Shown here: positions 1-64,000 of the stretch, in pieces
Layout: each line of letters opens with the position of its first letter
Numbering within the stretch: the stretch's first letter is position 1
IMG/VR virus record: IMGVR_UViG_3300008111_000003
Strand: one strand, 5' to 3'
Source of the DNA: a virus
DNA length: 64,000 nucleotides
Program-made: the position numbers and the translations under genes
The notes under the pieces: generated by a model
Seen by the model: the letters and a program-made list of their open reading frames with translations, nothing else
The model's database searches: none
What the model was told of the DNA's origin: nothing

Positions 1-2
1 AT

Positions 3-527
3 AAAATGCAAAGAGCAGATGGTGCTAAATTATTGAAAAAGTTTTGCAGAAAGGTCGGCAATGTTATTCCGGTTAATAAAAATATTGTAATTGGTATCAC
101 TCATTTAATAGGTAATCCAACCGGATATGGTGCAGAATTTAAAGAGGGCGGTGGTACCGGTATTGCTTATCAGGTAGATGTTAAGTTAAGAGCCAAATCG
201 AGTAAGCCATGGCTATTAGGTGCTGAAAATACACAAATAGGACAAGAAATAGAGTGGATAGTTGGTTCTTCTCCATTAGGACCACCAGGACGCCAAGTTC
301 TAGGTTATATTAGATATGGACAGGGTATAGATAAACAAATGGAAGCTATTGTAATGGCTTCTGATCTTGGATTAATACATAAGGGTGGGGCATGGTATAC
401 CTTTACAAGCTTGCCTGATAAGCCTAAGTTTCAAGGAACAGAAAAGGCTAGACAGTACTTAGTTGAAAATGATCTTATATATCAAGATCTTGTAAAAACT
501 ATAAAAATAACTTTAGGCATAGAATGA
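3..527 (+). CDS. recA: RecA/UvsX-like recombinase, C-terminal part (5' end outside window)
   Basis: RecA-like C-terminal motifs (IGITHL..NP, GGGTGIAYQVDVKLR, IRYGQGID, IHKGGAWYTF); frame open to window start. Confidence 0.8.
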   Translation, partial: KMQRADGAKLLKKFCRKVGNVIPVNKNIVIGITHLIGNPTGYGAEFKEGGGTGIAYQVDVKLRAKSSKPWLLGAENTQIGQEIEWIVGSSPLGPPGRQVLGYIRYGQGIDKQMEAIVMASDLGLIHKGGAWYTFTSLPDKPKFQGTEKARQYLVENDLIYQDLVKTIKITLGIE

Positions 528-934
528 TAATTAAAGCTTTAGATGGTCAATCACATAATTGGCTATTAACCGGCAATATGGCTAAAGGTAAAGTTAGCAA
601 TAGGTCTTCTTTGCATCTGTCTGCAAGAAAACTGATTACTGGCCACTTCCCCACTCTGCAACTACTAGAAGAAGTGCCGATACCATTGAGGAAGGGCGAG
701 GTATTATATTTAGATTTTTATATACCATTAAAGAAAATTTGCATAGAAGTTCATGGTGAACAACATTTTAAATTTGTACCATTCTACCATTCTACTATGC
801 TTAATTTTTTAAAAGCACAAAAAAGAGATAGAGAAAAACAAGAGTGGTGTGAAATAAATGGAATCAAGTATATTGGTCTTAGATTTGATCAAAAAGAAAA
901 TGAATGGAGCGAGTTAATCCAAAATGAGTGCTAA
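524..934 (+). CDS. Vsr/DUF559-like PD-(D/E)XK endonuclease
   Basis: YLDFYIP..KICIEVHGEQHF..RDREKQEWC pattern; ATGA overlap with recA stop. Confidence 0.65.
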   Translation: MIIKALDGQSHNWLLTGNMAKGKVSNRSSLHLSARKLITGHFPTLQLLEEVPIPLRKGEVLYLDFYIPLKKICIEVHGEQHFKFVPFYHSTMLNFLKAQKRDREKQEWCEINGIKYIGLRFDQKENEWSELIQNEC

Positions 935-1418
935 AACATCCAAAGAGGAACTAAAGTATTGGGACGATATACTTGACGAATATGAGAATTCTATAGGACT
1001 AGGTATATATTCAGATGTTCATGGATTCACAGAAAGTGAACTAAATACATACTTCACCATGAATAGAGATGCTATAGAGAAATTAGATCCGGAAGATTGT
1101 GCTCAAATATCTTATAGATTAGCACAGTACGCATTCTTCTTACAGAGAACTCTTAATAGAGAAATTGCCAGACACAACTGGGCAGAAGAAAATATTAAAG
1201 AGACCATAGCAGATGAAATAAATAATTATAAAGGATACGGCTTTGTAGAAAAATCTATACAAGCCATTAAACATAATGATAAAGCCATCTCATTGAATAA
1301 GATTAAAAAGTATGCTCAACAGCGCATGGATAGACTATCATATTTAGCTAATAGCGTTAAAAATCTTTCAGATATTATGCTTTCTGTACAAAGGACAAAG
1401 GTGAAACATGGGTCTTGA
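924..1418 (+). CDS. Helical hypothetical protein (possibly UvsY-like recombination mediator)
   Basis: Coiled-coil-like sequence between recA and helicase; function inferred from context only. Confidence 0.4.
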   Translation: MSAKTSKEELKYWDDILDEYENSIGLGIYSDVHGFTESELNTYFTMNRDAIEKLDPEDCAQISYRLAQYAFFLQRTLNREIARHNWAEENIKETIADEINNYKGYGFVEKSIQAIKHNDKAISLNKIKKYAQQRMDRLSYLANSVKNLSDIMLSVQRTKVKHGS

Positions 1419-1773
1419 TAATGATGATATCAAAGCATTAATAGCAATATTACAAAAGGGTTTAACTAATGATGATGAAAATGAGGTAGAGACACCAAAG
1501 CGTAAAACTCAGCGATCATCCAAACCACGACAAACCAAAAAGAAAAGCACAAACAAATTTGATAACATGCCAGAATTTGGTATGTGTAAAGAGGATGTGG
1601 AGATAGATCGTAAGATCAAAAAACCACCACCATCACTAAGAAATAGGCCGTTTGAACTTGTTAAGGTTCAATGTAGAATTTGTGGTAAAAAAGATAAGGT
1701 TGCACCAAGTATTCTTGAGTCTATGGAAATAGAGAGATACAAGTGTAACAAGTGCGCAACAGGAGCAGGCTGA
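1408..1773 (+). CDS. Hypothetical protein with C-terminal zinc ribbon
   Basis: CRICG...CNKC; overlaps both neighbours. Confidence 0.6.
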   Translation: MGLDNDDIKALIAILQKGLTNDDENEVETPKRKTQRSSKPRQTKKKSTNKFDNMPEFGMCKEDVEIDRKIKKPPPSLRNRPFELVKVQCRICGKKDKVAPSILESMEIERYKCNKCATGAG

Positions 1774-3230
1774 TGATTTTGTGTGATCCCGCCGCAGAAA
1801 GAGCGGTATTGGCTGGTATTTGTTCGTATGGTGAAAATGCTTATTTGGACATTGCTGATATATTACAGGAATCATCTTTTACTGTAGATAGCAATACCAT
1901 TATCTTCAAATGCTTAAAGCATCTTTGCGAGAATAATCACGGAACTATTGATATAGCCTCCATCTATTCTGTGGCTCAGGATTTGGGAGTTTCTCATGTT
2001 CTTTCAAAGAAAGAGGAAACCCAGCATCTTAAGGCTATTATGGATTTTCCTGTTAGTCTTGATAATGTTAGAAAATTTGCGGCCAAGATAAGAAAGCTAG
2101 AAATAGCTAGACTATTAAGAAAGCAGCTAGAACTAGCTCAGGATAAAATCTTAGAGATAACAGGATCAGAACCAATATCTTCGATTATAGGATTGGCCGA
2201 AGATAGTATTTTTAATTTCACTTCGCTGCTAAATGATAGTGATAGTGGTCCAGAACAAATATCTTCTTCTATTGATGATTATATTAAACATCTAGAAGAA
2301 ACTAAATTGGATCAGGTGGGTATTCCAACAGGATTTCCAATATACGATCAGGCTATTGGTGGTGGACTAAGACGAGGAACAATCAATGTAATTGGTGCTA
2401 GACCAAAAGTTGGTAAAACTCTTATGTCTGATAATATGAGTAAAAACATAGCAGCATTAGGTATTCCCATATTAAATATGGATACCGAAATGAATAAAGA
2501 AGATCATATTCATAGACTATTGGCTATGATGAGCGAAGTTGATATTAACTCTATCGAAACTGGTAAATTTTCTGAATCTGTTGACAAAAAGAATAAGATA
2601 CTATCCTCAGCAGAAAAACTAAAAGGTATGAATATATACCACAAAAGTATTGCTGGTATGCCTTTTGAGGATCAATTAGCTATAATGAGAAGATGGCTAG
2701 TTAAAGAGGTAGGACTAAATGATGATGGTACAGCCAAAGAGTGTGTGATATTTTATGATTATCTAAAGCTTATGGATAGTGCTGGTATAAGCCAAGATCT
2801 TAAAGAATATCAGGTTTTAGGATTTATGATGACCAGTTTGCATAATTTTGCTGTTAGATACAAAGTGCCAATCGTAGCTTTTATACAGTTGAATAGAGAT
2901 GGTATTTCAAAAGAAAGTACCGACTCTGCTAGTGGTTCAGATCGAATCATTTGGTTGTGTAGCAATTTCTCAATTTTTAAACGCAAGAGCGATGAAGAAA
3001 TAGCAGAAGATGGGCCAGATGGTGGTAATCGTAAACTAATACCATTAGTATGCAGACACGGTGGCGGTCTGGACGATAACGATTATATCAACTGTCATAT
3101 GAAGGGATGGTGTGCCCAAATTAAAGAGGGAAGAACGCACTTGGAAATTAAGAATAATGTCAAATCTAATGAAGAAGGTTTTATTGTAGATGAAAACGAT
3201 AGCGATGAAGACCAAATCCCATTTGAATGA
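1773..3230 (+). CDS. dnaB: DnaB-like replicative helicase
   Basis: AERAVLAGI N-domain, GIPTGF, Walker A GARPKVGKT, YDYLKLM, QLNR; AGGAG before ATG 1773. Confidence 0.92.
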   Translation: MILCDPAAERAVLAGICSYGENAYLDIADILQESSFTVDSNTIIFKCLKHLCENNHGTIDIASIYSVAQDLGVSHVLSKKEETQHLKAIMDFPVSLDNVRKFAAKIRKLEIARLLRKQLELAQDKILEITGSEPISSIIGLAEDSIFNFTSLLNDSDSGPEQISSSIDDYIKHLEETKLDQVGIPTGFPIYDQAIGGGLRRGTINVIGARPKVGKTLMSDNMSKNIAALGIPILNMDTEMNKEDHIHRLLAMMSEVDINSIETGKFSESVDKKNKILSSAEKLKGMNIYHKSIAGMPFEDQLAIMRRWLVKEVGLNDDGTAKECVIFYDYLKLMDSAGISQDLKEYQVLGFMMTSLHNFAVRYKVPIVAFIQLNRDGISKESTDSASGSDRIIWLCSNFSIFKRKSDEEIAEDGPDGGNRKLIPLVCRHGGGLDDNDYINCHMKGWCAQIKEGRTHLEIKNNVKSNEEGFIVDENDSDEDQIPFE

Positions 3231-4350
3231 TCAATTAAAACTAAAGCTGATTTGTGATCAGGTTTGTGACAATATTGAGCCACTATTAGATTCTTTTGGA
3301 ATTGATTATAGAACTCAATCCAAGATGATCGTTATGGCCTGTCCCATACATGGTGGAGATAATGCGTCCGCACTTAACTTGTATCCAGAAGGAGACAGTT
3401 ATAGAGGAAACTGGAAGTGTAGAACGCACAATTGTGAAAAAACATTCAAAGGATCAGTACTAGGATTTATTAGAGGCATATTATCTCGTCATCATCATGG
3501 ATGGAATAAAGATGGTGATAAGATGTGCTCTTTTAATGAGGCTGTTGATTATGCCCTAAAATTTATTAAACAAGACCTATCCGATCTAAAAATATCCAAA
3601 ACAGAAAGAGAAAAGAAACAATTCACGAATGTTGTTAACTATCTCAACAAGACAGAAGAAAAAAGCACAAGCAGAGTAACCAGAAGTCAGATAGTCAAAT
3701 CTTTAATTATTCCTGCTCAATACTATTTAGATCGAAAATATTCACCAGAAATACTAACCAAATATGATGTTGGTTTATGTAGTAAATCTGGTAAAGAGAT
3801 GAGTGATAGAATTGTTGTGCCAATATATGACAATAACTATAGTTATATGGTAGGATGTACCGGACGAAGCATCCACGAAAAATGTCCAAATTGCAAAGGA
3901 TTTCATAATCCCAATGGTGGGTGTCCATTACCCGACGATGTTTGGAAATTTTGTAAATGGAAACATAACACAGACTTTAAAAGCCAGAATCATCTTTACA
4001 ACTTCTGGTTTGCTAAAGAACATATTCTTAAAACATCAACAGTTATTGTGGTAGAAAGTCCTGGTAATGTTTGGAGATTAGAAGAAAACGGTATTCATAA
4101 TAGTGTAGCTATTTTTGGATCATCCTTGAGCGATAGACAAAAGATCATATTAGATTCATCTGGAGCTATGAATATTGTGATACTAACAGACAACGATGAA
4201 GCAGGAATAAAGGCCGCTGAACAAATTAAGAATAAGTGCCAGAATACTTATAGAATTTTTATACCCAAAATATCAAAGAGCGATGTGGGAGAAATGAATA
4301 GTGAAGAAATTAATGATCAAATTAAGAATTATCTAGGAAAAATAGTATGA
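3190..4350 (+). CDS. dnaG: DnaG-like DNA primase
   Basis: CHC2 zinc finger CPIH...WKCRTHNC; RIVVPI..GCTGR; TOPRIM VVES..LTDNDEAG; true start may be 3205. Confidence 0.85.
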   Translation: MKTIAMKTKSHLNDQLKLKLICDQVCDNIEPLLDSFGIDYRTQSKMIVMACPIHGGDNASALNLYPEGDSYRGNWKCRTHNCEKTFKGSVLGFIRGILSRHHHGWNKDGDKMCSFNEAVDYALKFIKQDLSDLKISKTEREKKQFTNVVNYLNKTEEKSTSRVTRSQIVKSLIIPAQYYLDRKYSPEILTKYDVGLCSKSGKEMSDRIVVPIYDNNYSYMVGCTGRSIHEKCPNCKGFHNPNGGCPLPDDVWKFCKWKHNTDFKSQNHLYNFWFAKEHILKTSTVIVVESPGNVWRLEENGIHNSVAIFGSSLSDRQKIILDSSGAMNIVILTDNDEAGIKAAEQIKNKCQNTYRIFIPKISKSDVGEMNSEEINDQIKNYLGKIV

Positions 4351-4985
4351 CAACAATTTTAGCATTCTCTGGACGAAAACAATCTGGTAAAAGTACATCT
4401 GGAGAATATGTACAGGATCTTATCCGTTCTATAAATCCAAAAATCAGCATTAAAACCTATAGCTTTGCTGATCCTCTAAAAAGAAATATTTGTATAGACT
4501 TATTAGGATTAACTGAGCAGCAGTGCTATGGTAGTGATGAAGATAAGAATAGTCTGACCAATATTCGCTGGAAAGATATGCCAGACTATGATATATCATG
4601 GACTTATGATTCTGAATATGATTCTAGCGGATTTATGACAGCAAGACAAGTTATGGAATTTGTGGGTACAAGAATTTTTAGAAAAATGAAAAATAATATA
4701 TGGGTAGATGCTACTATTAAACAAATCCATAAAGACAATATCGATATGGCTCTACTATTAGATAATAGATTTCCAAATGAAGTTGATGCTGTTTTAGACT
4801 CTGGTGGATTTGTGGTTAGATTAGCGAGAGATCCTTTTCATTCTTGGTCAGAACCTGAGATTGCTCTGGATCCAGTTAAGTACGATTGGTCGAAATTTAG
4901 TTGTGTAATAGACAACACAAACTGCTCAATAGACGAAAAGAATAATCTTATCAAACAATTTCTTATTAATCAAGGAATACTTTAG
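4347..4985 (+). CDS. Deoxynucleoside monophosphate kinase
   Basis: P-loop SGRKQSGKST, SFADPLK, TARQVMEFVGT, DNRFPNE as in phage dNMP kinases. Confidence 0.8.
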   Translation: MTTILAFSGRKQSGKSTSGEYVQDLIRSINPKISIKTYSFADPLKRNICIDLLGLTEQQCYGSDEDKNSLTNIRWKDMPDYDISWTYDSEYDSSGFMTARQVMEFVGTRIFRKMKNNIWVDATIKQIHKDNIDMALLLDNRFPNEVDAVLDSGGFVVRLARDPFHSWSEPEIALDPVKYDWSKFSCVIDNTNCSIDEKNNLIKQFLINQGIL

Positions 4986-5004
4986 TGTGTCTTAAATAAT
5001 ATTC

Positions 5005-5012
5005 GGTGTATC
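5005..5012 (+). promoter_or_regulatory. Putative phage (late) promoter motif GGTGTATC
   Basis: GTGTA motif recurring in intergenic spaces before endonuclease and virion genes. Confidence 0.5.
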
Positions 5013-5041
5013 TAAGATTAGACATATAAGGAGAAAAATTT

Positions 5042-5569
5042 ATGCCAGCTAAAAAATATTTTATAACTAAAGAATATTTAGAAGAACATTATACCAAACA
5101 AAAAAAGAGCACAACCACCATAGCAAAAGAATTAGGACTTAAATCCACAAATACGCTTAAAAGATTATTAAAAAAATACGATATACCCAACAATAATAAT
5201 AGGGCTGGTAGGCCAGTAAAAACCACACAAAAATTTGGTGAAATACACAAATCATATATCTGTACATTAAGATTACGAGCAAAAAGATTAGATTATGAAT
5301 TCAATTTAAATGGAAAATTTTTATGGGAATTATTTCTAAAACAAAATAGAAAATGTGCTTTATCTGGCATAGAAATAGGATTTCCTCAAGCCTGGGGCGT
5401 TAAAAGTAAAACAGATATTACTGCGTCTCTAGATAGAATAGATAGTAATAAAGGATATACAAAAGATAATGTGCAATGGGTACACAAGCATATAAACACT
5501 ATGAAAATGCATATGACAGATATGGAGTTTATAAGTATCTGTAAGAAAGTAGCGGAATACAACAAGTGA
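5042..5569 (+). CDS. Free-standing HNH/His-Me homing endonuclease with N-terminal HTH-like region
   Basis: KQNRKCALSG..SLDRIDSNKGYTKDNVQWVHKHINTMK; AAGGAG RBS. Confidence 0.75.
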   Translation: MPAKKYFITKEYLEEHYTKQKKSTTTIAKELGLKSTNTLKRLLKKYDIPNNNNRAGRPVKTTQKFGEIHKSYICTLRLRAKRLDYEFNLNGKFLWELFLKQNRKCALSGIEIGFPQAWGVKSKTDITASLDRIDSNKGYTKDNVQWVHKHINTMKMHMTDMEFISICKKVAEYNK

Positions 5570-6609
5570 TTATAACCTATCTTCGAAGTTCAAGTTTTAA
5601 CACACACTGTTTCTGTGCTCAACAGTATTTTCTTGAATATGTACTAGGCATTAGATCCCCATCAGGAATTAAGGCCGATAAGGGCACTATAGTACATAAA
5701 GCTTTAGAGATTTTAGCCTATATTAAGCTAACATTACAAAATAAAGAAAATATTTATACTGATGATATTGTTGGTCCTATTAATGTTCATGACTATGATT
5801 TAGACCGAATTATTGATGCTGTTTATCAATACTATACGTCTCAGTTTAAACATCACTCATGGTCGGCCAAAGATTTAAAAGATTGTCGTCTATGGGTCAA
5901 CAAAGCGATCACAGATCACAACGGAACCTTCGATCCACGCAATAGAAACATACTTCAACCAGAGCAACATTTTGATATAGTTATAGATAAACCTTGGGCC
6001 TATTATTCGTACAAAACACAATCAGGAATTTTAGATGGTAATTTGGCGATAAAAGGAACTATTGATCTTATTACGGAAGTGGACGAAAATACCATAGAAA
6101 TTGTTGACTGGAAAACTGGCCGCAGACTAGACTGGGCAACTGGTCAAGAAAAAACTTTGGAAAAACTTCAAAATGATCCTCAGTTAAGAATATACCACTA
6201 TGCTGTGCAAAAATTGTATCCGAAAATGGATCATATTATTTTTACCATCAATTTTATTAATGATGGCGGAGCATTTAGTGTTTGTTATGATAAGAGCGAT
6301 TTGCCAAAAACAGAAAATATGATTAGACAAAAGTTTGAAACCATACGAGATACCACAAGACCATCACTTAACAAAAGTTGGAAATGCACCAAATTATGTC
6401 ATTTTGGAAAAACCACTTTTGAGAATAGTCATATTCTACCCATCATAGAATATAGAGATAATCAAATATGTGCCAAAGATACTTTCATGACCAAGTGTGA
6501 ACAAATCAAACACGATATTGATCTGAAAGGCATTAACAATGTGATTGACCAACACACTTTTCCTGGATATACTGTTGGTAAGTACAAAGCACCCGGAAGC
6601 GCAGAATGA
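5566..6609 (+). CDS. PD-(D/E)XK (RecB/Cas4-like) nuclease
   Basis: GTIVHKALE, PEQHF, KGTIDLI..EIVDWKTG, QLRIY, Cys cluster (C..CTKLCHF..C). Confidence 0.8.
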   Translation: MIITYLRSSSFNTHCFCAQQYFLEYVLGIRSPSGIKADKGTIVHKALEILAYIKLTLQNKENIYTDDIVGPINVHDYDLDRIIDAVYQYYTSQFKHHSWSAKDLKDCRLWVNKAITDHNGTFDPRNRNILQPEQHFDIVIDKPWAYYSYKTQSGILDGNLAIKGTIDLITEVDENTIEIVDWKTGRRLDWATGQEKTLEKLQNDPQLRIYHYAVQKLYPKMDHIIFTINFINDGGAFSVCYDKSDLPKTENMIRQKFETIRDTTRPSLNKSWKCTKLCHFGKTTFENSHILPIIEYRDNQICAKDTFMTKCEQIKHDIDLKGINNVIDQHTFPGYTVGKYKAPGSAE

Positions 6610-6646
6610 ACACAACCCATTTCTTTTTCACCTCTTTTTTATTATC

Positions 6647-6654
6647 TGTGTATT
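6647..6654 (+). promoter_or_regulatory. Putative phage (late) promoter motif TGTGTATT
   Basis: GTGTA motif followed by TACTATGA, as at 8870. Confidence 0.5.
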
Positions 6655-6696
6655 CATACTATGAGTGATAATGCAAATTGAGTATAAGGAAATTTT

Positions 6697-7416
6697 ATGA
6701 GAGGCAGAAAAGTAGACAATGGTCGTTTTGTAAAATGTTACGATAATAAATTAACAAAAAAATATCTAGAAAAAGAATATCCAAAACAAGGAGCCTATAA
6801 AATAGCTAAAAGTTTGGGGATTCACGTTAAAACCGTATATAATTATTTAGGATATTACAAAATACCAAGAACTAGACAAGAAAATAATAAAATTAAAAAA
6901 GGCCAAATTTTTGGATTGTTAACTTTAGTAGAACCTGTTGGAAAATTAAAAAACGGCACAATTACATGGAAGTGTATGTGTGACTGCGGAAGCGAGACAA
7001 TAGTACCATCCTCTAGGATAAAAATAGGCAAGGTTAAAAGTTGTGGCTGTTTGAACAAAATTAGTGGCTCAAAAAGATGGAATTGGAAGGGGTATTGTGG
7101 TATTAGTGGAAGCAGATTTTGTGAGATTAGATTAAGAGCCAAAAAGAAAAAATGGGATTTCAACCTAACTCCAAAATTCTTATGGGAACTATTTCAACAA
7201 CAAAACAAGAGATGTGCTATAACTAATGAAATTATAGATTTGAATATTGATGGATCATTAGATAGGATAGACAGTTCAAAAGGATATGTAAAAAATAACG
7301 TTTGGTGGGTTAAAAAAGATATAAATAAGATGAAACTAGACTTTCCATTAAATTTGTTTATCGAATTATGTGAGAAGGTTGTAGCCAATAAGGAGAATAT
7401 AAGAAATGGGCGTTGA
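6697..7416 (+). CDS. Free-standing HNH/His-Me homing endonuclease
   Basis: WKCMCDCG..VKSCGCL zinc-binding module; QQNKRCAIT..SLDRIDSSKGYVKNNVWWVKKDINKMK; related to 5042-5569. Confidence 0.78.
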   Translation: MRGRKVDNGRFVKCYDNKLTKKYLEKEYPKQGAYKIAKSLGIHVKTVYNYLGYYKIPRTRQENNKIKKGQIFGLLTLVEPVGKLKNGTITWKCMCDCGSETIVPSSRIKIGKVKSCGCLNKISGSKRWNWKGYCGISGSRFCEIRLRAKKKKWDFNLTPKFLWELFQQQNKRCAITNEIIDLNIDGSLDRIDSSKGYVKNNVWWVKKDINKMKLDFPLNLFIELCEKVVANKENIRNGR

Positions 7417-7450
7417 GCAACGATATGTGCCGCTACACGTCCATTCCTAA
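7406..7450 (+). CDS. dnaE: DnaE N-terminal 14-codon mini-ORF (MGVEQRYVPLHVHS-stop), first PHP motif
   Basis: AAGGAG RBS at 7390-7395; YVPLHVHS is the canonical DnaE start and continues as MFSLLDG 10 nt later in the +1 frame. Confidence 0.75.
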   Translation: MGVEQRYVPLHVHS

Positions 7451-7457
7451 GTGAACT

Positions 7458-8843
7458 ATGTTTTCACTTTTGGATGGACTATCCAAACCAGAGCAAATAG
7501 CAGAAAGATGCAAAGAGATCGGAGCATCTGCTTGTGCGTTAACAGATCATGGTAACATAGCAGGAACCATCAAGTTTTATACTGCTATGAAAAAAGCTGG
7601 ACTAAAGCCTATACTTGGATGTGAACTTTACATTTGTAGTCAAAACCCAAAAATCAAAGAAAAAGATAACAAAAAACTAAGTCATTTTCTGGTATTGGCT
7701 AAGAATTATTCAGGATGGAGAAATCTTATCAAGATAGTTTCATCATCCAATAATCCAGAATATTATTATCATAAGCCGAGATTGGATTTACCAACACTAA
7801 AAGATCTTCATTCAGGGGATTTGATCGGAATAACTGGTCATCTTGGATCAACACTAGCAGATCAAATACTAGACGGGGATGCTCTTAGAGATGATTGGCA
7901 AAATATAGGAGTACAACATATATCTTATCTTAAGACTATATTTGGTGATCATTTGTTTTTGGAAGCTCAATTAATAGATAAAGATAATCTGCCAATCCAA
8001 GAAATCCTCACAAACTGCATCAGAAAATTGGGACAATTAACCAATACTAAAGTTATATGTACTCCTGATGCTCATTATTGTCGCAAAGAGGATGCTGTTG
8101 ATCAGCGAGTATTATTGTGCAACAATCTTAAGATTACATTCTCTGATATTAGTCGTAAAATCATAAACGATCAAGATATTCCTATGGGGTGCTTTTTTAC
8201 ATCAGATAATTATCATATTCCATCTCAGGAGGAAATGAAGAACATACACACAGAAGAAGAAATCAATAATACAAATTTTGTGTGTGATTTAGTGGAAGAA
8301 TATAACATACTAAGTAAACCTAAATTACCATTATTTAAATGTCCACCAAATTTCTCTCAGGATGAATATTTAAGAGAACTGTGTAGAAACGGATGGAGAG
8401 ATAAAATAGCAAATGTTGTACCTAAAGAAGATCAACAACCATACTTGGATCGTATCAAATACGAACTAGAGGTTTTACAGGGTGCTGGGCTGAGTAGTTA
8501 TTTTTTAATAGTACAAGATATTGTGAACTATGTTAAAAGAGAAGGATGGCTTCCGGGACCGGGACGAGGTTGTTTTATACCAGAAACAAGAGTTAAAATG
8601 GCTTCTGGTGAATTGATGCCTATCTATAATATAGAAATAGGAGATCAAGTAATAGATGCTTTTGGAAATAAACAAAGAGTCTATGATATAATGAGATATG
8701 AAATAGATGAAGAAATACTGGAAATAGAATTAGAAAATGGTAAAATCATAAGATGTACAAAAGATCATAGATTTTTAACACTAAATAGGGGTTGGGTTGA
8801 AGCCCAGTATCTATCAGAAAATGATGATTTGGCCAAAATATAA
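7458..8843 (+). CDS. dnaE: DNA polymerase III alpha (DnaE) part 1: PHP domain plus start of polymerase, fused to N-terminal split-intein half
   Basis: FSLLDG, ALTDHGN, PILGCE, TPDAHY, YFLIVQDIV, GPGRG followed by intein block A CFIPET. Confidence 0.92.
   Translation: MFSLLDGLSKPEQIAERCKEIGASACALTDHGNIAGTIKFYTAMKKAGLKPILGCELYICSQNPKIKEKDNKKLSHFLVLAKNYSGWRNLIKIVSSSNNPEYYYHKPRLDLPTLKDLHSGDLIGITGHLGSTLADQILDGDALRDDWQNIGVQHISYLKTIFGDHLFLEAQLIDKDNLPIQEILTNCIRKLGQLTNTKVICTPDAHYCRKEDAVDQRVLLCNNLKITFSDISRKIINDQDIPMGCFFTSDNYHIPSQEEMKNIHTEEEINNTNFVCDLVEEYNILSKPKLPLFKCPPNFSQDEYLRELCRNGWRDKIANVVPKEDQQPYLDRIKYELEVLQGAGLSSYFLIVQDIVNYVKREGWLPGPGRGCFIPETRVKMASGELMPIYNIEIGDQVIDAFGNKQRVYDIMRYEIDEEILEIELENGKIIRCTKDHRFLTLNRGWVEAQYLSENDDLAKI
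8571..8840 (+). mobile_element. Split intein N-fragment (90 aa)
   Basis: Begins at Cys after GPGRG; block A CFIPETRV, block B IRCTKDHRFLT..GWVEA..L; ends at TAATAA. Confidence 0.9.
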
Positions 8844-8845
8844 TA

Positions 8846-8877
8846 AGAACCTCTTCCTGGACCACTTTTGGTGTATC
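8846..8877. promoter_or_regulatory. Inverted copy of the intein-less homing site abutting a GGTGTATC promoter motif (putative operator)
   Basis: Reverse complement of 8846-8866 is AGT GGT CCA GGA AGA GGT TCT (SGPGRGS); GGTGTATC at 8870-8877. Confidence 0.55.
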
Positions 8878-8900
8878 CTACTATGAAAGGACAATCTTGT

Positions 8901-9719
8901 ATGGAATATATAGCATTTAAATCTTTACAAGACAATAATTTTGAATACAGGGGATTAAGCAATAAACCTATTAAAGACATATGTATAAAATGCAATAAAA
9001 CTTTTGAATACGCTAAACTTAAGAAATTTATTAGGAGCAGAGTAAACATCCCAAAAATATATTGGTGTCAATGTCAGAAATGTTTTTTGCGATATAGAAC
9101 TATTGATAATTCAGACTGGATAGAAAAAAATAGGAAAGCACAACTTATAGCGCAAAATAAAGAAGAACAAAAGAAAAAGAACGCGGAGGCAGTATCAAAA
9201 TCTTGGACAAGAACAAGAAAAAATAAAGCTTCTGAATATCTTAAAGAAAGATGGGTTAATGATGAGGCTTTTAAAAATAAGGCTACTCTTAATTTAACCA
9301 ATAATAGAAGATATAATTTTACAAACGGAATTGCTACTGGGGGTCTTAGAGGATTATATAACGATATATACTATGATAGTGCGCTAGAACTATCTTTTAT
9401 ATTGTGGTGTGAATACAATAGTATGCCGATTAAAAGATATGATCAAGATTCTATTAAGTATGTAGATGAAAATACTATCGAAAGAGAATATTTTCCTGAT
9501 TTTATTATCAATAACACAACTATTGTCGAAATAAAAGGAAAAGGAATTTGGTATAATCGACACTTTGAACGCAATAAATTAAAAATGATAGCAGCAAAGA
9601 CCAAATTTAATGCAAAGTATTGCATATATTACGACTGGGATGAACAAACAAAATTATTTTATCGAAAGGCTAGAAAATTACATCATGAAAATAAAAAGAA
9701 AAACGTCGCTATCATATAA
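8901..9719 (+). CDS. Free-standing endonuclease (TnsA-like PD-(D/E)XK C-domain) between split-intein halves
   Basis: YYDSALEL..IKY..YFPDFII..IVEIKG; N-terminal CxxC pairs and basic helical region; AAGGA RBS favours ATG 8901 over 8868. Confidence 0.75.
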   Translation: MEYIAFKSLQDNNFEYRGLSNKPIKDICIKCNKTFEYAKLKKFIRSRVNIPKIYWCQCQKCFLRYRTIDNSDWIEKNRKAQLIAQNKEEQKKKNAEAVSKSWTRTRKNKASEYLKERWVNDEAFKNKATLNLTNNRRYNFTNGIATGGLRGLYNDIYYDSALELSFILWCEYNSMPIKRYDQDSIKYVDENTIEREYFPDFIINNTTIVEIKGKGIWYNRHFERNKLKMIAAKTKFNAKYCIYYDWDEQTKLFYRKARKLHHENKKKNVAII

Positions 9720-9789
9720 GGGTACTGTGTGCGATTTGTCTGTAACCAATACAGCATCTTATAATGTTGAAGGGATTGGAGTACACAAT
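9685..9789 (+). mobile_element. Split intein C-fragment (35 aa)
   Basis: Basic N-terminus, block F VCDLSV, block G YNVEGIGVHN followed by Ser+1. Confidence 0.9.
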
Positions 9790-10518
9790 AGTGCGGCGGG
9801 GTGTTTGGTATCCTATCTCATCGGCATAACTAATATTGATCCTATAAAATATAGTCTGCTTTTTGAAAGATTCTATAATGAGGGTCGTAACACAGCAGAC
9901 AATATTTCCATGCCAGATATTGATGTAGATATACCTATCGAAAAGCGAGAAATGGTTATTCAATATATCAAAGACAAATATGGTTCGGACAAAGTTTCTC
10001 AAATGGTTACTTTCAATACGATCAAGGGTAGGGGCGCACTAAAAGACGTATTAAGAGTATATGGTAATATTACATTTGAAGAAATGAATAAGATAACCAA
10101 AAATATCCCCGATGAGTCTAAGATTGCCGATGATCTTCAAGAGATGAAAGAAGAAACTGGCGAAGCATCCATCGTTCGATGGGCTTTGGAAAACGATAAT
10201 GATAAGCTTAAAGAATGGTGCTTTATTGATGAAAAAGGACAACTACAAGGCCTCTTGTCAAAAAGGTTTGAACAGGCTATTAGACTAGAGGGCACCAAGT
10301 CAAATCAGTCCAAACATGCTGCTGGTATTGCTATCAGTAGTGAACCATTAAATGAATTATGTCCTATGGTTTATGATAGTAAGAATGATCAGTTAATAGC
10401 AGGAATGGAGATGCAAGACTTGGAAAGCATAGGAATTATTAAGTTTGATATTCTTGGTGTTGCTCTTCTTGATAAAGTGATGACAATCAGAGACCTTTTA
10501 AATGAAGGAGTTCAATAA
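9685..10518 (+). CDS. dnaE: DnaE part 2: C-terminal split-intein half fused to polymerase catalytic core
   Basis: MKIKRK..VHN then SAAGCLVSYLIGIT..DPI..LLFERF..MPDIDVD..KHAAG..KFDILG; start set at Met26 of the tracked ORF. Confidence 0.9.
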   Translation: MKIKRKTSLSYKGTVCDLSVTNTASYNVEGIGVHNSAAGCLVSYLIGITNIDPIKYSLLFERFYNEGRNTADNISMPDIDVDIPIEKREMVIQYIKDKYGSDKVSQMVTFNTIKGRGALKDVLRVYGNITFEEMNKITKNIPDESKIADDLQEMKEETGEASIVRWALENDNDKLKEWCFIDEKGQLQGLLSKRFEQAIRLEGTKSNQSKHAAGIAISSEPLNELCPMVYDSKNDQLIAGMEMQDLESIGIIKFDILGVALLDKVMTIRDLLNEGVQ

Positions 10519-10703
10519 TGATGGTTAAGTTTAAAGATGTGGCTGAAAATACATTATTTAGCAAAGATGGTGTGGAATTCAAAAAAATACAACTAGTAAA
10601 AATTAGTTGTTGTAAAACAATAAATGCTATACAAGTATTAGATCCTAGAAATAGAGTGCTTTTTAATCAAGAAGATGAAGTAGAAGTGAATGATCAACTA
10701 TAA
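10518..10703 (+). CDS. Small hypothetical protein
   Basis: AAGGAG RBS; overlaps flanking genes. Confidence 0.55.
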   Translation: MMVKFKDVAENTLFSKDGVEFKKIQLVKISCCKTINAIQVLDPRNRVLFNQEDEVEVNDQL

Positions 10704-11385
10704 TAAGATTTGTGTTTTTGATTTTGAGACAGACGGATCGGATCCATCAGAATGCAGTCCTGTACAGATTGCTGCTATTATGATAGATCCATTAAATTTG
10801 GACATTATACCCGGCTCAGAGTTCAATATAAACTTTAGGCCAGAAGTTTTGGAAAACAACGAAAACTACAAATACGAAACAGATATATTAGATTTTCATT
10901 CAAAGGTTAAAGGGTGTTCTCAAGACGAGGTTTTAGCCTCGTGGTATAAATATCCTAAACAGGATCATTCTTGGAAATTATTCACAGCCTATTTGGATAA
11001 ATACCATTCACGAGCAACTAAAAAAAGTCAATTTTCTGCACCTATTGCTGCTGGTTATAATATACATAGATTTGATCTACATATCATAGACAGATTAAGC
11101 AAAAAGTATGGTAATTTGAACAAAGAAAAAAGAACAGATTTATTTTATCCTAGAGACACTATAGATGCTATGCAATTAATGTTTTATTGGTTTGAGCATA
11201 GTAGTGATCTTAAAAGTTATTCGTTAGATACTGTGAGAGATTATCTGGGAATTAGCAAAGATGGTGCTCACGATGCTCTAAAAGATGTTCAGGATACAGC
11301 AGCAATAATAATTAGGTTTTTAAAGTTACATCGTAATTTGGGACAAAAGGTAAAGTTTAAGAATTCTTTTGCAAATCAGGCATGA
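10690..11385 (+). CDS. dnaQ: DEDDh 3'-5' exonuclease (DnaQ/epsilon-like)
   Basis: ExoI VFDFETDG, ExoII GYNIHRFD, ExoIII AHDALKDV. Confidence 0.88.
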   Translation: MINYNKICVFDFETDGSDPSECSPVQIAAIMIDPLNLDIIPGSEFNINFRPEVLENNENYKYETDILDFHSKVKGCSQDEVLASWYKYPKQDHSWKLFTAYLDKYHSRATKKSQFSAPIAAGYNIHRFDLHIIDRLSKKYGNLNKEKRTDLFYPRDTIDAMQLMFYWFEHSSDLKSYSLDTVRDYLGISKDGAHDALKDVQDTAAIIIRFLKLHRNLGQKVKFKNSFANQA

Positions 11386-12989
11386 CTAAAAAATATCAAT
11401 ATCCTTGTGGATGTTCTTTTGAGTTAAATGATAACAATGGATTAGTTTTTGATCCAGATATTAACTCTATAAATTTGGACTGTTCCAGAACATGGGGTCT
11501 AATTTCGGATGGTAATACTAAGGGTTGTTTTCAATTAGAATCTCGTCTAGGACGATCCATAGCCAAAAAACTTAAGCCAGAAAATATAGAGCAGCTTTCT
11601 GCACTAATTGCTGTGTTAAGACCCGGCTCATTAGAGGCTATTAGAGATGGTAAAAGTGTAACCAATCATTATATCGATAAAAAGAATGGTCAAGAAACAC
11701 TAGATAACTTTCATCCCGTTCTTGAGCCAATCCTAAATTCAACATACGGAGAGATGATATATCAAGAACAAGCAATGGAAATTGCTAAGATAGTTGCTGG
11801 TTTTAATTTGCGAGAAGCAGATATGTTAAGAAAAGCTATTGGTAAGAAAAAACCAGAAGAAATGGCAAAGGTTAAGTCAAAGTTTTTAGAAGGATCATCA
11901 AAACTGAATATCTTAAGCACAAATGAGGCAGAACAGGTGTTTGGTTGGATTGAAAAAAGTCAAAGATATTCTTTCAATAAGTCCCATTCTGTTAGTTATG
12001 CTATTAATGCGTACTTATCAGCATATGCCAAAGCACATTTTCCAAAAATATTTTTTGCATCATATCTCAGATTTGCCAAAGATAAAAAAGATCCTCAAGC
12101 AGAGATAAAAGAATTGGTACAAAATGCTAATGAAATGGATATTACTGTTCATACTCCTGATATTAGAAATCTTAATGAGTTCTTTATATTGAAGAACGAT
12201 AAGATATATTTTGGTTTAACAGATATTAAGGGTGTGGGCAAATCGGTATTTGATAAGCTTAGAGGAATATCTTTGAATGTTAAATTTGATTCATCTAATT
12301 GGCTTCAGTTTTTATTCTTAGTTTTGAATAGAATTAATTCTACAGCAGCCAAAGCTTTGATCCAAAGCGGGGCGCTTAGTTTTATACCAATAACCAGAAG
12401 TAAGATGTTGTATGAATATAATCTTGTTAGCACTTTAACAGCCAAAGAGATTGAGCATATTTGTAATAACTTGACCAAATTCACCACACTAAAGGAATGT
12501 TTGGGATTTGTGATGGGTTTACCTAGAGTTAATAAGAATAGACAAAATTCTATCAGAGATTCTTTGTATGCTTTAGATTTTCCACCACATTCATTGGATG
12601 ATAGTCCGGAGTGGATAGCAGACTGCGAAGATGCCTTACTTGGATGCTCTATTACTTGTTCCAAGCTGGATATGTATGATATTAGTATGACCAATATAAC
12701 ATGTAGAGAATTAAAGAATACGTCTATGAAAGATAATCTTATTCTTGGCGGAGAAATAGATAATATCAATATTGTAAAGACCAAAAGTGGTAAAAATCCC
12801 GGTCAAGAAATGGCTTTTGTTACAATGACAGATCAAACTGGTTGTGTTGACTCTATAGTATTTTTTCCTGAACAATACAAAACTTTCAAGAATTTACTAT
12901 TTTTGGGCAATATTGTTATTGTGAAAGGATCTAAGTCCAAGAACGGAGATGGTATCATAGTAGAAAAGGGTTATATAGCAAAAACTTGA
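11382..12989 (+). CDS. dnaE: DnaE part 3: fingers, HhH and OB-fold C-terminal portion
   Basis: GCFQLES, LRPG, IYQEQAM, ADMLRKAIGKKK, YSFNKSHSVSYA, FGLTDIKGVG, MAFVTMTD. Confidence 0.92.
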   Translation: MTKKYQYPCGCSFELNDNNGLVFDPDINSINLDCSRTWGLISDGNTKGCFQLESRLGRSIAKKLKPENIEQLSALIAVLRPGSLEAIRDGKSVTNHYIDKKNGQETLDNFHPVLEPILNSTYGEMIYQEQAMEIAKIVAGFNLREADMLRKAIGKKKPEEMAKVKSKFLEGSSKLNILSTNEAEQVFGWIEKSQRYSFNKSHSVSYAINAYLSAYAKAHFPKIFFASYLRFAKDKKDPQAEIKELVQNANEMDITVHTPDIRNLNEFFILKNDKIYFGLTDIKGVGKSVFDKLRGISLNVKFDSSNWLQFLFLVLNRINSTAAKALIQSGALSFIPITRSKMLYEYNLVSTLTAKEIEHICNNLTKFTTLKECLGFVMGLPRVNKNRQNSIRDSLYALDFPPHSLDDSPEWIADCEDALLGCSITCSKLDMYDISMTNITCRELKNTSMKDNLILGGEIDNINIVKTKSGKNPGQEMAFVTMTDQTGCVDSIVFFPEQYKTFKNLLFLGNIVIVKGSKSKNGDGIIVEKGYIAKT

Positions 12990-13014
12990 CCTGTCGCCGT
13001 GGTCAATATACTAT
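12986..13014 (+). promoter_or_regulatory. Sigma70-like promoter for ssb with overlapping palindrome
   Basis: TTGACC-N17-TACTAT; TTGACC-N9-GGTCAA inverted repeat at 12986-13006. Confidence 0.5.
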
Positions 13015-13059
13015 ACTGTTAGTTGGCGTTGGTTCGTTTTATTTTTCAAAGGAGAATTT

Positions 13060-13422
13060 ATGAATATTGTTATGTTGCGTGGTAATCTTGCTAGGGATCC
13101 TGAGATCAGAGTTGTTGGTGATAAGCAAACTTCGGTTGCTAACTTTACAATTGCTGTATCTCGTGAGTTTGTAAAAGCAAACGGAGAGCAGGACAAGATT
13201 ACATCGTTTATTCAGTGTGAAGCATGGGATAGTGGTGCCGAGGCTATTGGATCATCTTTTAAGAAGGGTGATCTCGTGATGGTCGAAGGATCGTTACGAA
13301 ATGATAGTTGGGAGAAGGATGGTGTTAAGCATAGTACTCTTAAGGTAAGAGTTAACAACTTTGCTAAAATTACCAAAACCAAGAAAGTTGAGAAGTCCGC
13401 CGAAACAACGGTAGCTTTCTGA
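13060..13422 (+). CDS. ssb: Single-stranded DNA-binding protein
   Basis: MNIVMLRGNLARDPE..VANFTIAV..FIQCEAW..KKGDLVMVEGSLRNDSWEKDG; AAGGAG RBS. Confidence 0.93.
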   Translation: MNIVMLRGNLARDPEIRVVGDKQTSVANFTIAVSREFVKANGEQDKITSFIQCEAWDSGAEAIGSSFKKGDLVMVEGSLRNDSWEKDGVKHSTLKVRVNNFAKITKTKKVEKSAETTVAF

Positions 13423-13430
13423 ACATTAAT

Positions 13431-13475
13431 CTAAGAGAATCTCTAGCAGCTTTTGTTGCTAGAGATTTTACTTAG
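13431..13475 (+). terminator. Stem-loop / probable intrinsic terminator after ssb
   Basis: AATCTCTAGCAGC-TTTT-GTTGCTAGAGATT hairpin with outer CTAAG/CTTAG pairing. Confidence 0.65.
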
Positions 13476-13487
13476 GTCTATTAAATT

Positions 13488-15140
13488 ATGAATAAAAAAA
13501 GAATTTTAATTGCCAATGATGCTAGTTTTCTCGATACCGGATACGGAGTATACGGTAAAGAAATCATTTCACGCATTCATAACAGCGACAAATATGAAGT
13601 AGCAGAATTAGGATGTTATGCTGGTATAGGTGATTCAAGAATAAAAAATATTCCTTGGAAATTCTATCCAAATGCTGTTAAAACTGATGATCCTAGGTTT
13701 CAGCAGTATTCATCTAATAATCTCAATCAATTTGGATTATGGAGATTCAATAGATGCTTGGTGGATTTCAAACCACATATTGTTTTTGATGTTAGAGACT
13801 ATTGGATGTACTCTTATCAAGATACTAGTCCATATAGATCATATTTTAGTTGGGTTATAATGCCAACTACCGATTCTGATCCTCCAAAGATAGAATGGCT
13901 ATATACCTATCAAAATGCTGAATTAGTAGTACCATATACTAATTTTGCTAAAAATGTCTTACAGCGATCTTGTGGAAATAAAATAAATCTATTTCCAAAA
14001 ATAGCTAATGCTGGTATTAATCCTAATGAATTTTATCCTATAGAAAATAAATTAGCACATAAGATTAAATATCTAGGAAGAGATCTAAATATAGTAGGTG
14101 TTGTTATGCGTAATCAAAAACGCAAATTAATAGCTGAACTATTGCTAGCATTTAAAATGTTTCTGGAACAATTGAAGACTTCCAAGCAAGACGATATATA
14201 TAATAAAACATATCTTTATTTGCATACATCTTATCCTGAAGAAAATGGGTGGGATATTCCATCTTTACTATTAGAATATGGTTTATTAGATAAAGTATAC
14301 TTTACATACAAATGTAGATTTTGTAATAATGTTTCTGTAGGAAAATTTCATCCATCATTAAAAATATGTTCTAAATGCAATAATAGATCAGTATCATTAG
14401 CTGCGTCAAACAATGGTATTACAACCAGTGAACTAAATGAGATATATAATTTATTTGATATTTTCATACAGTATGCTATTTGTGAAGGATTTGGTATGCC
14501 ACAGGTAGAAGCGGCAGCATGCGGCTTACAAATAGCTTCTGTTGATTATAGTGCTATGAGTGAAATCGCAGAAAATTTAAATGGTATAAAAATACCTGTT
14601 CAAAAGATGTTTAGAGAAATGGAAATTAATGCTAATAGGGCATATCCAGATAATAATTTTACTGCTAATATGTTATATAACTTTTTTGTAAACACATCAG
14701 ATGATATTAAAGCAACTAATAGTGATCTTATTAGAGAAAAATGTTTATTAACTTATACTTGGGATAATGTTTATAGAGTTTGGGAAGAAGCATTTGATAC
14801 TATAGATATTAATAGTAAATTACCATGGTATCATAAGAATATGTCAAATATAGAAAATACATCAATTAAAGTACCAATCAATATAAGTGGAAAAGAGTTT
14901 ATAGAGTTTATTTGCTTAAAAGTTATTAATGATCCACATTTATTAAAAACAGCAAATATACAATCTCTAATAAAAGACATTACCAATACTTTAATTACTA
15001 GATCTGGTTCTATAGGAATTTTTGATAAAAAAGAAGCATTAGAAATACTAGAGGGATTTTTCAATAATAAAATTATATGTGAAAAAATGAGAACTAATCC
15101 AGAACTTATAACTAAAGAAGACTTTATCAATGCTCAATGA
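13488..15140 (+). CDS. GT-B (GT4-like) glycosyltransferase with internal zinc ribbon
   Basis: TGYGVY, RNQKRK, EGFGMPQVEAAACG signature; CRFC...CSKC insert. Confidence 0.8.
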   Translation: MNKKRILIANDASFLDTGYGVYGKEIISRIHNSDKYEVAELGCYAGIGDSRIKNIPWKFYPNAVKTDDPRFQQYSSNNLNQFGLWRFNRCLVDFKPHIVFDVRDYWMYSYQDTSPYRSYFSWVIMPTTDSDPPKIEWLYTYQNAELVVPYTNFAKNVLQRSCGNKINLFPKIANAGINPNEFYPIENKLAHKIKYLGRDLNIVGVVMRNQKRKLIAELLLAFKMFLEQLKTSKQDDIYNKTYLYLHTSYPEENGWDIPSLLLEYGLLDKVYFTYKCRFCNNVSVGKFHPSLKICSKCNNRSVSLAASNNGITTSELNEIYNLFDIFIQYAICEGFGMPQVEAAACGLQIASVDYSAMSEIAENLNGIKIPVQKMFREMEINANRAYPDNNFTANMLYNFFVNTSDDIKATNSDLIREKCLLTYTWDNVYRVWEEAFDTIDINSKLPWYHKNMSNIENTSIKVPINISGKEFIEFICLKVINDPHLLKTANIQSLIKDITNTLITRSGSIGIFDKKEALEILEGFFNNKIICEKMRTNPELITKEDFINAQ

Positions 15141-15882
15141 AAATATAAATAAAATCCATACTCCGTGTAAAGATTGTGTATTTGCAAAATATGAAAATAA
15201 TACCCAGATAGATTGTGAACTAGACTATATATCCAAATACAAAACTAAAAATATAGAGATACTAGAAGCCTATGATAATAGTAAAGAATTCTACATTATT
15301 AATGGGAAAAAATGTATTGGATACAGAGAAGATAAGTGGTTCGATAGGTTTGATTTGAAAGATAGTTCTATAAAGGATAAGATTGATAAATATAATGAGC
15401 TTAATAATCTTGATTATTTATTAGTAGTTGATCTTAAAAAGATAAGTATAAATCAATTAGAGGATATTCTAGAACAAGTTGATACACTGGATATCAAGCC
15501 TAAAAAATTAGTTATTATTAGATATGCTGATAATATGGGTTTTCCATATGAAATGTTAAAAAACCTACTGGATAAATATGCTAAGAATTATGTGTGGCGT
15601 ATTCAAACTATATTGGATCCATTATTAACATTTGATAATATACTAAAAAATATTGTGTCATTAAATTCTAATCGATTTATTGTATCTCTTACTAACTATA
15701 ATACAGACCTAAAGAAACTTATTGATCACACAAACAAAGTTGTCCATTATGACCTGGATCAATTCAATATTGTTTCCAATCAAAATAAAGACTGCTTAGT
15801 ATTTAGTCGTGGCATTTATGCTTTTGAAATTTTTAATGGTCAAAACCTACTGGATAATGAATCTAATTATACAATCATATGA
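15130..15882 (+). CDS. Hypothetical protein
   Basis: 250-aa ORF overlapping neighbours; N-terminal CKDCVF..C..C. Confidence 0.6.
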   Translation: MLNENINKIHTPCKDCVFAKYENNTQIDCELDYISKYKTKNIEILEAYDNSKEFYIINGKKCIGYREDKWFDRFDLKDSSIKDKIDKYNELNNLDYLLVVDLKKISINQLEDILEQVDTLDIKPKKLVIIRYADNMGFPYEMLKNLLDKYAKNYVWRIQTILDPLLTFDNILKNIVSLNSNRFIVSLTNYNTDLKKLIDHTNKVVHYDLDQFNIVSNQNKDCLVFSRGIYAFEIFNGQNLLDNESNYTII

Positions 15883-16511
15883 ATATTATTATTCTTGGCG
15901 ATAAATATCAGAAAAGAATGAAATCACGAGGCTGTGTTGGTTTAATAAAGTTACAAAATAAGAACATATTACATCACCAATATAAAATACTTACCAATAA
16001 GTTTGCACTATCAAAAATAGTATATATCTACGGGTTTGATAATAAGAGATTACTATCTTATCTTGAAAAAAATAATCAAGCATATAGTCAACTTGAATTT
16101 GTTCATAATAACAGATATGATCAATATAATAATGCTTACAGTCTTTCTTTAGTTAAGGAATATCTAGACGATGATCTTTTAATAATGTTTGGAGATAAAA
16201 TTCTAACCGCTAATACCTTTAGTAAGTTTGATAGTAGTAAGTTTTCACAAATTTTTATAGATCATAATTCGCAGTCTAAACTAGGATGTATTATTCATAA
16301 TAATAAAGTAGAGAATATTTGTTATGATCTTGACAATAACCTATCTGAAATTTACTTTATTTCACGGGATCAAGCACAAGATCTAAAAAAAATAGTATCT
16401 AATCCATCATTTTACAATTACTTTGTATTTGAGCTATTAAATAAAATGATTGATTCAAATCAAACCATAGTTCCACATTTCATTAACAAAAAGACCTCTA
16501 ATGCGATATAG
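15879..16511 (+). CDS. Degenerate nucleotidyltransferase (NTP_transferase/LicC-like)
   Basis: MNIIILG..RMKS..LIKL..IL, VHNNRYDQYNNAYSLSL, LLIMFGD; glycine-rich loop eroded. Confidence 0.55.
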   Translation: MNIIILGDKYQKRMKSRGCVGLIKLQNKNILHHQYKILTNKFALSKIVYIYGFDNKRLLSYLEKNNQAYSQLEFVHNNRYDQYNNAYSLSLVKEYLDDDLLIMFGDKILTANTFSKFDSSKFSQIFIDHNSQSKLGCIIHNNKVENICYDLDNNLSEIYFISRDQAQDLKKIVSNPSFYNYFVFELLNKMIDSNQTIVPHFINKKTSNAI

Positions 16512-16863
16512 TATATTTTCAACAGATATAGCAAAAGATATTGATCTAATAGAAAGAATAAAAACTTTTCTTTACAATAATACTGATATAGAAGACTTTT
16601 TTATTTTTAGTGATGAGACTATGTGTTTATTGCATGATCATAGTTCATTGCCAACTTTTTATACTGTAGGATATAATGGCACTATAATATTTTTGACGGT
16701 TCAAGACTATCTGTTATTCAGAGATAAGGCGAATGGGGATATAGCAGTATTTCTAAATAAAGAAGACCTATCAAATATTGATCGTAGTACGATAAAAAAT
16801 CACAAAATCATTATTGAGGATGTTGATTCGACTTTAAAATGGGTGCCGAGCTATGGATTATAA
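16501..16863 (+). CDS. Hypothetical protein
   Basis: ORF overlapping both neighbours in the operon. Confidence 0.55.
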   Translation: MRYSIFSTDIAKDIDLIERIKTFLYNNTDIEDFFIFSDETMCLLHDHSSLPTFYTVGYNGTIIFLTVQDYLLFRDKANGDIAVFLNKEDLSNIDRSTIKNHKIIIEDVDSTLKWVPSYGL

Positions 16864-17647
16864 CAAACTGTCTGATAAACAAAAAAGAGAGCTGCTTAGT
16901 AAAGAATATGAAACCAATAATAAAAGCTTTAAAGATATAGCCGATAGTGTTGGTACATACGCTAATAAGATAAGACGAGATGCTATTAAATTAGGAATAA
17001 AAATCAGAGATAAAAGCGAGGCCCAAAAGAATGCTCTTCAACGTGGAAAAGCAGTTCATCCAACAAAAGGAACAACAAGACCAGAAAGCATAAAAACTAA
17101 GATAGGGCTTGGTGTTATGCAATCATGGGAGGATATGGATGATCAAACACTGAATGATAGAAAAAATAAAGCCAGAATAAATTGGGAAAGTTTATCGCAG
17201 GATAAAAAAGATAATATTCTAAGAGAAGCTAATAGCGCTGTAAGAGAAGCTAGTAAACAAGGATCAAAACTTGAAAAGTTTCTACTGCAACAGTTGATTC
17301 AAGACGGATACAAGGTTGAATTTCATAAAGAGCAATCATTATTAAATACCAAATTGCAGATTGATCTATTTCTACCTACTCTGAATATAGCCATAGAGGT
17401 TGATGGACCATCGCACTTTAAGCCCGTATGGGGTGATGATAATCTTAAGCGTAATAAGGGTTATGATAATAAAAAGACAGGATTAATTCTTGGTAAAGGA
17501 CTCGTGCTAATAAGAATCAAACAAACCAAAGATTTTTCTAAAGCGCGAGGAATAACAATCTATAATGAACTAAAAATCCATATAGAGTCTATCAAAAACA
17601 AATTTCCGGATAAAGATAATAGGAACTTAGAAATAGGAGACAATTAA
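16853..17647 (+). CDS. HTH plus Vsr/DUF559-like endonuclease
   Basis: KSFKDIADSVGTYANKIRR HTH; GSKLEKFL..QIDLFLP..IAIEVDGPSHF..DNKK. Confidence 0.7.
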   Translation: MDYNKLSDKQKRELLSKEYETNNKSFKDIADSVGTYANKIRRDAIKLGIKIRDKSEAQKNALQRGKAVHPTKGTTRPESIKTKIGLGVMQSWEDMDDQTLNDRKNKARINWESLSQDKKDNILREANSAVREASKQGSKLEKFLLQQLIQDGYKVEFHKEQSLLNTKLQIDLFLPTLNIAIEVDGPSHFKPVWGDDNLKRNKGYDNKKTGLILGKGLVLIRIKQTKDFSKARGITIYNELKIHIESIKNKFPDKDNRNLEIGDN

Positions 17648-18381
17648 TGGCCAGACCCAAAAAAGAAGTTACACAAACCGTTAACGATGGCATATCTTTT
17701 GAGGTTGAGGTCAATGCAAAAACTGTATCACCTAATGATTTGGAATGGACTGATCATGTATTGGGATTATTAAATGAAGATGAAAAAATTAGTGGTAATC
17801 CTACCACAGATGGATTAAGGCGTATATTTGAAAAGGTCTTAAATTGTACAGTTATAGAAGCCAGACCAGAAGTTGTTCAATCACCAGATTTGGCAAATGA
17901 ACGTCGAGCCACCGTAGTTTATAGTATAGGCTATGTTTTAAATGATCCTGATCTACCAGAGTCACTTAAATATCGGTCTGTTAGTGCCGCAGCAGACGTT
18001 TACTGGGGCAACTGTGATAAGATTTATCGTAATCATCCTGTTGCTGTTGCAGAAACGCGTGCAGAAGGACGAGCATTAAGAAAAGCTCTTAAATTACGAA
18101 AAGTTGTTACCGCTGACGAAATTGCTAAGGAAGTTGTGGATCATAGTAGCGAAAGTAGTAATAACACCATAAATACTAGCCAATTAAATTTCTTTGATGT
18201 TTTTGGTAAACGGCTAAACGTAAACATCAAAAAACTGCTAGATCACCTTGCTATTAATAGTTCTAATGTTTATAATATCTCATACGATGATGCTGTAAAA
18301 ACTATAGCCACATTGTCAGGATATCAACAAAGTAATGATATTCCAACAGAAGTTCTTGGATATGACTCCAACTGGAAGTAG
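17647..18381 (+). CDS. Possible Rad52/Sak-like single-strand annealing protein
   Basis: AVAETRAEGRALRKAL helix after beta-rich core; weak motif recognition. Confidence 0.4.
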   Translation: MARPKKEVTQTVNDGISFEVEVNAKTVSPNDLEWTDHVLGLLNEDEKISGNPTTDGLRRIFEKVLNCTVIEARPEVVQSPDLANERRATVVYSIGYVLNDPDLPESLKYRSVSAAADVYWGNCDKIYRNHPVAVAETRAEGRALRKALKLRKVVTADEIAKEVVDHSSESSNNTINTSQLNFFDVFGKRLNVNIKKLLDHLAINSSNVYNISYDDAVKTIATLSGYQQSNDIPTEVLGYDSNWK

Positions 18382-18388
18382 GTGAATT

Positions 18389-18718
18389 ATGAAAGTTAAA
18401 TATAAAGTTAGCGATAAACTAGAATTTGAATTAGAGGGAAGTGGACAAAAAGAAGTTTTTAAGGAATTAGCATTAATTCAGGAAATCTTTGGTGAGGAAT
18501 ATTGTGGACTTTGTAAAAGTCATAATCTAAAGTTTGTGGTTCGTAATGTGGAAGGTAATGACTATTATGAATTAAGATGTTCAGAATGTGGAGCATTATT
18601 AGCTTTTGGTCAACACAAAAAAGGAGGCACATTATTTCCAAAACGTAAAGATGATGATGGAAACTACTTACCAAATAAAGGTTGGCACAAATGGAGCAAA
18701 GACTCTAAGGATAAATAA
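18389..18718 (+). CDS. Zinc-ribbon hypothetical protein
   Basis: CGLC...CSECG; AGGTG RBS. Confidence 0.6.
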   Translation: MKVKYKVSDKLEFELEGSGQKEVFKELALIQEIFGEEYCGLCKSHNLKFVVRNVEGNDYYELRCSECGALLAFGQHKKGGTLFPKRKDDDGNYLPNKGWHKWSKDSKDK

Positions 18719-21700
18719 TGAGCCCGCTTTATCTGTTGAATGGTAAATTGCTTATCAAAGACTCTAAATTGGCAACTAATGCTAATTGTTGTTGCTATAT
18801 ATGTAAACAACGTGGAACTTGCTCATGTGCAGGCGGACTAGAGATTACATATCAACAATTGTGGACAGAGGTTCAAAAATGGATAACTCTTGTAGGATCA
18901 CTATGTGAACATAGTGGTATAGTAACTCCGATAGTATGCGGAGAATGGAAACCAAATGATGCCTATCTATCTAGAGGATGTTGTACACAACAGTGTTATG
19001 ATATTTGGTATCGTCTATTAACGGATATTGGGTATGACGAACAAACTATCAACAGCACATCCCCTGCTCAATTTGATATTTTGTGTAGTGGAACGACTTT
19101 AGACCCGGCTCAGGTTCCTGGATTGCCTATTGGAATAGGCTCATGTTCGGGTTTTGCTGGCATTCCATTCGACCGGGACTATGACTATGAGTACGGAGGG
19201 TATACTGACTCATGTATCATGGATAAATATAAGCTGTTCATGCTAAGTATTGATCCAAAATTATCTGGACTACCAGTACCAAGAGCACGTATACACCCAA
19301 CACTATTCTATTTTAGTGATGGTTTTTCTAGGGAGGATAGACCAGTCACTTCATATAATGATATAGAATTTGCACATATAAAAATAGATCCTTTAGCTTT
19401 TGATGGTAACTTATGTTTTTCTAATACAGAACAAAATGTAGTTACACAATTATTTAGTTCAGGATCATATGCGCCATATTCTGGTACTACATATTATGAA
19501 AATCGGGGTGATTGTATAAGATGTTTTGGTTCTTTATATAAATTAGGTACACCTGATTTTCTAGATAGAGATACTACTGAATCATTCATGAGCGGATGCT
19601 TAATGAATCAAACTAGCGGAGATATGGTAGGTTACACAGAATTTTTTATTGGTACAAATATTATGTTATCAGGATCAGAATGTACTCAATCAAGATTTAA
19701 AGATGATATTCCTATCAAACCATATGGCATATTATTAAATGAATTAGGAAATCCAGATAATGTATTTCCAGAAGAAAATAGGGGGGAGCTTAATAATCAA
19801 GATGATAGTGAATATAAACCTGGATATATGAACCCAGCATTTACACCATCAGATATTGGAAATTTTTATTATGAAATAAATACGATAAAAAGCTCAACAT
19901 CGGGCGCAATTGTTGATGATCAACTATTTAGTGATAATCCTTATGATTATTTTTATGAATTTGAAGTATCCTATAAATATGCTATTACTTGGGATAATCC
20001 TGATAGCCTTGATCCTCCTCCGGTTTACTATCCATTTACTAATAAATGGAATATAAAATACGGTCCAATTTATCCTAATCCTAATTATACTCCAAGACAT
20101 ATTATAACATCACACAACGCTAATTATGAAAATGATCCTAGAATTCCACGACCAAGCGAATGGTGGACAAGTTCAAAATATTATCAATCTGATTCTGTAT
20201 TAGTTAGTGATTATAATTTTAAGGATATTTTATTAGAATCGGGGGTTCATTGGGGAACCACAATGACTTTAAAATGGGATAGTCCTATATTCGTAGGAAA
20301 TAATAATTATGACTATGAAGATATTCCTTTTAGATCAATCAGCGGAACAACGTTTCCTCCTGTGATAACACTTAGTACAACAGGATTAGATACTGGAGCC
20401 ACATTTAGTCCCATACTAATCGAAAAATTAGGGGTATGGAGCATATCGGGTGTTGAAATATCTGGTAATGCCAATAACTATGAAAATAATCAGAAGTTAA
20501 AAATAGAAGTATCAGATGGTGATACTATTGAAGAAAATGCTATTATAAAACTATTAACACAACCTTCTGGTACAATATCAGATGAGCAACCCTCATTAAT
20601 TGCTAAAATTAGTGGCTCAAATCAATCGGCTAATATTACTACTACATGGAGTAAATTAGAAAATAACCATTGGCAACCATCTTTCGAGTTGACTAATAAA
20701 GGAGCTAATTATAGCGATTTAATCATACCAATAGTATTTCATACTGGCATAGCAACACAAACAGTAATTCCATCAGTTGGAAGTGCGGTACTAAATACTG
20801 TAGTTCCTACATTTACTATAAATATAATTACTAGTACCGGATCTGGGGCACAGTTAAATATAAATAATATACTAAAAAACATACCGGAGGGCCCGTATCG
20901 TAATCCTTGGGACCCGGCGGATCAATGGAAATTACGCCCAAAATCATGGTTTTTTGAATTTAGAAGTTATGCTTACCCTGGAGAAGGTCCATGGATTAGT
21001 ACTGGTTCTGGTTATACTAATCAAGATTATATAGAAATTATTGTGCAGCCAGAGTCAACCATACTAGGCAATAATGTTGGATCTACGATTCAAAGATCTG
21101 CTCCTAATATATGGAGAATAAATTTAGATGTAAATAATAATGGAAGTATTAAAACCGTATTTCCAGGATTACCCATCAACCCATATACAGAAAATTTTTG
21201 TCTCAAAACACAACAAATAAATAGTATATATTTTATAGATACAATAGGCTATTATGATTATTATGAACCCCCCAGAACAACTTATGGGGAATATTATAGA
21301 GAATCATTAGGTGAAATTCCTGCTACGATACTAATTGAAAATAGTGGGAAATATTATAGAGAGATGGTTGATAAAAATTTCTCTATAAAACCTATTAGCG
21401 GTCCATGTATTAAAAATATTAAGATGGATATATGGCATCCTGGACCATGTGGGATAAATGAAGAACTCAAAGCAGAAACTAGTATTGGAACTCCATGGGA
21501 ATCACCTCATAGTGGAATGAATATTACTATACAAAATTCTGAATTAATAGATCCTAACGCCAATTTTTTAAATACAAAATGGTTAAAAAATCATACATTT
21601 ATAGATCCACAAAGAAGTGTATCATCATCTGGCTATGATTTGGATAATCAATATCTATTACTATTCAAGGAAGATACGACACTAAAATATAGAGTAAAAC

Positions 21701-22563
21701 AAGTATTAAGTAATACTAGACTTAAACTAGAAACCTTGGCGGGCGAACCAGCATATGATGAGATAAATAGTAATAATTCTTACTATATTGGCGGTAAATA
21801 TTATGGTAATTTAGAACAATTTTATTATTTTAAAACTTGGCAAAATGATCTCGGAGTAGACCAGTGCCCCGCTTTTGTGGGTAGCTATGGGTACAATTAT
21901 ATAATAAATCCTGGTGGTAGTGAGCTATATAATGGCGCTACTTTCGAACCAATGTATTGGGAATATGCATGTCCTTGTGGTTTCTTAACAAATATGGTTC
22001 TAAGAGTGATTAAAACTGAGGCGTGTAATGCTGCATATTATGATAATGATAAGTATTTCTTTCCTAGAGAGTGGTGGACCATATATGTTCAACACGATGG
22101 AACAAATTTGCTAACCAATAATTCTTTTCCCCTTAAGATATTTAAAACTAGTTGTCAAGAATCTACTAATAGTAATACTTTTTTCTGTAGTATGGCTACT
22201 GATTTTACATTAACTGGTGCGGCTCCGGATAATAAAGTGATACCGTGGGGAACTTTTGAAAATTATGGTGTAAATCCTTGTAGATATGACCTGGAAAACG
22301 ATCCCTATTTTTGGGAAGATGATACTTACATTAGCATACTACCATCAACAAATATTGAACTTATTGATGATCAGTTAGCTTGTATCGATCTGGAAGATTG
22401 TATTGCGAATGGGTACGGCTATTATCATCACCCAACGGTCCCGGATTATGCCGACATGGAAGATCTTTTTATCAGATGTGATCAAACAGAACCAACAGGC
22501 GTATGGGCATCTGGCTATTATATCACAAGCTACTCACTCTTCCCATGTTCTGGAGGATATTAG
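18718..22563 (+). CDS. Large Cys-rich putative virion adhesin / tail fibre-like protein
   Basis: N-terminal LYLLNGKLL..LATNANCCC; repeated GSGA/GSGY beta motifs (STGSGAQL, STGSGYTN); Cys clusters at both ends. Confidence 0.5.
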   Translation: MSPLYLLNGKLLIKDSKLATNANCCCYICKQRGTCSCAGGLEITYQQLWTEVQKWITLVGSLCEHSGIVTPIVCGEWKPNDAYLSRGCCTQQCYDIWYRLLTDIGYDEQTINSTSPAQFDILCSGTTLDPAQVPGLPIGIGSCSGFAGIPFDRDYDYEYGGYTDSCIMDKYKLFMLSIDPKLSGLPVPRARIHPTLFYFSDGFSREDRPVTSYNDIEFAHIKIDPLAFDGNLCFSNTEQNVVTQLFSSGSYAPYSGTTYYENRGDCIRCFGSLYKLGTPDFLDRDTTESFMSGCLMNQTSGDMVGYTEFFIGTNIMLSGSECTQSRFKDDIPIKPYGILLNELGNPDNVFPEENRGELNNQDDSEYKPGYMNPAFTPSDIGNFYYEINTIKSSTSGAIVDDQLFSDNPYDYFYEFEVSYKYAITWDNPDSLDPPPVYYPFTNKWNIKYGPIYPNPNYTPRHIITSHNANYENDPRIPRPSEWWTSSKYYQSDSVLVSDYNFKDILLESGVHWGTTMTLKWDSPIFVGNNNYDYEDIPFRSISGTTFPPVITLSTTGLDTGATFSPILIEKLGVWSISGVEISGNANNYENNQKLKIEVSDGDTIEENAIIKLLTQPSGTISDEQPSLIAKISGSNQSANITTTWSKLENNHWQPSFELTNKGANYSDLIIPIVFHTGIATQTVIPSVGSAVLNTVVPTFTINIITSTGSGAQLNINNILKNIPEGPYRNPWDPADQWKLRPKSWFFEFRSYAYPGEGPWISTGSGYTNQDYIEIIVQPESTILGNNVGSTIQRSAPNIWRINLDVNNNGSIKTVFPGLPINPYTENFCLKTQQINSIYFIDTIGYYDYYEPPRTTYGEYYRESLGEIPATILIENSGKYYREMVDKNFSIKPISGPCIKNIKMDIWHPGPCGINEELKAETSIGTPWESPHSGMNITIQNSELIDPNANFLNTKWLKNHTFIDPQRSVSSSGYDLDNQYLLLFKEDTTLKYRVKQVLSNTRLKLETLAGEPAYDEINSNNSYYIGGKYYGNLEQFYYFKTWQNDLGVDQCPAFVGSYGYNYIINPGGSELYNGATFEPMYWEYACPCGFLTNMVLRVIKTEACNAAYYDNDKYFFPREWWTIYVQHDGTNLLTNNSFPLKIFKTSCQESTNSNTFFCSMATDFTLTGAAPDNKVIPWGTFENYGVNPCRYDLENDPYFWEDDTYISILPSTNIELIDDQLACIDLEDCIANGYGYYHHPTVPDYADMEDLFIRCDQTEPTGVWASGYYITSYSLFPCSGGY

Positions 22564-22626
22564 TTATTTATATTTCGCAAGATGTTGTATTGATCCATCT
22601 TAACCACAAATGAAATAGAAAATAAA

Positions 22627-24267
22627 ATGAATAAAAACAATAATAGAATAGTATTCATAACAGGTATCTGGGATCTAAATAGAGATACTAGCAAACCTGA
22701 ATGGCAGAGATCCTTTGATCATTATGTAACTAATTTTATTAGATTATTATCTGAAATGAAAGATCATAATTTAATTATTTTTATAGATCCATCATTAGAA
22801 GATTTGATATGGAAATATAGAGAAAAAAATAATACAAAAATCTATTATCATTCTAAGGACCAGTTTAAAGGATCTTTTTTTCCATTTTTTGATCAAGTTC
22901 AAGAGATTAGAAATAATCCAGAGTGGTATAATCAAGTTGGCTGGTTAAAAGATAGTACTCAAGCCTCACTGGAATATTATAATCCCATGGTAATGAGTAA
23001 GATGTTTTTATTACACAATGCTAAACTATTTAATCCATTTGATAGTGAATATTTTTATTGGATAGATGGTGGAATAACCAATACTCTGAGTTTGGGTTAT
23101 TTTCATAATCAAACAGTATTAAATAATCTAATTAGTCTTAGTTCTAAATTTTTATTCATATGTTTTCCATATGAAACAAATAGCGAGATTCATGGATTTA
23201 ATATTGACGGAATGAGAAAATATGCCAACAATGAAAATGTTAATAGAGTAGCTCGTGGTGGATTTTTTGGAGGTCACAAAAGCCATATTAGTGAAGCAAA
23301 TAACCTATACTACAATTTACTAAATTCTACTCTTAATGACGGATATATGGGAACTGAAGAAAGTATCTTTACGTTGATGACATATTTAGATCCGTATACC
23401 TATAATTTTGAAACTATTAATGATGATGGATTAATATATACTTTCTTTGAGAAGTTACAAAATAATAGTTATAGTAATAGAATTAAAAATAGAGTTAATC
23501 TATATATCAATACATTTAACTCTCCTGATCAATTACAGCTATTATTAGACTCTTTTGAAAAATATACTCCGGAATTTCTAAATAATTCTGTAGAAAAAAT
23601 ACTAATAAATAATAGTACACATACTGATCTATTTGAACAATATGATACTATATCAGCAAAATATAATTTAGCAGAAAAAAGGATGGGGAATTTAGGAATT
23701 TGTGGGGCCAGACAATGGGCCGCAGAACATTTTGATCAATCATCCTCTGACTTTATGGTGTTTTTTGAGGATGATATGCTTATGGACCTGAATGGTTTTT
23801 GTGCATTTGGATTCAATAAGAACACGAATAGATTGTATAGTACCGTTATAGATATTATGAATAAAGAAAATTATGACTTTCTGAAATTCAGTTTTAGTGA
23901 ATTTTATGGTCATAATGGAGATCAGTGGAGTTGGCATAATGTTCCAGAAACTAGAAAAAATGAATATTTTGGCAACAATTTAACAAAAAAACCACCAACA
24001 CTATTTCATAATATTAAGAGCTTAAATGGAATACCATATGCTGCTGGAGAGATTTACTATAGTAACTGGCCTCTTATAATAAATAAAGAAGGTAATAGGA
24101 AATGTTTTTTGGATACAAAATGGGCTCGGCCATATGAACAAACATGGATGAGTCATATTTATACTTTAACTAAAGAGAAAAGAGTAAAACCAGCAATACT
24201 ATTAGCTAGTCCCATAACACATAATAGAGTATATCATTATCATGGATCAGAACGAAAAGAAAATTGA
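22627..24267 (+). CDS. HtrL/YibB-like glycosyltransferase fused to a second GT-A-like domain
   Basis: ITGIWDL, KMFLL..NPFDSEYFYWIDGG, GGFFGG, TEESIF; second domain GICGARQW..FFEDD. Confidence 0.65.
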   Translation: MNKNNNRIVFITGIWDLNRDTSKPEWQRSFDHYVTNFIRLLSEMKDHNLIIFIDPSLEDLIWKYREKNNTKIYYHSKDQFKGSFFPFFDQVQEIRNNPEWYNQVGWLKDSTQASLEYYNPMVMSKMFLLHNAKLFNPFDSEYFYWIDGGITNTLSLGYFHNQTVLNNLISLSSKFLFICFPYETNSEIHGFNIDGMRKYANNENVNRVARGGFFGGHKSHISEANNLYYNLLNSTLNDGYMGTEESIFTLMTYLDPYTYNFETINDDGLIYTFFEKLQNNSYSNRIKNRVNLYINTFNSPDQLQLLLDSFEKYTPEFLNNSVEKILINNSTHTDLFEQYDTISAKYNLAEKRMGNLGICGARQWAAEHFDQSSSDFMVFFEDDMLMDLNGFCAFGFNKNTNRLYSTVIDIMNKENYDFLKFSFSEFYGHNGDQWSWHNVPETRKNEYFGNNLTKKPPTLFHNIKSLNGIPYAAGEIYYSNWPLIINKEGNRKCFLDTKWARPYEQTWMSHIYTLTKEKRVKPAILLASPITHNRVYHYHGSERKEN

Positions 24268-25516
24268 TACAATCTTTATTCAGATAGCCTCCTACAGAGA
24301 TCCTCAATTATTATACACAATTAAAGATTGTTTAGATAAAGCACAATATCCAGAAAATTTAAGATTTGCTATTTGTTGGCAGCATTGTGATAATGATACT
24401 TGGGATCATCTTAATGACTATATTTATGATAGTAGATTTAAAATTATAGATATAGACTACAAAGACAGTAAAGGAGTTTGTTGGGCTAGAAATTTGGTTC
24501 AAAACTTATACCAGGGAGAAACCTATACGCTACAAATAGATAGTCATCATAGGTTTGCACAAAATTGGGATACAACACTAATAGAGATGTTGAAATCACT
24601 ACAGGATAAAGGATATCACAAACCACTTATTACTGCCTATATTCCAAGTTTTGATCCAGATAATGATCCTGCGGCCAGAGTTCAGGAACCTTGGAAGATG
24701 ACCTTTGATAGATTTATACCAGAAGGAGCAGTATTCTTCCTTCCTGCGTCATTTAATCCAACAATCGATAAATTAGATGAACCATTAATGGGACGGTTCT
24801 ATAGTGCTCATTTTGCGTTTACTCTTGGAATATTTTCTAAAGAAGTAAAACATGATCCAGAATACTATTTTCATGGTGAAGAAATTAGCATAGCAGCAAG
24901 AGCATTTACTCATGGTTATGATATCTTTTATCCTCATAAAGTAGTTTGCTGGCATGAATATACCAGAAAAGGACGAAGCAAACAGTGGGATGATGATAAA
25001 TATTGGGTAGATCGTAATAATCATTGTCACCTAAGAAATAGAAAACTATTTGGTATGGATGGATTAGTTAACGATATTGATTTTGGTAAATATGGATTTG
25101 GCGATATACGATCATTAAGAGATTATGAAAAATATGCTGGATTAAATTTTAGTACCAGATCAATTACTCAAGATGTGGTTGATCATAAACCTCCCAAATT
25201 GGACAATATGCTTATTGATGATTCCACCTTTAAGGGTAGTCTATTAAATATTTTTAAACATTGTATTGATATAGGATATAATCAAGTTCCACTAGAAGAC
25301 TATGATTTTTGGGCTGTTGCTTTTAAGGATGAAAATGGACACGATATGTATAGACACGATGCTGATAAAGATGAAATTATAAGAATGAAAAATGATCCTG
25401 ATGGATATTGTAAAGTATGGAGAACCTTTGAAACCTCTAAAAGACCATCTAGTTGGTTAGTTTGGCCTCATAGTGCTAGCCAAGGATGGAGTGAACCAAT
25501 AATAGGAAATATATAA
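24242..25516 (+). CDS. GT60-like polypeptide N-acetylglucosaminyltransferase (Skp1 GlcNAc-transferase family)
   Basis: TIFIQIASYRDPQ, SKGVCWAR, LQIDSHHRF..NWD, FHGEEISIAARAFTHGYD. Confidence 0.75.
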   Translation: MDQNEKKIDTIFIQIASYRDPQLLYTIKDCLDKAQYPENLRFAICWQHCDNDTWDHLNDYIYDSRFKIIDIDYKDSKGVCWARNLVQNLYQGETYTLQIDSHHRFAQNWDTTLIEMLKSLQDKGYHKPLITAYIPSFDPDNDPAARVQEPWKMTFDRFIPEGAVFFLPASFNPTIDKLDEPLMGRFYSAHFAFTLGIFSKEVKHDPEYYFHGEEISIAARAFTHGYDIFYPHKVVCWHEYTRKGRSKQWDDDKYWVDRNNHCHLRNRKLFGMDGLVNDIDFGKYGFGDIRSLRDYEKYAGLNFSTRSITQDVVDHKPPKLDNMLIDDSTFKGSLLNIFKHCIDIGYNQVPLEDYDFWAVAFKDENGHDMYRHDADKDEIIRMKNDPDGYCKVWRTFETSKRPSSWLVWPHSASQGWSEPIIGNI

Positions 25517-26127
25517 TGAATGGTGGATTTGTATATAATAACCTTTATATTAGTCAGCATCCTGATACTCCAAAGGTTTTTAAAACTTTTTTGAATACTG
25601 TTAGACCAAATAGAATATTAGAAATTGGTACTTTTCATGGAGGATTAACAATATTATTAAGAGATATTCTAGATGAGTTAGGTTTACAAGACAACACAAT
25701 AAGAACCTATGATATTAATGAACAAATTTTTCTAAAGCCATTAATACAAGATAGAAATATTGATATTTTTACCAAAAATTTATTTACTGTGAATTATGCT
25801 GATTGGTATAACGAATCTAGTAAACAGGAAATATACGATTACTTAATTCAAGATGGAGTTTCTTTGATTTTATGTGATGGTGGTTGTAAAAGGTGCGAAT
25901 TTAATCTAATTTCTCCGCTCCTTAAAAGTGGAGATATTATTATGGCACACGATTATGCTCCAAATAGTGAATATTTTGAAAAATATATAAAAGATAAGAT
26001 ATGGAATTGGCATGAGATACAAGATAAAGATATAATAGAAGTAAGTGAACAATATGGCTTAGAGCCCTTTTGTCAAGAACTAATGCAAAATATAGCGTGG
26101 TGCAGTAGAAGGAGGGAAAATGGATGA
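25516..26127 (+). CDS. Class I SAM-dependent methyltransferase
   Basis: ILEIGTFHGG motif I, YDI, CDGG, LKSGDIIMAHDY. Confidence 0.75.
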   Translation: MNGGFVYNNLYISQHPDTPKVFKTFLNTVRPNRILEIGTFHGGLTILLRDILDELGLQDNTIRTYDINEQIFLKPLIQDRNIDIFTKNLFTVNYADWYNESSKQEIYDYLIQDGVSLILCDGGCKRCEFNLISPLLKSGDIIMAHDYAPNSEYFEKYIKDKIWNWHEIQDKDIIEVSEQYGLEPFCQELMQNIAWCSRRRENG

Positions 26128-27151
26128 GATATGGGTGGCCGGGTATCCTTCATTTGTTGGCGGTGCAGATACTGAGCTTGATCATAATATAGACTTATGG
26201 AGAATGCACAACATCGATGTTAATCTTGTGCCTATGTTTGGTTGTGATAAAAAAATGAAATCTTTATGTGATAAAAGAGGGTGCAAAACTATCGAATATA
26301 GTAAAGATATCTTTAGGGATAAAGTTGTAGTATCTTTTTGTAATGGAGAGTTCTTAAAAAAATTACCAGAAATAATGGAGTATGGAAAACCTAAAAGGGT
26401 CATATGGTTCAACTGTATGACATGGTTATTTGATAATGAAATAATAGCAATTAATAATAATTGGATAGATTTTCATGGGTTTGTTTCAGAATATCAAAAA
26501 AATATGCTATTAGAACAAATTCAACAAAAGACTGATAAAAATATCAATATTCTTGAAGGATATAAACCATACTTTAATCCTAATAATTTAAGTCAAAATT
26601 TAGTATTTTCTTATCGAAAACCAAGTGATTATTTTTGTATGGGTAGGGTTTCAAGGGATGATGCGTCAAAATTTTCTTCAGATATGTGGAATATATTTTA
26701 TAAGGTTAATTCTCCGTTACCTACAAAAACTTTTATATTGGGTTTTGGAGAGAATGCATTTAAAAAATGTGGTCAGGCACCAAACGGATTAGATTGGCAA
26801 ACATGGAGTCCCGGAGCGATACCAGTTAAAGAACTATATAATAAATTGCATTGTTTGATTCATAAAACAGGCGGCAGTAGAGAAAGTTATTGTAGGATTG
26901 TGCCTGAATGTTATGCTGCTGGAGTTCCTATTATAGCAGAGAATAACTATGCATTTAAAGAATTGGTAATAAATGAAGAAACCGGATTTCTCTGTGAAAG
27001 TTCAGACGAAATGAGTTATAGAGCAAGCGAACTAGCATTTGATGAAAAATTAAGAAAAAAAATAATTTATAATGCTTATAATTATCTGATGGATTGTATA
27101 TCTAACAAAAAACAATGCATAAGATGTTGGATGAATATATTTAATCAATAA
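26120..27151 (+). CDS. GT-B (GT4-like) glycosyltransferase
   Basis: GGADTEL, GRVSR, RESYCRIVPECYAAGVPII, ELVINEETGFL. Confidence 0.78.
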   Translation: MDEIWVAGYPSFVGGADTELDHNIDLWRMHNIDVNLVPMFGCDKKMKSLCDKRGCKTIEYSKDIFRDKVVVSFCNGEFLKKLPEIMEYGKPKRVIWFNCMTWLFDNEIIAINNNWIDFHGFVSEYQKNMLLEQIQQKTDKNINILEGYKPYFNPNNLSQNLVFSYRKPSDYFCMGRVSRDDASKFSSDMWNIFYKVNSPLPTKTFILGFGENAFKKCGQAPNGLDWQTWSPGAIPVKELYNKLHCLIHKTGGSRESYCRIVPECYAAGVPIIAENNYAFKELVINEETGFLCESSDEMSYRASELAFDEKLRKKIIYNAYNYLMDCISNKKQCIRCWMNIFNQ

Positions 27152-27162
27152 AGGAGAAATAA

Positions 27163-27918
27163 ATGAATGAATTACCAAGCATATCATGTAAATGTATAAC
27201 TTATGGTAGAGTAGATCTTTTGGAAGAAAGCATTCAGTCTTTTTTAAGACAGAAATATAGTGGAAAAAAAGAATTAGTTATTATTAATGATTATCCATTA
27301 CAAAAGCTTTACTATGATCATCCTGAGATTCGAATTATTAATTTAGATACCACGTTTCCAACAATTGGACATAAAGAAAATTTTGCTGTTAATAGTTGTC
27401 AATACGATATCATAGCTGTATGGGATGATGACGATATAGCACTACCTAATCATTTATCAAATATAGCTCAATATTTTAAAGATGGTAGTGATCTGTTACA
27501 CTGGGGTAGGGGTGTATTTTTTAATGAGCCAGATAATCTAGTAATTACAGGCTTAGGAAATTCTGGGATCGTATATAGCAAAAAAATTTGGAAAAAAATT
27601 GGTGGACATTTTCTAGAAAATGCTGGATACGATATGAGTTTTGTTATTAAGATTAAAGAAATATCAGATAAAATTATTATAGCTAATCCACCAGATAACG
27701 AAGTAAGTTGGTTTTATATGTGGGGAGATAGATGCTATCATATGAGTGGTCAAGGCGCTGATACAGGTCAGGGCCCGTCTGCATTAGAAAGACACATGGA
27801 ATATATAGAAAAACTTAGACTAGAGGATAAAATTCAAATAGGTGATATAGTACTTAACCCACACTGGAAAAAAGATTATATTGAATTATTAAAATTAAAA
27901 TTAACTATAAAATACTAG
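27163..27918 (+). CDS. GT-A (GT2-like) glycosyltransferase
   Basis: ISCKCITYGR..LEESIQSFLRQKY..ELVIIND, WDDDD DxD motif; AAGGAG RBS. Confidence 0.8.
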   Translation: MNELPSISCKCITYGRVDLLEESIQSFLRQKYSGKKELVIINDYPLQKLYYDHPEIRIINLDTTFPTIGHKENFAVNSCQYDIIAVWDDDDIALPNHLSNIAQYFKDGSDLLHWGRGVFFNEPDNLVITGLGNSGIVYSKKIWKKIGGHFLENAGYDMSFVIKIKEISDKIIIANPPDNEVSWFYMWGDRCYHMSGQGADTGQGPSALERHMEYIEKLRLEDKIQIGDIVLNPHWKKDYIELLKLKLTIKY

Positions 27919-27968
27919 ATGGAACAGTATATGATATAATCAATATTTTTGTTTATTAACAAGCCATT

Positions 27969-28658
27969 TTAAGGACAAGGAGAGCTAGATACCGAAGGTG
28001 TTACTGTTGGTGTTGTTGTTGGAGAAACAAGGGGTGTGCCCGTAACACTATTTGTTGGGGTTTGGCTTAATGTTGGTAATGGCGTGCTAGTTATCGTTGG
28101 AGACATAGCTGGTGTTGCTGGAGGAGTTGCTGTTGGAGTTTTTGTAAATCCTTTACTAGAATCAGGAGTGCCCGATAATGATACTGTTGGTGTTGCTGTA
28201 TTAGAAGCAGAAATACTTATTGTTGGAGTACTTGTTACTGTCAAAGAAACTGTTCCTGTTTTTGTAAAACTAATAGTAGGAGTACCAGTAAAAGATCTAG
28301 AAGGCGTAGGAGTTAAGGTAATAGTTGATGATGGTGTTCTAGTAGGAGTTAATGTTGGCTGTGGCGTTTTAGTACGTGTAGGTGTAGGTGTTCCACTATT
28401 TGGTGGAGACGATGTTGGCGTACTAGAAGACGCTGGACTAGAACCCGCCGAAACCACTGGCACAGCAGTTCCAGCAACAGGAGTTGTATAAGAACAATTA
28501 GCAGCAGCACTCTGAGATAGTGATGGAGTTGTAGTAGGTGTGGATGTAGGGGTTTTAGCTAATGATTTAGATGGAGTGGCTGTTCTTGTTAAGGTCACAG
28601 ATGGTGTAACACTGTTTGTTGGGGTTCTAGTTATTGTTGGTGTTGGACAAGTAGCCAT
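27969..28658 (-). CDS. Mucin-like Thr/Pro/Ser-rich protein
   Basis: 229 aa dominated by TPT/TPS/TxT repeats, three Cys; last gene of the virion operon. Confidence 0.65.
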   Translation of the reverse strand: MATCPTPTITRTPTNSVTPSVTLTRTATPSKSLAKTPTSTPTTTPSLSQSAAANCSYTTPVAGTAVPVVSAGSSPASSSTPTSSPPNSGTPTPTRTKTPQPTLTPTRTPSSTITLTPTPSRSFTGTPTISFTKTGTVSLTVTSTPTISISASNTATPTVSLSGTPDSSKGFTKTPTATPPATPAMSPTITSTPLPTLSQTPTNSVTGTPLVSPTTTPTVTPSVSSSPCP

Positions 28659-28670
28659 ATTAATCTCGCT

Positions 28671-31376
<2,706 letters not shown>

Positions 31377-31391
31377 ATTTATCTTTCTATA

Positions 31392-33101
31392 TTATTGTGG
31401 AGGTGTAATTGGTGTATCTGATACGGAGCCTTCGCCCTCAGCATGAACTTTATTTTCTAGCTTTCCTGCCGCTCCACCTTCTGGAATATCAAATTTACCA
31501 GCAACATTGAATATAGCAAAAGCATTAATTCTATTATCATCTGATCTAAAAAATCCGAGTTCTGGATCTCTAAGACCCAAAACTGGAACATCTCCATCTA
31601 CCCATCCACCCTCGTTTGTTGGAACATCCGTAAAGATTTTTTCTTGAAATTTTTCACCCTGATGATAACATATGGTTTGATTTAATGGAACTAACCATTG
31701 TTTGCCATAATAGGTTGTGCCTAGATTTTGTACAAATCTATGAATAGCCTCTAAGTCCATTAGTTGTTTTGGTTTGCCCATTTCTGCTCCACCTTGTCTT
31801 GGATTAAGATACATATCCACTAATTTTTTATATTGTTCAGCGTTATTGATATTACCATTAGCCCTAAAAGCTTCTAGAGCTTTTTTTATTTCTTGTTGAC
31901 ACTCTAAATATGTTTGTTTAATAGCGTTATTTAGTGTATTAGCTGGTGGCTGACCCTCATCAACTTTATCAGTTTCTGGATCTAATGCTCTCTTATGCCA
32001 TAAGTCAAAAGAGGCCATTGCTGATCTTATATCTAATTCTGATATTTCATATGGTCCGTTGGGACCAACCTGAAGTGGTCCTGGTGTTGGATCCCCATCC
32101 TCTTCTTCTGGTGGAATATCAGCACCTCTTACGCCACTTAATGGTTGGAATAAACTAGCATTTAGAGCATCTATTCTTTTTCTAATCCAAAATCCAGTTA
32201 CTCCTTTTTTTGCATAGGCGACAACTGGTATTAGTTGATCTCCAGAGATATCTTCGCCAAAAAAGAACTTAAAATTATTTACATAACTAAGATAGTGTTG
32301 TTTTTCTCCAAAAATTAATGTTTTAGTTTTTTCATTTCTTAATTCTTGTCCATAACTTAATTCTGTAGCCTGTCCATTAAACTCAGTAATAATAGAAGCA
32401 AAACTGGGTGGAGGTTGTCTTAAGTCTATTAATCCAACAGAAATAATAGCTCCAGGATTTAGTGTAACATAAAATTCAAAACCTAAAATATCACAAACAT
32501 CTTGCAATAGCTGTAAAATAGTGACAGACGGTCCAGAAACTCGATAGTAGTCTGGTACGTTTTGTGGAAAAGAATTAAAATCTATACTAAACAAAAATCC
32601 TGTGGGACTACATACTATTGGAGACATCTCTTTTAATTTATCGATAATTTTATTATATGGCATACCTCTTTCAGACGAACCAGAATCACCAAATACACTG
32701 CATTGTTCGCTCAATACCTTTCCCTCATATGCCGCATAAACATTAAAGTAATTTACGGAAGTAACCGGAGAACCTAAATAAGAATCAACTATTACTATGC
32801 AATTTTCTAATAATTGTCTAGGATCAGATACCTTCACATTATATGTTTTACCAGAACCACCCTGACTAACTGTCCAATTGGTCAATATTCCGCCAAAACT
32901 AAAACCATAACCAGTATCAAAATAAACGGGCGCGCCAACATCTATTAATCCTGCTATTGGTGAAAAAGCATCTCCTTCTTCGCAGTCGTCTACTAGATCC
33001 ACATTAAGAGTGCTTTCTGTAGCTCCTACTCCTAAACTAGTATTGAATGATAATACAGTAGAGTTCAAAAATTTAATCGGTGATGTTATAATATCAGCCA
33101 T
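31392..33101 (-). CDS. Putative tail hub / baseplate protein
   Basis: Position after tape measure; FSFGGIL..YNVKVSDPR..ILQLLQDVCDILGFEFYV hub-like pattern. Confidence 0.45.
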   Translation of the reverse strand: MADIITSPIKFLNSTVLSFNTSLGVGATESTLNVDLVDDCEEGDAFSPIAGLIDVGAPVYFDTGYGFSFGGILTNWTVSQGGSGKTYNVKVSDPRQLLENCIVIVDSYLGSPVTSVNYFNVYAAYEGKVLSEQCSVFGDSGSSERGMPYNKIIDKLKEMSPIVCSPTGFLFSIDFNSFPQNVPDYYRVSGPSVTILQLLQDVCDILGFEFYVTLNPGAIISVGLIDLRQPPPSFASIITEFNGQATELSYGQELRNEKTKTLIFGEKQHYLSYVNNFKFFFGEDISGDQLIPVVAYAKKGVTGFWIRKRIDALNASLFQPLSGVRGADIPPEEEDGDPTPGPLQVGPNGPYEISELDIRSAMASFDLWHKRALDPETDKVDEGQPPANTLNNAIKQTYLECQQEIKKALEAFRANGNINNAEQYKKLVDMYLNPRQGGAEMGKPKQLMDLEAIHRFVQNLGTTYYGKQWLVPLNQTICYHQGEKFQEKIFTDVPTNEGGWVDGDVPVLGLRDPELGFFRSDDNRINAFAIFNVAGKFDIPEGGAAGKLENKVHAEGEGSVSDTPITPPQ

Positions 33102-34917
33102 TATTTTTATCCTCGTATAATGTACAAGCTGGATTGCATGTATAACTCAAATTAATAGTAAAAGACCCATTTAATGGATTTGAGGTATATTGTTTTTGTG
33201 TTATAGTATATGTTCCTGGTGGTGGCAAGGTGATTGGTAAGTATCCAGCATCATAACAATTTACATCAAAATTATCTAATATATAATCCATATCAATTTT
33301 TGAGGGTTTTCCTTTTGGACTTTTATCTATTCCTTGGATGGTAATTGTTACCTTTTTCGATGTGTATGTACCAAGTTCTTGAATAATCGCACAACTGTTA
33401 CTGTTTGGTATATTAAATACAGCAGTAACTTTTGTAGGATTAGTTATTTGTATCGATATATCTTGAAATTTGGATGAACAATACTTGCTATTAGTATATT
33501 CTATACTATAATTAATAGTACCAGCATTATAATCGTGTGTCAAGTTAAAAGTACTAGGATGTGGTGGATCCGGTATGCAATCCTGAATTTGTGGTGTTGT
33601 ACCTAGTTTATCTGCGGTTATTCCTAAATTATCTTTATATTGCTTCTTTAAGTCTCTTTTATCGCATTCTCCAGTATTATTCCCATAAACTTGTATCAGC
33701 TTATCTAATAAATTTTTAGCATTATTATACTTATTACTATTGGCCTCTCTGTGTATAAATAGATTTCCTTTATTTGGTAATTCTATTGGAGTTGGATTAT
33801 TAATAATTCCACCTTCTATTAATCCTTCAATAGTGCCATTAAGACTTATACTAATATTTTTCTTATTAGATTCCATTGTATTTTTAATAGACTTATTAAT
33901 TGTGTGTTTAGTTTCCGGCGAACTCCAAGCTCCGTGAGTATTGGTTGTTTTTACAATAGCTGTATATGTTGCAGAAAAGGAGCCCTCGGATTCTGAAATA
34001 TCACATGAAATTTTTTCATTAAATACCTTATATTCCGCTAATCCGCCCATAAGTCCTGATCCACTAGGGACTATGTTATTGGATAGGGTTTGCAAGCCAC
34101 TACATGCTGAAATACTGTTATCTTTCAGTACATTCTGAATCAGTCCTTTTACTTGTGTGAATAATCTTTCTTGCACAAAATTTTTAGCTTGTTCATATGC
34201 TGGTAATAATTTAGCATCGTGATTTGTTGTAGAATCTTCTGTTTCATTATAATCCCAATGATGTTTGCCAGTAGCAGAAATAGTGTACTGAATATTAAAT
34301 GCACTATTATTAATATTCATATCTATATTTTCATCATTTTTTCGTAATTTATTAAATGCTTCATTTTCATCAAAAGTAAAAGACCAACTATCACTAAATA
34401 TCTTTAATTTATATTTATCTAATAAGAAACTATAGCTAGAATTATCTAGAAAAACAGAACAGTTATCCGAAGAAGGAGTGTCTCCAAAATCAATGTGGTT
34501 GAACTCTATAGAAGCACTATATTCAGCATAGTGTATCCAGTTATTACTCGATGGTTCTATACTAAAAGATCTAAGTATACCACCCCTGGCTCTAAGAATA
34601 TGTGTTGAATTAGTATCGTTTTTAATAACATGTAAAACACTACCATTTTGACTAAGTATTTTTCTAAGAGTATGTATATGATCAATCACAGCACCAATGC
34701 CGTAAGTTTCACTTTCTACCACAGCATTGTCTGTATGATTTCTTAGATCAAGTCCAGTAATAACACCTTTTAAATTAATAATATATGTATATCCTATAAT
34801 AGTTTCATTACTATAGTTGAATTCTACAGAAATATCCATATCTGGCGCTGGAATTAGCCTATTCTCATTTTTTATAGGCCCATAATATATTTTGATATCT
34901 GGTTTATATGTACTCAT
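33094..34917 (-). CDS. Putative distal tail protein, paralog B
   Basis: Colinear similarity to 34924-36669 (IIGYTY, ISATGK, SESEGSFS). Confidence 0.55.
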   Translation of the reverse strand: MSTYKPDIKIYYGPIKNENRLIPAPDMDISVEFNYSNETIIGYTYIINLKGVITGLDLRNHTDNAVVESETYGIGAVIDHIHTLRKILSQNGSVLHVIKNDTNSTHILRARGGILRSFSIEPSSNNWIHYAEYSASIEFNHIDFGDTPSSDNCSVFLDNSSYSFLLDKYKLKIFSDSWSFTFDENEAFNKLRKNDENIDMNINNSAFNIQYTISATGKHHWDYNETEDSTTNHDAKLLPAYEQAKNFVQERLFTQVKGLIQNVLKDNSISACSGLQTLSNNIVPSGSGLMGGLAEYKVFNEKISCDISESEGSFSATYTAIVKTTNTHGAWSSPETKHTINKSIKNTMESNKKNISISLNGTIEGLIEGGIINNPTPIELPNKGNLFIHREANSNKYNNAKNLLDKLIQVYGNNTGECDKRDLKKQYKDNLGITADKLGTTPQIQDCIPDPPHPSTFNLTHDYNAGTINYSIEYTNSKYCSSKFQDISIQITNPTKVTAVFNIPNSNSCAIIQELGTYTSKKVTITIQGIDKSPKGKPSKIDMDYILDNFDVNCYDAGYLPITLPPPGTYTITQKQYTSNPLNGSFTINLSYTCNPACTLYEDKNNG

Positions 34918-34923
34918 ATACGT

Positions 34924-36669
34924 TTACCTTGACACATATTCTAAGGAAATACTATACGAACCGTCGAGCATATTATGATTGTAATCTTCTTTGGTTTTGA
35001 TCCAATTATTATTATTTAGATTAATTAGATCATCTATGTTAGACATTGGAATTTCAAAAGGACTATTACAAAAATCATCAATATTGCATCTTCTATTAGA
35101 TGGTGATGCTCCTTCTATTGATATGGATATGGTTCTTGATGTTTTCATGCCTAAATTTTGGATTATTGGTCCGCCAATACGACCAGGAACCACAAACTCC
35201 TGTATAATATCAACAGGATCGTTTCTAACTATACTTATATTATTAAATCCCGAATCTATCGATAATGTATTAGCTCTATCATAAGTAGCATTGTATGTAA
35301 TAGTACCATTATGATAATTATGATCTAGACTAAAATTAGATGGTTTTGGATATTCTCCTGTGGCATTAGGAACATCTATAAATAATGCTGCTTTATTTAT
35401 ACCTAATTTATTTTTAATATCATCTCTAAGATCAGAAGTGTCACCAACATTATCTATATAGTAACTATAAGCATTGCTGTATTTACTTTCTAATCCACTA
35501 ACGCTAGTGATTAAAGTGCCAGTTTGTGGTAATATAAAATCACTAACATTATAATATATAAATCCTCCTCTAACTAATCCTGTTATGGTCCCTTGTATGG
35601 CCAAGGATGCAGTTTTACCACCTCCATCATTTCCTTCATTATCTGTTTTACTAAAAGTGTGCAATGCCGCATTAGACAGTGGATTCTTGGTTTTATCATA
35701 TCTCTTTATTAAAGCTTCATACTGAATAGAGAATGTTCCATCTGACTCCGAAGTATTACATGTAATTTTTTCATTATATACATCATATAAAGGATTAGTT
35801 CCACAGTCCTTTATAGTTTCAAAGGTGTTAGCATCCATAGAGTCAAACATTCCAGATTCTCGTGGAAGAACACCAGATGCTGAAAGTTTGTGCAAAATAG
35901 ATATATTTCTGGTGGCATCACAACTAGAAATAATATCTTTTTCAATAGGCAGAATGCCCTGAATAAGATTATTTATTTGTTTATATAGCTTATCTTGTAC
36001 AAACAGTCTGGCTTGTTGCCATGCTGGTACTATTTTATCATTCACATAATACTGTTTACCTGTGGCAGATATGTCATAATTTACTCTAAAAGTATTGTTA
36101 TAAAATCCCAGCGATTGATTATAGATATCATCTTCTATATTAATAGTCCATTGATCATTAAATGCTTTTATTTTAAATTTTTTGAAGTCTACTAAATGAT
36201 CTGAAACCACATTATAGTTTTGCAGTTGGTGAAAAATACTAGTATCACAAGAAATATTTGGGTTGCCAGAACATCCTGTAAGATTGACCTCATTAAATTC
36301 TAATTCTATGGTAAAGGGAGAGTAATTGATCCACTTATCATCAGATTGATTAAACTGAATAGTTTTTATACTAGCGCCACTAGCGGCGAATATAGTACTA
36401 TCTCCATCTTTTACTAATAAATTTTTACCATTAAGATTAAATATCTCGGTAATCGTTTTGATATGATCAACAGTATATTCTGGCCCGTACTGTAAATTAC
36501 TATTCTCTGATGGTATACCTGTAGCCGCAATAGCATTTGCATATCCGTTTAATGTAACATTATATGTATATCCTATGATATTATCATTAGCATAATAAAT
36601 TTCAGGATTAATTGAAATCGACGGTGCGGGTTTTATAATTTTATTATTATAACTAACTATAATAGACAT
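34924..36669 (-). CDS. Putative distal tail protein, paralog A
   Basis: Start reassigned to MSIIVSYNNK (ATG 36669, directly after the tape-measure stop); paralog of next gene. Confidence 0.55.
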   Translation of the reverse strand: MSIIVSYNNKIIKPAPSISINPEIYYANDNIIGYTYNVTLNGYANAIAATGIPSENSNLQYGPEYTVDHIKTITEIFNLNGKNLLVKDGDSTIFAASGASIKTIQFNQSDDKWINYSPFTIELEFNEVNLTGCSGNPNISCDTSIFHQLQNYNVVSDHLVDFKKFKIKAFNDQWTINIEDDIYNQSLGFYNNTFRVNYDISATGKQYYVNDKIVPAWQQARLFVQDKLYKQINNLIQGILPIEKDIISSCDATRNISILHKLSASGVLPRESGMFDSMDANTFETIKDCGTNPLYDVYNEKITCNTSESDGTFSIQYEALIKRYDKTKNPLSNAALHTFSKTDNEGNDGGGKTASLAIQGTITGLVRGGFIYYNVSDFILPQTGTLITSVSGLESKYSNAYSYYIDNVGDTSDLRDDIKNKLGINKAALFIDVPNATGEYPKPSNFSLDHNYHNGTITYNATYDRANTLSIDSGFNNISIVRNDPVDIIQEFVVPGRIGGPIIQNLGMKTSRTISISIEGASPSNRRCNIDDFCNSPFEIPMSNIDDLINLNNNNWIKTKEDYNHNMLDGSYSISLEYVSR

Positions 36670-36670
36670 T

Positions 36671-39600
36671 TTATTTATTTCCCTTGGATGATGGTTTTGA
36701 TCCTGGTCTAACTCCCAATGCACCACCAGTAGTATTCCAGAGAGATGCCATTTTTTCACTAACAACGGTATTAATCATATCTTTGATACCTTGTTGTAGA
36801 GCTTCAAAAGCTGCTGCTCCACTAACTCGAACATCAACCACATGATTACCTTCCATCTTAATAGATTCTGGTATAGTTGGGAATTGAAAACTAACTAATT
36901 GATTAACATATTCACCAAATTTAGCATTGAACTCATTCAATCCTTTTAGCGATGCTGGATCTAGAGTTAGTAATTGACCAGTTTGTTCTGTGGGCTGAGT
37001 TGTTGTGAAGGCTGTTTGTCTTCTAACTTGATTATCGTTTTGTACAGTTTGTGGTAAACTTGAGGGGACTGGTGGTGATGAAACTGGACTACCATAACGA
37101 GAAACAGATTCGGTTGCTGGTTGAACTGCATTGTCTACAGATAGTGCATTTTGTTCTTGACTAGTTAGTGTTTCTCCTGCTGCTTTTCTACGTCTCAATT
37201 CATCCATATCTTTTTGGTGTTGTTGTGCAATAACACCGGCTCTATTCATAGCTTCTTGTTGCTGTGGTGTTAATTGGGATAATGCGGTTTGAGAAACTTG
37301 AACTTCTGGTTTAGTTCCACTAACTGTTGCGGATATCTGGCCTTCTTGTTGTGGTTTTAATATTTGTTCTTGTTCTGAAATTAGCATATTTTGTTTTTCT
37401 AATGTTTTTTTATCAAGATCTACTTGTCTTTGGGCTTCTTCAACATTCTTATTGCCCTTTAGAGTTCCAGCGCCCATAGCAGCAATTCTAGCATATTTTA
37501 AGCGTTTTTCATTTTTTGCTAATTGTTTTTTTCTATCATCTCTAATTTTGCTAATTCTTGATATTTCAGATTTTGCTATCTTTTCTAGTTCTTGTTTCGC
37601 TTTCGCTTTTCGTTGCTCGCTTGGAGATAATTGAGCTGTTGTTGTTGATGGTGTGGTACTAGTTGTTGTTTGTGGTTTTTGTTGAGCGGAAGTCTGTTGT
37701 AGTCTTTTTCTAATTTCTTCTTTTCTCTTGTTTAACTCATCTAGAGTTGCTGGTGGATTTTGTCTAGCTTGCGCACTTTGAGCTGTTGCTGTGGATACTC
37801 TTTGTGCTCTGGTTGCATCTTCTTGTTTTTTCTGTTCAGCCTTGGTTTTTTCTTTTTCTTGCTTCTCTTGCTGTATCATAGTATCAGCAGCAGCAGATTC
37901 GGCTTCAGCTTGTTGCTTAATTGTTTTTTGTGTATCTCTCTTGCGTTTTAGATCTTTAAGTTCACGTTCTTTAATAGCAACTTCTGTTGATGCTCCTTGT
38001 TCCCATCCTAATTTACTTTTTGCTTTTGTAACCTCTGTTTCTTTATCTTTAATTTTTTGATCTAATTTAGCTGTCTGTTTTTCAGCATCTTGTTTTTTCT
38101 TTTCCGCTTCTGCTTTGGCACTTTCTGCTTTGGATGTTGGTTTAGTCTCTGGTTTAGTCTCTGCATCAGTTCTTGCATCTTTAACAGCTTCTGTTAATAT
38201 TCTGGGAAATTCTGTGGCTAAAAATGTTTGTAAGCCGATCATGGCTTCTTGAATATGTAGTGCTTGTAATTCATTAAGCATAGCAAGCTCTTCATTCGCC
38301 TTGACTTGAGTTGCAACAGCTTCTCTATAAGCTTTAACATTTGGGTCCTCTTCACTAACACCACCTTCGATACGTTTGATAAAATCATCCACGGTCATGC
38401 TAATTCCGCCCTTTTGAATCATACTTTGTCCAGTAAGACCTTGGGCTTCTAAACTTTTTCTCATCAACATACCACGTTGTTTACGATATTCCTCTGTGCT
38501 AAGGAACTCTTTATCTTGTTCTAGTCCGGCAAAAGCATCTTGCCTGAAAGTTCTACTCTTAAATTGTTCTGCTCCAGCAGTTTTAGCCAATTCAAGCGCT
38601 GCTGATTGTCTATTCATCTTGAACAGTTCTTCTGGACCAGAAGTAAATATTTTTTCGAATCTATTTCCTATGCCCTCTATTTGACGTTGTTGTTCCTGAA
38701 TTTTAGATAATGCATTAGCCGCTTTAGTACCATCATTAGCTAATTTTTCCAGTGCTTGTCTACCTTCATTTATAGCTACGTTATTAGCTCCAATAGCAGC
38801 AATATTTTTTTGTTGTTCTGCTAAGAGCTGCGCGCCAGCATCAGGTCCACCACCAGCCATACCCACATTACCCAGCGTTACATTAGCAGCTTGTAATTGT
38901 TGATTTTGTGCTGTTGCGGCTACTATACCATTAGCTATTGCTGTTGGATCAGTTGTTCCGCCAGGCACAAGACCCTGTGTGAGATTTCTAACCTCAAAAT
39001 CAAACGGTTCATTCAGCTGTTGTAATGTTGGACTATTACCTAGCGCTTTGGCCAAATCTAGCTCTGCATTAATTCTAATTGATCCGGCTTTACGCATATA
39101 CTCGTTACTTTGCATTATAACCTGATTATATTGATTTTGTAGATCAATACTCTGTTGTAAAGCATCATTATAAGTTTTAGATAGATTTTGTAAAGTTTTA
39201 GCCGCTTCAGCTGCTGTTGATGATAATTTGTCTATACCACCCTGAGCTATTTCATCTGCTAATGTTCCTAATCCTCCCTCTCTTTCTTTACCCATTTGAA
39301 TTTCTAGATCTTTTAGCATCTGATTAACAGCATCTCCACCTATGCCCATTGTACCCATTTGATCTCGTAAACTCTTAATAATATCTCCAGCATCAGCTCC
39401 AGGGGCCCTTAGCATTGCTGGTAATTTATCTTGTAAAAATTTTGCGGCTTGGGCTTGTTGTCCAAGATTTTTAGCTTCTTCAGTGCCTCCAAGTTTGCCT
39501 ACCATCTCATCTGTAGCCATCTTAACTTGATCAGACGAATAAGCGGCCATATTACCAAGGATTCTTTCTGATCCACTACGATCAACTTTCTGAACACTGG

Positions 39601-41164
39601 CTTTACCTCCCAAACTATCAATTGTTGATTGGGTTTTATCCATCATATCAGAAATTTCATCGCCAAATTTTTGAGCTCTGGCTCCAACTCGTCTATAAAC
39701 ATCTAATAAGCTTTCGGTAGCTAGTGCTATTTCTTTTGTTGAACGAGCTAATAATTGTTGTTTAGCAAAAAGTTCTCCTTGAACTCTTACTGCTTCTTGG
39801 CCTTCTTTAATCGCAGCAGATCTATTTGATGAAATTTCCTTAGTTATTTGCTCATCTGTTGCTCCGGACTCTTTTCTCTTTTTCATATAGGCATCAAGAG
39901 CCGCTCTTTCTTTTGCTTGAGCTGTAATAGCTTTTTCTTGTGCTGCTGTAAGTTGTTTTGTTCCATTTGCTGCTTCTGCTGCTTTGAGAGCTCCTTGAAC
40001 ATATTGATCAACAATAGGATTAAGTTCTCCGGTACCATTTTTAAGACTATCAAATATTTTTCCAAGTTCCTCAGTTGACTTGCCTTTCATCTGAGTTTCT
40101 GCAAGTTTAACTGCGGATTCTTGTCGTTGTCCTGCTCCACTAACCATTACTCCCATAGCTTCAGTGCGTTGAGCTTCTGATGGAGTAGATAAATAGTCCA
40201 TTAGCATTCCACCGGGACTAAGACCAAAACCAGTTTGTAATCCGCCCATAAGTATTTTACCAATATCGCCTTCTTTAATTCCAGATGATAGTTGATCGGT
40301 ACCACTAGATAAGGTAGAACCGATATTTTCAAAACCAACTTTACTGAATGCTATAGACTCAATATCTTTGCTTGCATCTAGTACTGAACCAAATGCTTTT
40401 TGAGCATTTTGGAAATTAACATCACTAGCATCAGCATCTAATTTCTTAAATGCTTCATCTAGATTTCCAGTACTTTTAGCCATATTTTCTAAAGCATTAG
40501 TGAATATAGCTTGATTTTTAGCACTAAACCAACCATTAATACCACCAATAAGAGCGCCTCCTATACCACCAATCAAAGTACCTATTGGTCCAGCAAAAGA
40601 TCCTAACTGAGCACCCATAGCAGCTCCAGCACCGGCTCCACCAAGTGCGCCCAAAGCTCCAGCAGTATTAGGGTCCGATGTTACTGATTTTGGTAAAAGT
40701 TGTTTAAGACCTTCTGCCCCAACAGCAACAGCGCTTCCTATACCACCAAATCCACCCATCTTAGCAAAAAGTTGACTACCAGCCCCTCCTTTGCCACTGA
40801 TAAAATCTGCCCCAGTTCCAAGTGCTTTACCAACACGAGTTCCAGCAAATGATTTGGTTAATCCTGGAGCAAACTGAGCAAAAGCGCCAAATCTTTGACC
40901 CTCTCTACTTTGAACAAATTCTTGAGTCTTAGCCATTCTAGCATTAACGCCACGCTCACCAAATTGTCTTTCTAATAACCCAATATCTGTGCCAGTTTCT
41001 TTAGATACTTGGGCTCTGGCCGCAGCTTGTGCTTCTGTTCGTGAAAGTCCTCCATTTTTTCCTGTGCCTTGTACCGCTTTATTCAAAGCTTCTTGAGCTG
41101 ATTGTAAATTACCAGTTGATAATTCTTGTGCTACTTCTTTAGCTCCTGCTGCTAATTTATCCAT
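36671..41164 (-). CDS. Tape measure protein, C-terminal part (in frame with upstream part)
   Basis: Gly/Ala-rich hydrophobic segment (GAAMGAQLGSFAGPIGTLIGG) and long coiled coils; only TGA plus 6 sense codons separate it from the N-part. Confidence 0.75.
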   Translation of the reverse strand: MDKLAAGAKEVAQELSTGNLQSAQEALNKAVQGTGKNGGLSRTEAQAAARAQVSKETGTDIGLLERQFGERGVNARMAKTQEFVQSREGQRFGAFAQFAPGLTKSFAGTRVGKALGTGADFISGKGGAGSQLFAKMGGFGGIGSAVAVGAEGLKQLLPKSVTSDPNTAGALGALGGAGAGAAMGAQLGSFAGPIGTLIGGIGGALIGGINGWFSAKNQAIFTNALENMAKSTGNLDEAFKKLDADASDVNFQNAQKAFGSVLDASKDIESIAFSKVGFENIGSTLSSGTDQLSSGIKEGDIGKILMGGLQTGFGLSPGGMLMDYLSTPSEAQRTEAMGVMVSGAGQRQESAVKLAETQMKGKSTEELGKIFDSLKNGTGELNPIVDQYVQGALKAAEAANGTKQLTAAQEKAITAQAKERAALDAYMKKRKESGATDEQITKEISSNRSAAIKEGQEAVRVQGELFAKQQLLARSTKEIALATESLLDVYRRVGARAQKFGDEISDMMDKTQSTIDSLGGKASVQKVDRSGSERILGNMAAYSSDQVKMATDEMVGKLGGTEEAKNLGQQAQAAKFLQDKLPAMLRAPGADAGDIIKSLRDQMGTMGIGGDAVNQMLKDLEIQMGKEREGGLGTLADEIAQGGIDKLSSTAAEAAKTLQNLSKTYNDALQQSIDLQNQYNQVIMQSNEYMRKAGSIRINAELDLAKALGNSPTLQQLNEPFDFEVRNLTQGLVPGGTTDPTAIANGIVAATAQNQQLQAANVTLGNVGMAGGGPDAGAQLLAEQQKNIAAIGANNVAINEGRQALEKLANDGTKAANALSKIQEQQRQIEGIGNRFEKIFTSGPEELFKMNRQSAALELAKTAGAEQFKSRTFRQDAFAGLEQDKEFLSTEEYRKQRGMLMRKSLEAQGLTGQSMIQKGGISMTVDDFIKRIEGGVSEEDPNVKAYREAVATQVKANEELAMLNELQALHIQEAMIGLQTFLATEFPRILTEAVKDARTDAETKPETKPTSKAESAKAEAEKKKQDAEKQTAKLDQKIKDKETEVTKAKSKLGWEQGASTEVAIKERELKDLKRKRDTQKTIKQQAEAESAAADTMIQQEKQEKEKTKAEQKKQEDATRAQRVSTATAQSAQARQNPPATLDELNKRKEEIRKRLQQTSAQQKPQTTTSTTPSTTTAQLSPSEQRKAKAKQELEKIAKSEISRISKIRDDRKKQLAKNEKRLKYARIAAMGAGTLKGNKNVEEAQRQVDLDKKTLEKQNMLISEQEQILKPQQEGQISATVSGTKPEVQVSQTALSQLTPQQQEAMNRAGVIAQQHQKDMDELRRRKAAGETLTSQEQNALSVDNAVQPATESVSRYGSPVSSPPVPSSLPQTVQNDNQVRRQTAFTTTQPTEQTGQLLTLDPASLKGLNEFNAKFGEYVNQLVSFQFPTIPESIKMEGNHVVDVRVSGAAAFEALQQGIKDMINTVVSEKMASLWNTTGGALGVRPGSKPSSKGNK

Positions 41165-41182
41165 ACCATCTTTAGTAGCAGC

Positions 41183-44100
41183 TCAATCTGGTCTTAATTC
41201 AATCATTTGTTGTAATACCGCTTCACTCTCAGCAGCCAATCTACTTTGAGCATCTGCTAAACGAGTAGCCGCAGCTGCTGCTTCTGCTGAACCTTTTGGT
41301 GCTGATTCTAGTTGTTTTTGTGCCTCAGTTATGGTTTGACCAATTTTCATTGCCGATTCTCTTCTAGCAACTAGTCCAGTTTGTGCTTCTGAAACTTTAC
41401 CCTTGAAGAAAGTTTGATTTTCATATGTCTTTTTACCTAATTTTTGAGCTAAATCTAGTTTAATAGCAGATTCGGAGGTTCCAGTCTGTTGAGCTTTATA
41501 TTTGAAAAATTCTTCGTCCGCATACGATTGTTGAGCAGCTTTGCTGTTGGTGAAGTCGAATTCATCTGGTGGGCCGCCACCGCCGCCCCCACCACTCTTA
41601 AATAAAGACTTTTCTCCTGTTTGGAGAGTTGATTGAACATATTCTGAGGCTACTGATTTTTGTGTTCTAGCTTGTTTAATCAAATTAGTTTTATCTTTTT
41701 GAGCTTGATTTAAAGACTCTTCTGTTTGTAGAGACTGTAGTATAATGCTTTCTTGCTGTTGTACTAATTCCTTTTGTCTTTTATGTGCTTCTCTCAATTC
41801 TCCTGATACTTTTTGACCAGCAGAATTTTGTGCTTGTAGTTGTTTAATCGAATTTGTCTCTTTGAGTATTTCAGCACTTAGTCTGCTTGTTTCAGCTTTT
41901 AATCCAATAAGCGTGGAGGTTATTTCTTTTATAACTTGTGACATTTTTTTGATATTATTCTGTAAATCTGGATCACCAGATGTGGCAGATATAGACGCAA
42001 CATTGGCAGCAACACTTTTACGAGTAACAGACGCAGCCTTCTGTTGTGGAGCCATAGATTTTTTTACATCAATGAAAGGATCTATATCAGATGCTTCTAG
42101 TCCTCCAACAGTATGAGTTCCTAACTCATGTAAATGATCGGCTAATAAAGCCATGCCTTTTTTAGAATCAGTTGTTGAAGTTATGATAGCTCTTACTTCG
42201 GGGCTTGCTTTGGCAAAAAATTCTGCAAATAGTTCTTTACCAGTACTCAAATATCCTGCAATATCCGAAGAACTTTTACCCGCTGCTTTCCATTCATCTT
42301 CCATATCTTTTCTAATTTTATCAACCAAGGCAAACTGAAATGTTCCTTCCATTTCACTTGCAAATGCTTCACCTCCACCAAGCGCAACATCAGCAAGATG
42401 TCCAGTTTCGTGAGCAACTGTTTCTGTTGTTGCTCCTCCTTTTTCACCAGTAATTTGCAAACCAATAGCAGAGGCTTTAACGTTTTGGATAGCCTGACCT
42501 CTGGTAGTTTTTTCAAATGCTTTATTAGACCTAACATCGGGTGCAGATAGGGTTTCTCCAGCTTTTATGTCTTTTATACCTTTGAATTTACTACGAATAA
42601 TATTTGCTATATTTTCAGACATATCGCCAAGAACATTTTCTAAAACAGCTTCAGCTTCTTGTACGCTTTCTAAAACTTTACCTTGTCCTCTTACTATATC
42701 TTTTTTTGCTTGTCCGCCAACTTTAAATCCCCTTATTGCACTAATTATACCACCACTATTATATTTAGAATTCAAAGCATCAACAGCTTTTTTTCTAATA
42801 ACATAACCACCAACCGGTAAATCAATTGGTCCAATACTATCGCTAGTTCCACTACCTGGACCTTTGAATATTCCTCCCCCAACAGCAAAACCATTCATTC
42901 CGTTACGATCAGCCTGATTTATCTTATTAAGTTTAGAGTATCCAATTTTCTTGGCTTGAGACGGAGGAATAAATGCCTCTCCATTACTAACCATAGCTGG
43001 TATAGTACCACCAGATGCAAAACTAGATAAAGGACCGCCAGCAGCCATTCTAACTCCAGATAATCTAGCAGCAATACCCTCTATAGCATGACCTACATTA
43101 TCTGAGTTGAGAGTTCTTTTAGCCTGTGTGAATACGCCCGATGGAACACCAAATAAAGCAGCAAGATCTGGTGGTAATCCTCCTTCAAAATCTACTGCTC
43201 TATTTCTTTCATTGTATTCTCCTCCGGCAGCCCCTAATAGTGCTAATATAGCTTCTAATTGATATCCTTCGGCATTGGATCTACCGAGTCTATTAAGATC
43301 CTGATCTGTTAAATTAACCAAAAGTCTGTCCGGTAATAGTTCGCTAGCTGCTTCTTGTAAATTAGCAAAATCTTTTGTTCTAAGTTTAGCTAATACTTCT
43401 TCGGATTTAGCTCCACTTAAAGAGCCTATAGATACACTAAAAGGAACACCCCCTACCTTTTTATAAACTTGTCTAGAAGCAGCCTTATAGTCAGAAGCTA
43501 TGCCAACAACAGCTATAGATCGAGCAAGTCTTTTTTCTTCTTCTGTTAGATTAAATGGGTCTGCCTCGTCTACTTCTTGTCGTCCAGATAAATATTCTTT
43601 TATGATATTTTCTCTCAACGATGCTAATGTTTTGATTGTTGTTTCATTATTTCCAACAGCTTTACCAACTATAGTACCAGCTCTTAATTGAGTTGGTGTT
43701 AAAGCTTTTGATAAACTAATTGTTCTACCGCCTATTACTAAGCTACCACTATCAATTGCTAAATCTAATTCTCTAGCCCTTTTTGTAAGAATTTGAGACC
43801 ATGTTTCTCCTTGTGAAGATGTTCTGCCTTTGGGGAATGGCCCTCCAACTAATTGTTGAGGGGTTAGTGATCCACCTCCGGCGAATCCTTGAACTAGACC
43901 ACCTTTTAATATTTGATTAATTGTCTCTGCAAAATGTGTGGCGTGGGCGGGTTTAGCTGCTGTTCCACCATTAATAAAATCATCAAAGTATTTTAGTGCG
44001 GTTTGAGCTTTTCCAGCTTTTTGAGTTTCGTTTTCTTTCTTCAACGATTCAATATATGCTGGAATAGCCGCTTTTATCTTCTCTGCTGCTGCTGGTGGTA

Positions 44101-47100
44101 TAACTCCAGCCAAACTAGTTTGACCTCCGCTTTTTCTAAATTCGGACAGAGGATCTTTTATGGATGCTAATAGTGTGGAAGATGCTGAAGCAACTGGAGC
44201 CTCCTCTGATTTAAGTCTAGGAGTACCAGATAATCCTAAAGCATAGTCACCTGTTACCATCTTTAAGAAAGGAGATATAGCATCTTGTTTAGCTTTTGGC
44301 AAAGCGCTACCGGGTGCCATAATCCCTTGCATAGACGCTGTTAATAGGTCTCTACTAGTTCTAAAGAATTTTTCTCTTCTTTGTTGTTGTTCTGATTTTT
44401 TAGATTTTGCAACTTTTTCAGAGCCAAACGCAGCAATTTTTTCTCTATAAAATCCTCTTCTACCATCCGGGAGGGTTACTAAGTCTTGTTCAAGTTCTGA
44501 CGTTATTCTTGATTCTGGTACTTCCACAAATTCTTTGCCAAGAGATATACCGCTGCCACCGGTGGTCATAATATGATACATTTGTCTGTTAGCATAATCA
44601 ATCAGTTCATCGGTAGAAAGAGACTCAAGTTGACTTGAAGTTAGATGTTCAAATTTTCCTCGTGCTCCTTTTTTAACCTTTTTGCCTCGTCCTTTACCGC
44701 TGGGAACATTAATGCCTCCGGGAGATCCGGCCATAAATTTTTGAATTATTTCACCACTATATAGTTGCTCAATACCAAGTTGTCTTTGTTTTTGTCCTTC
44801 TTTCTTAGAAATATTGTCTAAATTTGTAACATCTTGAAATACATAAACTTTACCAAAATTTACTTTATCATTATTATTAGTTAGTATACTAGATTTTAAA
44901 TATTCGGATGCTTTTTTTTCAGCTGGGCTTTGTGAAAGCAATGATCCAGAAACAACTTTTCTAGAAAGAATACTATCAGAAAGTCTTGAAGACGTACTTC
45001 TAATCTCTGCTAAATTTCCATGATATAATCCATCTAGTCTAGAGAACTGATCTGATGATGATGATGATTCAAAATCAGCATTAAATTGTTTATTTACTAT
45101 ATTCTCAAAAGCTAACCCTCTATCCATCGGTTTATTTTCTGCTACTGTTTTTTGATATTTTCTATATACCGGATCTTTTTTATTTGGATATTGAGAGACA
45201 TCAATATCTTTATTTTCTCTTTGAAAATTAAATTTATCTCCAGAACTAAACTTCATAAATCCCGATTTAAAGTTCACTCCCTCTTTTTTATCAAAAGTAT
45301 ATGTTTGTTTTTTGGGAATAATATTACTTTGAACTATATTATCATTAATATCAATAATACCACCACTAGCATAACTATTCATTCTTAATAAGTTATTAGC
45401 GCCGTATTTTTTAACAGCTTTCCTATTCATTACTATCTCACCACCCTCTAAGAATGCTGGCACAGTATCTCCACCACCATTACCTGGAACCATACCACCC
45501 TTATTAAATCCTAATATTTTTCCACCATCTTTAAGTTTGCTTGGTCCCTTAATATTTATGGCGCTGGTTAATGAATTAACAGCAGTAGTAAGAGTTTTCA
45601 AAGCATTTGTATTTTCGGTGATAGCAGTTGTGGCTTTGGCTCTAACATCATTGGCTTCTTTTTCTTTGGCGCCACTTAGTGTTGATCCTATATTAGATCC
45701 AACCTCTTTAGCGCCGCCACCCTTTCTAATCCCTCCAAAAAATCCACTAGCAAACTGACCAATGGCACTAACACCCTTTATGGCTGTAAATACTGCTAAT
45801 ATCGGTAGAATAGGTTTAAAAGCGCTAGCTAAACTTAAAAAACTACTAGTCAAACCTATAACAATCTTAAATAAACTTTGAAAAACTGTACTCTGTCCTA
45901 TATCTCTTATAAGGGCTAAAAATTGTTCTCTTACTTTGGCTAATTGATTAGCTAGACTTTGTTGAGCTTTTATTTGAGCATCAGTTAAGCTACCAGATCC
46001 TTTTTGAGCTATTGCTAATGCTTGTTGTGCTGTAGCAAATTGTTGAATAAGAGGGATAACTTTACCAATCTGTCTAAATCCGCCGAGTTCCTCGACTATA
46101 GCACTAAATCTAACATCTCTAGGATCCAACTGACTTAATCCCTCACTAAGTCTTTTAACCGCTTCATAAGGACCAACGAATTTACCTTCTAAATCTTGTA
46201 AATTAATACCAAAATTTTTCAATAAATTTATTGTACTGCTTCTTTGTATTCTTGTAAAAATTGTTCTAAGACCAGTAGCAATAGTCTCAGCGCTTTCACG
46301 AGTTGTGGCACGAACACTTGTAAATACGGCAATAAATTCATTGAGCGCATCTTTGCCTTGAGTCACACCTTTACTAGCAGCAGCAAATACGCCACCGGTA
46401 CGTTGTATAGCTGTAATTATATCAGCAGATTCAACAGCGAATGCGGCGGCCACAGCATTAATACTACCCAAAACTGGTTCGAGATCTTCTGCTTGTAATT
46501 GAAACTGTCTCAAAGCAGCAATAGCGCCTTCTGTTGTTTCGGCTAAACTATCAAATGATGGTGCTAGTTCAGTTTTAGCCAAAGCAGCAAGTGCTATTCG
46601 TGTTTCTTTTGCTGATAAACCAGCTTGTGCTAATGTACTAGCTACTGATATCAAGCTTTCACTACTAACACCAAGAGATGTTGCTAGTCTAGTTATTTCA
46701 TTTTCTAAAGACTTGATACCTATTGAACCTTGACCAGTAACCTGTTGTAGTTTTACTAATTCTTTATCGAATGAAACGAAAGCTTTAAAACCAGAAGTAA
46801 TAGCATTAGTTAATGCAAAAATTCCTGTTGTAACAAAAGAAAATGCAGCAAATCTTTTAACTGCTAATGCAGACTGTTTGCCAAATTCTTCAATAGCGGT
46901 TGATGCTACTTGTATATTTTTTGCAACTTGACTGGTAGTGGTAACAGCACCCTTATCAATAGATATAGATTTATTACCTTTATTCATAGAAGATAATGAC
47001 GATGATAAAGCAGCAAAAGACGCATTCAAAGAATCTGCATTTCCTTTGGCGGAAATAAGGATGTCATTCATTGCTCTGAGTCTGTTAGTAACTACTGATA

Positions 47101-47245
47101 TAGATCTTTCAGATCGATTATCTAGTTTAACCTGCACATTACTCTGTATGGAACCAATCTCTCTTTTAATCTCTGCAACTATTGGCTTGAGATTACCGGG
47201 GCCTCTAAGATTGATTTGTGCTGTTAGATTAAAACCTTTAGCCAT
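41183..47245 (-). CDS. Tape measure protein, N-terminal part with cargo-like domains
   Basis: TP901-type TMP core (FDKELVKLQQVTG, LAQAG, RESAETIATGLRTIFTRI); GDTVPAFL..GE and GSGTSDSI motifs; HETGH. Confidence 0.85.
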   Translation of the reverse strand: MAKGFNLTAQINLRGPGNLKPIVAEIKREIGSIQSNVQVKLDNRSERSISVVTNRLRAMNDILISAKGNADSLNASFAALSSSLSSMNKGNKSISIDKGAVTTTSQVAKNIQVASTAIEEFGKQSALAVKRFAAFSFVTTGIFALTNAITSGFKAFVSFDKELVKLQQVTGQGSIGIKSLENEITRLATSLGVSSESLISVASTLAQAGLSAKETRIALAALAKTELAPSFDSLAETTEGAIAALRQFQLQAEDLEPVLGSINAVAAAFAVESADIITAIQRTGGVFAAASKGVTQGKDALNEFIAVFTSVRATTRESAETIATGLRTIFTRIQRSSTINLLKNFGINLQDLEGKFVGPYEAVKRLSEGLSQLDPRDVRFSAIVEELGGFRQIGKVIPLIQQFATAQQALAIAQKGSGSLTDAQIKAQQSLANQLAKVREQFLALIRDIGQSTVFQSLFKIVIGLTSSFLSLASAFKPILPILAVFTAIKGVSAIGQFASGFFGGIRKGGGAKEVGSNIGSTLSGAKEKEANDVRAKATTAITENTNALKTLTTAVNSLTSAINIKGPSKLKDGGKILGFNKGGMVPGNGGGDTVPAFLEGGEIVMNRKAVKKYGANNLLRMNSYASGGIIDINDNIVQSNIIPKKQTYTFDKKEGVNFKSGFMKFSSGDKFNFQRENKDIDVSQYPNKKDPVYRKYQKTVAENKPMDRGLAFENIVNKQFNADFESSSSSDQFSRLDGLYHGNLAEIRSTSSRLSDSILSRKVVSGSLLSQSPAEKKASEYLKSSILTNNNDKVNFGKVYVFQDVTNLDNISKKEGQKQRQLGIEQLYSGEIIQKFMAGSPGGINVPSGKGRGKKVKKGARGKFEHLTSSQLESLSTDELIDYANRQMYHIMTTGGSGISLGKEFVEVPESRITSELEQDLVTLPDGRRGFYREKIAAFGSEKVAKSKKSEQQQRREKFFRTSRDLLTASMQGIMAPGSALPKAKQDAISPFLKMVTGDYALGLSGTPRLKSEEAPVASASSTLLASIKDPLSEFRKSGGQTSLAGVIPPAAAEKIKAAIPAYIESLKKENETQKAGKAQTALKYFDDFINGGTAAKPAHATHFAETINQILKGGLVQGFAGGGSLTPQQLVGGPFPKGRTSSQGETWSQILTKRARELDLAIDSGSLVIGGRTISLSKALTPTQLRAGTIVGKAVGNNETTIKTLASLRENIIKEYLSGRQEVDEADPFNLTEEEKRLARSIAVVGIASDYKAASRQVYKKVGGVPFSVSIGSLSGAKSEEVLAKLRTKDFANLQEAASELLPDRLLVNLTDQDLNRLGRSNAEGYQLEAILALLGAAGGEYNERNRAVDFEGGLPPDLAALFGVPSGVFTQAKRTLNSDNVGHAIEGIAARLSGVRMAAGGPLSSFASGGTIPAMVSNGEAFIPPSQAKKIGYSKLNKINQADRNGMNGFAVGGGIFKGPGSGTSDSIGPIDLPVGGYVIRKKAVDALNSKYNSGGIISAIRGFKVGGQAKKDIVRGQGKVLESVQEAEAVLENVLGDMSENIANIIRSKFKGIKDIKAGETLSAPDVRSNKAFEKTTRGQAIQNVKASAIGLQITGEKGGATTETVAHETGHLADVALGGGEAFASEMEGTFQFALVDKIRKDMEDEWKAAGKSSSDIAGYLSTGKELFAEFFAKASPEVRAIITSTTDSKKGMALLADHLHELGTHTVGGLEASDIDPFIDVKKSMAPQQKAASVTRKSVAANVASISATSGDPDLQNNIKKMSQVIKEITSTLIGLKAETSRLSAEILKETNSIKQLQAQNSAGQKVSGELREAHKRQKELVQQQESIILQSLQTEESLNQAQKDKTNLIKQARTQKSVASEYVQSTLQTGEKSLFKSGGGGGGGPPDEFDFTNSKAAQQSYADEEFFKYKAQQTGTSESAIKLDLAQKLGKKTYENQTFFKGKVSEAQTGLVARRESAMKIGQTITEAQKQLESAPKGSAEAAAAATRLADAQSRLAAESEAVLQQMIELRPD

Positions 47246-47263
47246 AATACTTTATGTCTCCGT

Positions 47264-47305
47264 TAAATAAAAATCCCCACAATACCATAAAGATATTGAG
47301 GGGAT
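47264..47305 (-). terminator. Intrinsic terminator-like hairpin between chaperone gene and tape measure
   Basis: Minus strand ATCCCCTCAATA-loop-TATTGTGGGGAT followed by TTTTATTT. Confidence 0.65.
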
Positions 47306-47332
47306 AATTTATCAGATATTAATTGATGATTA

Positions 47333-48220
47333 TTATTCTTTAGATTCGCTATTAGAAGGTTCCGTAACTTCTTCGGTTTCATTTTTAACATCTGTGACTA
47401 CTTCCTTATCCTTTGGTTTTTCATTTTCAATAACAATTGGTTTACCACTATCGTCTAAAAATGGACTAAATTCAACGATATAATCACCGTCTTGATCGAC
47501 CAAATTACCATCTTTATCGATGAGCTGACCTTGTTCATTGATAAATCTACCATTCTCATTAATTAATCTTCCTTTTTCATCAACTAGTTTACCGTCTTTA
47601 TTGATTAGTCTTAATTTACTGTCAATAAACTTATATTGTTTTAAGAACTTATTTTCTGGTAGTTTTTCTTCATAATTATCATCCAAACCATAAAGCATAT
47701 TTGCTAAATTTTGAGCTGCCAATATAGCCACTGAGTCTGTTGATCTATTGTTATAGTCCTCATAACTCTTAAAATATGGCTCTTTAGTATCATTATACAC
47801 CGTACAGGCTGAAACTAAGTAGTTAAATCTAGCATTATCGGCCTGGCCTTCGGCAGTATGGGTATCAAGATTAGTTTTGACACTAATCAATTCTCTAAGT
47901 TCTTCTCGTGTTTTTTTCATACTAAGAGCTATATCTCTGGCACTATTTAGTGATATGCCGCCCTTAGCCAATTTACGTTCACCATCTAATATTTCTGATT
48001 GAAGTTCTGTAAATTTAGCCTGTTTAACTCCATCCCACAATCCTTGTTCAATCAATAAATCATCTAATTTAGCTCTTACTACAGCTTTGGATTTTAAAGC
48101 TTCACTAAAACTTTGATTATAAACTTTAGTAGCTTCTTTTTGATCCTGTAATGATGGAGATCTTACTAAGATTTCTCTTTCTTTTCCGTCAATTGTTATC
48201 TTAAATGTTTTAGTTTTCAT
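47333..48220 (-). CDS. Putative tail assembly chaperone with heptad [LF][IV][DN]xxG repeats
   Basis: Between tail tube and TMP; LINKDGK-LVDEKGR-LINENGR-FINEQGQ-LIDKDGN-LVDQDG. Confidence 0.5.
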   Translation of the reverse strand: MKTKTFKITIDGKEREILVRSPSLQDQKEATKVYNQSFSEALKSKAVVRAKLDDLLIEQGLWDGVKQAKFTELQSEILDGERKLAKGGISLNSARDIALSMKKTREELRELISVKTNLDTHTAEGQADNARFNYLVSACTVYNDTKEPYFKSYEDYNNRSTDSVAILAAQNLANMLYGLDDNYEEKLPENKFLKQYKFIDSKLRLINKDGKLVDEKGRLINENGRFINEQGQLIDKDGNLVDQDGDYIVEFSPFLDDSGKPIVIENEKPKDKEVVTDVKNETEEVTEPSNSESKE

Positions 48221-48510
48221 AGTTCGTCCTCTTTTCTATAAGTATTAAATCTATATTTATATGTAATCTTACCGTGATTTTTAGCAAGATCGGCTAGCGT
48301 TTTTCTTAGTTGATTATTGCCATTATTTAGGATCTGATTTCTAACCATATCCCACCTATCTAAAAAATCTAACTCTTTTTCAGTTAGATCTTTTTCGTCT
48401 TTATCGTGACCCCATAGGTATCCAAAAGATTTTTCAAATTCATAAAGTGCTCCTATCATAGTTGTCTGAAATCTTTTAGTCAATAGATTTTTTGTATATA
48501 AATCATCCAT
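48217..48510 (-). CDS. Hypothetical protein (tail assembly region)
   Basis: ORF overlapping neighbour in the operon. Confidence 0.55.
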   Translation of the reverse strand: MDDLYTKNLLTKRFQTTMIGALYEFEKSFGYLWGHDKDEKDLTEKELDFLDRWDMVRNQILNNGNNQLRKTLADLAKNHGKITYKYRFNTYRKEDEL

Positions 48511-48513
48511 AAA

Positions 48514-49560
48514 TTATTTCCTATTTTTAAATTGTTCGTTTGATAATACTGTTAAATCTCTTTGAGTATCCGGTAATTGAGTTACGTCTATTGTTCCTTC
48601 TGATTGTTTAATTACAGATTCTCTTTCTCTTATTATATGTCTGGATGAATTTTCATTCAAGTCATAAATACTATTAGCCTCTTCTTGTGAATTTGCCATT
48701 ATAAAGACCTCTCCAGCTTTATTTAATTTTTTCCCCTCTAATAGTTTTTCTGTTCTATTCTTATTTCTGGTCTTTTCGTTTTCACGTTTTTGTACTACCA
48801 TCCATCCATCAAACATATCGTCATCTTCTATAACAGAATCCGGAGGGCATTCTGGATGTTGATATGCGCTATCATACATTTTTGTTAGTACAACTAACGT
48901 TTTTTGTTCGTCTGTCCAGTTAACAACAGATTTATCAAATAAACTATCATTATTAGCACTCCAATAATTACGCCAAATATCACTTCTAGCTATTTGTCTA
49001 AAAATTGAGATATCAATAGTATGTTCAGATATACTATTAGAAAGATAATTTAATAAATTAGGATCTGTATCTTCTATACTCTTAAAAATTCTTTCATTGT
49101 TAATGTTATATAAACTATGAATTAGAATATATTGATTTTTAATATATTGACTATATCCACTAGCTGTATATTGGTCCAATGAATGTCTAATACCATATTG
49201 TGTATTAAAAGCTCTTTTAGTATTAGCTAATGTGCGTCTTAGTGTTTTTAATTTGGTAGGATTTAAAAAATTCTTAAAAATATCTACTTTAAGATCATCT
49301 ATTTGTTTTTCTAGATTTTTAAGATTATCATCTCCACCATAATTCCATACTCCCATACTAACTAAACTATCTATGATATTGTCTTCAGTAATCCAATCAT
49401 TAAATTTATTATCCTCATATTCCTGTTCAGCATAAAGTTCCGCTTCATATTTTATGTTTATATCAGGATATACTAGTTTATATTTAGTATTATTGTAAAC
49501 AAATAAATAAAATCCAGATAGTATTCTGGATAGATATATTTGAAGCGTTCTTTGATCCAT
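48514..49560 (-). CDS. Hypothetical protein (possible tail assembly chaperone)
   Basis: Directly after tail tube; YD..YQHPECPPD.VIEDDDMFDGW motif. Confidence 0.5.
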   Translation of the reverse strand: MDQRTLQIYLSRILSGFYLFVYNNTKYKLVYPDINIKYEAELYAEQEYEDNKFNDWITEDNIIDSLVSMGVWNYGGDDNLKNLEKQIDDLKVDIFKNFLNPTKLKTLRRTLANTKRAFNTQYGIRHSLDQYTASGYSQYIKNQYILIHSLYNINNERIFKSIEDTDPNLLNYLSNSISEHTIDISIFRQIARSDIWRNYWSANNDSLFDKSVVNWTDEQKTLVVLTKMYDSAYQHPECPPDSVIEDDDMFDGWMVVQKRENEKTRNKNRTEKLLEGKKLNKAGEVFIMANSQEEANSIYDLNENSSRHIIRERESVIKQSEGTIDVTQLPDTQRDLTVLSNEQFKNRK

Positions 49561-49617
49561 AGTCCCCGATAATATCCATCGTCTTTTGTCTCAATCGAAA
49601 CCAATCTAGTACTATTA

Positions 49618-50718
49618 CTAGACTGGTGTGTAGGTACTATTAGCAAGTTGGCTATAGAAATTACCACCACTATGAGCAACTACGAAATCGTTAAATGTAC
49701 TATAACTATATGTTACACTAACATTACCACCGCCAGTATCGCCACCAGTATAGTTAACACTAGTAAGTTTATTCTTGGTACCAAGATAAATTCTTGTACC
49801 TTCGCAGGTTTCTAGGAAGATAGTTTGATCTAGTAGATTGTGTCTACCAGAGCATTGTGGAAGACTTGGACTTGCTACAGTAGTACCAGTTAAGCCAGCG
49901 TAATAGCCGCTTTCTGTAGCATTAATACCATCGCCACTAACTGCAACAACCTCAAATTCGCAAGTTACTTCTACGGGAAATGTTACGAATCTGTGATATG
50001 GAGCAAAAGTACCGAGTTCTTGGATAGCATCACGGCCAAAATCACAACTTACTGTGATATTTTGGAAATGTACCGCAAAACCACTACCATTACCAATAGC
50101 TTCATTTGTCCCACTACTACTAATGCCAGGAATTTGTGTTGGAAAACGACAATTAGCCATGCTTAAGAATTGTCTACGAGCAACACCTTGAGCAGCGATT
50201 GGGGCATCGGTATTATTGAAAGCTCCAGTAACAGTACCACCCCATACCTTATTATTACCAACCAAGGTCACATCTTCTGTAAAATTACCATCAACCGGGA
50301 ATGTGTAACTAACACTACTAACATACATACCAGAACATGTTACTGCACTAAAGGAATTACCACTAGCTGATGTATTGGTATCACTATAAATTGCTAGTCT
50401 CATGTCAGTACGAGCATTTTGACGGCCAGGAATTGTTGGATTAACAGCAGTTAAGCCTGTGCCTACACTTGTGCCTGTTTCTGTTGCTAGCACATATAGT
50501 AGTGGATAACCATCAAGCACCTTATTGAGAGTTACTTCAATATCTGGTACATTTTCAACGTTTTGATAAATGGCCAATTGACCCATTTCGAATACTTGTT
50601 CTAGATTAAAGTTTGTTGTTACTCCAACAGTTTGTAATCCATGAACTGCTGTCATACTACTAGCAGCTGGGCCTAGTTGTACCTGTTGGATTGCATAATA
50701 AATACGATTATTGGCCAT
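49618..50718 (-). CDS. Major tail tube protein
   Basis: Beta-rich Gly/Thr protein with internal duplication (VFEMGQLAIY / IQELGTFAPY); GGAG RBS; position in operon. Confidence 0.65.
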   Translation of the reverse strand: MANNRIYYAIQQVQLGPAASSMTAVHGLQTVGVTTNFNLEQVFEMGQLAIYQNVENVPDIEVTLNKVLDGYPLLYVLATETGTSVGTGLTAVNPTIPGRQNARTDMRLAIYSDTNTSASGNSFSAVTCSGMYVSSVSYTFPVDGNFTEDVTLVGNNKVWGGTVTGAFNNTDAPIAAQGVARRQFLSMANCRFPTQIPGISSSGTNEAIGNGSGFAVHFQNITVSCDFGRDAIQELGTFAPYHRFVTFPVEVTCEFEVVAVSGDGINATESGYYAGLTGTTVASPSLPQCSGRHNLLDQTIFLETCEGTRIYLGTKNKLTSVNYTGGDTGGGNVSVTYSYSTFNDFVVAHSGGNFYSQLANSTYTPV

Positions 50719-50786
50719 AATTAATCTCCACTAAGAGTAGATTTGAAAGTTTATTGTATTGTGCTTTGTTAGACCTATGATCTTAT

Positions 50787-50793
50787 ATACACA
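50787..50793 (-). promoter_or_regulatory. Putative late promoter motif TGTGTAT upstream of tail tube gene
   Basis: Recurrent GTGTA motif. Confidence 0.5.
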
Positions 50794-50806
50794 AAAAAAA
50801 GTAAAA

Positions 50807-51760
50807 TCAAGTTGAAATTATCTCCAAAGTGGCCCGAACCATGCCTTGATGTAAATTAGGAACAGGAGAATCTATTTCAAATAGGCTAATATTCTTAATA
50901 AAACATTTTCTCCAAGGGTAGGTTGATACTATATCTGGATACATTATCATATTATTTTTGATATCTCCATTATAATCTAATGGATAATTATCATTTTGAG
51001 CTAATTCATTAGTATCAAACAGTTGTAATGTAGCGTCTTGTTGTAGTCTTAATATATCAAGTAGCTTATTACGATCATTTTTATTTTCGGCTAATATATA
51101 AAAAGCAATATCTTGTTCTAACCATAGTAAACTATTTCCTATTTCATAGGGTCGTGATCGTGATCGTGATAGAGGTTCAATAATTATGCAAGGCATTTGT
51201 ATTCTATGATGGCCACCTATTGACCACTCACCATCGTCATTTAATTTAATGTCTGCATTAGATGTATTAAGAGAACTATATTGAAGAACATTAAACCAAG
51301 GACTTTCACTTGATCTATGAGTTTGCACAAACCTATAACTATAATTTAAATTGACATTTGAAGCTATGTTTATCGGGGTATTAAATATAATTCTACCCAA
51401 TGGATAATTAATACTAAAATTATCAGATTTATTTATAGTATTAGAGCCAACAACAACACTAGAAATTGGTAGTGGACTAGAACTATTAAATGTAATGTCT
51501 GTTTCCCATACCCAGTCTTTTCGTATACCCTGCCAAACTCTACCATCTTGATATGATGGATCATGTACGGGTAATAGTTTAGAGTGTTGATTTATACCAT
51601 ATAAGGTACTAGTATTAATACTAGCATCAAACCAGCCGCCTATATTTAAAAACGCCCAATCGAGATACATCTTAAAATTTGCTTCTAGTATATTTAGAAG
51701 CAAGTCCTGAGAAATACTATTTACTCCCTTGAATACAATATTATGTTCGCAATTAGTCAT
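50807..51760 (-). CDS. Putative tail terminator / neck protein
   Basis: Position before tail tube; MPCIIIE..PYEIG..QDIAFYILAE..RNKLLDIL. Confidence 0.45.
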   Translation of the reverse strand: MTNCEHNIVFKGVNSISQDLLLNILEANFKMYLDWAFLNIGGWFDASINTSTLYGINQHSKLLPVHDPSYQDGRVWQGIRKDWVWETDITFNSSSPLPISSVVVGSNTINKSDNFSINYPLGRIIFNTPINIASNVNLNYSYRFVQTHRSSESPWFNVLQYSSLNTSNADIKLNDDGEWSIGGHHRIQMPCIIIEPLSRSRSRPYEIGNSLLWLEQDIAFYILAENKNDRNKLLDILRLQQDATLQLFDTNELAQNDNYPLDYNGDIKNNMIMYPDIVSTYPWRKCFIKNISLFEIDSPVPNLHQGMVRATLEIIST

Positions 51761-52395
51761 GATATAAATACCTTATCTAATAAAGCATATATTTGATTTT
51801 CATTATTATCTATAGCTCTTGTGATCCAGTTGTTTGTTATCGTTCCAGAAAATTCTGATGGAACTTTCCACGATTTATTAGACATTCTCATAATAGCGTT
51901 TCCAGTACGAGATGCTTTATTAGGACCAAATTCAACCTGTTGTTTACGCACTAAAATTTTATTTCCTTCTAATAATAACCATTCTAACCAAGGCAGACTA
52001 TATCCTCTTAAATTATCTATAACTAGCGCATCATTCGATGACAATACGTCTGCATAGTCGCTTCGTATTAATGAAACACTAAAAGATGCTTTGATTCTAT
52101 CATTTGAAATTTTTGGACCATTATATTCGATCTTAATATTAGTTGACCATATATTAATAATATTCACTAAAGAACTTGATGGATCAGGAATACCTAGTTC
52201 AAATTGAAGTTGCCCTCCGATTAAGGAATTATATTCTGGAGTATTTTGTATTATAGATTTTATATTACTGGGTAATATTTTGCGTAGTTCATTTAAAGAT
52301 GTTTTAAGATAATTATCTATCTCAGGAACTAATGCTTGTAGAATTTTAGCACTAATTTGTTTATCTGTTTCTATGAGTTTAAGATCAAATTGCAT
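51757..52395 (-). CDS. Putative neck / tail completion protein
   Basis: Position in head-tail joining module; LPWLEWLL, NNWITRAI. Confidence 0.4.
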   Translation of the reverse strand: MQFDLKLIETDKQISAKILQALVPEIDNYLKTSLNELRKILPSNIKSIIQNTPEYNSLIGGQLQFELGIPDPSSSLVNIINIWSTNIKIEYNGPKISNDRIKASFSVSLIRSDYADVLSSNDALVIDNLRGYSLPWLEWLLLEGNKILVRKQQVEFGPNKASRTGNAIMRMSNKSWKVPSEFSGTITNNWITRAIDNNENQIYALLDKVFIS

Positions 52396-52985
52396 TATAG
52401 ACCACTTGGGGTTGGCGTCGGAGTCGGAGTTGGGGTTGGGGTTGGAGTTAGTGTGACTGGTACTTTATTACTTGAGCCAGTAAGTTCCCACATACAAAAT
52501 AAGTAGTTATTATCACCCAAACCAGCAGGGTTGGGTTCTCCATATAGTCTAAAAACTGGATTAGATCCAGTGCTATCATAAATTACAGTCATATCCTTAC
52601 ACTGTCGTATATCTGATAAATAAGTTTTATCACAAATAGTTTGTATAAAACCATTAGGATTATTAATTTGAGGAGGGGGGTTGATCCATTTTTTATAATC
52701 CCATATAACAGCTAAATATCCAGTAGTAATTTTTTCAATTCCATATGACCCAACACCATTGCAATATGGACATATTTTTCCTAACACAAATGGTACTGGA
52801 CCACCACTTTTATATTTACCAGATGATTTTTTTAAACTAACATCATATATACAATTTGGACAAACATTCAGATTTGTGGTACCAAAATTAAAATCACATC
52901 TGGTAGCTAAGCCAGTACTAGCTAGAATTGAATCAATATGGTTATTATAAACTTTTTTAAGGGCTGAGAAATCAGGATATACCAT
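52395..52985 (-). CDS. Putative head-closure protein with (TP)n C-terminal tail
   Basis: CPNC..CPYCNG zinc motif; ends TLTPTPTPTPTPTPTPSGL. Confidence 0.45.
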   Translation of the reverse strand: MVYPDFSALKKVYNNHIDSILASTGLATRCDFNFGTTNLNVCPNCIYDVSLKKSSGKYKSGGPVPFVLGKICPYCNGVGSYGIEKITTGYLAVIWDYKKWINPPPQINNPNGFIQTICDKTYLSDIRQCKDMTVIYDSTGSNPVFRLYGEPNPAGLGDNNYLFCMWELTGSSNKVPVTLTPTPTPTPTPTPTPSGL

Positions 52986-52993
52986 AAATTATC

Positions 52994-53518
52994 TCACGAA
53001 TAAAAGTCATTATTACCAACATTTCTAAATGGACCAACATTAAGATAACGAGGATCATATCTATTATTAACGAATGGACTAAGCACAGCAGCAAAAGCAC
53101 TAGCATTTCTAACATCCCAATGACTCGTTAATTCATCATATACTGCGCAGGAACCTCTATCTAAAATAGCCTGCCACCCCGTTAATGATCCACCAATATC
53201 TAAACTAGCGGCCCCTAGCGAGGTTCTAATACCCTCTAATGCTGCTTTGGTTCTTAAATTACCTTGATCAACTATGCATGCTGCTTTCAAGCAACACATG
53301 CTGATAAAAATACTATCATTATTTATTGTCGGATCTGGAGTAATATTTATTCCCACAACATCAATAGTATAAGAATATTCAACATTAATATCAAATTGTA
53401 CATATTTACCAGCAACTACTAAAACTTGTGCTAATCTTTCATCACTAAAATCATAAGGAGTATCTAGATCATTAATAAGAACCCTTGTGGTAATAACCAT
53501 TTCATCTTGCCACGCCAT
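52994..53518 (-). CDS. Putative head-tail adaptor
   Basis: First gene after capsid; RVLINDL..FSDERL adaptor-like N-terminus. Confidence 0.5.
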   Translation of the reverse strand: MAWQDEMVITTRVLINDLDTPYDFSDERLAQVLVVAGKYVQFDINVEYSYTIDVVGINITPDPTINNDSIFISMCCLKAACIVDQGNLRTKAALEGIRTSLGAASLDIGGSLTGWQAILDRGSCAVYDELTSHWDVRNASAFAAVLSPFVNNRYDPRYLNVGPFRNVGNNDFYS

Positions 53519-53560
53519 AAATAGGTCCTTTCAGATATTTAAAAGAGGGTACAGTATATT

Positions 53561-53567
53561 ATACACC
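53561..53567 (-). promoter_or_regulatory. Putative late promoter motif GGTGTAT
   Basis: Immediately after the capsid terminator, before the adaptor gene. Confidence 0.55.
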
Positions 53568-53568
53568 T

Positions 53569-53601
53569 AAAAAAAAAGGCCGGCACAAGGCCAGCCTTTT
53601 T
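53569..53601 (-). terminator. Intrinsic terminator after major capsid gene
   Basis: Minus strand AAAAAGGCTGGC-CTTGT-GCCGGCC followed by a T9 tract. Confidence 0.85.
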
Positions 53602-53627
53602 CTTAAAGTAACATTAATCTTCTCAGA

Positions 53628-54656
53628 TTAGAGAGCGCCAAGTAGTACTCTGCGGTTGTCTAGAACAGCAAAGCCTTGTTCTGCCCAGCCATAGAAGCCG
53701 GCTCTTTTCTGACGATGTAGTGTATCATCTTCAAAGATTTGAACTTCTTGACGAACTGGCATAATGAAACTGTCTCTCTTGCGAAGATCAAGACCAACAA
53801 CAATTTCAACCTTGTCGTTATTACTGTCACCACCAGCATTTTGTGGTAATGTGCCACTAAGAACGTTACTATAGAATAGTTGATATTGTTGACCTTCACC
53901 GAGCTCGTCTCTATCATGAAGATTAACACTGAAAACGCGATTAACACTGCCATCAGCGGCTGTATAGATTTCGCGACGAGTAACTTCGTCGATTTGATCT
54001 AGACCCCAGTTGCGAATGTCTTCCATTGCCTCTGGACTAACATAAAGATCTGTTAGCATACCACGATTGTTACTAGCACTGTTACCACCGCCGTTTCTGC
54101 GCATTACTGTCTTCATAAGAGAAACTAGTCTCTTGCTGAACTGACCAGCACTGGCATCAGCGTCGTAAACAACGATGTTACGATCAACACCAGCAGCAAG
54201 TAGAGTATGCCAGCCGTCATCATTCATTTTCTTAACAAATTGAGCTTCGAGAACTTCCATAGCACGACCAACAACGTCCCAACGGGCGTCACGAGCATAC
54301 TTTAGAAGATAATCGATACTGGCACCAATGTCATAGGTTGGAACCATAACATAGTCGCCTTCAACGTGCTTCTGTGGAATATAACCATGATTAGGAATGG
54401 TATAAGCCACAAAGTCTTTTTCAGTACCTGGAGCAAGGAAGTCTAGTGGGAACTCTGGAGTGGCACTTTGAGCTAATTGAATTGGCTCGAAAATGTCATC
54501 AAGAATATTACCACTAAGTACGCCTTGACGAAGAGGAAGTTCTAGAGCCTTTGCAAATTCATGATTAGCAGCTAAAGCTTCTTCTTTGTGTAACGAACCA
54601 GACTTAACAAGAAGATTTGTTAGTTCTGGAGTAGGATCAAATTTTCTATTGGCCAT
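53628..54656 (-). CDS. Major capsid protein (HK97 fold)
   Basis: Follows protease/scaffold and decoration genes; strongly biased codon use; own terminator; GGGAG RBS before MANRKF. Confidence 0.78.
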   Translation of the reverse strand: MANRKFDPTPELTNLLVKSGSLHKEEALAANHEFAKALELPLRQGVLSGNILDDIFEPIQLAQSATPEFPLDFLAPGTEKDFVAYTIPNHGYIPQKHVEGDYVMVPTYDIGASIDYLLKYARDARWDVVGRAMEVLEAQFVKKMNDDGWHTLLAAGVDRNIVVYDADASAGQFSKRLVSLMKTVMRRNGGGNSASNNRGMLTDLYVSPEAMEDIRNWGLDQIDEVTRREIYTAADGSVNRVFSVNLHDRDELGEGQQYQLFYSNVLSGTLPQNAGGDSNNDKVEIVVGLDLRKRDSFIMPVRQEVQIFEDDTLHRQKRAGFYGWAEQGFAVLDNRRVLLGAL

Positions 54657-54670
54657 GTTTTTCTCCCTTA

Positions 54671-55147
54671 TCAAGTTATATTAATGTCTACTTTGATGTA
54701 ACCATCGGCATCTAGAACACTTAGGAAACGACCAACCTTAACACCAGATGATGTGGCACCAGCTGTGCTAACATTGGTTAGTTTGCCATTAACACCAAAG
54801 TAAGCATCTTGACCCACTGTTGGTGCTACGCCAGAAACAACCATATTTGTTGTTACTTGACCTTGGCGTAATAGTGTTACTTTACTACCAGTTTGTACTT
54901 CATCACGATGCCAGTTGGTGTGTTGTCTTGTTAGATCAAGAGTAACAACATCATTGAGCAATAGCCCAGCAGGAATTTTGCCAGATGGACTAGCAACTGT
55001 TGCTGTGACTACAGCACCGGAATCGTCCATAGCAATGCCGCTTCCGCCGGTGCTATGAACAGCAATAACGCCACGCTCTGCACTGGCATCATTGCAGAAA
55101 AAAGAAATATCTGTGTAAGCTTCAATTCTATCTGATTTTAAAGCCAT
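54671..55147 (-). CDS. Head decoration / capsid cement protein
   Basis: 158-aa beta-rich ORF between scaffold and MCP (PAGLLLNDV, GQVTTN, VGRFLS). Confidence 0.6.
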   Translation of the reverse strand: MALKSDRIEAYTDISFFCNDASAERGVIAVHSTGGSGIAMDDSGAVVTATVASPSGKIPAGLLLNDVVTLDLTRQHTNWHRDEVQTGSKVTLLRQGQVTTNMVVSGVAPTVGQDAYFGVNGKLTNVSTAGATSSGVKVGRFLSVLDADGYIKVDINIT

Positions 55148-55149
55148 GT

Positions 55150-56601
55150 TTACTCTCCCTTATTTAGTTTTTTGCCTAATCTAATACAAACAAAGTCAAC
55201 TAAGGCAGCTCTAGTACTTTGCGCTTCTGTTTCACTCTCACTACCAACACTAAGATCAATTTCTTGATCATCTGTTTCAACATTTTCTAAAGCTAGTGAA
55301 ACATCTTCTTTTTCAGGAGCGGTTTCTTCTGCTTTGGAATCTTTTTTCATCTCTTCTTCATCTTTCTTGGGTGGCTTAACAGCAGCCACTAGAGCAGCAA
55401 TACTTTCAAATGTGGCATCATCAAGACTTTCTAGCTTATCAACTGTGGCGCTAGCGAGTTCTTCTGATAATCCACCTTCTAGAAGAGAGGCCATTCTTTT
55501 CATCTTCTTTTCTTTCTTGGCCATTTCTTCTTCTTTCATTTTGTAGCCAGCTAAAACTTCATGTGTGGCTTCTAGTTCTGTTTGAATAGCTTCTAAAGCA
55601 GCTTTCATTTTCTTCATCTCTTCTTCTTTCTTACTCATTTCTTCTTGCATCTTTTTAGCTGCTTCGGCTTCTTGAGTATCAACAACAGTTGTAACTTCTG
55701 GTTCTGATACTGTGGTTACTTCTGATGTTGGGGCTGTGGATTCAACACTCATATTTGTCTCCTTTAAGTTGGCTTGATTTGAAAATACACCTTCTTCTGT
55801 AGAATCGTCATTTTTTTCGTTTGATTTTTTTGTTATATTTAACAACTCACTGGTTTGTTTAAGATTTTCTTTGGTAAAAATAATACTTTCTGGATTAGCG
55901 GGTCTGTTAACAAAGCCTTTTCCAGAGAATGTTATATTGCGTAATACTCTTCCTATCTTATAATTTTCGTGTTCGCCTTGTCCACCATATGCTCTTAAGT
56001 GTTTTGTTAAAAATGATGTTTCTTCATTTCGTGGTAAAATATGATAACTACCATTAGCCTTATTAACTAAACCATAATCAAAATTCTTAAAAAAGCACTC
56101 CATACTAACGTACTTTTCACCAGCTTCTATTTCTTCTATAAGATTTAAAGCTCTTTCTCTTAATTCTGGCTCTGTAAAACCCTTATATATTACTGAACCA
56201 GTTAAAATATGAAACTTTTCTGGTAAGCTATCTAATGGTAAAGATTCATCAATTAGTTCACCATCAATATCTATTGGCCAATTAGATGTTATATGACCAA
56301 CAATTGTCTTCTCATCATGCTCAAGATTTGTGGGCTTGTGCATGGGCGTGGATCTTGCGAGCCAGACCTCTTTGGCATCAAAAATATCATCATTTTTATT
56401 CCATGATGTTGTTACAAGAATAGATTGAGTGTAATATAGATCAGTATCCTCTATTCCGGCCAAAGCTTGATTTTCTTTTCTGGCTTTGGAATTAGAAATC
56501 TCATTGATTGATTGCTCTAATAAAGATGCATAAACTATAGAGGATTTAGCAGAAAGAAGCTCTGAAAGACCATCAATTTTTTCAAAATTATAAATATGCA
56601 T
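55150..56601 (-). CDS. Prohead protease fused to scaffolding region
   Basis: NKNDD, NLEHD..IVGHI, YVSMEC, FSGKGFVNRPA; acidic coiled-coil C-terminus. Confidence 0.65.
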   Translation of the reverse strand: MHIYNFEKIDGLSELLSAKSSIVYASLLEQSINEISNSKARKENQALAGIEDTDLYYTQSILVTTSWNKNDDIFDAKEVWLARSTPMHKPTNLEHDEKTIVGHITSNWPIDIDGELIDESLPLDSLPEKFHILTGSVIYKGFTEPELRERALNLIEEIEAGEKYVSMECFFKNFDYGLVNKANGSYHILPRNEETSFLTKHLRAYGGQGEHENYKIGRVLRNITFSGKGFVNRPANPESIIFTKENLKQTSELLNITKKSNEKNDDSTEEGVFSNQANLKETNMSVESTAPTSEVTTVSEPEVTTVVDTQEAEAAKKMQEEMSKKEEEMKKMKAALEAIQTELEATHEVLAGYKMKEEEMAKKEKKMKRMASLLEGGLSEELASATVDKLESLDDATFESIAALVAAVKPPKKDEEEMKKDSKAEETAPEKEDVSLALENVETDDQEIDLSVGSESETEAQSTRAALVDFVCIRLGKKLNKGE

Positions 56602-56624
56602 AATAGCCTCTTTTGTTAGTTTTC

Positions 56625-58829
56625 TTATTCGGAATACACCGTTTGATAAAAATAGGCTTTAGTATACTTGATTTCGTCTGAGGTCGGTGCCCTATTAATA
56701 TCAATGCTTATAGCCTTGATAAATTTATTATATTGGGCGGTTTTATTATTAATATCAATACTATTAATAGTATTGAGTTTTGCTAAAACTACTTCTTCAC
56801 TTAATGTTGACAATGGATCTAATGATAAAAAGATTTTAGTTTTTGTTACTTCTGCTTCATCATACTCTGCTTTAGATAAACTGCGCATATTTTTTTTATT
56901 ATAGAATTCTAGAAATTGTGGATTTAAAATTTCTGCAATTTTATCTTGAGCTTCTATGGCCCATAGATATAATGATGCCCCGGTTTGAGGAGCAAATTCT
57001 TTTGTTTTACGCTTCTTAGAGTCTTTAACGTTTTTTGGACGACCTTGTTGTGGTTGTCCCTTTGGTTGATCATTACCGATAGGAGGTGTACCAAATGCTG
57101 GTTTAGGAGGAGCAAATGCTGTTTTAACTTCTATCGCATTCATCTCTCCTTTCTTTTTGGGTTCTAGTTCTAATCCAACTTGACTCGGAGTAGCAAGACC
57201 AAGCTGCATAGCCATCTTCTTCATGCTATTTTCAATAGTACCACCATCGAAAAATGGACCAGCTTTGGGAACCATACGCTCACTATCTCTTTCTCTATTT
57301 TCTCTATTAAGTCTATTCTTTTCCATATCAGCATCAAGACCAAACGCTTTTTGAATCATCTCATCGCTGATAAGATTTCTATCTGCTAGTTGAATTAGTA
57401 ATGCTTTTTCTGCATCTTCATTACTCAGATCCATTCTATCAAACTCAATTTTTGCCGGTAATTTAAAACCCATAGCCTTTTGAACTAGAGCTATCTCATT
57501 TTTCCAAAAAGCTGTTAATACTTTTCTTCCATATTGTAATCTTTGTGTTAGTGTTTTTAGACTAATGAAATTATTAGTTGTACCAGCAGCACCGAATGTT
57601 CCTGTTAGTGTTGGAGGAATACCAAGACCAGCATAAATAGCATTTAAATGAGGAACATATTTAGCTTCTCCTAGAAACTGATGAACAGCTGTTTTGCTTT
57701 CTATAAGCTCAATATCTGGTCCCCATACTAAATCCATTGTGCCACCACCAACATTAGCCTGTAATATATTACTTAGTTTACTAGCGGCAGCTTGTGTTGG
57801 AGCGATCTTGTGCTCTAGACTACCTAGTTTGAAAATTCTTATATTAGAGATAGCACCATCAAGAGCTGCTAAGTCTGCTAATTTAAGTTTTTCCACAATA
57901 CTAATATCATCCATAATACTGTAGATCATTGGAAATGCCCATGTTTTCCAATCATCTTTTTTGTAATGGAATACTAGTGTTTTATTTGGATCTAGAAGAT
58001 ATGGTTTCTTGGACTTAGCAGATTCAACAATGGCTTCTGGTAACTGAGCTACGATAGCTGCTTCAGCTTCATTCTTTGGACTATTAATAATTTTACGTAA
58101 TGATGCTGGTATACTGATATAATAATTTTTCTTACCAACAAAGGATGCTAATGATGCGCCAGCAATATCAACTACTCTTGGATCAATAAAAGTATACTTC
58201 CAAGGTATTTCTCTTTTTTCTACTACCTCTTCATCACTATTAATAATTAAATCTGGAGAAGCTTTTGTTCTATACATACTTTCAGCAACTTTAACACCAA
58301 TTTTTGCTGTTTGTTTATTAACTACCACATTGCCTACTCTATATAAATGATTAAGAAAGCGTTCACTACGTTCCTCGCCCTTTACTTTCTCAAACCAATT
58401 ACGATAAAATCTTTCTATTCTTTTATTGGGATGAACTAATCTTATGCCCTGACTAGCAAAATCGCCCATAAGATCAATAACGTTTTTAACTAATCCAACT
58501 CTGTTATAGATCTGATCAGCCATAGCAAAGATCGCTTTGATCTCTGTGGGAACAGCTTCGTCTGGTCTAAAATAGTCATAATCACTCTTTGTTAAACCTG
58601 GACGGCCAGATATCGGCCCATCCAAATTCATAAAGTTTCTGAAACGACTAGTTGCTGCTGTGGACTTGTTGGCAAATAAGCCAAATTCTTCTAAACTACG
58701 AGATGATTCATCCAGAGCTTGTTGTTTACTATTTAGGTCATTATCGTCCCATGTAACATATGCTTTTTCTGGCATAGTATTGGGAGCTTCTGGAATACTC
58801 TCACTCTTTGGATATTTTTTTCTAGGCAT
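56625..58829 (-). CDS. Portal protein
   Basis: Between terminase and protease; VGLVKNVIDLMGDF, IYAGLGIPPTL, C-terminal GRPK linker. Confidence 0.72.
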   Translation of the reverse strand: MPRKKYPKSESIPEAPNTMPEKAYVTWDDNDLNSKQQALDESSRSLEEFGLFANKSTAATSRFRNFMNLDGPISGRPGLTKSDYDYFRPDEAVPTEIKAIFAMADQIYNRVGLVKNVIDLMGDFASQGIRLVHPNKRIERFYRNWFEKVKGEERSERFLNHLYRVGNVVVNKQTAKIGVKVAESMYRTKASPDLIINSDEEVVEKREIPWKYTFIDPRVVDIAGASLASFVGKKNYYISIPASLRKIINSPKNEAEAAIVAQLPEAIVESAKSKKPYLLDPNKTLVFHYKKDDWKTWAFPMIYSIMDDISIVEKLKLADLAALDGAISNIRIFKLGSLEHKIAPTQAAASKLSNILQANVGGGTMDLVWGPDIELIESKTAVHQFLGEAKYVPHLNAIYAGLGIPPTLTGTFGAAGTTNNFISLKTLTQRLQYGRKVLTAFWKNEIALVQKAMGFKLPAKIEFDRMDLSNEDAEKALLIQLADRNLISDEMIQKAFGLDADMEKNRLNRENRERDSERMVPKAGPFFDGGTIENSMKKMAMQLGLATPSQVGLELEPKKKGEMNAIEVKTAFAPPKPAFGTPPIGNDQPKGQPQQGRPKNVKDSKKRKTKEFAPQTGASLYLWAIEAQDKIAEILNPQFLEFYNKKNMRSLSKAEYDEAEVTKTKIFLSLDPLSTLSEEVVLAKLNTINSIDINNKTAQYNKFIKAISIDINRAPTSDEIKYTKAYFYQTVYSE
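56633..56640 (-). promoter_or_regulatory. Putative late promoter motif GGTGTATT in last codons of portal gene
   Basis: Recurrent GTGTA motif about 30 nt before the protease start. Confidence 0.4.
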
Positions 58830-58838
58830 AATATTTTC

Positions 58839-59393
58839 TTAAATATATTTAAGTCTACAGTTTGTGTTGTCTTTTGGTAATAAATATCCTAAAAATTCTA
58901 AATAATTTCTAAGTTTATCTTCATATAGATCTTGTTCTATAAACGATCCAACGCTGAATAAATCAAATCTAATTGGTTTATGTTCAGATATATTGTGATA
59001 TTGACTAAATCTATTAAAAGGATTTACTGTTTGTCCAATTTTTAATAAGTTTTTTTTGCCATCAGAAACAAGATATAAAAAGGGCTGATTAACAAAATTC
59101 TTAAATTTATAAAGTTTATTATCAGAAATAACATGATTAATATTATTAAATTTATCAATTATTTTTTGTATGATTTGTTTTGTATATTTTATTTTTGTAA
59201 ATCCATTCCAATAATCTCCATCAATAGCATCTTCAAAAGAAGTATTAATAAAATTGGAAGAGGATGAGTATCTTGTGTATGGATTACGACCAATATTAGC
59301 TGCACATTTAGTACAATAATTAGTTCTATTTTTATTGGAGACTAAATTTGGCTTACGACATCTTTTACAGTAATTTAGATCGGTTATAATCAT
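58839..59393 (-). CDS. GIY-YIG / T5orf172-like endonuclease
   Basis: FLYLVSD..LLKIGQTVNPFNRFSQY..E; N-terminal CKRC/CTKC. Confidence 0.6.
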   Translation of the reverse strand: MIITDLNYCKRCRKPNLVSNKNRTNYCTKCAANIGRNPYTRYSSSSNFINTSFEDAIDGDYWNGFTKIKYTKQIIQKIIDKFNNINHVISDNKLYKFKNFVNQPFLYLVSDGKKNLLKIGQTVNPFNRFSQYHNISEHKPIRFDLFSVGSFIEQDLYEDKLRNYLEFLGYLLPKDNTNCRLKYI

Positions 59394-59439
59394 AAAATTA
59401 ATACAATCATGATTGATTCGTTAATGATATTATTATTTT

Positions 59440-59445
59440 TACACC
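59440..59445 (-). promoter_or_regulatory. Putative late promoter motif GGTGTA after terminase
   Basis: Recurrent GTGTA motif; 12-bp palindrome CAATCATGATTG lies downstream at 59404-59415. Confidence 0.4.
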
Positions 59446-59447
59446 AA

Positions 59448-62400
59448 TTAGCGATAAATCCCACCATATATATTAGTGTTTGCGTTTTCTGTAAACCAGT
59501 TTGGTCCTTTATACATTTGACCATCTGTTTTGGCCACTTCTGCTAAGTTATTACCAATTATATCAAATGAAACTGGTTCTAAACTTCTGCTCATTTGTCT
59601 AGCTATCATATTAGCTATTAATAAAGCACTGTATCTATCTTTTCTTAATTTACCCTTTTTACCATTGGGTAGTTTAACTTCTGGAGTATCCCATCGATCT
59701 CTAGCATTTGGACCAGTGCTAGTTTGAGTCATGACTATTGTTGTTAATTCATTTTTGAGTTCTTCAATTTCTAGCACACACTCACTTTCGCTATCGTACA
59801 CATTATTAATATCGCTATTTAATATATCCTTATTTTCTCTATCCAATGCTAGTGCTAGAGTAACAGCATCAAATCGTGGAAATAGTAAAACTTTATCCTC
59901 AAGATCTTTACGCAATCCATGATTAGCTTGACTTGTCCAATCTGCTCGTGCAAACTGAATTAGTTCCAGAATATGCAAACCGCTTTGATCATCAGTATCT
60001 TTTGGTTTATTCATATCTATTACTGGCCAGATTAAATTTTCACCTTCTTCTAGTTTGCCAGGATCGTGTAGTGCTTCTTCGATAGCCACACCACCACCCT
60101 GAGCATCTAACCCTATTCTGGCACAAGGAAAAATTTTCATCAAATTACGAATTTTTCTAGCACAAAAACTATAGAAATCATATTCATTAACTAATCCTGT
60201 TTTTTGACGATCCTTAAAGTTATTACGATTGGTGCTCCAACCATAAACTATTCTGTTATGATCTTTGTGTAGTTCTATAATAACTATAGTAAAATTATCT
60301 TTTTCGCTAGCTGGATCTATACCATAAACATATTGAAGATCAGGATTCCCTTTTGTTGATACATCAAATAAAACATTATGACCATTAACAATGATTGGTT
60401 TAGATTCATTAGTAACACAACTTTCTATTAGACTACGACGAAAAAATCCATCACTATCTTCTGTGAAACAAGCCGCATATTCCATATTATAGATACCAGT
60501 ATGAATAGTAGCTTTGGCTCTGCTTACCTGTTTATCGTCCATGAATCCTTTGGGAATGAGTTCGTATGGAATACGAATAATACTATAGTCTCTCCAGTTA
60601 AAACTATCTGGAACCTCACCTTTAAATATTTCCTCTAATTGACGCTGATCTCCCCTGCTATTAATAATAGCTTTGTATCTTTTCCAATAACTAGCAAAAT
60701 GCTTGAAACTATAATCTGCTGTACCAGCTATAATAGCTTGATTTCCCTTTTTAATTTGTACCGCTTCTAATTCAGCATTCCATAATCCAGCCTCTGTCAT
60801 AGCTGCTTTTTTAGCTTCTTCTTTAACATTTTGAATAGGACTAGCACTAACAGCAGCGAAACCTGATACTACCGTTTCATAAATTTCTGGACTAATTGAT
60901 GCGAACTCGTCTGCGATGATAATATGTGCTCTTAAACCTCTGATCTTGCTACCATCACCCATAGGAACCGCTATTGTCCAACTTTCGCCCAATCTCATTG
61001 TGCATCTGTCCACATCACGACGCGGACCATCATCGTTTCCATTAAAGATGCTACGGAGAATAGGACTATTTCGCCACAATGTTTCCATATATTCAAATAT
61101 GATTTTACTCTGTCTAAAAGCTGCACCAACCACCACAATCTTGGTGCCCGGCACAAAGATACATTTTAATGTGCAATACATAGCCATTAAAAATGAATTA
61201 TGAGTAACGATATAATCTTTAGTAATATAGGTACTATCATCATTATCAACCATTATACAATAGCCACTACCTTTACCAATATGCTCTATATTTGTAATAA
61301 ATACCTTGTCGTATTTTGATTGACCTTGTTTTGATATTGTGTGTTTAAGATAATCTAATTTTCTAGGCAAACTAAAAATAGCCTCGTTTGTATACATTGA
61401 AATCCTATGACAATCAGCATATTTTTTACCACGAAACATAGATGATTTCTTAGTAGATTTACAGTGAATACCTAAAGACCTAGCTAAATCTAAAGTATCT
61501 CTATTCAAATCTGATGATACCGTATAATACTCTATAACCGATTCTCCATTAGAATATCCGTCTGTATCCATCAGTCCTTGTAATAGAGCTATTTTTTGAT
61601 CATATGAACCATATAAATAATTTAATGGTATGTGTTTATTGTGACTGTTTAATTTATGTATACCAATTTGTTCTATAATCTTATAGAATGGTATATTAGT
61701 AGTAGTATTAATACCATGAGTAATACCATCTGCCTGGGTGGACACATAATATCCCATGGGTAGTAAACTATTGATTCTATTTACAATATGTTGATCCGTA
61801 CTACTAAAAGTTATTCTATTTTGTGTCAAACATCCATCCCCCAAAAGCACACCAACAATATATGGGTGTAATGGAAGATCTTGGGGTTCTTCCTCTATTA
61901 AAGGCTTATTAATAGGAAGAGCATACAAATATTCTTTTCCATTGCTCTTGCCTCCAATTCTATCTCTTTTAAAATCTAGCATTTCTTTAGTCTTCAATAC
62001 ATTCCATTTTTTATTTTTTTGACTATATACTTTCCACTGATGATCTCCACAACATTCTATGGTTCTACCATCTCTTAGCGTTATTTTATACATATCTAAA
62101 TTATTTTGTAGATCTGTTTTATTAATAACTGTTGTTAATTTACCGTCTCCGCCATAAATTTTATCTCCAACTTTAATATTTTTCATTGTGGTCCAGCCAT
62201 TCGGGGTTCTTAGTTGTTCGTCTGGTCTTAACATTTTACCAAAACCACGACTAGCCACAAACATAGGAAATGGTCGAATCCAAAATTCTTGTAATATAGC
62301 TATCTGAATAGGATGAAGTTCTATATCGAATAATAGTTTTACTGTGGTACCAAAATATCGTGGGTCTTTTAATAGTCGTAATAAATGTAAATCAGGATTT

Positions 62401-62504
62401 TCTATATCTTCTTTGCTTCGGCCAATCATATGATTGGTCGGAATAACTATTTTATCGAGATCTCCCAGATCTAGCCAGGCATTGTCAAATATTAGGTTTG
62501 CCAT
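59448..62504 (-). CDS. terL: Terminase large subunit containing an intein
   Basis: Walker A ASRGFGK|S, IRGLRAHIIIADEF Walker B, nuclease YGIDPA..D, KDRYSA. Confidence 0.9.
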   Translation of the reverse strand: MANLIFDNAWLDLGDLDKIVIPTNHMIGRSKEDIENPDLHLLRLLKDPRYFGTTVKLLFDIELHPIQIAILQEFWIRPFPMFVASRGFGKMLRPDEQLRTPNGWTTMKNIKVGDKIYGGDGKLTTVINKTDLQNNLDMYKITLRDGRTIECCGDHQWKVYSQKNKKWNVLKTKEMLDFKRDRIGGKSNGKEYLYALPINKPLIEEEPQDLPLHPYIVGVLLGDGCLTQNRITFSSTDQHIVNRINSLLPMGYYVSTQADGITHGINTTTNIPFYKIIEQIGIHKLNSHNKHIPLNYLYGSYDQKIALLQGLMDTDGYSNGESVIEYYTVSSDLNRDTLDLARSLGIHCKSTKKSSMFRGKKYADCHRISMYTNEAIFSLPRKLDYLKHTISKQGQSKYDKVFITNIEHIGKGSGYCIMVDNDDSTYITKDYIVTHNSFLMAMYCTLKCIFVPGTKIVVVGAAFRQSKIIFEYMETLWRNSPILRSIFNGNDDGPRRDVDRCTMRLGESWTIAVPMGDGSKIRGLRAHIIIADEFASISPEIYETVVSGFAAVSASPIQNVKEEAKKAAMTEAGLWNAELEAVQIKKGNQAIIAGTADYSFKHFASYWKRYKAIINSRGDQRQLEEIFKGEVPDSFNWRDYSIIRIPYELIPKGFMDDKQVSRAKATIHTGIYNMEYAACFTEDSDGFFRRSLIESCVTNESKPIIVNGHNVLFDVSTKGNPDLQYVYGIDPASEKDNFTIVIIELHKDHNRIVYGWSTNRNNFKDRQKTGLVNEYDFYSFCARKIRNLMKIFPCARIGLDAQGGGVAIEEALHDPGKLEEGENLIWPVIDMNKPKDTDDQSGLHILELIQFARADWTSQANHGLRKDLEDKVLLFPRFDAVTLALALDRENKDILNSDINNVYDSESECVLEIEELKNELTTIVMTQTSTGPNARDRWDTPEVKLPNGKKGKLRKDRYSALLIANMIARQMSRSLEPVSFDIIGNNLAEVAKTDGQMYKGPNWFTENANTNIYGGIYR
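61197..62234 (-). mobile_element. Class 3 intein (346 aa) with LAGLIDADG homing endonuclease
   Basis: Inserted at GK|S; starts with Met; DHQW (block B), YCIMVD (block F), VTHN (block G); YIVGVLLGDG and LLQGLMDTDG. Confidence 0.88.
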
Positions 62505-62958
62505 ATTTTTCGTATATTCTTTTCATTAAACTTACGGCCACTCTTTCGGCATTTTCAGCATCATCACAAAATAACACATGAATATTATAGTTTAGTTGAG
62601 CTTCTAATAAACACTTGATTATATAGTTTCCACTAATACGCAATTTATCCCACATCTTTTTGGGAACATCACTGCCCACAGGAAACTGATAAATTTCATC
62701 TATGCTAAATTCCATAATCATGAAACTGTGTGGAATACGTCCCAGTCGCTCTAATACATCTTTGAATCGATTTTCGCTTAAATTATTAGCAATTTCGCTC
62801 ACGCTGCGCTTGCGCTCTATGGTAAACAAACTTTCGTATCCTTCCATACTATAATCACCCGTGTCCAATTTTCTTTTAGCCGTATTATGGAAACCAAATT
62901 CCCACGGAGTTTGTTCTCGCGTATCAACAATTATGGTAAAAGGATCATGATTTTTCAT
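62485..62958 (-). CDS. ERCC4-domain nuclease
   Basis: IIVDTREQTPW, LDTGDYS, IERKRS. Confidence 0.8.
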   Translation of the reverse strand: MKNHDPFTIIVDTREQTPWEFGFHNTAKRKLDTGDYSMEGYESLFTIERKRSVSEIANNLSENRFKDVLERLGRIPHSFMIMEFSIDEIYQFPVGSDVPKKMWDKLRISGNYIIKCLLEAQLNYNIHVLFCDDAENAERVAVSLMKRIYEKYGKPNI

Positions 62959-62972
62959 TATTTTTTCTCAAT

Positions 62973-63671
62973 CTATTTTTTTTGAAAATGAATAAATTGA
63001 TCGAATTGAACTTTTGTATTAAGTTTTTTCCCATACATTTTATGAAATGTCATATGGCAGCCGTTTCGATGTCCACAAAGAGTAACAGCGTTATTGGGAT
63101 CAAATCTTCCTTGAGGATACCAATGCCAGCCATTAAGATGATGAGCGTTAAGTTTTTTAGTACTGCCACAAATAATACACTTATAATTATCTCTTTGAAA
63201 AACTTGTTTAGCAAATGTCTTGTATTCTGTTGAGTCTCTTCTGTTGTATCTATCACTAAGAGGATTATAATTGTGATGCTGCTCTCCTTTTGGTCTAGAG
63301 CATTTACCACAACTATTAATATCTCCTCGTAATAGAAGATCTTGTAGATAGCTTTTTTCTACTCCACATTCACATCTACCTATCCATTTAGGACGTTTAC
63401 GACCATATCTAAAATCATATCCATCATTTTTTATAATAGTAATTTTTCCAAATTTTCTATCAAGTAAATTAGTTTGATTACATTTCTGACATTTTTTCAA
63501 TTTTGATAGATCATTAGCAGCTACGATTCTACGTTTTTTACATTTTTTACATTCTAAAATATAGTGCAAATGAACACCGTTCATATTTGAACGAAGTCTA
63601 GATTCGTCTAGATCAATTACTATCCAATCTCCATATTCTTCATTAATTCTACGATTATAGTTTTTATTCAT
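62973..63671 (-). CDS. HNH homing endonuclease
   Basis: WIGRCECG module; VFQRDNYKCIICG..LNAHHL..NAVTLC..CHMTFH. Confidence 0.8.
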   Translation of the reverse strand: MNKNYNRRINEEYGDWIVIDLDESRLRSNMNGVHLHYILECKKCKKRRIVAANDLSKLKKCQKCNQTNLLDRKFGKITIIKNDGYDFRYGRKRPKWIGRCECGVEKSYLQDLLLRGDINSCGKCSRPKGEQHHNYNPLSDRYNRRDSTEYKTFAKQVFQRDNYKCIICGSTKKLNAHHLNGWHWYPQGRFDPNNAVTLCGHRNGCHMTFHKMYGKKLNTKVQFDQFIHFQKK

Positions 63672-63999
63672 TAGAATGGTTCTCTAGTGCTTCTGGATTG
63701 AGTATGGGAATATCCACATTTTTATCTGCAAAATTATGATATTCATATAATTTACTTTTAGCTTTGTCTGTGGCTAATGCTAGTATTTCCATTTCGCGCC
63801 CCTCTTTTTCTCTTATGGCCTCGTCCTCTAGCATTCTTATCAAACCCACCCAGCTACTTTTTCCATCTTCTATTCTTTTGATTCTTTGCTCTCTGGTGGC
63901 CTTAAGATCTTTGCTAATTTTTTGTTGTTCGTTGAGCAGCTTGGTATATTCGTTTGTGTAACTAGCTATACTATTTCGGGCAAAACTAAGTTGAGTTTC
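63664..63999 (-). CDS. C-terminal part of a coiled-coil protein running off the window (possibly terminase small subunit)
   Basis: Frame open from window end (ETQLSFARNS..KDLKATREQRIKRIEDGKSSWVGLIRML); longer than the tracked 61-aa ORF. Confidence 0.5.
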   Translation of the reverse strand, partial: ETQLSFARNSIASYTNEYTKLLNEQQKISKDLKATREQRIKRIEDGKSSWVGLIRMLEDEAIREKEGREMEILALATDKAKSKLYEYHNFADKNVDIPILNPEALENHSNE

Positions 64000-64000
64000 C

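Follow-up and report, generated by a model that had tools for sequence, protein, structure and literature searches.

The window, by which we mean the whole 64,000-nt stretch of viral DNA that was analysed (IMG/VR record IMGVR_UViG_3300008111_000003), carries the dnaE gene of an uncultured phage. The frame of this gene is broken after 14 codons by 10 bases that open with a stop codon, and an HNH endonuclease gene lies directly upstream. The features of the locus are as follows.

6606–6611, + strand: ATGAAC, relic of the parental dnaE start at the left junction, overlapping the TGA stop of a PD-(D/E)XK exonuclease gene
6612–6696, + strand: 5′ spacer between the left junction of the element and the HNH gene; homology to gapless relatives is absent to the right of 6611
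6697–7416, + strand: HNH-family endonuclease gene of 239 aa, presumed homing endonuclease (PHROG HNH/endonuclease VII)
7306–7483, + strand: right part of the mobile cassette, 177/178 identical to contig L024 and ending about 26 nt past the gap
7390–7395, + strand: Shine–Dalgarno sequence AAGGAG for the mini-ORF, within the HNH coding sequence and kept 8–10 nt 5′ of the ATG in nearly all variants (alignment A2)
7406–7447, + strand: mini-ORF of 14 codons, MGVEQR + YVPLHVHS
7445–7447, + strand: proposed take-off codon TCC (Ser)
7448–7457, + strand: coding gap TAAGTGAACT, with TAA at 7448–7450 followed by GTGAACT at 7451–7457
7458–8570, + strand: DnaE body, comprising the PHP domain from MFSLLDG on (Pfam PHP, 3e-31) and the palm start

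Translation from ATG 7406 to TCC 7447 gives MGVEQRYVPLHVHS, in which MGVEQR is an element-specific N-terminal extension and YVPLHVHS stands in for the parental first PHP strand and holds the HxH metal ligands. The strong ribosome-binding site AAGGAG serves the mini-ORF alone. The dnaE frame reopens at ATG 7458, 7 nt beyond the stop, and reads MFSLLDG. Deleting 7448–7457 yields YVPLHVHS-MFSLLDG without loss or gain of a residue, matching the gapless relatives, in which MNYIPLH[CV]HS-[MHT]xSLLDG is unbroken (L001–L004 and 67/80 closest relatives). Gapless L205/L264 read CATGTCCATTCT|GAATACTCACTTTTGGATGGACT at the corresponding site. The original prediction that removal of exactly 10 nt restores the motif is thus borne out by the gapless relatives, and the same is found in all 45 gapped variants described below. 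Its two stops are present in the window as well, TAA (7448–7450) in the incoming frame and TGA (7452–7454) in the outgoing frame, so that neither simple readthrough nor a +1 frameshift joins the parts.

Two caveats that came with the prediction also hold in the window. The proposed landing triplet, ACT 7455–7457, is a non-Ser triplet that matches the take-off codon TCC at two of three bases, and ATG 7458 is a possible reinitiation site. The first real Ser codon 3′ of the gap is TCA 7464, and landing there would drop three residues. We also considered GTGAACTAT (7451–7459) as a remnant of the ancestral start ATGAACTAT, and rejected it; the true relic, ATGAAC, is at the left junction. Because the same junction occurs in the independent contig L024 and 44 further distinct gapped variants come from other metagenomes, the 10-nt insert is no assembly error.

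Downstream of the gap, PHP, palm, fingers, HhH and OB domains follow in order across 7458–12989 (Pfam), as in DnaE / Pol III alpha. The ORF from ATG 7458 (461 aa) contains PHP, the start of Pol III alpha and the N part of an intein (Pfam), and the same dnaE appears to carry a split-intein fracture. The best match among solved structures is Taq Pol III alpha 2HPI (6e-38). Because the DnaE body aligns only from 2HPI residue 16 on, a protein made from ATG 7458 alone would miss two metal ligands. No gapped lineage departs from the PHP residues H31, E56, H76, H128, D204 and H206. A separate RNase T-type exonuclease gene (10690–11385) lies within the dnaE cluster and could render PHP activity less critical. 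DnaE relatives in GenBank phages show at most 34% identity, and at the DNA level neither the region nor the cassette has a match, close or remote, among GenBank phages. The window contains no tRNA genes.

The HNH ORF matches PHROG 3322, 374, 1035 and 3118 (HNH and endonuclease VII families) at 2e-20 to 5e-13, and hits no Pfam family at E 0.001 or better. Its end overlaps the mini-ORF out of frame by 11 nt (7406–7416). The element as a whole starts at 6612 and ends near 7483. Its left junction reads GCAGAATGAAC|ACAACCC both in the window and in L024, and gapless relatives read GCAGAATGAACTATATACC. The mobility of the element is seen in the comparison of the two: the dnaE body of L024 is only about 70–74% identical to the window, though the cassette tract is 99% identical. 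Judged from such identities, the cassette evidently moves horizontally between phages.

HNH homologues of 56–74% identity occupy the same position in L005, L006, L021, L091 and L265, and C-terminal remnants are found in others. Regarding the predicted link between gap and HNH gene, a historical association and a shared cassette are supported; strict co-occurrence is not, since most gapped relatives have lost the HNH gene, the gap being retained as it decays, and L134 carries a related HNH gene beside a gapless dnaE. It is plausible, by analogy, that the insert destroys the HNH target, and the gap probably protects its carrier from its own nuclease, as with MobA of phage T4. When the HNH protein was compared with T4 gp60.1, the MobA remnant and the only part compared, no BLASTP similarity was found, and its candidacy as a MobA homologue was rejected.

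The gapped variants number 45 distinct sequences from IMG/VR and JGI contigs. The architecture and the conservation of the element were observed directly across this set. Gap length is 7, 8, 9, 10, 11 or 12 nt, covering all three frames, and gap removal restores HVHS-[H/M/E][Y/F/D]SLLDG exactly in every variant. The gaps can differ by single-base steps, as in the series TAAGTG-TCT, TAAGTGG-TCT and TAAGTGAG-TCT. Independence of frame is thus a property of the element. The stop directly 3′ of the take-off codon is TAA (28), TAG (16) or TGA (1). The take-off codon is TCN in 45/45, where gapless relatives also use AGY. The last triplet of the gap, where landing is proposed, is TCN in 25/45, NCY in 18/45 and another triplet in 2/45; one variant, L165, has an exact TCG-to-TCG pair of take-off and landing.

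The resume codon is CAT, CAC or GAA (His/Glu) in 33/45 variants and ATG in 12, and it changes only between CAT and CAC or to residues found in gapless relatives. Met is the commonest residue at this position among the gapless relatives. An in-frame GTG just past the stop occurs in 12 variants. Altogether, in 24/45 an ATG or GTG lies in frame at the resume codon or close to it, and 21/45 have no nearby start codon; in 17/45, the dnaE frame lacks ATG, GTG and TTG at or before the resume codon. Two variants (L206/L238; L208) lack a start codon, an open frameshift path and an in-frame readthrough path all at once; the gapped sequence of L206/L238 is TAGGTGATCT-CAC, and the gap length is not a multiple of three in either variant.

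The residues Y, P, L, H, V, H and S of the mini-ORF are invariant in the 45 variants while their codons vary (CCG/CCT/CCC; CTA/CTT/TTA/CTG/TTG; CAC/CAT). Both halves look translated: the YxPLHVHS residues are kept despite codon change, and the later PHP residues are invariant. The nascent chain at take-off would be 13–20 residues long across the variants and 14 in the window.

Three RNA structures can be drawn around the junction.

7406–7444, + strand: 5′ hairpin, ATGGGCGT (7406–7413) pairing with ACGTCCAT (7437–7444) and enclosing almost the entire mini-ORF
7449–7469, + strand: gap hairpin of 7 bp, AAGTGAA (7449–7455) pairing with TTCACTT (7463–7469), −4.5 kcal/mol
7439–7479, + strand: possible alternative outer helix, GTCCATTC (7439–7446) pairing with GGATGGAC (7472–7479), from the RNAalifold consensus

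The gap hairpin, too, had been proposed from the window, and folding recovers it with z −3.3 relative to shuffles. It opens at the second base of the stop codon, and its loop, CTATGTT, contains part of the landing triplet and the resume codon. It folds in 44/45 variants, with 94.5% of cells paired as compared with 32–53% for slid partners. Its pair 73–83 of alignment A2 is GC in 12 and AU in 4, with changes on both sides. The 5′ hairpin of the window folds at −12.7 kcal/mol, against a family mean of −17.5 (z −5.3), and has 98% of cells paired; its pair 30–56 of A2 is GC in 18, AU in 8 and GU in 3. When both hairpins are taken jointly, 96.5% of cells are paired versus 32–53% with slid partners. 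The two-sided changes fall at synonymous sites of His, Phe and Tyr codons, and the covariation amounts to few independent events among related sequences.

The outer helix and the 5′ hairpin are mutually exclusive. RNAalifold alone picked the invariant outer helix over the 5′ hairpin, and both were then judged by pair counts; the outer helix is nearly invariant, so variation neither supports nor opposes it. Shine–Dalgarno-like pairing between the gap and the 3′ tail of 16S rRNA is evident in TAG variants (L206 AGGUGAUC, −12.7 kcal/mol); in the window it is weak (−3.9) and fails to surpass 21% of shuffles, so that it is taken as a lead at most. An intron or known RNA family (group I/II) was rejected, as 6300–7800 has no Rfam match at E 1 or better.

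We consider it probable that a homing-endonuclease cassette here carries a programmed translational hop, resembling T4 gene 60/MobA on a smaller scale and in a different gene. The prediction had tied a stop-initiated hairpin gap to the HNH gene and left hopping, excision or reinitiation as ways of tolerating it; the comparative data support the cassette and favor hopping. Hopping is favored because gaps of 7–12 nt occur in all frames, most variants resume with CAT, CAC or GAA and not with a start codon, 25/45 have a Ser codon as landing triplet, the hairpin covaries with the coding sequence, and the HNH gene, which overlaps the mini-ORF, degenerates in lineages that retain the gap. What we infer is that a hop takes place, how efficient it is, and which parts hairpins and nuclease play.

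In the proposed course of events, an HNH homing-endonuclease element (about 6612–7483) has inserted at the 5′ end of the phage dnaE and replaced the first eight codons after Met-Asn by its own copy, consisting of the six-residue extension, YVPLHVHS and the 10-nt gap that begins with TAA. Ribosomes would initiate at ATG 7406 and arrive at TCC with TAA in the A site. The 14-residue peptidyl-tRNA(Ser) would then release the take-off codon, the mRNA would slide 10 nt forward, and the tRNA would re-pair at ACT through two of three bases, letting decoding restart at ATG 7458. The product would be a single polypeptide with an intact HxH...D metal site and the predicted junction peptide YVPLHVHSMFSLLDGLSK. 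By analogy with the take-off stem-loop of T4 gene 60, the gap hairpin, which starts in the stop codon, may hinder termination and favor slippage; the 5′ hairpin might fold again once the ribosome has passed, or else regulate initiation. Such roles are conjectural, because the hairpin arms lie within the ribosome footprint at take-off.

Some features of the junction fit a hop less comfortably. A nascent-peptide signal of the gene 60 type needs a chain long enough to span the exit tunnel, and a chain of only 14 residues is too short for such tunnel anchoring. Peptidyl-tRNA drop-off is a risk with a chain of this length. The landing triplet in the window is a non-Ser one, and ATG 7458, placed closely behind the stop and in a hairpin loop, is in a good setting for termination–reinitiation. 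A start codon in frame is likewise available to 24/45 variants.

Termination at TAA 7448 with restart at ATG 7458 would give two products, namely a DnaE without its first strand and a 14-mer that is either discarded or supplies the HxH ligands in trans. The window suits this course in that the resume codon is an ATG presented in a hairpin loop, and the strong ribosome-binding site serves only the mini-ORF, so coupling would be needed; the ATG or GTG codons of the two sets of 12 variants would serve likewise. On the other hand, the 21 variants without a nearby start codon, 17 of them with none at all, share the same architecture. Met is merely the commonest residue here in gapless relatives, and the GTG is fixed by hairpin pairing and in frame at some gap lengths only. 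The body alone would moreover miss two metal ligands while the remaining ones are invariant. We regard reinitiation as unlikely, yet as a serious competitor of the hop in the window, given its ACT triplet and the ATG that follows. More doubtful still is a tolerated scar, in which the N-terminal PHP strand and PHP activity are both dispensable given the separate exonuclease, low-level restart is enough, and the conserved features reflect recent descent of the cassette. The RNase T-like gene within the dnaE cluster and the few covariation events are in line with it, as is the horizontal spread, by which some of the conservation is merely recent. However, the mini-ORF residues survive many synonymous changes, the hairpins are maintained through two-sided changes, downstream ORFs of about 610 aa stay intact in lineages fully lacking the HNH gene, and no extension-bearing variant has lost the gap or the mini-ORF.

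Hairpin-directed cleavage and religation of the mRNA could restore the frame before translation, and would be frame-independent too, with the gap bracketed by a hairpin. It would leave no role for the Ser-like landing triplets and the obligatory stop, there is no Rfam match, and two pattern scans, of collections that are mostly DNA, found no cassette with the N-terminal extension but without the gap. To our knowledge, no bacterial or phage system removes 7–12 nt from mRNA in this way, and we hold such excision to be very improbable. Least probable of all is that the two parts are connected by a standard +1 or −1 frameshift, by reading through the stop or by a variant genetic code. An open −1 path does exist in the 11-nt variants, and the 9- and 12-nt variants are in frame. 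But the window has TAA as a barrier in the incoming frame and TGA 7452 in the +1 frame, any such route would add 2–4 residues within the HxH...D motif, and gap lengths step by single bases between close relatives and span all three frames. A variant code is also at odds with the use of all three stop codons in the gap and with long standard ORFs in the rest of the window. These routes were rejected.

The proposed hop has a close parallel in the bypass of T4 gene 60, which lies inside the MobA homing-endonuclease element (Manning and Atkins, bioRxiv 10.1101/2022.08.31.505936). In both, the HNH gene is directly upstream and overlaps the N-terminal extension of the downstream ORF out of frame, and an element-encoded homologous segment replaces deleted parental codons and precedes the gap. 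A stop follows the take-off codon, a stem-loop begins there, and the insert ends shortly 3′ of the landing site. In both, the gap outlasts the nuclease, which decays or disappears, and the element targets a conserved motif that binds metal in an essential enzyme of replication. That enzyme is a topoisomerase in T4 and DnaE here, and unlike in T4 the nuclease gene does not divide it into two proteins, the element being located at the 5′ end. Gap length is 7–12 nt as opposed to 50 in gene 60 (20 in one clade), and the nascent chain of 13–20 residues is too short for a tunnel signal. Also unlike gene 60, the landing triplet, often near-cognate, lies in the loop of the take-off hairpin, and a strong conserved 5′ hairpin surrounds the start codon.

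In E. coli, short non-programmed 'stop-hops' of peptidyl-tRNA were reportedly described by Weiss in 1987 and by Gallant and Lindsley. There, as proposed here, the P-site tRNA skips a stop or slow codon and pairs again a few bases further on, irrespective of frame; those are inefficient errors, whereas the present element is conserved, structured and located in a phage replicase gene. A 10-nt bypass has experimental precedent in the terminase of Streptomyces phage Hau3, where 10-nt bypasses have been proposed (Antonov et al. 2023, PMC10732093) and mass spectrometry supports bypass in E. coli once the trigger codon is exchanged for a stop (PMC10732093). Both systems place a short insert, about 10 nt long, in a phage gene that is essential, with flanking RNA structure. 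The Hau3 trigger is a rare UUA codon linked to host development without an endonuclease cassette, and here it would be a stop codon in a mobile element. Free-standing endonucleases also make genes in pieces, as MobE does in Aeh1 nrdA, and split inteins occur in fractured genes (Dassa 2009, PMC2677866). A homing-endonuclease gene likewise disrupts an essential gene there and function is rescued afterwards, but at the protein level (assembly, trans-splicing), which a 14-residue piece without a restart codon in many variants does not fit.

A literature search found no paper describing such a dnaE gap. We lean, if only slightly, toward a second, independently evolved family of endonuclease-borne bypass cassettes. 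Its members would be minimal 7–12-nt 'stop-hops' (Ser take-off, stop, hairpin loop presenting the landing site, 5′ hairpin) that lack a long nascent-peptide signal. They would spread between phages, bringing along about 90 nt of replacement coding sequence, the selfish nuclease gene splitting the most conserved replicase motif at no cost in protein sequence.

From its sequence, this dnaE is most likely read by a ribosome jump, a very rare way to read a gene. Efficient programmed bypass has long meant one studied case, T4 gene 60, together with yeast mitochondrial elements and one proposed phage case. Gene callers would start such dnaE genes 3′ of the gap (ATG 7458 in the window) and drop the HxH ligands, making the element invisible in annotations. 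The 45 natural variants are a ready mutational series in gap length, stop codon, landing triplet and hairpin pairs. If the reading is true, very little sequence and a nascent chain of 14 residues suffice to program a hop, which puts models based on the exit tunnel to the test. A short, widespread element in a different gene would then mean that homing endonucleases have recruited hopping more than once.

The window carries a phage replication module that encodes a RecA-like protein, DnaB, primase, a dNMP kinase and nucleases, and no close match to it was found among GenBank phages. The 5′ end of its dnaE gene is arranged as listed.

Features at the dnaE gap of the window
7390-7395, + strand: strong Shine-Dalgarno AAGGAG, upstream of ATG 7406
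7406 (ATG) to 7445-7447 (last codon, TCC), + strand: mini-ORF of 14 codons, MGVEQRYVPLHVHS
7448-7450, + strand: stop TAA in the incoming frame, followed by GTGAACT
7452-7454, + strand: TGA in the outgoing frame
from 7458 (ATG), + strand: 461-aa dnaE ORF beginning MFSLLDG, with Pfam matches

This layout is as originally predicted, and the TGA in the outgoing frame rules out that either readthrough or a +1 shift joins the mini-ORF to the dnaE body. The 461-aa ORF contains a PHP domain (Pfam, 3e-31), the beginning of the Pol III alpha palm and the N-terminal part of an intein. Immediately 5′ lies an ORF (6697-7416) that matches PHROG HNH and endonuclease VII families, and overlaps the mini-ORF by 11 nt in a different frame.

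When IMG/VR was queried with the DnaE body, the four closest relatives read through the junction uninterrupted as MNYIPLH[CV]HS[MH]FSLLDG or MKKY[TI]PLHVHSMYSLLDG. None of the four has an HNH gene, and in each the PD-(D/E)XK exonuclease gene lies directly 5′ of dnaE, its stop overlapping the dnaE start codon (GAATGAAC...). By this comparison, the window insert is exactly 10 nt, the length whose removal had been predicted to restore an intact protein, and we regard the gap as real. Alignment of the DnaE body to Taq Pol III alpha (2HPI) begins only at Taq residue 16, indicating that the first strand, with the HxH ligands, comes from the mini-ORF. A gap-blind sample, the top 80 matches to an alignment of PHP domains, contained 67 gapless and 13 gapped sequences.

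Three pattern scans and protein-based scans turned up well over 100 contigs with a gap, which fall into 45 distinct 5′ ends. Gap lengths are 7 nt (2 variants), 8 (2), 9 (9), 10 (13), 11 (18) and 12 nt (1), which covers every reading frame, and gap removal restores HVHS-xxSLLDG exactly in 45/45 variants. The codon preceding the gap, the proposed take-off codon, is always Ser TCN (TCT 27, TCC 16, TCG 1, TCA 1), and the first codon of the gap is always a stop (TAA 28, TAG 16, TGA 1). Close variants differ by single-base steps, as in TAAGTG-TCT (9 nt), TAAGTGG-TCT (10) and TAAGTGAG-TCT (11), all between TCT and CAT. The pattern scans found no sequence with the extension but without the gap.

Both dnaE halves appear to be translated, judging from their coding signatures. 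The mini-ORF residues Y, P, L, H, V, H and S are unchanged in all 45 variants, with 3 Pro, 5 Leu, 2 His and 2 Tyr codons in use. The resume codon, which lies in a hairpin loop, varies only between CAT (22) and CAC (8), or to Met (ATG, 12) or Glu (GAA, 3). These residues agree with known PHP-motif variation; His and Met also occur there in gapless relatives, and Glu in gapless dnaE 5′ ends from the pattern scans. The later PHP residues H31, E56, H76, H128, D204 and H206 show no change across gapped lineages with 56-78% identity.

A programmed hop, in which the P-site tRNA would re-pair with the last three gap bases (landing triplet), is the sole mechanism fitting all variants, and we consider it rather likely. 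The main argument for it combines independence of frame with the absence of a restart codon: in 17/45 variants, the dnaE frame contains no ATG, GTG or TTG up to and including the resume codon. Contigs L206/L238 (TCC-TAGGTGATCT-CAC) and L208 have no start codon, a blocked shifted frame and a gap that is not in frame, which leaves no conventional route to their downstream dnaE. The same 17 variants speak against termination-reinitiation, which would occur at ATG 7458 in the window. There, it is a serious rival with a low but appreciable probability, given the ACT landing triplet and the available start codon. Among the originally proposed ways of tolerating the gap (hopping, RNA excision or reinitiation), hopping is favored, and reinitiation stays a rival in the window.

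The landing triplet is TCN in 25/45 variants, including all 11- and 12-nt gaps, and in F-type variants it sits in the hairpin loop, so that base pairing is not its explanation. Most 8- to 10-nt gaps have ACT (10), GCT (7) or GCC (1); TTT and TGA occur once each. In the window, ACT matches take-off TCC at only 2/3 positions, a mismatch already cautioned about and poorer than in most relatives, and it remains the soft point of the hop for the window sequence itself. For gene 60, latitude in P-site re-pairing has been reported (Manning and Atkins, bioRxiv 10.1101/2022.08.31.505936). A 7-nt form (L165/L167/L169, TCG-TAAATCG-CAT) has an exact TCG-to-TCG match and lacks the gap hairpin. The start of its mini-ORF may be TTG or an ATG farther upstream, and this form may be a mechanistic outlier.

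TCY-T is flanked by two hairpins. In the 5′ hairpin, the mini-ORF start ATGGRCRTG pairs with the His-Val-His codons CAYGTCCAT. In the gap hairpin, AAGTGRR[T], which starts at the stop codon's second base, pairs with [A]YYCACTT in the x-Ser-Leu codons, and the loop holds the landing triplet and the resume codon. When variants were folded singly, mean energies were -17.5 kcal/mol for the 5′ hairpin (z -5.3; window -12.7) and -5.1 kcal/mol for the gap hairpin (z -3.9); the window gap hairpin, predicted originally between insert and downstream coding sequence, folds at -4.5 kcal/mol. In a 29-sequence alignment of gapped 5′ ends, 96.5% of cells are paired versus 32-53% when the partners are shifted by 1-3 columns. 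Pair 30-56 is GC in 18, AU in 8 and GU in 3, and pair 73-83 is GC in 12 and AU in 4, changing in three contexts (M-F, window vs L005; H-F, L059 vs L068; H-Y, L091 vs L100). This covariation is supportive rather than conclusive, because the events are few, the sequences are related and the structure was read from the same sequences. An alternative outer helix of GTCCATTC with GGATGGAC, invariant across sequences, is possible. Pairing to conserved codons seems to have shaped the six-residue extension M[DG][VM]xxx, since it is the pairing that is kept while the residues vary.

Many gaps, including those of L206/L238 and other TAG variants, are complementary to the 16S rRNA 3′ tail (L206 AGGUGAUC, -12.7 kcal/mol; family mean -6.1 vs -2.9 in shuffles), and this pairing is weak for the window gap AAGUGAAC (-3.9). 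A 16S-complementary gap may serve as an internal Shine-Dalgarno-like element, as in gene 60.

The dnaE palm shows an apparent split-intein fracture (8571-10518). The last ~90 residues of the 461-aa ORF are intein N-part, from GRG/CFIPETRV and including TKDH (Pfam Intein_splicing and Hint). Next comes a separate ORF of 283 aa that is endonuclease-like (8868-9719; PHROG 945, weak Pfam Phage_endo_I), and 9610-10518 encodes the remainder of the Pol III alpha domain. This fracture may be common to L010, L021, L041 and L053 (downstream ORFs of 453-478 aa); most relatives have one downstream ORF of ~610 aa. Between the palm-side piece (9610-10518) and the fingers-HhH-OB ORF (11382-12989), a 61-aa ORF and an RNase T/DnaQ-like exonuclease gene (10690-11385) intervene. 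The palm/fingers split (10518-12989) seems native to the clade, because L005 and L006 have the same order.

The anatomy of the dnaE cassette agrees point by point with that of the MobA/gene 60 element (Manning and Atkins, bioRxiv 10.1101/2022.08.31.505936): a nuclease ORF overlapping the extension out of frame, a homologous replacement segment 5′ of the gap, a stop directly after the take-off codon, a take-off stem-loop, an insert end near the landing site, and bypass kept with the nuclease lost. The differences are substantial, however. The host gene is dnaE, the gap is only 7-12 nt, the nascent chain is only 13-20 residues, landing would be inside a hairpin loop with often near-cognate triplets, and a strong 5′ hairpin is conserved. 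No similarity to the T4 MobA remnant was detected for the window HNH protein. A 10-nt bypass in the phage Hau3 terminase has experimental support (PMC10732093). A full-text literature search found no description of the dnaE gap, and the text of Manning and Atkins (bioRxiv 10.1101/2022.08.31.505936) does not mention a polymerase.

A second HNH-type ORF (175 aa, 5042-5569), which precedes the PD-(D/E)XK exonuclease gene, matches the same PHROG families as the 6697-7416 protein and shares 47% identity with its C-terminal half (tblastn), giving the replication module at least three nuclease-type selfish genes. Contigs L205/L264 have a gapless dnaE with an ordinary N-terminus and unbroken cassette-flanking bases (CATGTCCATTCT directly followed by GAATACTCACTTTTGGATGGACT), a candidate natural target site of the nuclease.

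The parental junction GCAGAATGAAC is kept in the window through 6611, and divergence starts from there. L024 has the same left junction with its HNH gene almost wholly deleted, and is identical to the window at 177/178 positions over 7306-7483, but DNA identity is ~74% farther downstream (0.70 over the next 600 nt). This drop indicates that the cassette ends ~26 nt beyond the gap and moves between diverged phages. The suggested co-occurrence of the gap with an upstream HNH gene holds in part: beside the mini-ORF, 7 variants have a full-length homologue (56-100% identity), 7 retain a C-terminal remnant of 27-103 residues, and ~30 have no detectable homologue. In L134, a 53%-identical HNH homologue ends directly at a gapless dnaE start codon (MNYIPLHCHS-MLSLLDG), at the same insertion point without the bypass cassette, N-terminal extension or hairpins, so nuclease and gap are not strictly tied. 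The loss pattern is that of homing endonucleases, which usually decay once fixed; the gap outlives the nuclease, and the gap element is, on these comparisons, a conserved mobile cassette.

Follow-up and report, generated by a model that had tools for sequence, protein, structure and literature searches.

The window analysed here is a stretch of 64,000 nucleotides of viral DNA (IMG/VR record IMGVR_UViG_3300008111_000003). Within it, the catalytic core of the DnaE of an uncultured freshwater phage appears to be encoded as two genes, whose products a split intein is predicted to join, with a putatively selfish nuclease gene located between them. The features of this region are listed below with window coordinates and strand; a slash within an amino acid motif marks the insertion point of the intein.

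7458-8570 (+): N-extein, comprising the PHP domain of DnaE and the beginning of the palm, residues 1-371, ending in ...WLPGPGRG (Pfam PHP, 3e-31)
8571-8840 (+): N-intein (IntN), 90 amino acids, with Cys1 and block B T-K-D-H (Pfam Intein_splicing and Hint models)
8841-8846 (+): TAATAA double stop closing the N-terminal fragment (direct reading)
8846-8863 (-): inverted copy of the target site in its uninterrupted form, matching empty-site alleles at 16/18 positions
8901-9719 (+): free-standing nuclease gene, 272 amino acids, with a CxxC...CxxC zinc ribbon, a helical region and a C-terminal PD-(D/E)xK domain
9685-9789 (+): C-intein (IntC), 35 amino acids, with block F Asp17 and the terminal V-H-N (ATG at 9685)
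9790-10518 (+): C-extein, remainder of the DnaE palm, beginning with SAAGCLVSY and holding the catalytic aspartates of PDIDVD (DNA_pol3_alpha positions 66-260)
10690-11385 (+): DEDDh (RNase_T family) exonuclease gene, outside the cassette (Pfam RNase_T, 4.3e-10)
11382-12989 (+): separate C-terminal half of DnaE with fingers, HhH and OB (Pfam DNA_pol3_finger, 2.2e-44; HHH_6; OB)

The ORF of the N-terminal fragment covers 7458-8843 and runs through ...WLPGPGRG into Cys372 (codon TGT, 8571-8573), from which 90 residues extend to ...DDLAKI (8838-8840). The second ORF, comprising the C-intein and the palm, covers 9685-10518, and its polymerase part aligns to positions 424-445 of Taq Pol III alpha. 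The Pfam profile DNA_pol3_alpha breaks between positions 65 and 66, exactly at the intein junction: profile positions 1-65 match the final residues of the N-extein (303-371), and positions 66-260 match directly after the C-intein (1.8e-54). GPGRG is located on the N-extein, and SAAG and the PDIDVD aspartates are located on the C-extein, which was counted as a need for joining the two. Compared with the contiguous dnaE of approximately 78 relatives in IMG/VR, the N-extein shows 57-78% identity. All relatives encode the fingers half separately, and the DEDDh exonuclease gene lies between the two native dnaE halves at a position shared by the approximately 78 relatives; the phage lineage natively has its dnaE in these two genes. 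A blastn search of 7400-13000 against deposited phages returned no match, so that this collection contains no cultured close relative. Scans for sigma-70 promoters and terminators gave scores at the level of shuffled sequence.

The boundaries of the intein halves had been described in an earlier note made from the letters alone (a 90-aa acidic IntN after GPGRG, TAATAA, a separate ORF, and a 35-aa basic IntC ending in VHN before SAAG) and were confirmed to the base. IntN contains 18 Asp and Glu versus 11 Lys and Arg (net charge -7, pI 4.62). The Pfam model Intein_splicing (PF14890) matches it with 36.3 bits (cut-off 35.8), and in total four intein/Hint models match residues 370-459, the three Hint models scoring under their own cut-offs. 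Sequence matches of IntN in the PDB were the Ssp and Npu DnaE, NrdJ-1 and gp41-1 inteins. The ATG at 9685, which overlaps the final 35 nt of the nuclease gene, opens IntC (MKIKRKTSLSYKGTVCDLSVTNTASYNVEGIGVHN); the latter extends to 9789, and SAAGCLVSYL comes next. IntC carries five Lys and Arg versus two Asp and Glu (pI 9.43), and its M-K-[LI]-K start is defined by the related loci L109, L119 and L122, in which in-frame stops directly precede it. The complementarity of charge that had been pointed out for the two halves extends to every pair compared, with net charges of IntN between -3 and -16 and a Lys-rich MK[LI]K run at the beginning of IntC. The stop codon follows Cys1 after 89-93 amino acids in homologous cassettes and after up to 107 amino acids in more distant ones.

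The residues of the splicing chemistry are conserved. C1, T63 and H66 are invariant in the alignment of IntN (5/5 sequences), and Cys1 was found in all cassettes compared. Block G (...GVHN/SAAG, 9781-9801) shares VHN/S with all cassettes. Altogether, more than 25 distinct cassettes, in which IntN is only 41-67% identical to that of the window, retain Cys1, T-x-x-H, the Asp of block F, the H-N terminus and Ser+1. In block F, IntC has the conserved Asp17, whereas the His position is occupied by Ala (NTASY versus NSHTY in most relatives). This His usually assists the cyclisation of Asn. Its loss is probably tolerated, since it is also missing in L094, L098, L099 and the contiguous intein of phage G, and splicing could be slow. 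These data support the assignment as a split class-1 intein at GRG/S, and the conservation suggests that trans-splicing is both needed and carried out.

The nuclease gene lies in a frame different from those of both intein halves. Its mechanically defined ORF opens at TTG 8868, but 35 homologues align from ATG 8901, which is preceded by AAGGA at a distance of 9 nt and yields a protein of 272 amino acids. Homologues formed 68 clusters at 38-100% identity, with 413 representatives at E<=1e-3; the genomic contexts of the 68 clusters were sampled through IMG/VR loci only. E163, P199, D200, E210 and K212 are invariant over 36 homologues (SALE163, YFPD200F, VE210IK212). The AF2 model (pLDDT 87) displays an alpha/beta PD-(D/E)xK fold similar to restriction endonucleases. 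TnsA was the top Foldseek match with a probability of 0.99/0.98, although all E-values exceeded 0.02, and in VIA it was the best-covering match, with Z 7.1 over 125 residues, a range (5-7) that supports a shared fold only. The matching structures are 9BW1_M, 1T0F and 1F1Z. The TnsA assignment thus stands on rank, probability, coverage and motif and not on significance.

The earlier note had also proposed a profile search of 8901-9719, the outcome of which was divided. The window protein reached no Pfam gathering score and did not match PF08722 (Tn7_TnsA-like_N), and searches of PDB sequences with the protein alone and with its profile returned chance matches only. Its cassette homologues L110 (31.8 bits) and L106 (27.9 bits), however, passed the PF08722 cut-off of 26.5. 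Several nuclease clusters carry precomputed PF08722 annotations, and some homologues carry Pfam DUF7487. No match was obtained by tblastn of the nuclease against deposited phage genomes. Other nuclease families were considered for the window protein and rejected. A LAGLIDADG identity, which the note had considered less fitting than a TnsA-like one, is ruled out by the fold and by the lack of any Pfam or PHROG match to this family. For an EDxHD (Vsr-like) enzyme, the conserved His and second Asp are missing from the catalytic domain, which has the invariant ExK instead; the similarity to 3R3P and 1CW0 (I-Bth0305I/Vsr), with VIA Z 5.3 to both, is at the level of a shared fold, and no PDB profile match was found at E<=10. 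The protein is not a member of the GIY-YIG family either. The model and the motif support a classical PD-(D/E)xK enzyme of predicted activity, with TnsA as the best match in structure. TnsB and TnsC partners are absent from the neighbourhood, which contains dnaE fragments and replication genes only, and the protein is predicted to be a homing-type enzyme rather than a transposase subunit. In the literature searched, nothing relevant was found on TnsA-like nucleases in inteins.

Both occupied and empty alleles of the insertion site were found. Approximately 78 related phage contigs have an uninterrupted GPGRGSAAG, and in approximately 30 other contigs this site is occupied by the same split cassette, in which Cys1, TxxH, the Asp of block F and HN/Ser are kept throughout. 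The polymerases of some carriers are only 23-32% identical to that of the window. In such distant carriers, the intein halves remain 52-67% identical, while the exteins go down to 23-32%; close relatives show the reverse, with 72-86% identity in the exteins and 57-67% in the cassette. Cassette carriers are a minority among the close relatives. Every full-length nuclease homologue for which the DNA was fetched is located between intein halves at this one site. The cassette itself varies: L117 and L122 house a GIY-YIG/NUMOD3 nuclease in a homologous split intein, the nuclease has been deleted in L093, L098 and L105 with its 3' end left behind, and IntN is fused in frame to the nuclease in L119 (374-aa ORF). 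The swap and deletion variants match stages of the model of Dassa and co-workers (PMC2677866).

We propose that the fractured gene is a mobile cassette of split intein and homing nuclease, inserted in the nucleotide-binding loop GPGRG/SAAG of a phage DnaE (probability roughly 0.85). Three proteins would be produced: DnaE(1-371)-IntN (461 amino acids), the nuclease (272 amino acids) and IntC-DnaE palm (277 amino acids). The acidic IntN and the basic IntC would associate and fold as one Hint domain, and class-1 trans-splicing would then proceed via the Cys1 thioester, the attack of Ser+1, the cyclisation of the terminal Asn of IntC and an acyl shift. Gly371 would thereby be joined to Ser, giving an uninterrupted PHP-palm chain of 613 amino acids, which is expected to act alongside the DEDDh exonuclease and the finger-HhH-OB half, both products of separate genes. 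The TnsA-like PD-(D/E)xK nuclease is predicted to cleave, at the insertion site or close to it, the intein-free dnaE of relatives infecting the same cell, whereupon recombinational repair would copy the entire IntN-nuclease-IntC cassette into the cut allele. The resident allele would be immune, because its site is disrupted by the cassette.

It is unlikely, though conceivable, that splicing takes place but the nuclease has lost, or never had, a homing function, so that the cassette is inherited vertically or the nuclease serves the exclusion of competing phages or the degradation of host DNA. Such a reading would fit the three lineages that lost the nuclease and keep the split intein, which indicates that the intein persists without it. 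The lack of a characterised relative and of matches in the deposited phage genomes searched is also compatible with it, as are the many roles served by the folds of TnsA, T7 endonuclease I and Hjc-type enzymes. On the other hand, the catalytic motif and the full length are conserved over the 36 homologues, and all full-length homologues with fetched DNA are confined to one site between intein halves. A patchy distribution with numerous empty sites in close relatives, and a divergence of the cassette that is decoupled from that of the exteins, are the signature expected for homing.

That the intein halves act merely as a docking clasp, by which the polymerase pieces are held non-covalently like those of the Aeh1 NrdA split, which has no intein, is regarded as very improbable. 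Non-covalent assembly of fractured phage enzymes is reported in PMC3045599, the window IntC has lost the block F His, and the phage lineage already runs DnaE as two non-covalent halves. Docking alone, however, would not preserve residues needed only for the chemistry (Cys1, TxxH, the block F Asp, His-Asn and Ser+1), which are invariant across cassettes diverged to 41-67% identity. In addition, a Hint domain of 125 residues kept in the phosphate-binding loop GPGRG/SAAG would probably disturb the active site.

The possibility that the stops are errors or are read through to give one contiguous intein-nuclease polypeptide, for which the in-frame ORF of L119 shows that IntN-nuclease fusions can occur, is effectively refuted already by the double stop TAATAA, by the different frames and 35-nt overlap of the nuclease and IntC, and by more than 25 independent loci that share the architecture. 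The 1.5 kb is present, complete and without change, in 17 DNA runs of lake metagenomes from at least 14 studies, and a 12.4-kb contig from one of these runs spans 7949-11400 with zero differences. This identity, together with over 25 distinct loci from metagenomes that carry the same stops, rules out an assembly artefact. The support comes from contigs; raw DNA reads of one run (X21) did not cover the locus. Contigs from RNA libraries matched 8813-9379 and parts of dnaE, for which contaminating DNA is a possible source.

Between the stop of the N-intein and the start of the nuclease gene, an inverted copy of the target site was detected. The reverse complement of 8846-8863 is GGTCCAGGAAGAGGTTCT and reads G-P-G-R-G-S. 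Besides the real junction, it is the sole place reaching 16/18 among the 128,000 positions of the window. Related cassettes have 15-16/18 at the same intergenic spot (L094, L100, L102, L107 and L106). Several relatives also contain a hairpin around the IntN stop codon, which is absent in the window, and therefore regulation may differ there. The inverted element was considered as the mere 3' arm of this hairpin. This was rejected, as the arm accounts for the CGAGGTT core in L095, L100, L107 and L116, but neither for the complete match of 16/18 that the window shares with L094 nor for the 15/18 in the distant L106. A tentative and on the whole doubtful extension of the cassette model, suggested by analogy, is that the nuclease founds a new family of free-standing homing endonucleases, composed of a zinc ribbon, a helical region that binds DNA and a TnsA-like PD-(D/E)xK domain, and that the conserved copy at 8846-8863 serves as a non-cleaved operator, by which its expression might be repressed or timed. 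I-TevI reportedly represses its own expression at its late promoter (Edgell et al. 2004).

The basic arrangement has been textbook knowledge since 2009, so that the locus is a modest surprise for the specialist. It adds a populous family of naturally split inteins at GPGRG/SAAG of phage DnaE, with more than 25 diverged pairs, a C-terminal part of 35 amino acids and Ser+1; such split pairs are raw material for protein-ligation tools. One set of relatives spans all stages of the proposed life cycle of fractured genes, from the empty site and the contiguous intein (in cultured phages) to the split intein with nuclease, the swapped nuclease and the deleted nuclease. The data point to a third nuclease family in fractured-gene loci, and the conserved copy of the target site could reveal how selfish nucleases are kept in check. 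If the reading of a novel nuclease family with an operator were true, the more than 25 Ser+1 pairs would form a ready panel, possibly orthogonal to Npu DnaE and gp41-1.

The layout agrees with the fractured genes described from ocean and lake metagenomes by Dassa, London, Stoddard, Schueler-Furman and Pietrokovski in 2009 (gp41-1 to gp41-9, NrdA, NrdJ-1, IMPDH-1 and three DnaE loci; PMC2677866). The earlier note was right that such genes are known, but it slightly understated the prior art: DnaE is one of eight host types among them (PMC2677866), three fractured DnaE loci were included in 2009, and contiguous inteins occur at the same site. The text of the 2009 study gives no DnaE insertion points, and GPGRG/S may or may not be among its three sites. 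Shared features are the order of host gene, N-intein, stop, free-standing endonuclease gene, C-intein and host gene at one locus, a phage replication enzyme as the host, a split at the canonical point of endonuclease insertion, an IntN of approximately 90 and an IntC of approximately 35 amino acids with acidic and basic character, a hairpin upstream of the nuclease gene in some relatives, and the existence of nuclease-less variants. In contrast, the nucleases of 2009 are GIY-YIG or Vsr-like (EDxHD), whereas that of the window is a classical PD-(D/E)xK, TnsA-like protein with a zinc ribbon.

Like the cyanobacterial DnaE intein (Ssp, Npu), the window intein is naturally split, belongs to class 1 and resides in Pol III alpha. 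Block B is similar (E 1e-5 to 2e-4), but the likeness is limited to approximately 30 residues. The cyanobacterial intein is inserted before the FNKSH motif of the fingers, its halves are encoded at separate loci with no nuclease, and the +1 residue is Cys. In the window, the FNKSH motif is intact in the gene at 11382-12989, and the +1 residue is Ser. The insertion point is shared with gp329 of Bacillus phage G (GPGRG/C...VHN/SAAG) and gp116 of Lactococcus phage 949 (TGRG/C...VHN/S), both ends of whose inteins are homologous to the window's halves. The latter align to both ends of the phage G intein (E 2e-18 and 3e-24), IntC matching residues 688-712 of the phage G protein. Unlike the intein of the window, those of phage G (approximately 245 amino acids) and phage 949 (approximately 375 amino acids) are encoded in single ORFs, need cis-splicing and have no separate nuclease gene inside.

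The nuclease shares the E...PD...(E/Q)xK layout with the N-terminal nuclease domain of Tn7 TnsA (PF08722; 1F1Z, 1T0F). It differs from TnsA in the lack of a transposon context, in the unrelated zinc ribbon and helical region, and in an identity of 11-16%. With I-Bth0305I and the EDxHD family, it has in common the restriction-endonuclease fold, a helical part for DNA binding at the N-terminus and a catalytic domain at the C-terminus (PMC3239194). The EDxHD motif needs a catalytic His and a second Asp (PMC3239194). This family occurs in fractured genes as well, but the window nuclease, which is without the defining His and second Asp, keeps the ExK.

The sequence derives from an uncultured tailed phage; the window is densely packed, has a G+C content of 33%, and yielded no tRNA genes. 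At GPGRG|SAAG, its dnaE gene is interrupted by a cassette consisting of the N-terminal half of an intein (IntN), a nuclease gene, and the C-terminal intein half (IntC). The features concerned are (window coordinates):

5042-5569, HNH endonuclease gene of the replication module (phrog_3322, endonuclease VII-like)
5566-6609, PD-(D/E)XK exonuclease-like gene of the replication module, between two HNH genes
6697-7416, second HNH endonuclease gene (phrog_3322, endonuclease VII-like), just upstream of the dnaE pieces
7458-8843, N-fragment ORF, with the PHP domain and DNA_pol3_alpha profile positions 1-65 (Pfam)
8901-9719, nuclease gene in a frame other than that of IntN, start ATG 8901 (mechanical start TTG 8868)
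9685, ATG start of IntC, 35 nt within the nuclease gene, 35-aa peptide with C-terminal GVHN

The N-fragment reads WLPGPGRG up to the junction, where a Cys codon (TGT, 8571-8573) opens IntN, and its residues 370-459 match four intein/Hint models. IntN comprises 90 residues from this Cys, ends with DDLAKI, and is followed by TAATAA. Its pI is 4.62 (net charge −7), that of IntC 9.43 (net charge +3). The C-extein follows directly after GVHN (SAAGCLVSYLIGITNIDP), and the DNA_pol3_alpha match picks up at profile position 66; the active-site loop is shared out over the exteins, one bearing GPGRG and the other SAAG and PDIDVD. The earlier note had described an acidic 90-aa IntN after GPGRG, a separate ORF between the halves, and a basic 35-aa IntC ending in VHN ahead of SAAG. 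Since sequence, ORFs (the middle one in another frame, with its stop at 9719), profile positions, and charges agree, this observation proved exact. The block F His of IntC is replaced by Ala in the window (residues 21-24, 9745-9756), while most relatives read N-S-H-T-Y. The loss is probably tolerated, because Ala is also found in three relative IMG/VR loci (L094, L098, and L099; N-[ST]-A-S-Y) and the contiguous intein of phage G lacks this His, too; the kinetics of the window intein may differ owing to the Ala. The dnaE frame seems to begin upstream of ATG 7458: between 7400 and 7470, another frame reads RYVPLHVHS followed by TAA, and MFSLLDG begins about 10 nt further on, whereas relatives have a contiguous MNYIPLHCHSMFSLLDG in this region.

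The ATG start of the nuclease gene is backed by 35 aligned homologues and by AAGGA 9 nt upstream. The search for relatives gave 413 representatives (E ≤ 1e-3), and none of the 68 clusters of close homologues is informatively named. An alignment of 36 sequences divided the protein into a zinc ribbon (CxxC...CxxC), a conserved helical region (AQLIAQNKPEQKKKNA..VSKSW..RK.KAS..LK.RW.ND), and a C-terminal domain. The residues invariant in the latter (S160, E163, P199, D200, E210, and K212) are, as judged from the alignment, the classical PD-(D/E)xK signature. In a Foldseek search with the confident AlphaFold model (pLDDT 87), TnsA ranked first (9BW1_M, probability 0.99; 1T0F, 0.98; 1F1Z, 0.90), with weak E-values. 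An independent all-against-representatives structure search gave Z 7.1 over 125 residues for TnsA; VRR-NUC, I-Bth0305I, and Vsr reached Z 5.3-5.4 at a coverage well below that of TnsA. Two homologues from cassettes at the same position exceed the Pfam cut-off for Tn7_TnsA-like_N, and others give sub-threshold matches to DUF7487 or T7 endonuclease I. The motif, the fold ranking, and the Pfam matches of the homologues thus uphold the proposal that the nuclease is TnsA-like and not of the LAGLIDADG type.

Scanning IMG/VR with the N-fragment retrieved 80 loci, about 78 of which carry an empty site, the C-extein following the N-extein directly in frame and without a gap (GPGRGSAAG). One locus (L001) is occupied by IntN, nuclease, and IntC, and many further occupied sites were found by scans with the nuclease profile and the IntN alignment. 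In every one, the intein follows a DnaE G-x-G-R-G, the stop of the N-fragment comes 89-107 aa past the first intein residue (Cys1), and the C-fragment begins with M-K-[LI]-K, IntC ending at VHN|S. In-frame stops immediately upstream pin the IntC start in L109, L119, and L122. All cassettes retain Cys1, T-x-x-H, the Asp of block F, His-Asn, and Ser+1. The intein halves are 52-67% identical to those of the window even where the exteins share 23-32% (L092, L093, L095, L101, L106, and L108-L111); in close relatives, extein identity (72-86%) exceeds cassette identity (57-67%). Because intein and extein identities are out of step and many sites are empty, the sequences indicate a horizontally moving element rather than vertical descent alone.

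An inverted copy of the target site, AGAACCTCTTCCTGGACC, lies at 8846-8863, immediately past the IntN stop and before the nuclease start; its reverse complement encodes GPGRGS. It scores 16/18 against 42 distinct empty-site 18-mers, which only the true junction equals on both strands of the whole window. At the same intergenic spot, L094 scores 16/18, and L100, L102, and L107 score 15/18, as does the distant L106, although the surrounding sequence differs there. In L095, L100, L107, and L116, the core ACCTCGA forms the 3' arm of a hairpin by pairing with the last IntN codons, and the stop codon occupies the loop; hairpins upstream of fractured-gene nuclease genes have been described (Dassa et al., 2009; PMC2677866). 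In the window, the hairpin around the IntN stop is lost (z = +1.9). The element could be an operator-like, uncleaved candidate binding site of the nuclease, by analogy with the autorepression of I-TevI. It is also possible that it is a scar of aberrant repair in homing or a partner for long-range RNA pairing with the N-junction.

A 1.5-kb stretch is identical in 17 DNA runs from lake and freshwater metagenomes (at least 14 studies, 2017-2024), some of them labelled fungus metagenome and some possibly representing the source sample. A 12.4-kb contig from one of these runs spans 7949-11400 with zero differences. Two metatranscriptome libraries contain identical contigs (7630-8192, 10299-11153, and 8813-9379, the last including the intergenic element together with the 5' half of the nuclease gene), which are weak evidence of transcription because they may reflect DNA carry-over. 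Among the deposited phages searched, neither the DNA of the dnaE region nor the nuclease protein had a match.

The dnaE gene is divided again after the palm (...KFDILGVALLDK...; 10518-12989), where no intein motifs were found. The palm is separated from the fingers-HhH-OB half by an ORF of 61 aa and a gene for a DEDDh exonuclease; about 78 relatives have the same gene order (palm, small ORF, DEDDh exonuclease, fingers half), and the division is a lineage trait. In some relatives, the DnaE C-half contains additional inteins (L082, 3661-6021; L081, 8174-9769), one of them contiguous, located at LRPG|C...VHN|C/S and bearing an HNH-type insert. L081 also has an N-intein stopping after FNK|C, the point at which the cyanobacterial DnaE split intein is inserted. 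In the window, neither of these two sites is occupied. In relatives, insertions of about 0.7-1 kb elsewhere in the dnaE module could represent additional mobile nuclease genes or inteins (L017, L018, and L033, about 10694-11728; L059 and L060, about 10730-11762 and 8587-9619; L011 and L012, between palm and small ORF). Selfish nuclease genes also crowd the replication module of the window, where, immediately upstream of dnaE, the exonuclease-like gene is flanked by the two free-standing HNH genes.

Three ORFs are demonstrated, as are both empty and occupied alleles; the intein halves carry a full complement of splicing residues and charges that complement each other, and the active site of the nuclease is conserved. 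In the proposed mechanism, IntN and IntC would associate and trans-splice to a 613-aa PHP-palm chain, which would have to pair with the fingers-HhH-OB half, encoded by a gene of its own (11382-12989). The nuclease would cut empty alleles of co-infecting relatives, and repair would copy the cassette.

Other forms of the cassette occupy the same site. Contiguous inteins are present in cultured phages, namely in Bacillus phage G (gp329, GPGRG|C...AVHN|SAAG, about 245 aa), where both ends align to the split halves of the window, and in Lactococcus phage 949 (gp116, about 375 aa). In L117 (4305-5051) and L122 (4269-5201), a GIY-YIG/NUMOD3 nuclease lies inside the homologous split intein. The nuclease gene is gone and the split intein kept in L093 (4271-4330), L098 (4271-4370), and L105 (4268-4330). 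These are independent internal deletions, because the gaps retain both ends of the nuclease region, namely the first bases past the IntN stop and the last nuclease codons (...YKKARKLHHE), which hold the IntC start. In L119 (4001-5122), IntN is fused in frame with a TnsA-like nuclease in a single 374-aa ORF. Contiguous, swapped, deleted, and fused stages match the gene-breaking model proposed for fractured genes (Dassa et al., 2009; PMC2677866).

The arrangement in the window is a member of this class, as the earlier note had held: all three layout features examined (halves on two ORFs, a nuclease gene between them, and intein-free alleles) are present. DnaE is among the hosts already listed by Dassa et al. 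(2009; PMC2677866), who report three such loci, the text giving no insertion points for them. New are the large family documented at GPGRG|S, the conserved inverted target-site copy, and a TnsA-like nuclease family in the fractured-gene role. EDxHD, the defining motif of the Vsr-like homing endonucleases from fractured genes, was not found in the nuclease family, and the nuclease of the window differs from both types reported by Dassa et al. (2009).

Follow-up and report, generated by a model that had tools for sequence, protein, structure and literature searches.

A candidate operator resembling half of the dnaE homing site beside the promoter of a split-intein homing endonuclease in a viral genome

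Why would a sequence resembling the uninterrupted target of a homing endonuclease lie beside the promoter of that endonuclease's own gene? The question is raised by a 64,000-nucleotide stretch of viral DNA (IMG/VR virus record IMGVR_UViG_3300008111_000003; hereafter, the window) in which dnaE, the gene for Pol III alpha, is found in pieces: an ORF encoding the N-extein and IntN, a free-standing nuclease ORF, and IntC joined to the C-extein. The first ORF (7458 to 8843) encodes a PHP domain and the start of the polymerase NTPase/palm domain, followed by IntN. Its N-extein portion (7458 to 8570, plus strand), delimited with the ORF list and Pfam matches to PHP (3e-31) and DNA_pol3_alpha (2.5e-12), ends in WLPGPGRG, and the resident N-extein half of the homing site, GGACCGGGACGAGGT, occupies 8556 to 8570 (+), directly 5' of intein Cys1. 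IntN (8571 to 8843, +; 90 amino acids, CFIPETRV...DDLAKI, with Intein_splicing and Hint matches) includes a TAA stop at 8841 to 8843. The free-standing homing endonuclease (8901 to 9719, +; 272 amino acids) shares a 35-nt overlap at its 3' end with IntC (9685 to 9789, +; 35 amino acids, MKIKRK...GVHN), identified from the ORF list and junction comparison. The C-extein (9790 to 10518, +), placed by the position of the junction, starts with SAAGCLVSYLIG and supplies the remaining NTPase/palm domain (DNA_pol3_alpha, 1.8e-54).

This is the layout of a fractured gene, in which IntN and IntC lie on separate ORFs around an endonuclease within one host gene, and the same layout was found in L001 to L037 and L141 to L151. 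Split inteins around a free-standing endonuclease gene, with dnaE among the hosts, have been described previously (Dassa et al. 2009, PMC2677866); the order of N-extein-IntN, endonuclease ORF, and IntC-C-extein and the overlap of the endonuclease 3' end with IntC are the same there as in the window, and the three dnaE insertion points of that study are stated to differ from one another. A blastn search of positions 8300 to 10000 against a phage GenBank collection returned no match.

A 57-nt spacer separates the IntN stop from the nuclease ATG and has the sequence TAA GAACCTCTTCCTGGACCACT TTT GGTGTATCC TACTATG AAAGGA CAATCTTGT ATG. A second TAA (8844 to 8846) shares its last base with the first base of the element considered here, which starts 3 nt past the IntN stop and occupies 8846 to 8866 (minus strand). 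On the plus strand this stretch is AGAACCTCTTCCTGGACCACT, and on the minus strand it reads AGT GGT CCA GGA AGA GGT TCT, or SGPGRGS in translation. A TTT at 8867 to 8869 separates the element from GGTGTATC (8870 to 8877), within a promoter -10-like region, GGTGTATCCTACTAT (8870 to 8884, +), and a Shine-Dalgarno (SD)-like AAAGGA, read from the sequence, follows at 8886 to 8891 (+), 9 nt 5' of the ATG. A preliminary description of this DNA had given the minus-strand reading 3 nt before GGTGTATC, exactly as we find it, and had stated that its codons are unlike those of the resident exteins (GGA CCG GGA CGA GGT, the intein, then AGT GCG GCG GGG); indeed, identity to the phage's own exteins is only 13/18, while some foreign intein-less alleles match at 15/15. 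As argued below, we lean modestly toward the view that the element is an autorepression operator of the I-TevI type, bound by the neighboring endonuclease.

The putative binding protein has a modular architecture. An AlphaFold model (pLDDT 85) consists of a zinc ribbon and helical module (residues 1 to 133), a disordered linker (134 to 148), and a C-terminal nuclease domain. The N-terminal zinc ribbon has the form CxxC...CxxC, and residues invariant in the alignment are C28, C31, C58, and C61, as well as E163, P199-D200, and E210-x-K212. An E...PD...(D/E)xK motif on a predicted restriction-endonuclease-like fold points to a PD-(D/E)XK nuclease resembling TnsA and T7 endonuclease I. Foldseek matched the C-terminal domain to TnsA chains 9bw1_M, 1t0f_B, and 1f1z_A with a probability of 1.0 and an rmsd of ~4 Å, at E values of only 0.016 to 0.07. 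Weak Phage_endo_I / TnsA profile matches agree with this fold, and a PDB sequence search with the endonuclease profile gave marginal matches only. With its PD...ExK, TnsA-like character, the nuclease differs from the GIY-YIG and Vsr-like endonucleases described for fractured genes by Dassa et al. 2009 (PMC2677866). With its separate DNA-binding module, a modular enzyme of this kind could bind a site and leave it uncut, in the manner of I-TevI.

To what extent does the element resemble the true target? We took the homing site from the intein insertion point and built a weight matrix solely from 60 unique intein-less dnaE alleles of related phages. Eighty related dnaE loci were gathered from viral contigs, out of more than 500 dnaE relatives, and 72 of the 80 are intein-less, with GPGRG|SAAGCLVSYLIG uninterrupted. 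When an 18-nt matrix (positions -15 to +3) was run over both strands of the whole window, the top match was the resident junction (8556 to 8573, 29.6 bits), and the 18-nt core of the element (8846 to 8863), which corresponds to target positions -15 to +3, scored 27.1 bits. The next match, a coding GPGSGT at 42845 to 42862 (-), reached 24.6 bits, all others lay at or below ~10 bits, and the maximum in shuffled windows was 17.4 bits. Given that ceiling and the scarcity of matches in the window, a 27.1-bit match inside a 57-nt spacer is a ~1e-3 event, with conservation in relatives not counted. In the six-frame translation of the 64 kb, GPGRG occurs twice, at the true junction and in the element. 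The preliminary description had proposed comparison with intein-less dnaE alleles of related phages, and this comparison turned out in its favor: the element scores 27 to 29 bits on the intein-less-allele matrix, about the same as the resident junction, and the alleles of L130, L133, L134, and L136, GGTCCAGGAAGAGGT, are identical to it at 15/15 positions. Its Ser codon, TCN, is that of about one-quarter of natural intein-less alleles, and the half common to the element, the L130 intein-less site, and the resident junction is GGNCCNGGNMGNGGT. As a separate observation, the GPGSGT match (GGT CCA GGT AGT GGA ACT), the only other strong one in the window, lies in a 2020-amino-acid tape-measure-like ORF; it is probably due to chance and is a possible off-target half-site for the endonuclease.

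The same description had made its reading depend on presence of the element at homologous loci. A scan of viral contigs with the single protein gave nothing, and an alignment-based scan found relatives; 71 nuclease homologues were present in a large protein collection, and their loci were collected. All of the ~60 endonuclease relatives, down to 27 to 36% identity, occupy the same dnaE split-intein site, which, together with the 72 of 80 alleles that are intein-less, fits homing at this site. The element is kept in ~30 non-redundant fractured-dnaE loci whose endonucleases are 47 to 83% identical, although these loci share ancestry, so that conservation counts lineages rather than independent inventions. 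Spacers of the close family follow the order IntN stop, a few A residues, AGAACCYCKNCC(NNGAC), TTTT, GGTGTA(TAAT), 10 to 20 nt, SD, and ATG. In most close-family loci, the element is the best or second-best off-junction matrix match (within 2 to 8 kb, both strands) and lies 5 to 12 nt past the IntN stop. It scores 28.7 bits in L001, 21.9 in L012, 20.7 in L145, 18.1 in L032, 16.3 in L148, 12.9 in L146, and 5 to 11 in many others, and it ranks lower with the 18-nt matrix in L015, L020, L022, L031, and L035. Target likeness extends over 9 to 12 nt only (GGN MGR GGT T) in many loci, and one subfamily has T for G at an informative position (CCA TGT CGA GGT). Elsewhere in the 64 kb, the consensus AGAACCYCKNCC is found only at the true junction, on the other strand and with one mismatch, and its restriction to the element and the junction indicates that it is not a general promoter motif. 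No significant junction-like sequence was found in the spacers of a distant endonuclease clade (L045 to L060, 27 to 36% identity); direct junction-like strings seen by eye in L055 and L060 were not significant (p 0.06 to 0.95). Altogether, comparison supports the interpretation of the element as a genuine, conserved look-alike of the dnaE homing site that is specific to the endonuclease locus.

Several loci depart from the typical arrangement. In L013, L014, L025, and L030 (~2241 to 2500), the IntN stop is still followed by the element and the GGGTGTATAGG motif, after which a 71-amino-acid ORF of no known family (MMRTKRLYQIIYRHEQY...) intervenes before the endonuclease; the stop of this ORF overlaps the endonuclease ATG. 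In L043 (365 to 1187), the endonuclease frame is split into two overlapping ORFs and is probably a pseudogene; informative positions of the element in this locus have eroded (GGTCCATCAAAAGGTTCT, 5 bits). A spacer is lacking altogether in L141 and L142, where the endonuclease start codon falls inside the end of IntN (L141 690 to 720, GAT GAC ATT AAA GAA ATA TAA in one frame and ATG ACA TTA AAG... in the other), and promoter, hairpin, and element are all missing. Translation of the endonuclease appears to be coupled instead in these two loci.

The likeness is kept across loci for the N-extein half only, as GGN CCN GGN MGR GGT. Positions +1 to +3 of the element are mostly TCT and elsewhere TCC, TTC, TGT, TGC, TAT, or ATT, with TGT/TGC, the intein Cys codon, in L016, L145, and L146. 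Beyond +3, the fit of positions +4 to +9 to the intein-less C-extein is no better than that to the intein start (4.3 versus 4.9 matches of 9). A C-extein-half matrix (GGN TGT TTR GTN TCN TAT) found nothing in the spacer of any locus, which makes the likeness specific to the N-extein half, and the C-extein half (GCN GCN GGN TGT...) is absent beside the element. A likeness of TTTGGTGTATCC to the C-extein sequence TGTTTGGTATCC was considered and set aside, since the C-half matrix finds no spacer match; this stretch is most likely the -10 motif only. The element had been said to span the junction GPGRG|S and so to preserve the intein-less allele. Only the N-extein half is clearly copied; neither of these two points is established, as +1 to +3 vary and +4 to +9 are ambiguous.

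We then considered how the copies have diverged. The column profile of the element resembles that of the target with a cosine of 0.80, compared with 0.45 ± 0.08 for permuted columns, and 18 of 24 differences between nearest-neighbor elements fall at seven target-degenerate positions, where 39% are expected (binomial p = 4e-4); the 18-mers in both tests were chosen by the matrix, which biases them toward it, and MAFFT run without the matrix aligns the same columns. The "Arg codon" of the element is AGA, AGG, CGA, CGG, or TGA, and the third positions of its "Gly" and "Pro" codons change without apparent restriction; G8, G11, G13, and G14 hardly vary. Such a pattern is explained by a reader that evolved to ignore the wobble positions of its true target, and it is not explained by a peptide, RNA pairing, or gene conversion. 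Promiscuity of homing endonucleases at target wobble positions has been documented for I-AniI (PMC3943268), in which the free positions are likewise the codon-degenerate positions of the host gene; there, however, the pattern comes from cleavage assays on the target, and here it comes from the evolution of a non-coding target copy.

Alternatively, the element could be a functionless relic of the endonuclease gene's invasion of the intein. In the model associated with Loizos/Belfort and Bonocora/Shub, an intron endonuclease is said to cut a target-like site, with its gene being inserted by illegitimate repair. This model predicts target-like sequence at the edge of the inserted gene, and the decay of the likeness to 9 to 12 nt in many loci would suit a relic as well. 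A neutral leftover should nevertheless have faded, yet the core persists within a scrambled flanking spacer across endonucleases of 47 to 60% identity, informative positions are spared by substitutions, and in-place inversion has not led to loss of the element. Moreover, in L145 and L001 it matches the target better than does the locus's own junction. We consider a relic very unlikely.

The inversion just mentioned bears on whether the element acts as DNA or as RNA. A 13-mer in L018, TCCATGTCGAGGT (+ strand), matches ACCTCGACATGGA in L024 exactly once it is reverse complemented, and in both loci TATAAT / TATAAA follows the element at a distance of 10 nt. The L018 orientation recurs in L143; the nucleases of L018 and L143 share 59% identity. 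A long-kept, in-place inversion implies that the element works either way, which points to recognition of duplex DNA by a protein and rules out antisense, guide, anti-SD, and long-range-stem roles. The preliminary description had speculated that the plus-strand RNA, being the complement of the target, might act as antisense or guide RNA against intein-less dnaE or might pair with its own upstream extein mRNA. ACCUC does resemble an anti-SD sequence, and minimum-energy folds of L012 and L034 pair part of the element with the SD/start region. However, the Arg codon of the element varies although that of the locus's own junction is AGA almost everywhere, and this lack of covariation counts against both long-range RNA pairing and gene conversion with the N-junction. 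That the element outscores its own junction on the matrix in L001, L035, and L145 likewise makes it less likely that the element pairs with the resident sequence or was copied from it; in L145 the N-extein reads GPSRG (GGGCCTTCACGCGGA, 10.3 bits), while the element keeps GGACCGAGACGGGGTTGT (20.7 bits). RNAalifold returned zero conserved pairs over the whole spacer, and variation in CCYC is independent of the SD sequence, which, with the flipped loci, contradicts an anti-SD role. A minus-strand ORF or peptide was also rejected, as in-frame TGA or TAG codons occur in L012, L031, L032, and L147 and the minus-strand frame differs between the window and L001. With two loci inverted and neither covariation nor conserved RNA structure found, both of these RNA proposals fall away, and we give hardly any credence to an RNA-level role of whatever kind, be it antisense or guide, N-junction mRNA stem, anti-SD, or minus-strand peptide.

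If the element is read as DNA, its position relative to the promoter becomes informative. Some other gene starts in the window are also preceded by GGTGTAT/TGTGTAT and an AT-rich hexamer, for example at 53567(-), 55791(-), and 56640(-), in the first case directly after a terminator-like hairpin. A GTGTAT-type motif also precedes both HNH endonuclease genes (5042 to 5569 and 6697 to 7416), at 5005 to 5011 and 6647 to 6664. The motif before the 6697 gene, TGTGTATTCATACTATGA (6647 to 6664), has GTGTAT.C(A)TACTATGA in common with that of the endonuclease, GGTGTATCCTACTATGA (8870 to 8886), and all three selfish nuclease genes may have promoters of a single class. Relatives have GGTGTATAAT at this place in L032 and L036 and TGTGTATAAT in L018; the version in the window is degenerate, with TATCCT or, 9 nt further on, TACTAT. 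Based on recurrence of the motif before other genes and on the relatives' versions, the 8870 to 8884 region is most likely a promoter -10. A sigma-70 consensus scan found no -35/-10 pair in the spacer. Across loci, the element ends 3 to 10 nt before GGTGTAT(AAT), with 17 to 20 nt from GAAC to GGTGTA, and this 3-nt variation in spacing suggests that the element is not a rigid -35 box.

A site for another protein also has to be weighed. The element might be a promoter-proximal site for some other phage or host factor, or an unusual -35-like contact, with its dnaE likeness coincidental: counted from the -10-like motif it occupies about -17 to -40, it has a short core (GAAC...CG), and a coding GPGSGT can reach 24.6 bits by chance. 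Neither the 17- to 20-nt spacing nor the inversion would be tolerable for a -35 element, however, and none of the other promoter-like sites in the 64 kb has the motif. Substitutions that mirror codon degeneracy would be unexpected for such a factor, as would full matches of 15 to 18 nt in the window, L001, L012, L032, and L145. We therefore regard this explanation as quite unlikely. A further inverted pair was seen near one of the promoter-like motifs: AGTGTGTCTTAAA at 4984 to 4996, 8 nt before the GGTGTAT 5' of the first HNH gene, agrees in inverted orientation at 12/13 positions with TTTAACACACACT at 5596 to 5608, 30 nt into the downstream Cas4-like PD-(D/E)XK gene. This pair is one of 14 similar, chance-level inverted pairs nearby, and one close relative was found (L152, 99%).

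The spacer also contains a weak counterpart of a hairpin that is better developed in relatives. CTTTT at 8865 to 8869 (+) aligns, in single folds and in a fold survey of 28 loci, with the 5' arm of the relatives' ribosome-binding-site (RBS)-sequestering hairpin. In many relatives this hairpin forms by pairing of CTTTT / GTGTAT with the SD region, which leaves the -10 box in the loop. Over the 28 loci, 69% of SD bases are paired, with a mean z of -1.2, and the hairpin is strong in L012, L016, L018, L035, L145, and L150. In the window it is weak (z +0.5 to +1.0), and CTTTT can pair with GAAAG at 8884 to 8888. A hairpin with a late-promoter-like box 5' of fractured-gene endonucleases, and the same in T4/Aeh1, is described in the part of PMC2677866 considered here, so this feature is shared with the fractured genes of that study; that same part mentions no homing-site-like leader element.

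Binding of the element by the endonuclease does not by itself imply repression. The endonuclease may bind there for another purpose, such as retention of the enzyme on donor DNA close to the template for break repair, pairing with the resident half-site so that IntN is looped out, or making a recombination-stimulating nick, and the target likeness is evidence for this just as it is for autorepression. Each genome contains two half-sites around IntN, the resident one being 270 bp upstream; in the window, the two (8556 to 8574 and 8845 to 8863) are 79% complementary. PD-(D/E)XK nucleases are often dimeric, which would suit such an arrangement. Nevertheless, the half-sites are direct in L018 and L143, so no fixed geometry is kept, the element always lies directly 5' of the -10 motif, and in L141 it is lost together with the promoter, which suggests a role linked to the promoter. 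We find binding for one of these other purposes unlikely.

We return, then, to autorepression. The element would be a double-stranded DNA copy of the N-extein half of the site, GGN CCN GGN (A/C)G(A/G) GGT plus one to three bases, that the endonuclease must recognize in intein-less phages, placed 3' of the IntN stop and 5' of the presumed -10 of the promoter that drives the endonuclease gene. The enzyme would bind it, probably through the N-terminal zinc-ribbon and helical module, and would leave it uncut because the C-extein half of the target is missing. Bound enzyme would hinder RNA polymerase so that less endonuclease is made, and the hairpin that hides the RBS in read-through transcripts would work alongside repression. 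Thus, of the target-mimic operator put forward in the preliminary description, the likeness, conservation, locus specificity, adjacency to a promoter-like -10 motif, and wobble-tolerant evolution are supported by comparison. Recognition of the element by the endonuclease, transcriptional repression upon binding, and escape of the element from cleavage are what we infer from these features.

The precedent is the td intron of T4, in which the I-TevI operator, identical to the homing site at 15/20 positions, overlaps the late promoter (Edgell et al.). That operator is bound as tightly as the homing site, is cut ~100-fold less, and represses transcription. Like I-TevI, the system described here has a homing-site-like sequence at the endonuclease's presumed promoter that appears to lack the part of the target needed for cutting, an RBS-sequestering hairpin with a late-type -10 in the loop (strong in relatives and weak in the window), and a modular enzyme with a zinc finger and flexible linker. 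Unlike I-TevI, it involves a split intein rather than a group I intron and a TnsA / endonuclease I-like PD-(D/E)XK nuclease rather than a GIY-YIG or HNH enzyme. In addition, the copy is an N-extein half-site, mostly inverted and found in either orientation, and the element, a predicted operator, is 5' of the -10 rather than over it. In T4, no visible phenotype resulted when the I-TevI operator was deleted (PMC2988022), and the fitness effect of the element, even if real, may accordingly be small.

Other split-intein sites and frames were encountered among the collected loci. L038 has a second, different dnaE split-intein site (ESTYG|C...VHN|CIIFQEQ) with a different zinc-finger endonuclease. 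Just 5' of that ATG, its leader (3354 to 3364) contains AAGGTTCTTGA, an 11/11 direct copy of the N-extein at ~2973 to 2983 (shuffle p ~0.006); the copied stretch lies 14 to 24 nt upstream of that intein's insertion point. This second site is a hint that the design may be general. L039 (3030 to 5188) has another fractured dnaE site (FERFMNPSR|C ... THN|SGFPDID), where L038 has the continuous sequence NPARQGAPDID. This site has an endonuclease of its own, of a multi-zinc-finger PD..ELK type, with an ATG that overlaps the end of IntN. In L057, a 1547-amino-acid stop-free frame runs through the whole dnaE region (835 to 5475), and an endonuclease-like match in another frame (2258 to 3202, open for 315 amino acids) covers the same DNA. 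An unusual overlap or an intein in contiguous form could account for these frames.

Self-limitation by a homing-site look-alike has been shown for I-TevI only and proposed for two more endonucleases, all of T4 introns. The locus described here would present the same design in a different nuclease fold and a different carrier, a split intein in an essential replicase. It also adds comparative evidence beyond T4, in the form of ~30 diverged copies, in-place inversion, loss with the promoter, and substitutions that mirror codon degeneracy. More broadly, it is conceivable, though we hold it only tentatively and think it rather doubtful, that a half-target copy by the endonuclease's own promoter is a general rule across phage homing endonucleases (GIY-YIG, HNH, and PD-(D/E)XK) and carriers (introns, split inteins, and free-standing genes). 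Were this rule true, the copy's substitutions would be a direct evolutionary readout of DNA specificity, because the copy is non-coding, and both targets and specificity profiles of uncharacterized endonucleases would be predictable from metagenomes alone. In a bolder version, joint binding of the two half-sites around IntN could play a part in homing itself. The split DnaE intein (Cys1, Ser+1) and the modular zinc-ribbon PD-(D/E)XK nuclease are of possible use as tools. If confirmed, the operator would offer a sequence-only route to the targets and specificity of uncharacterized endonucleases, and it would suggest a convergent pressure on selfish nucleases to throttle themselves.
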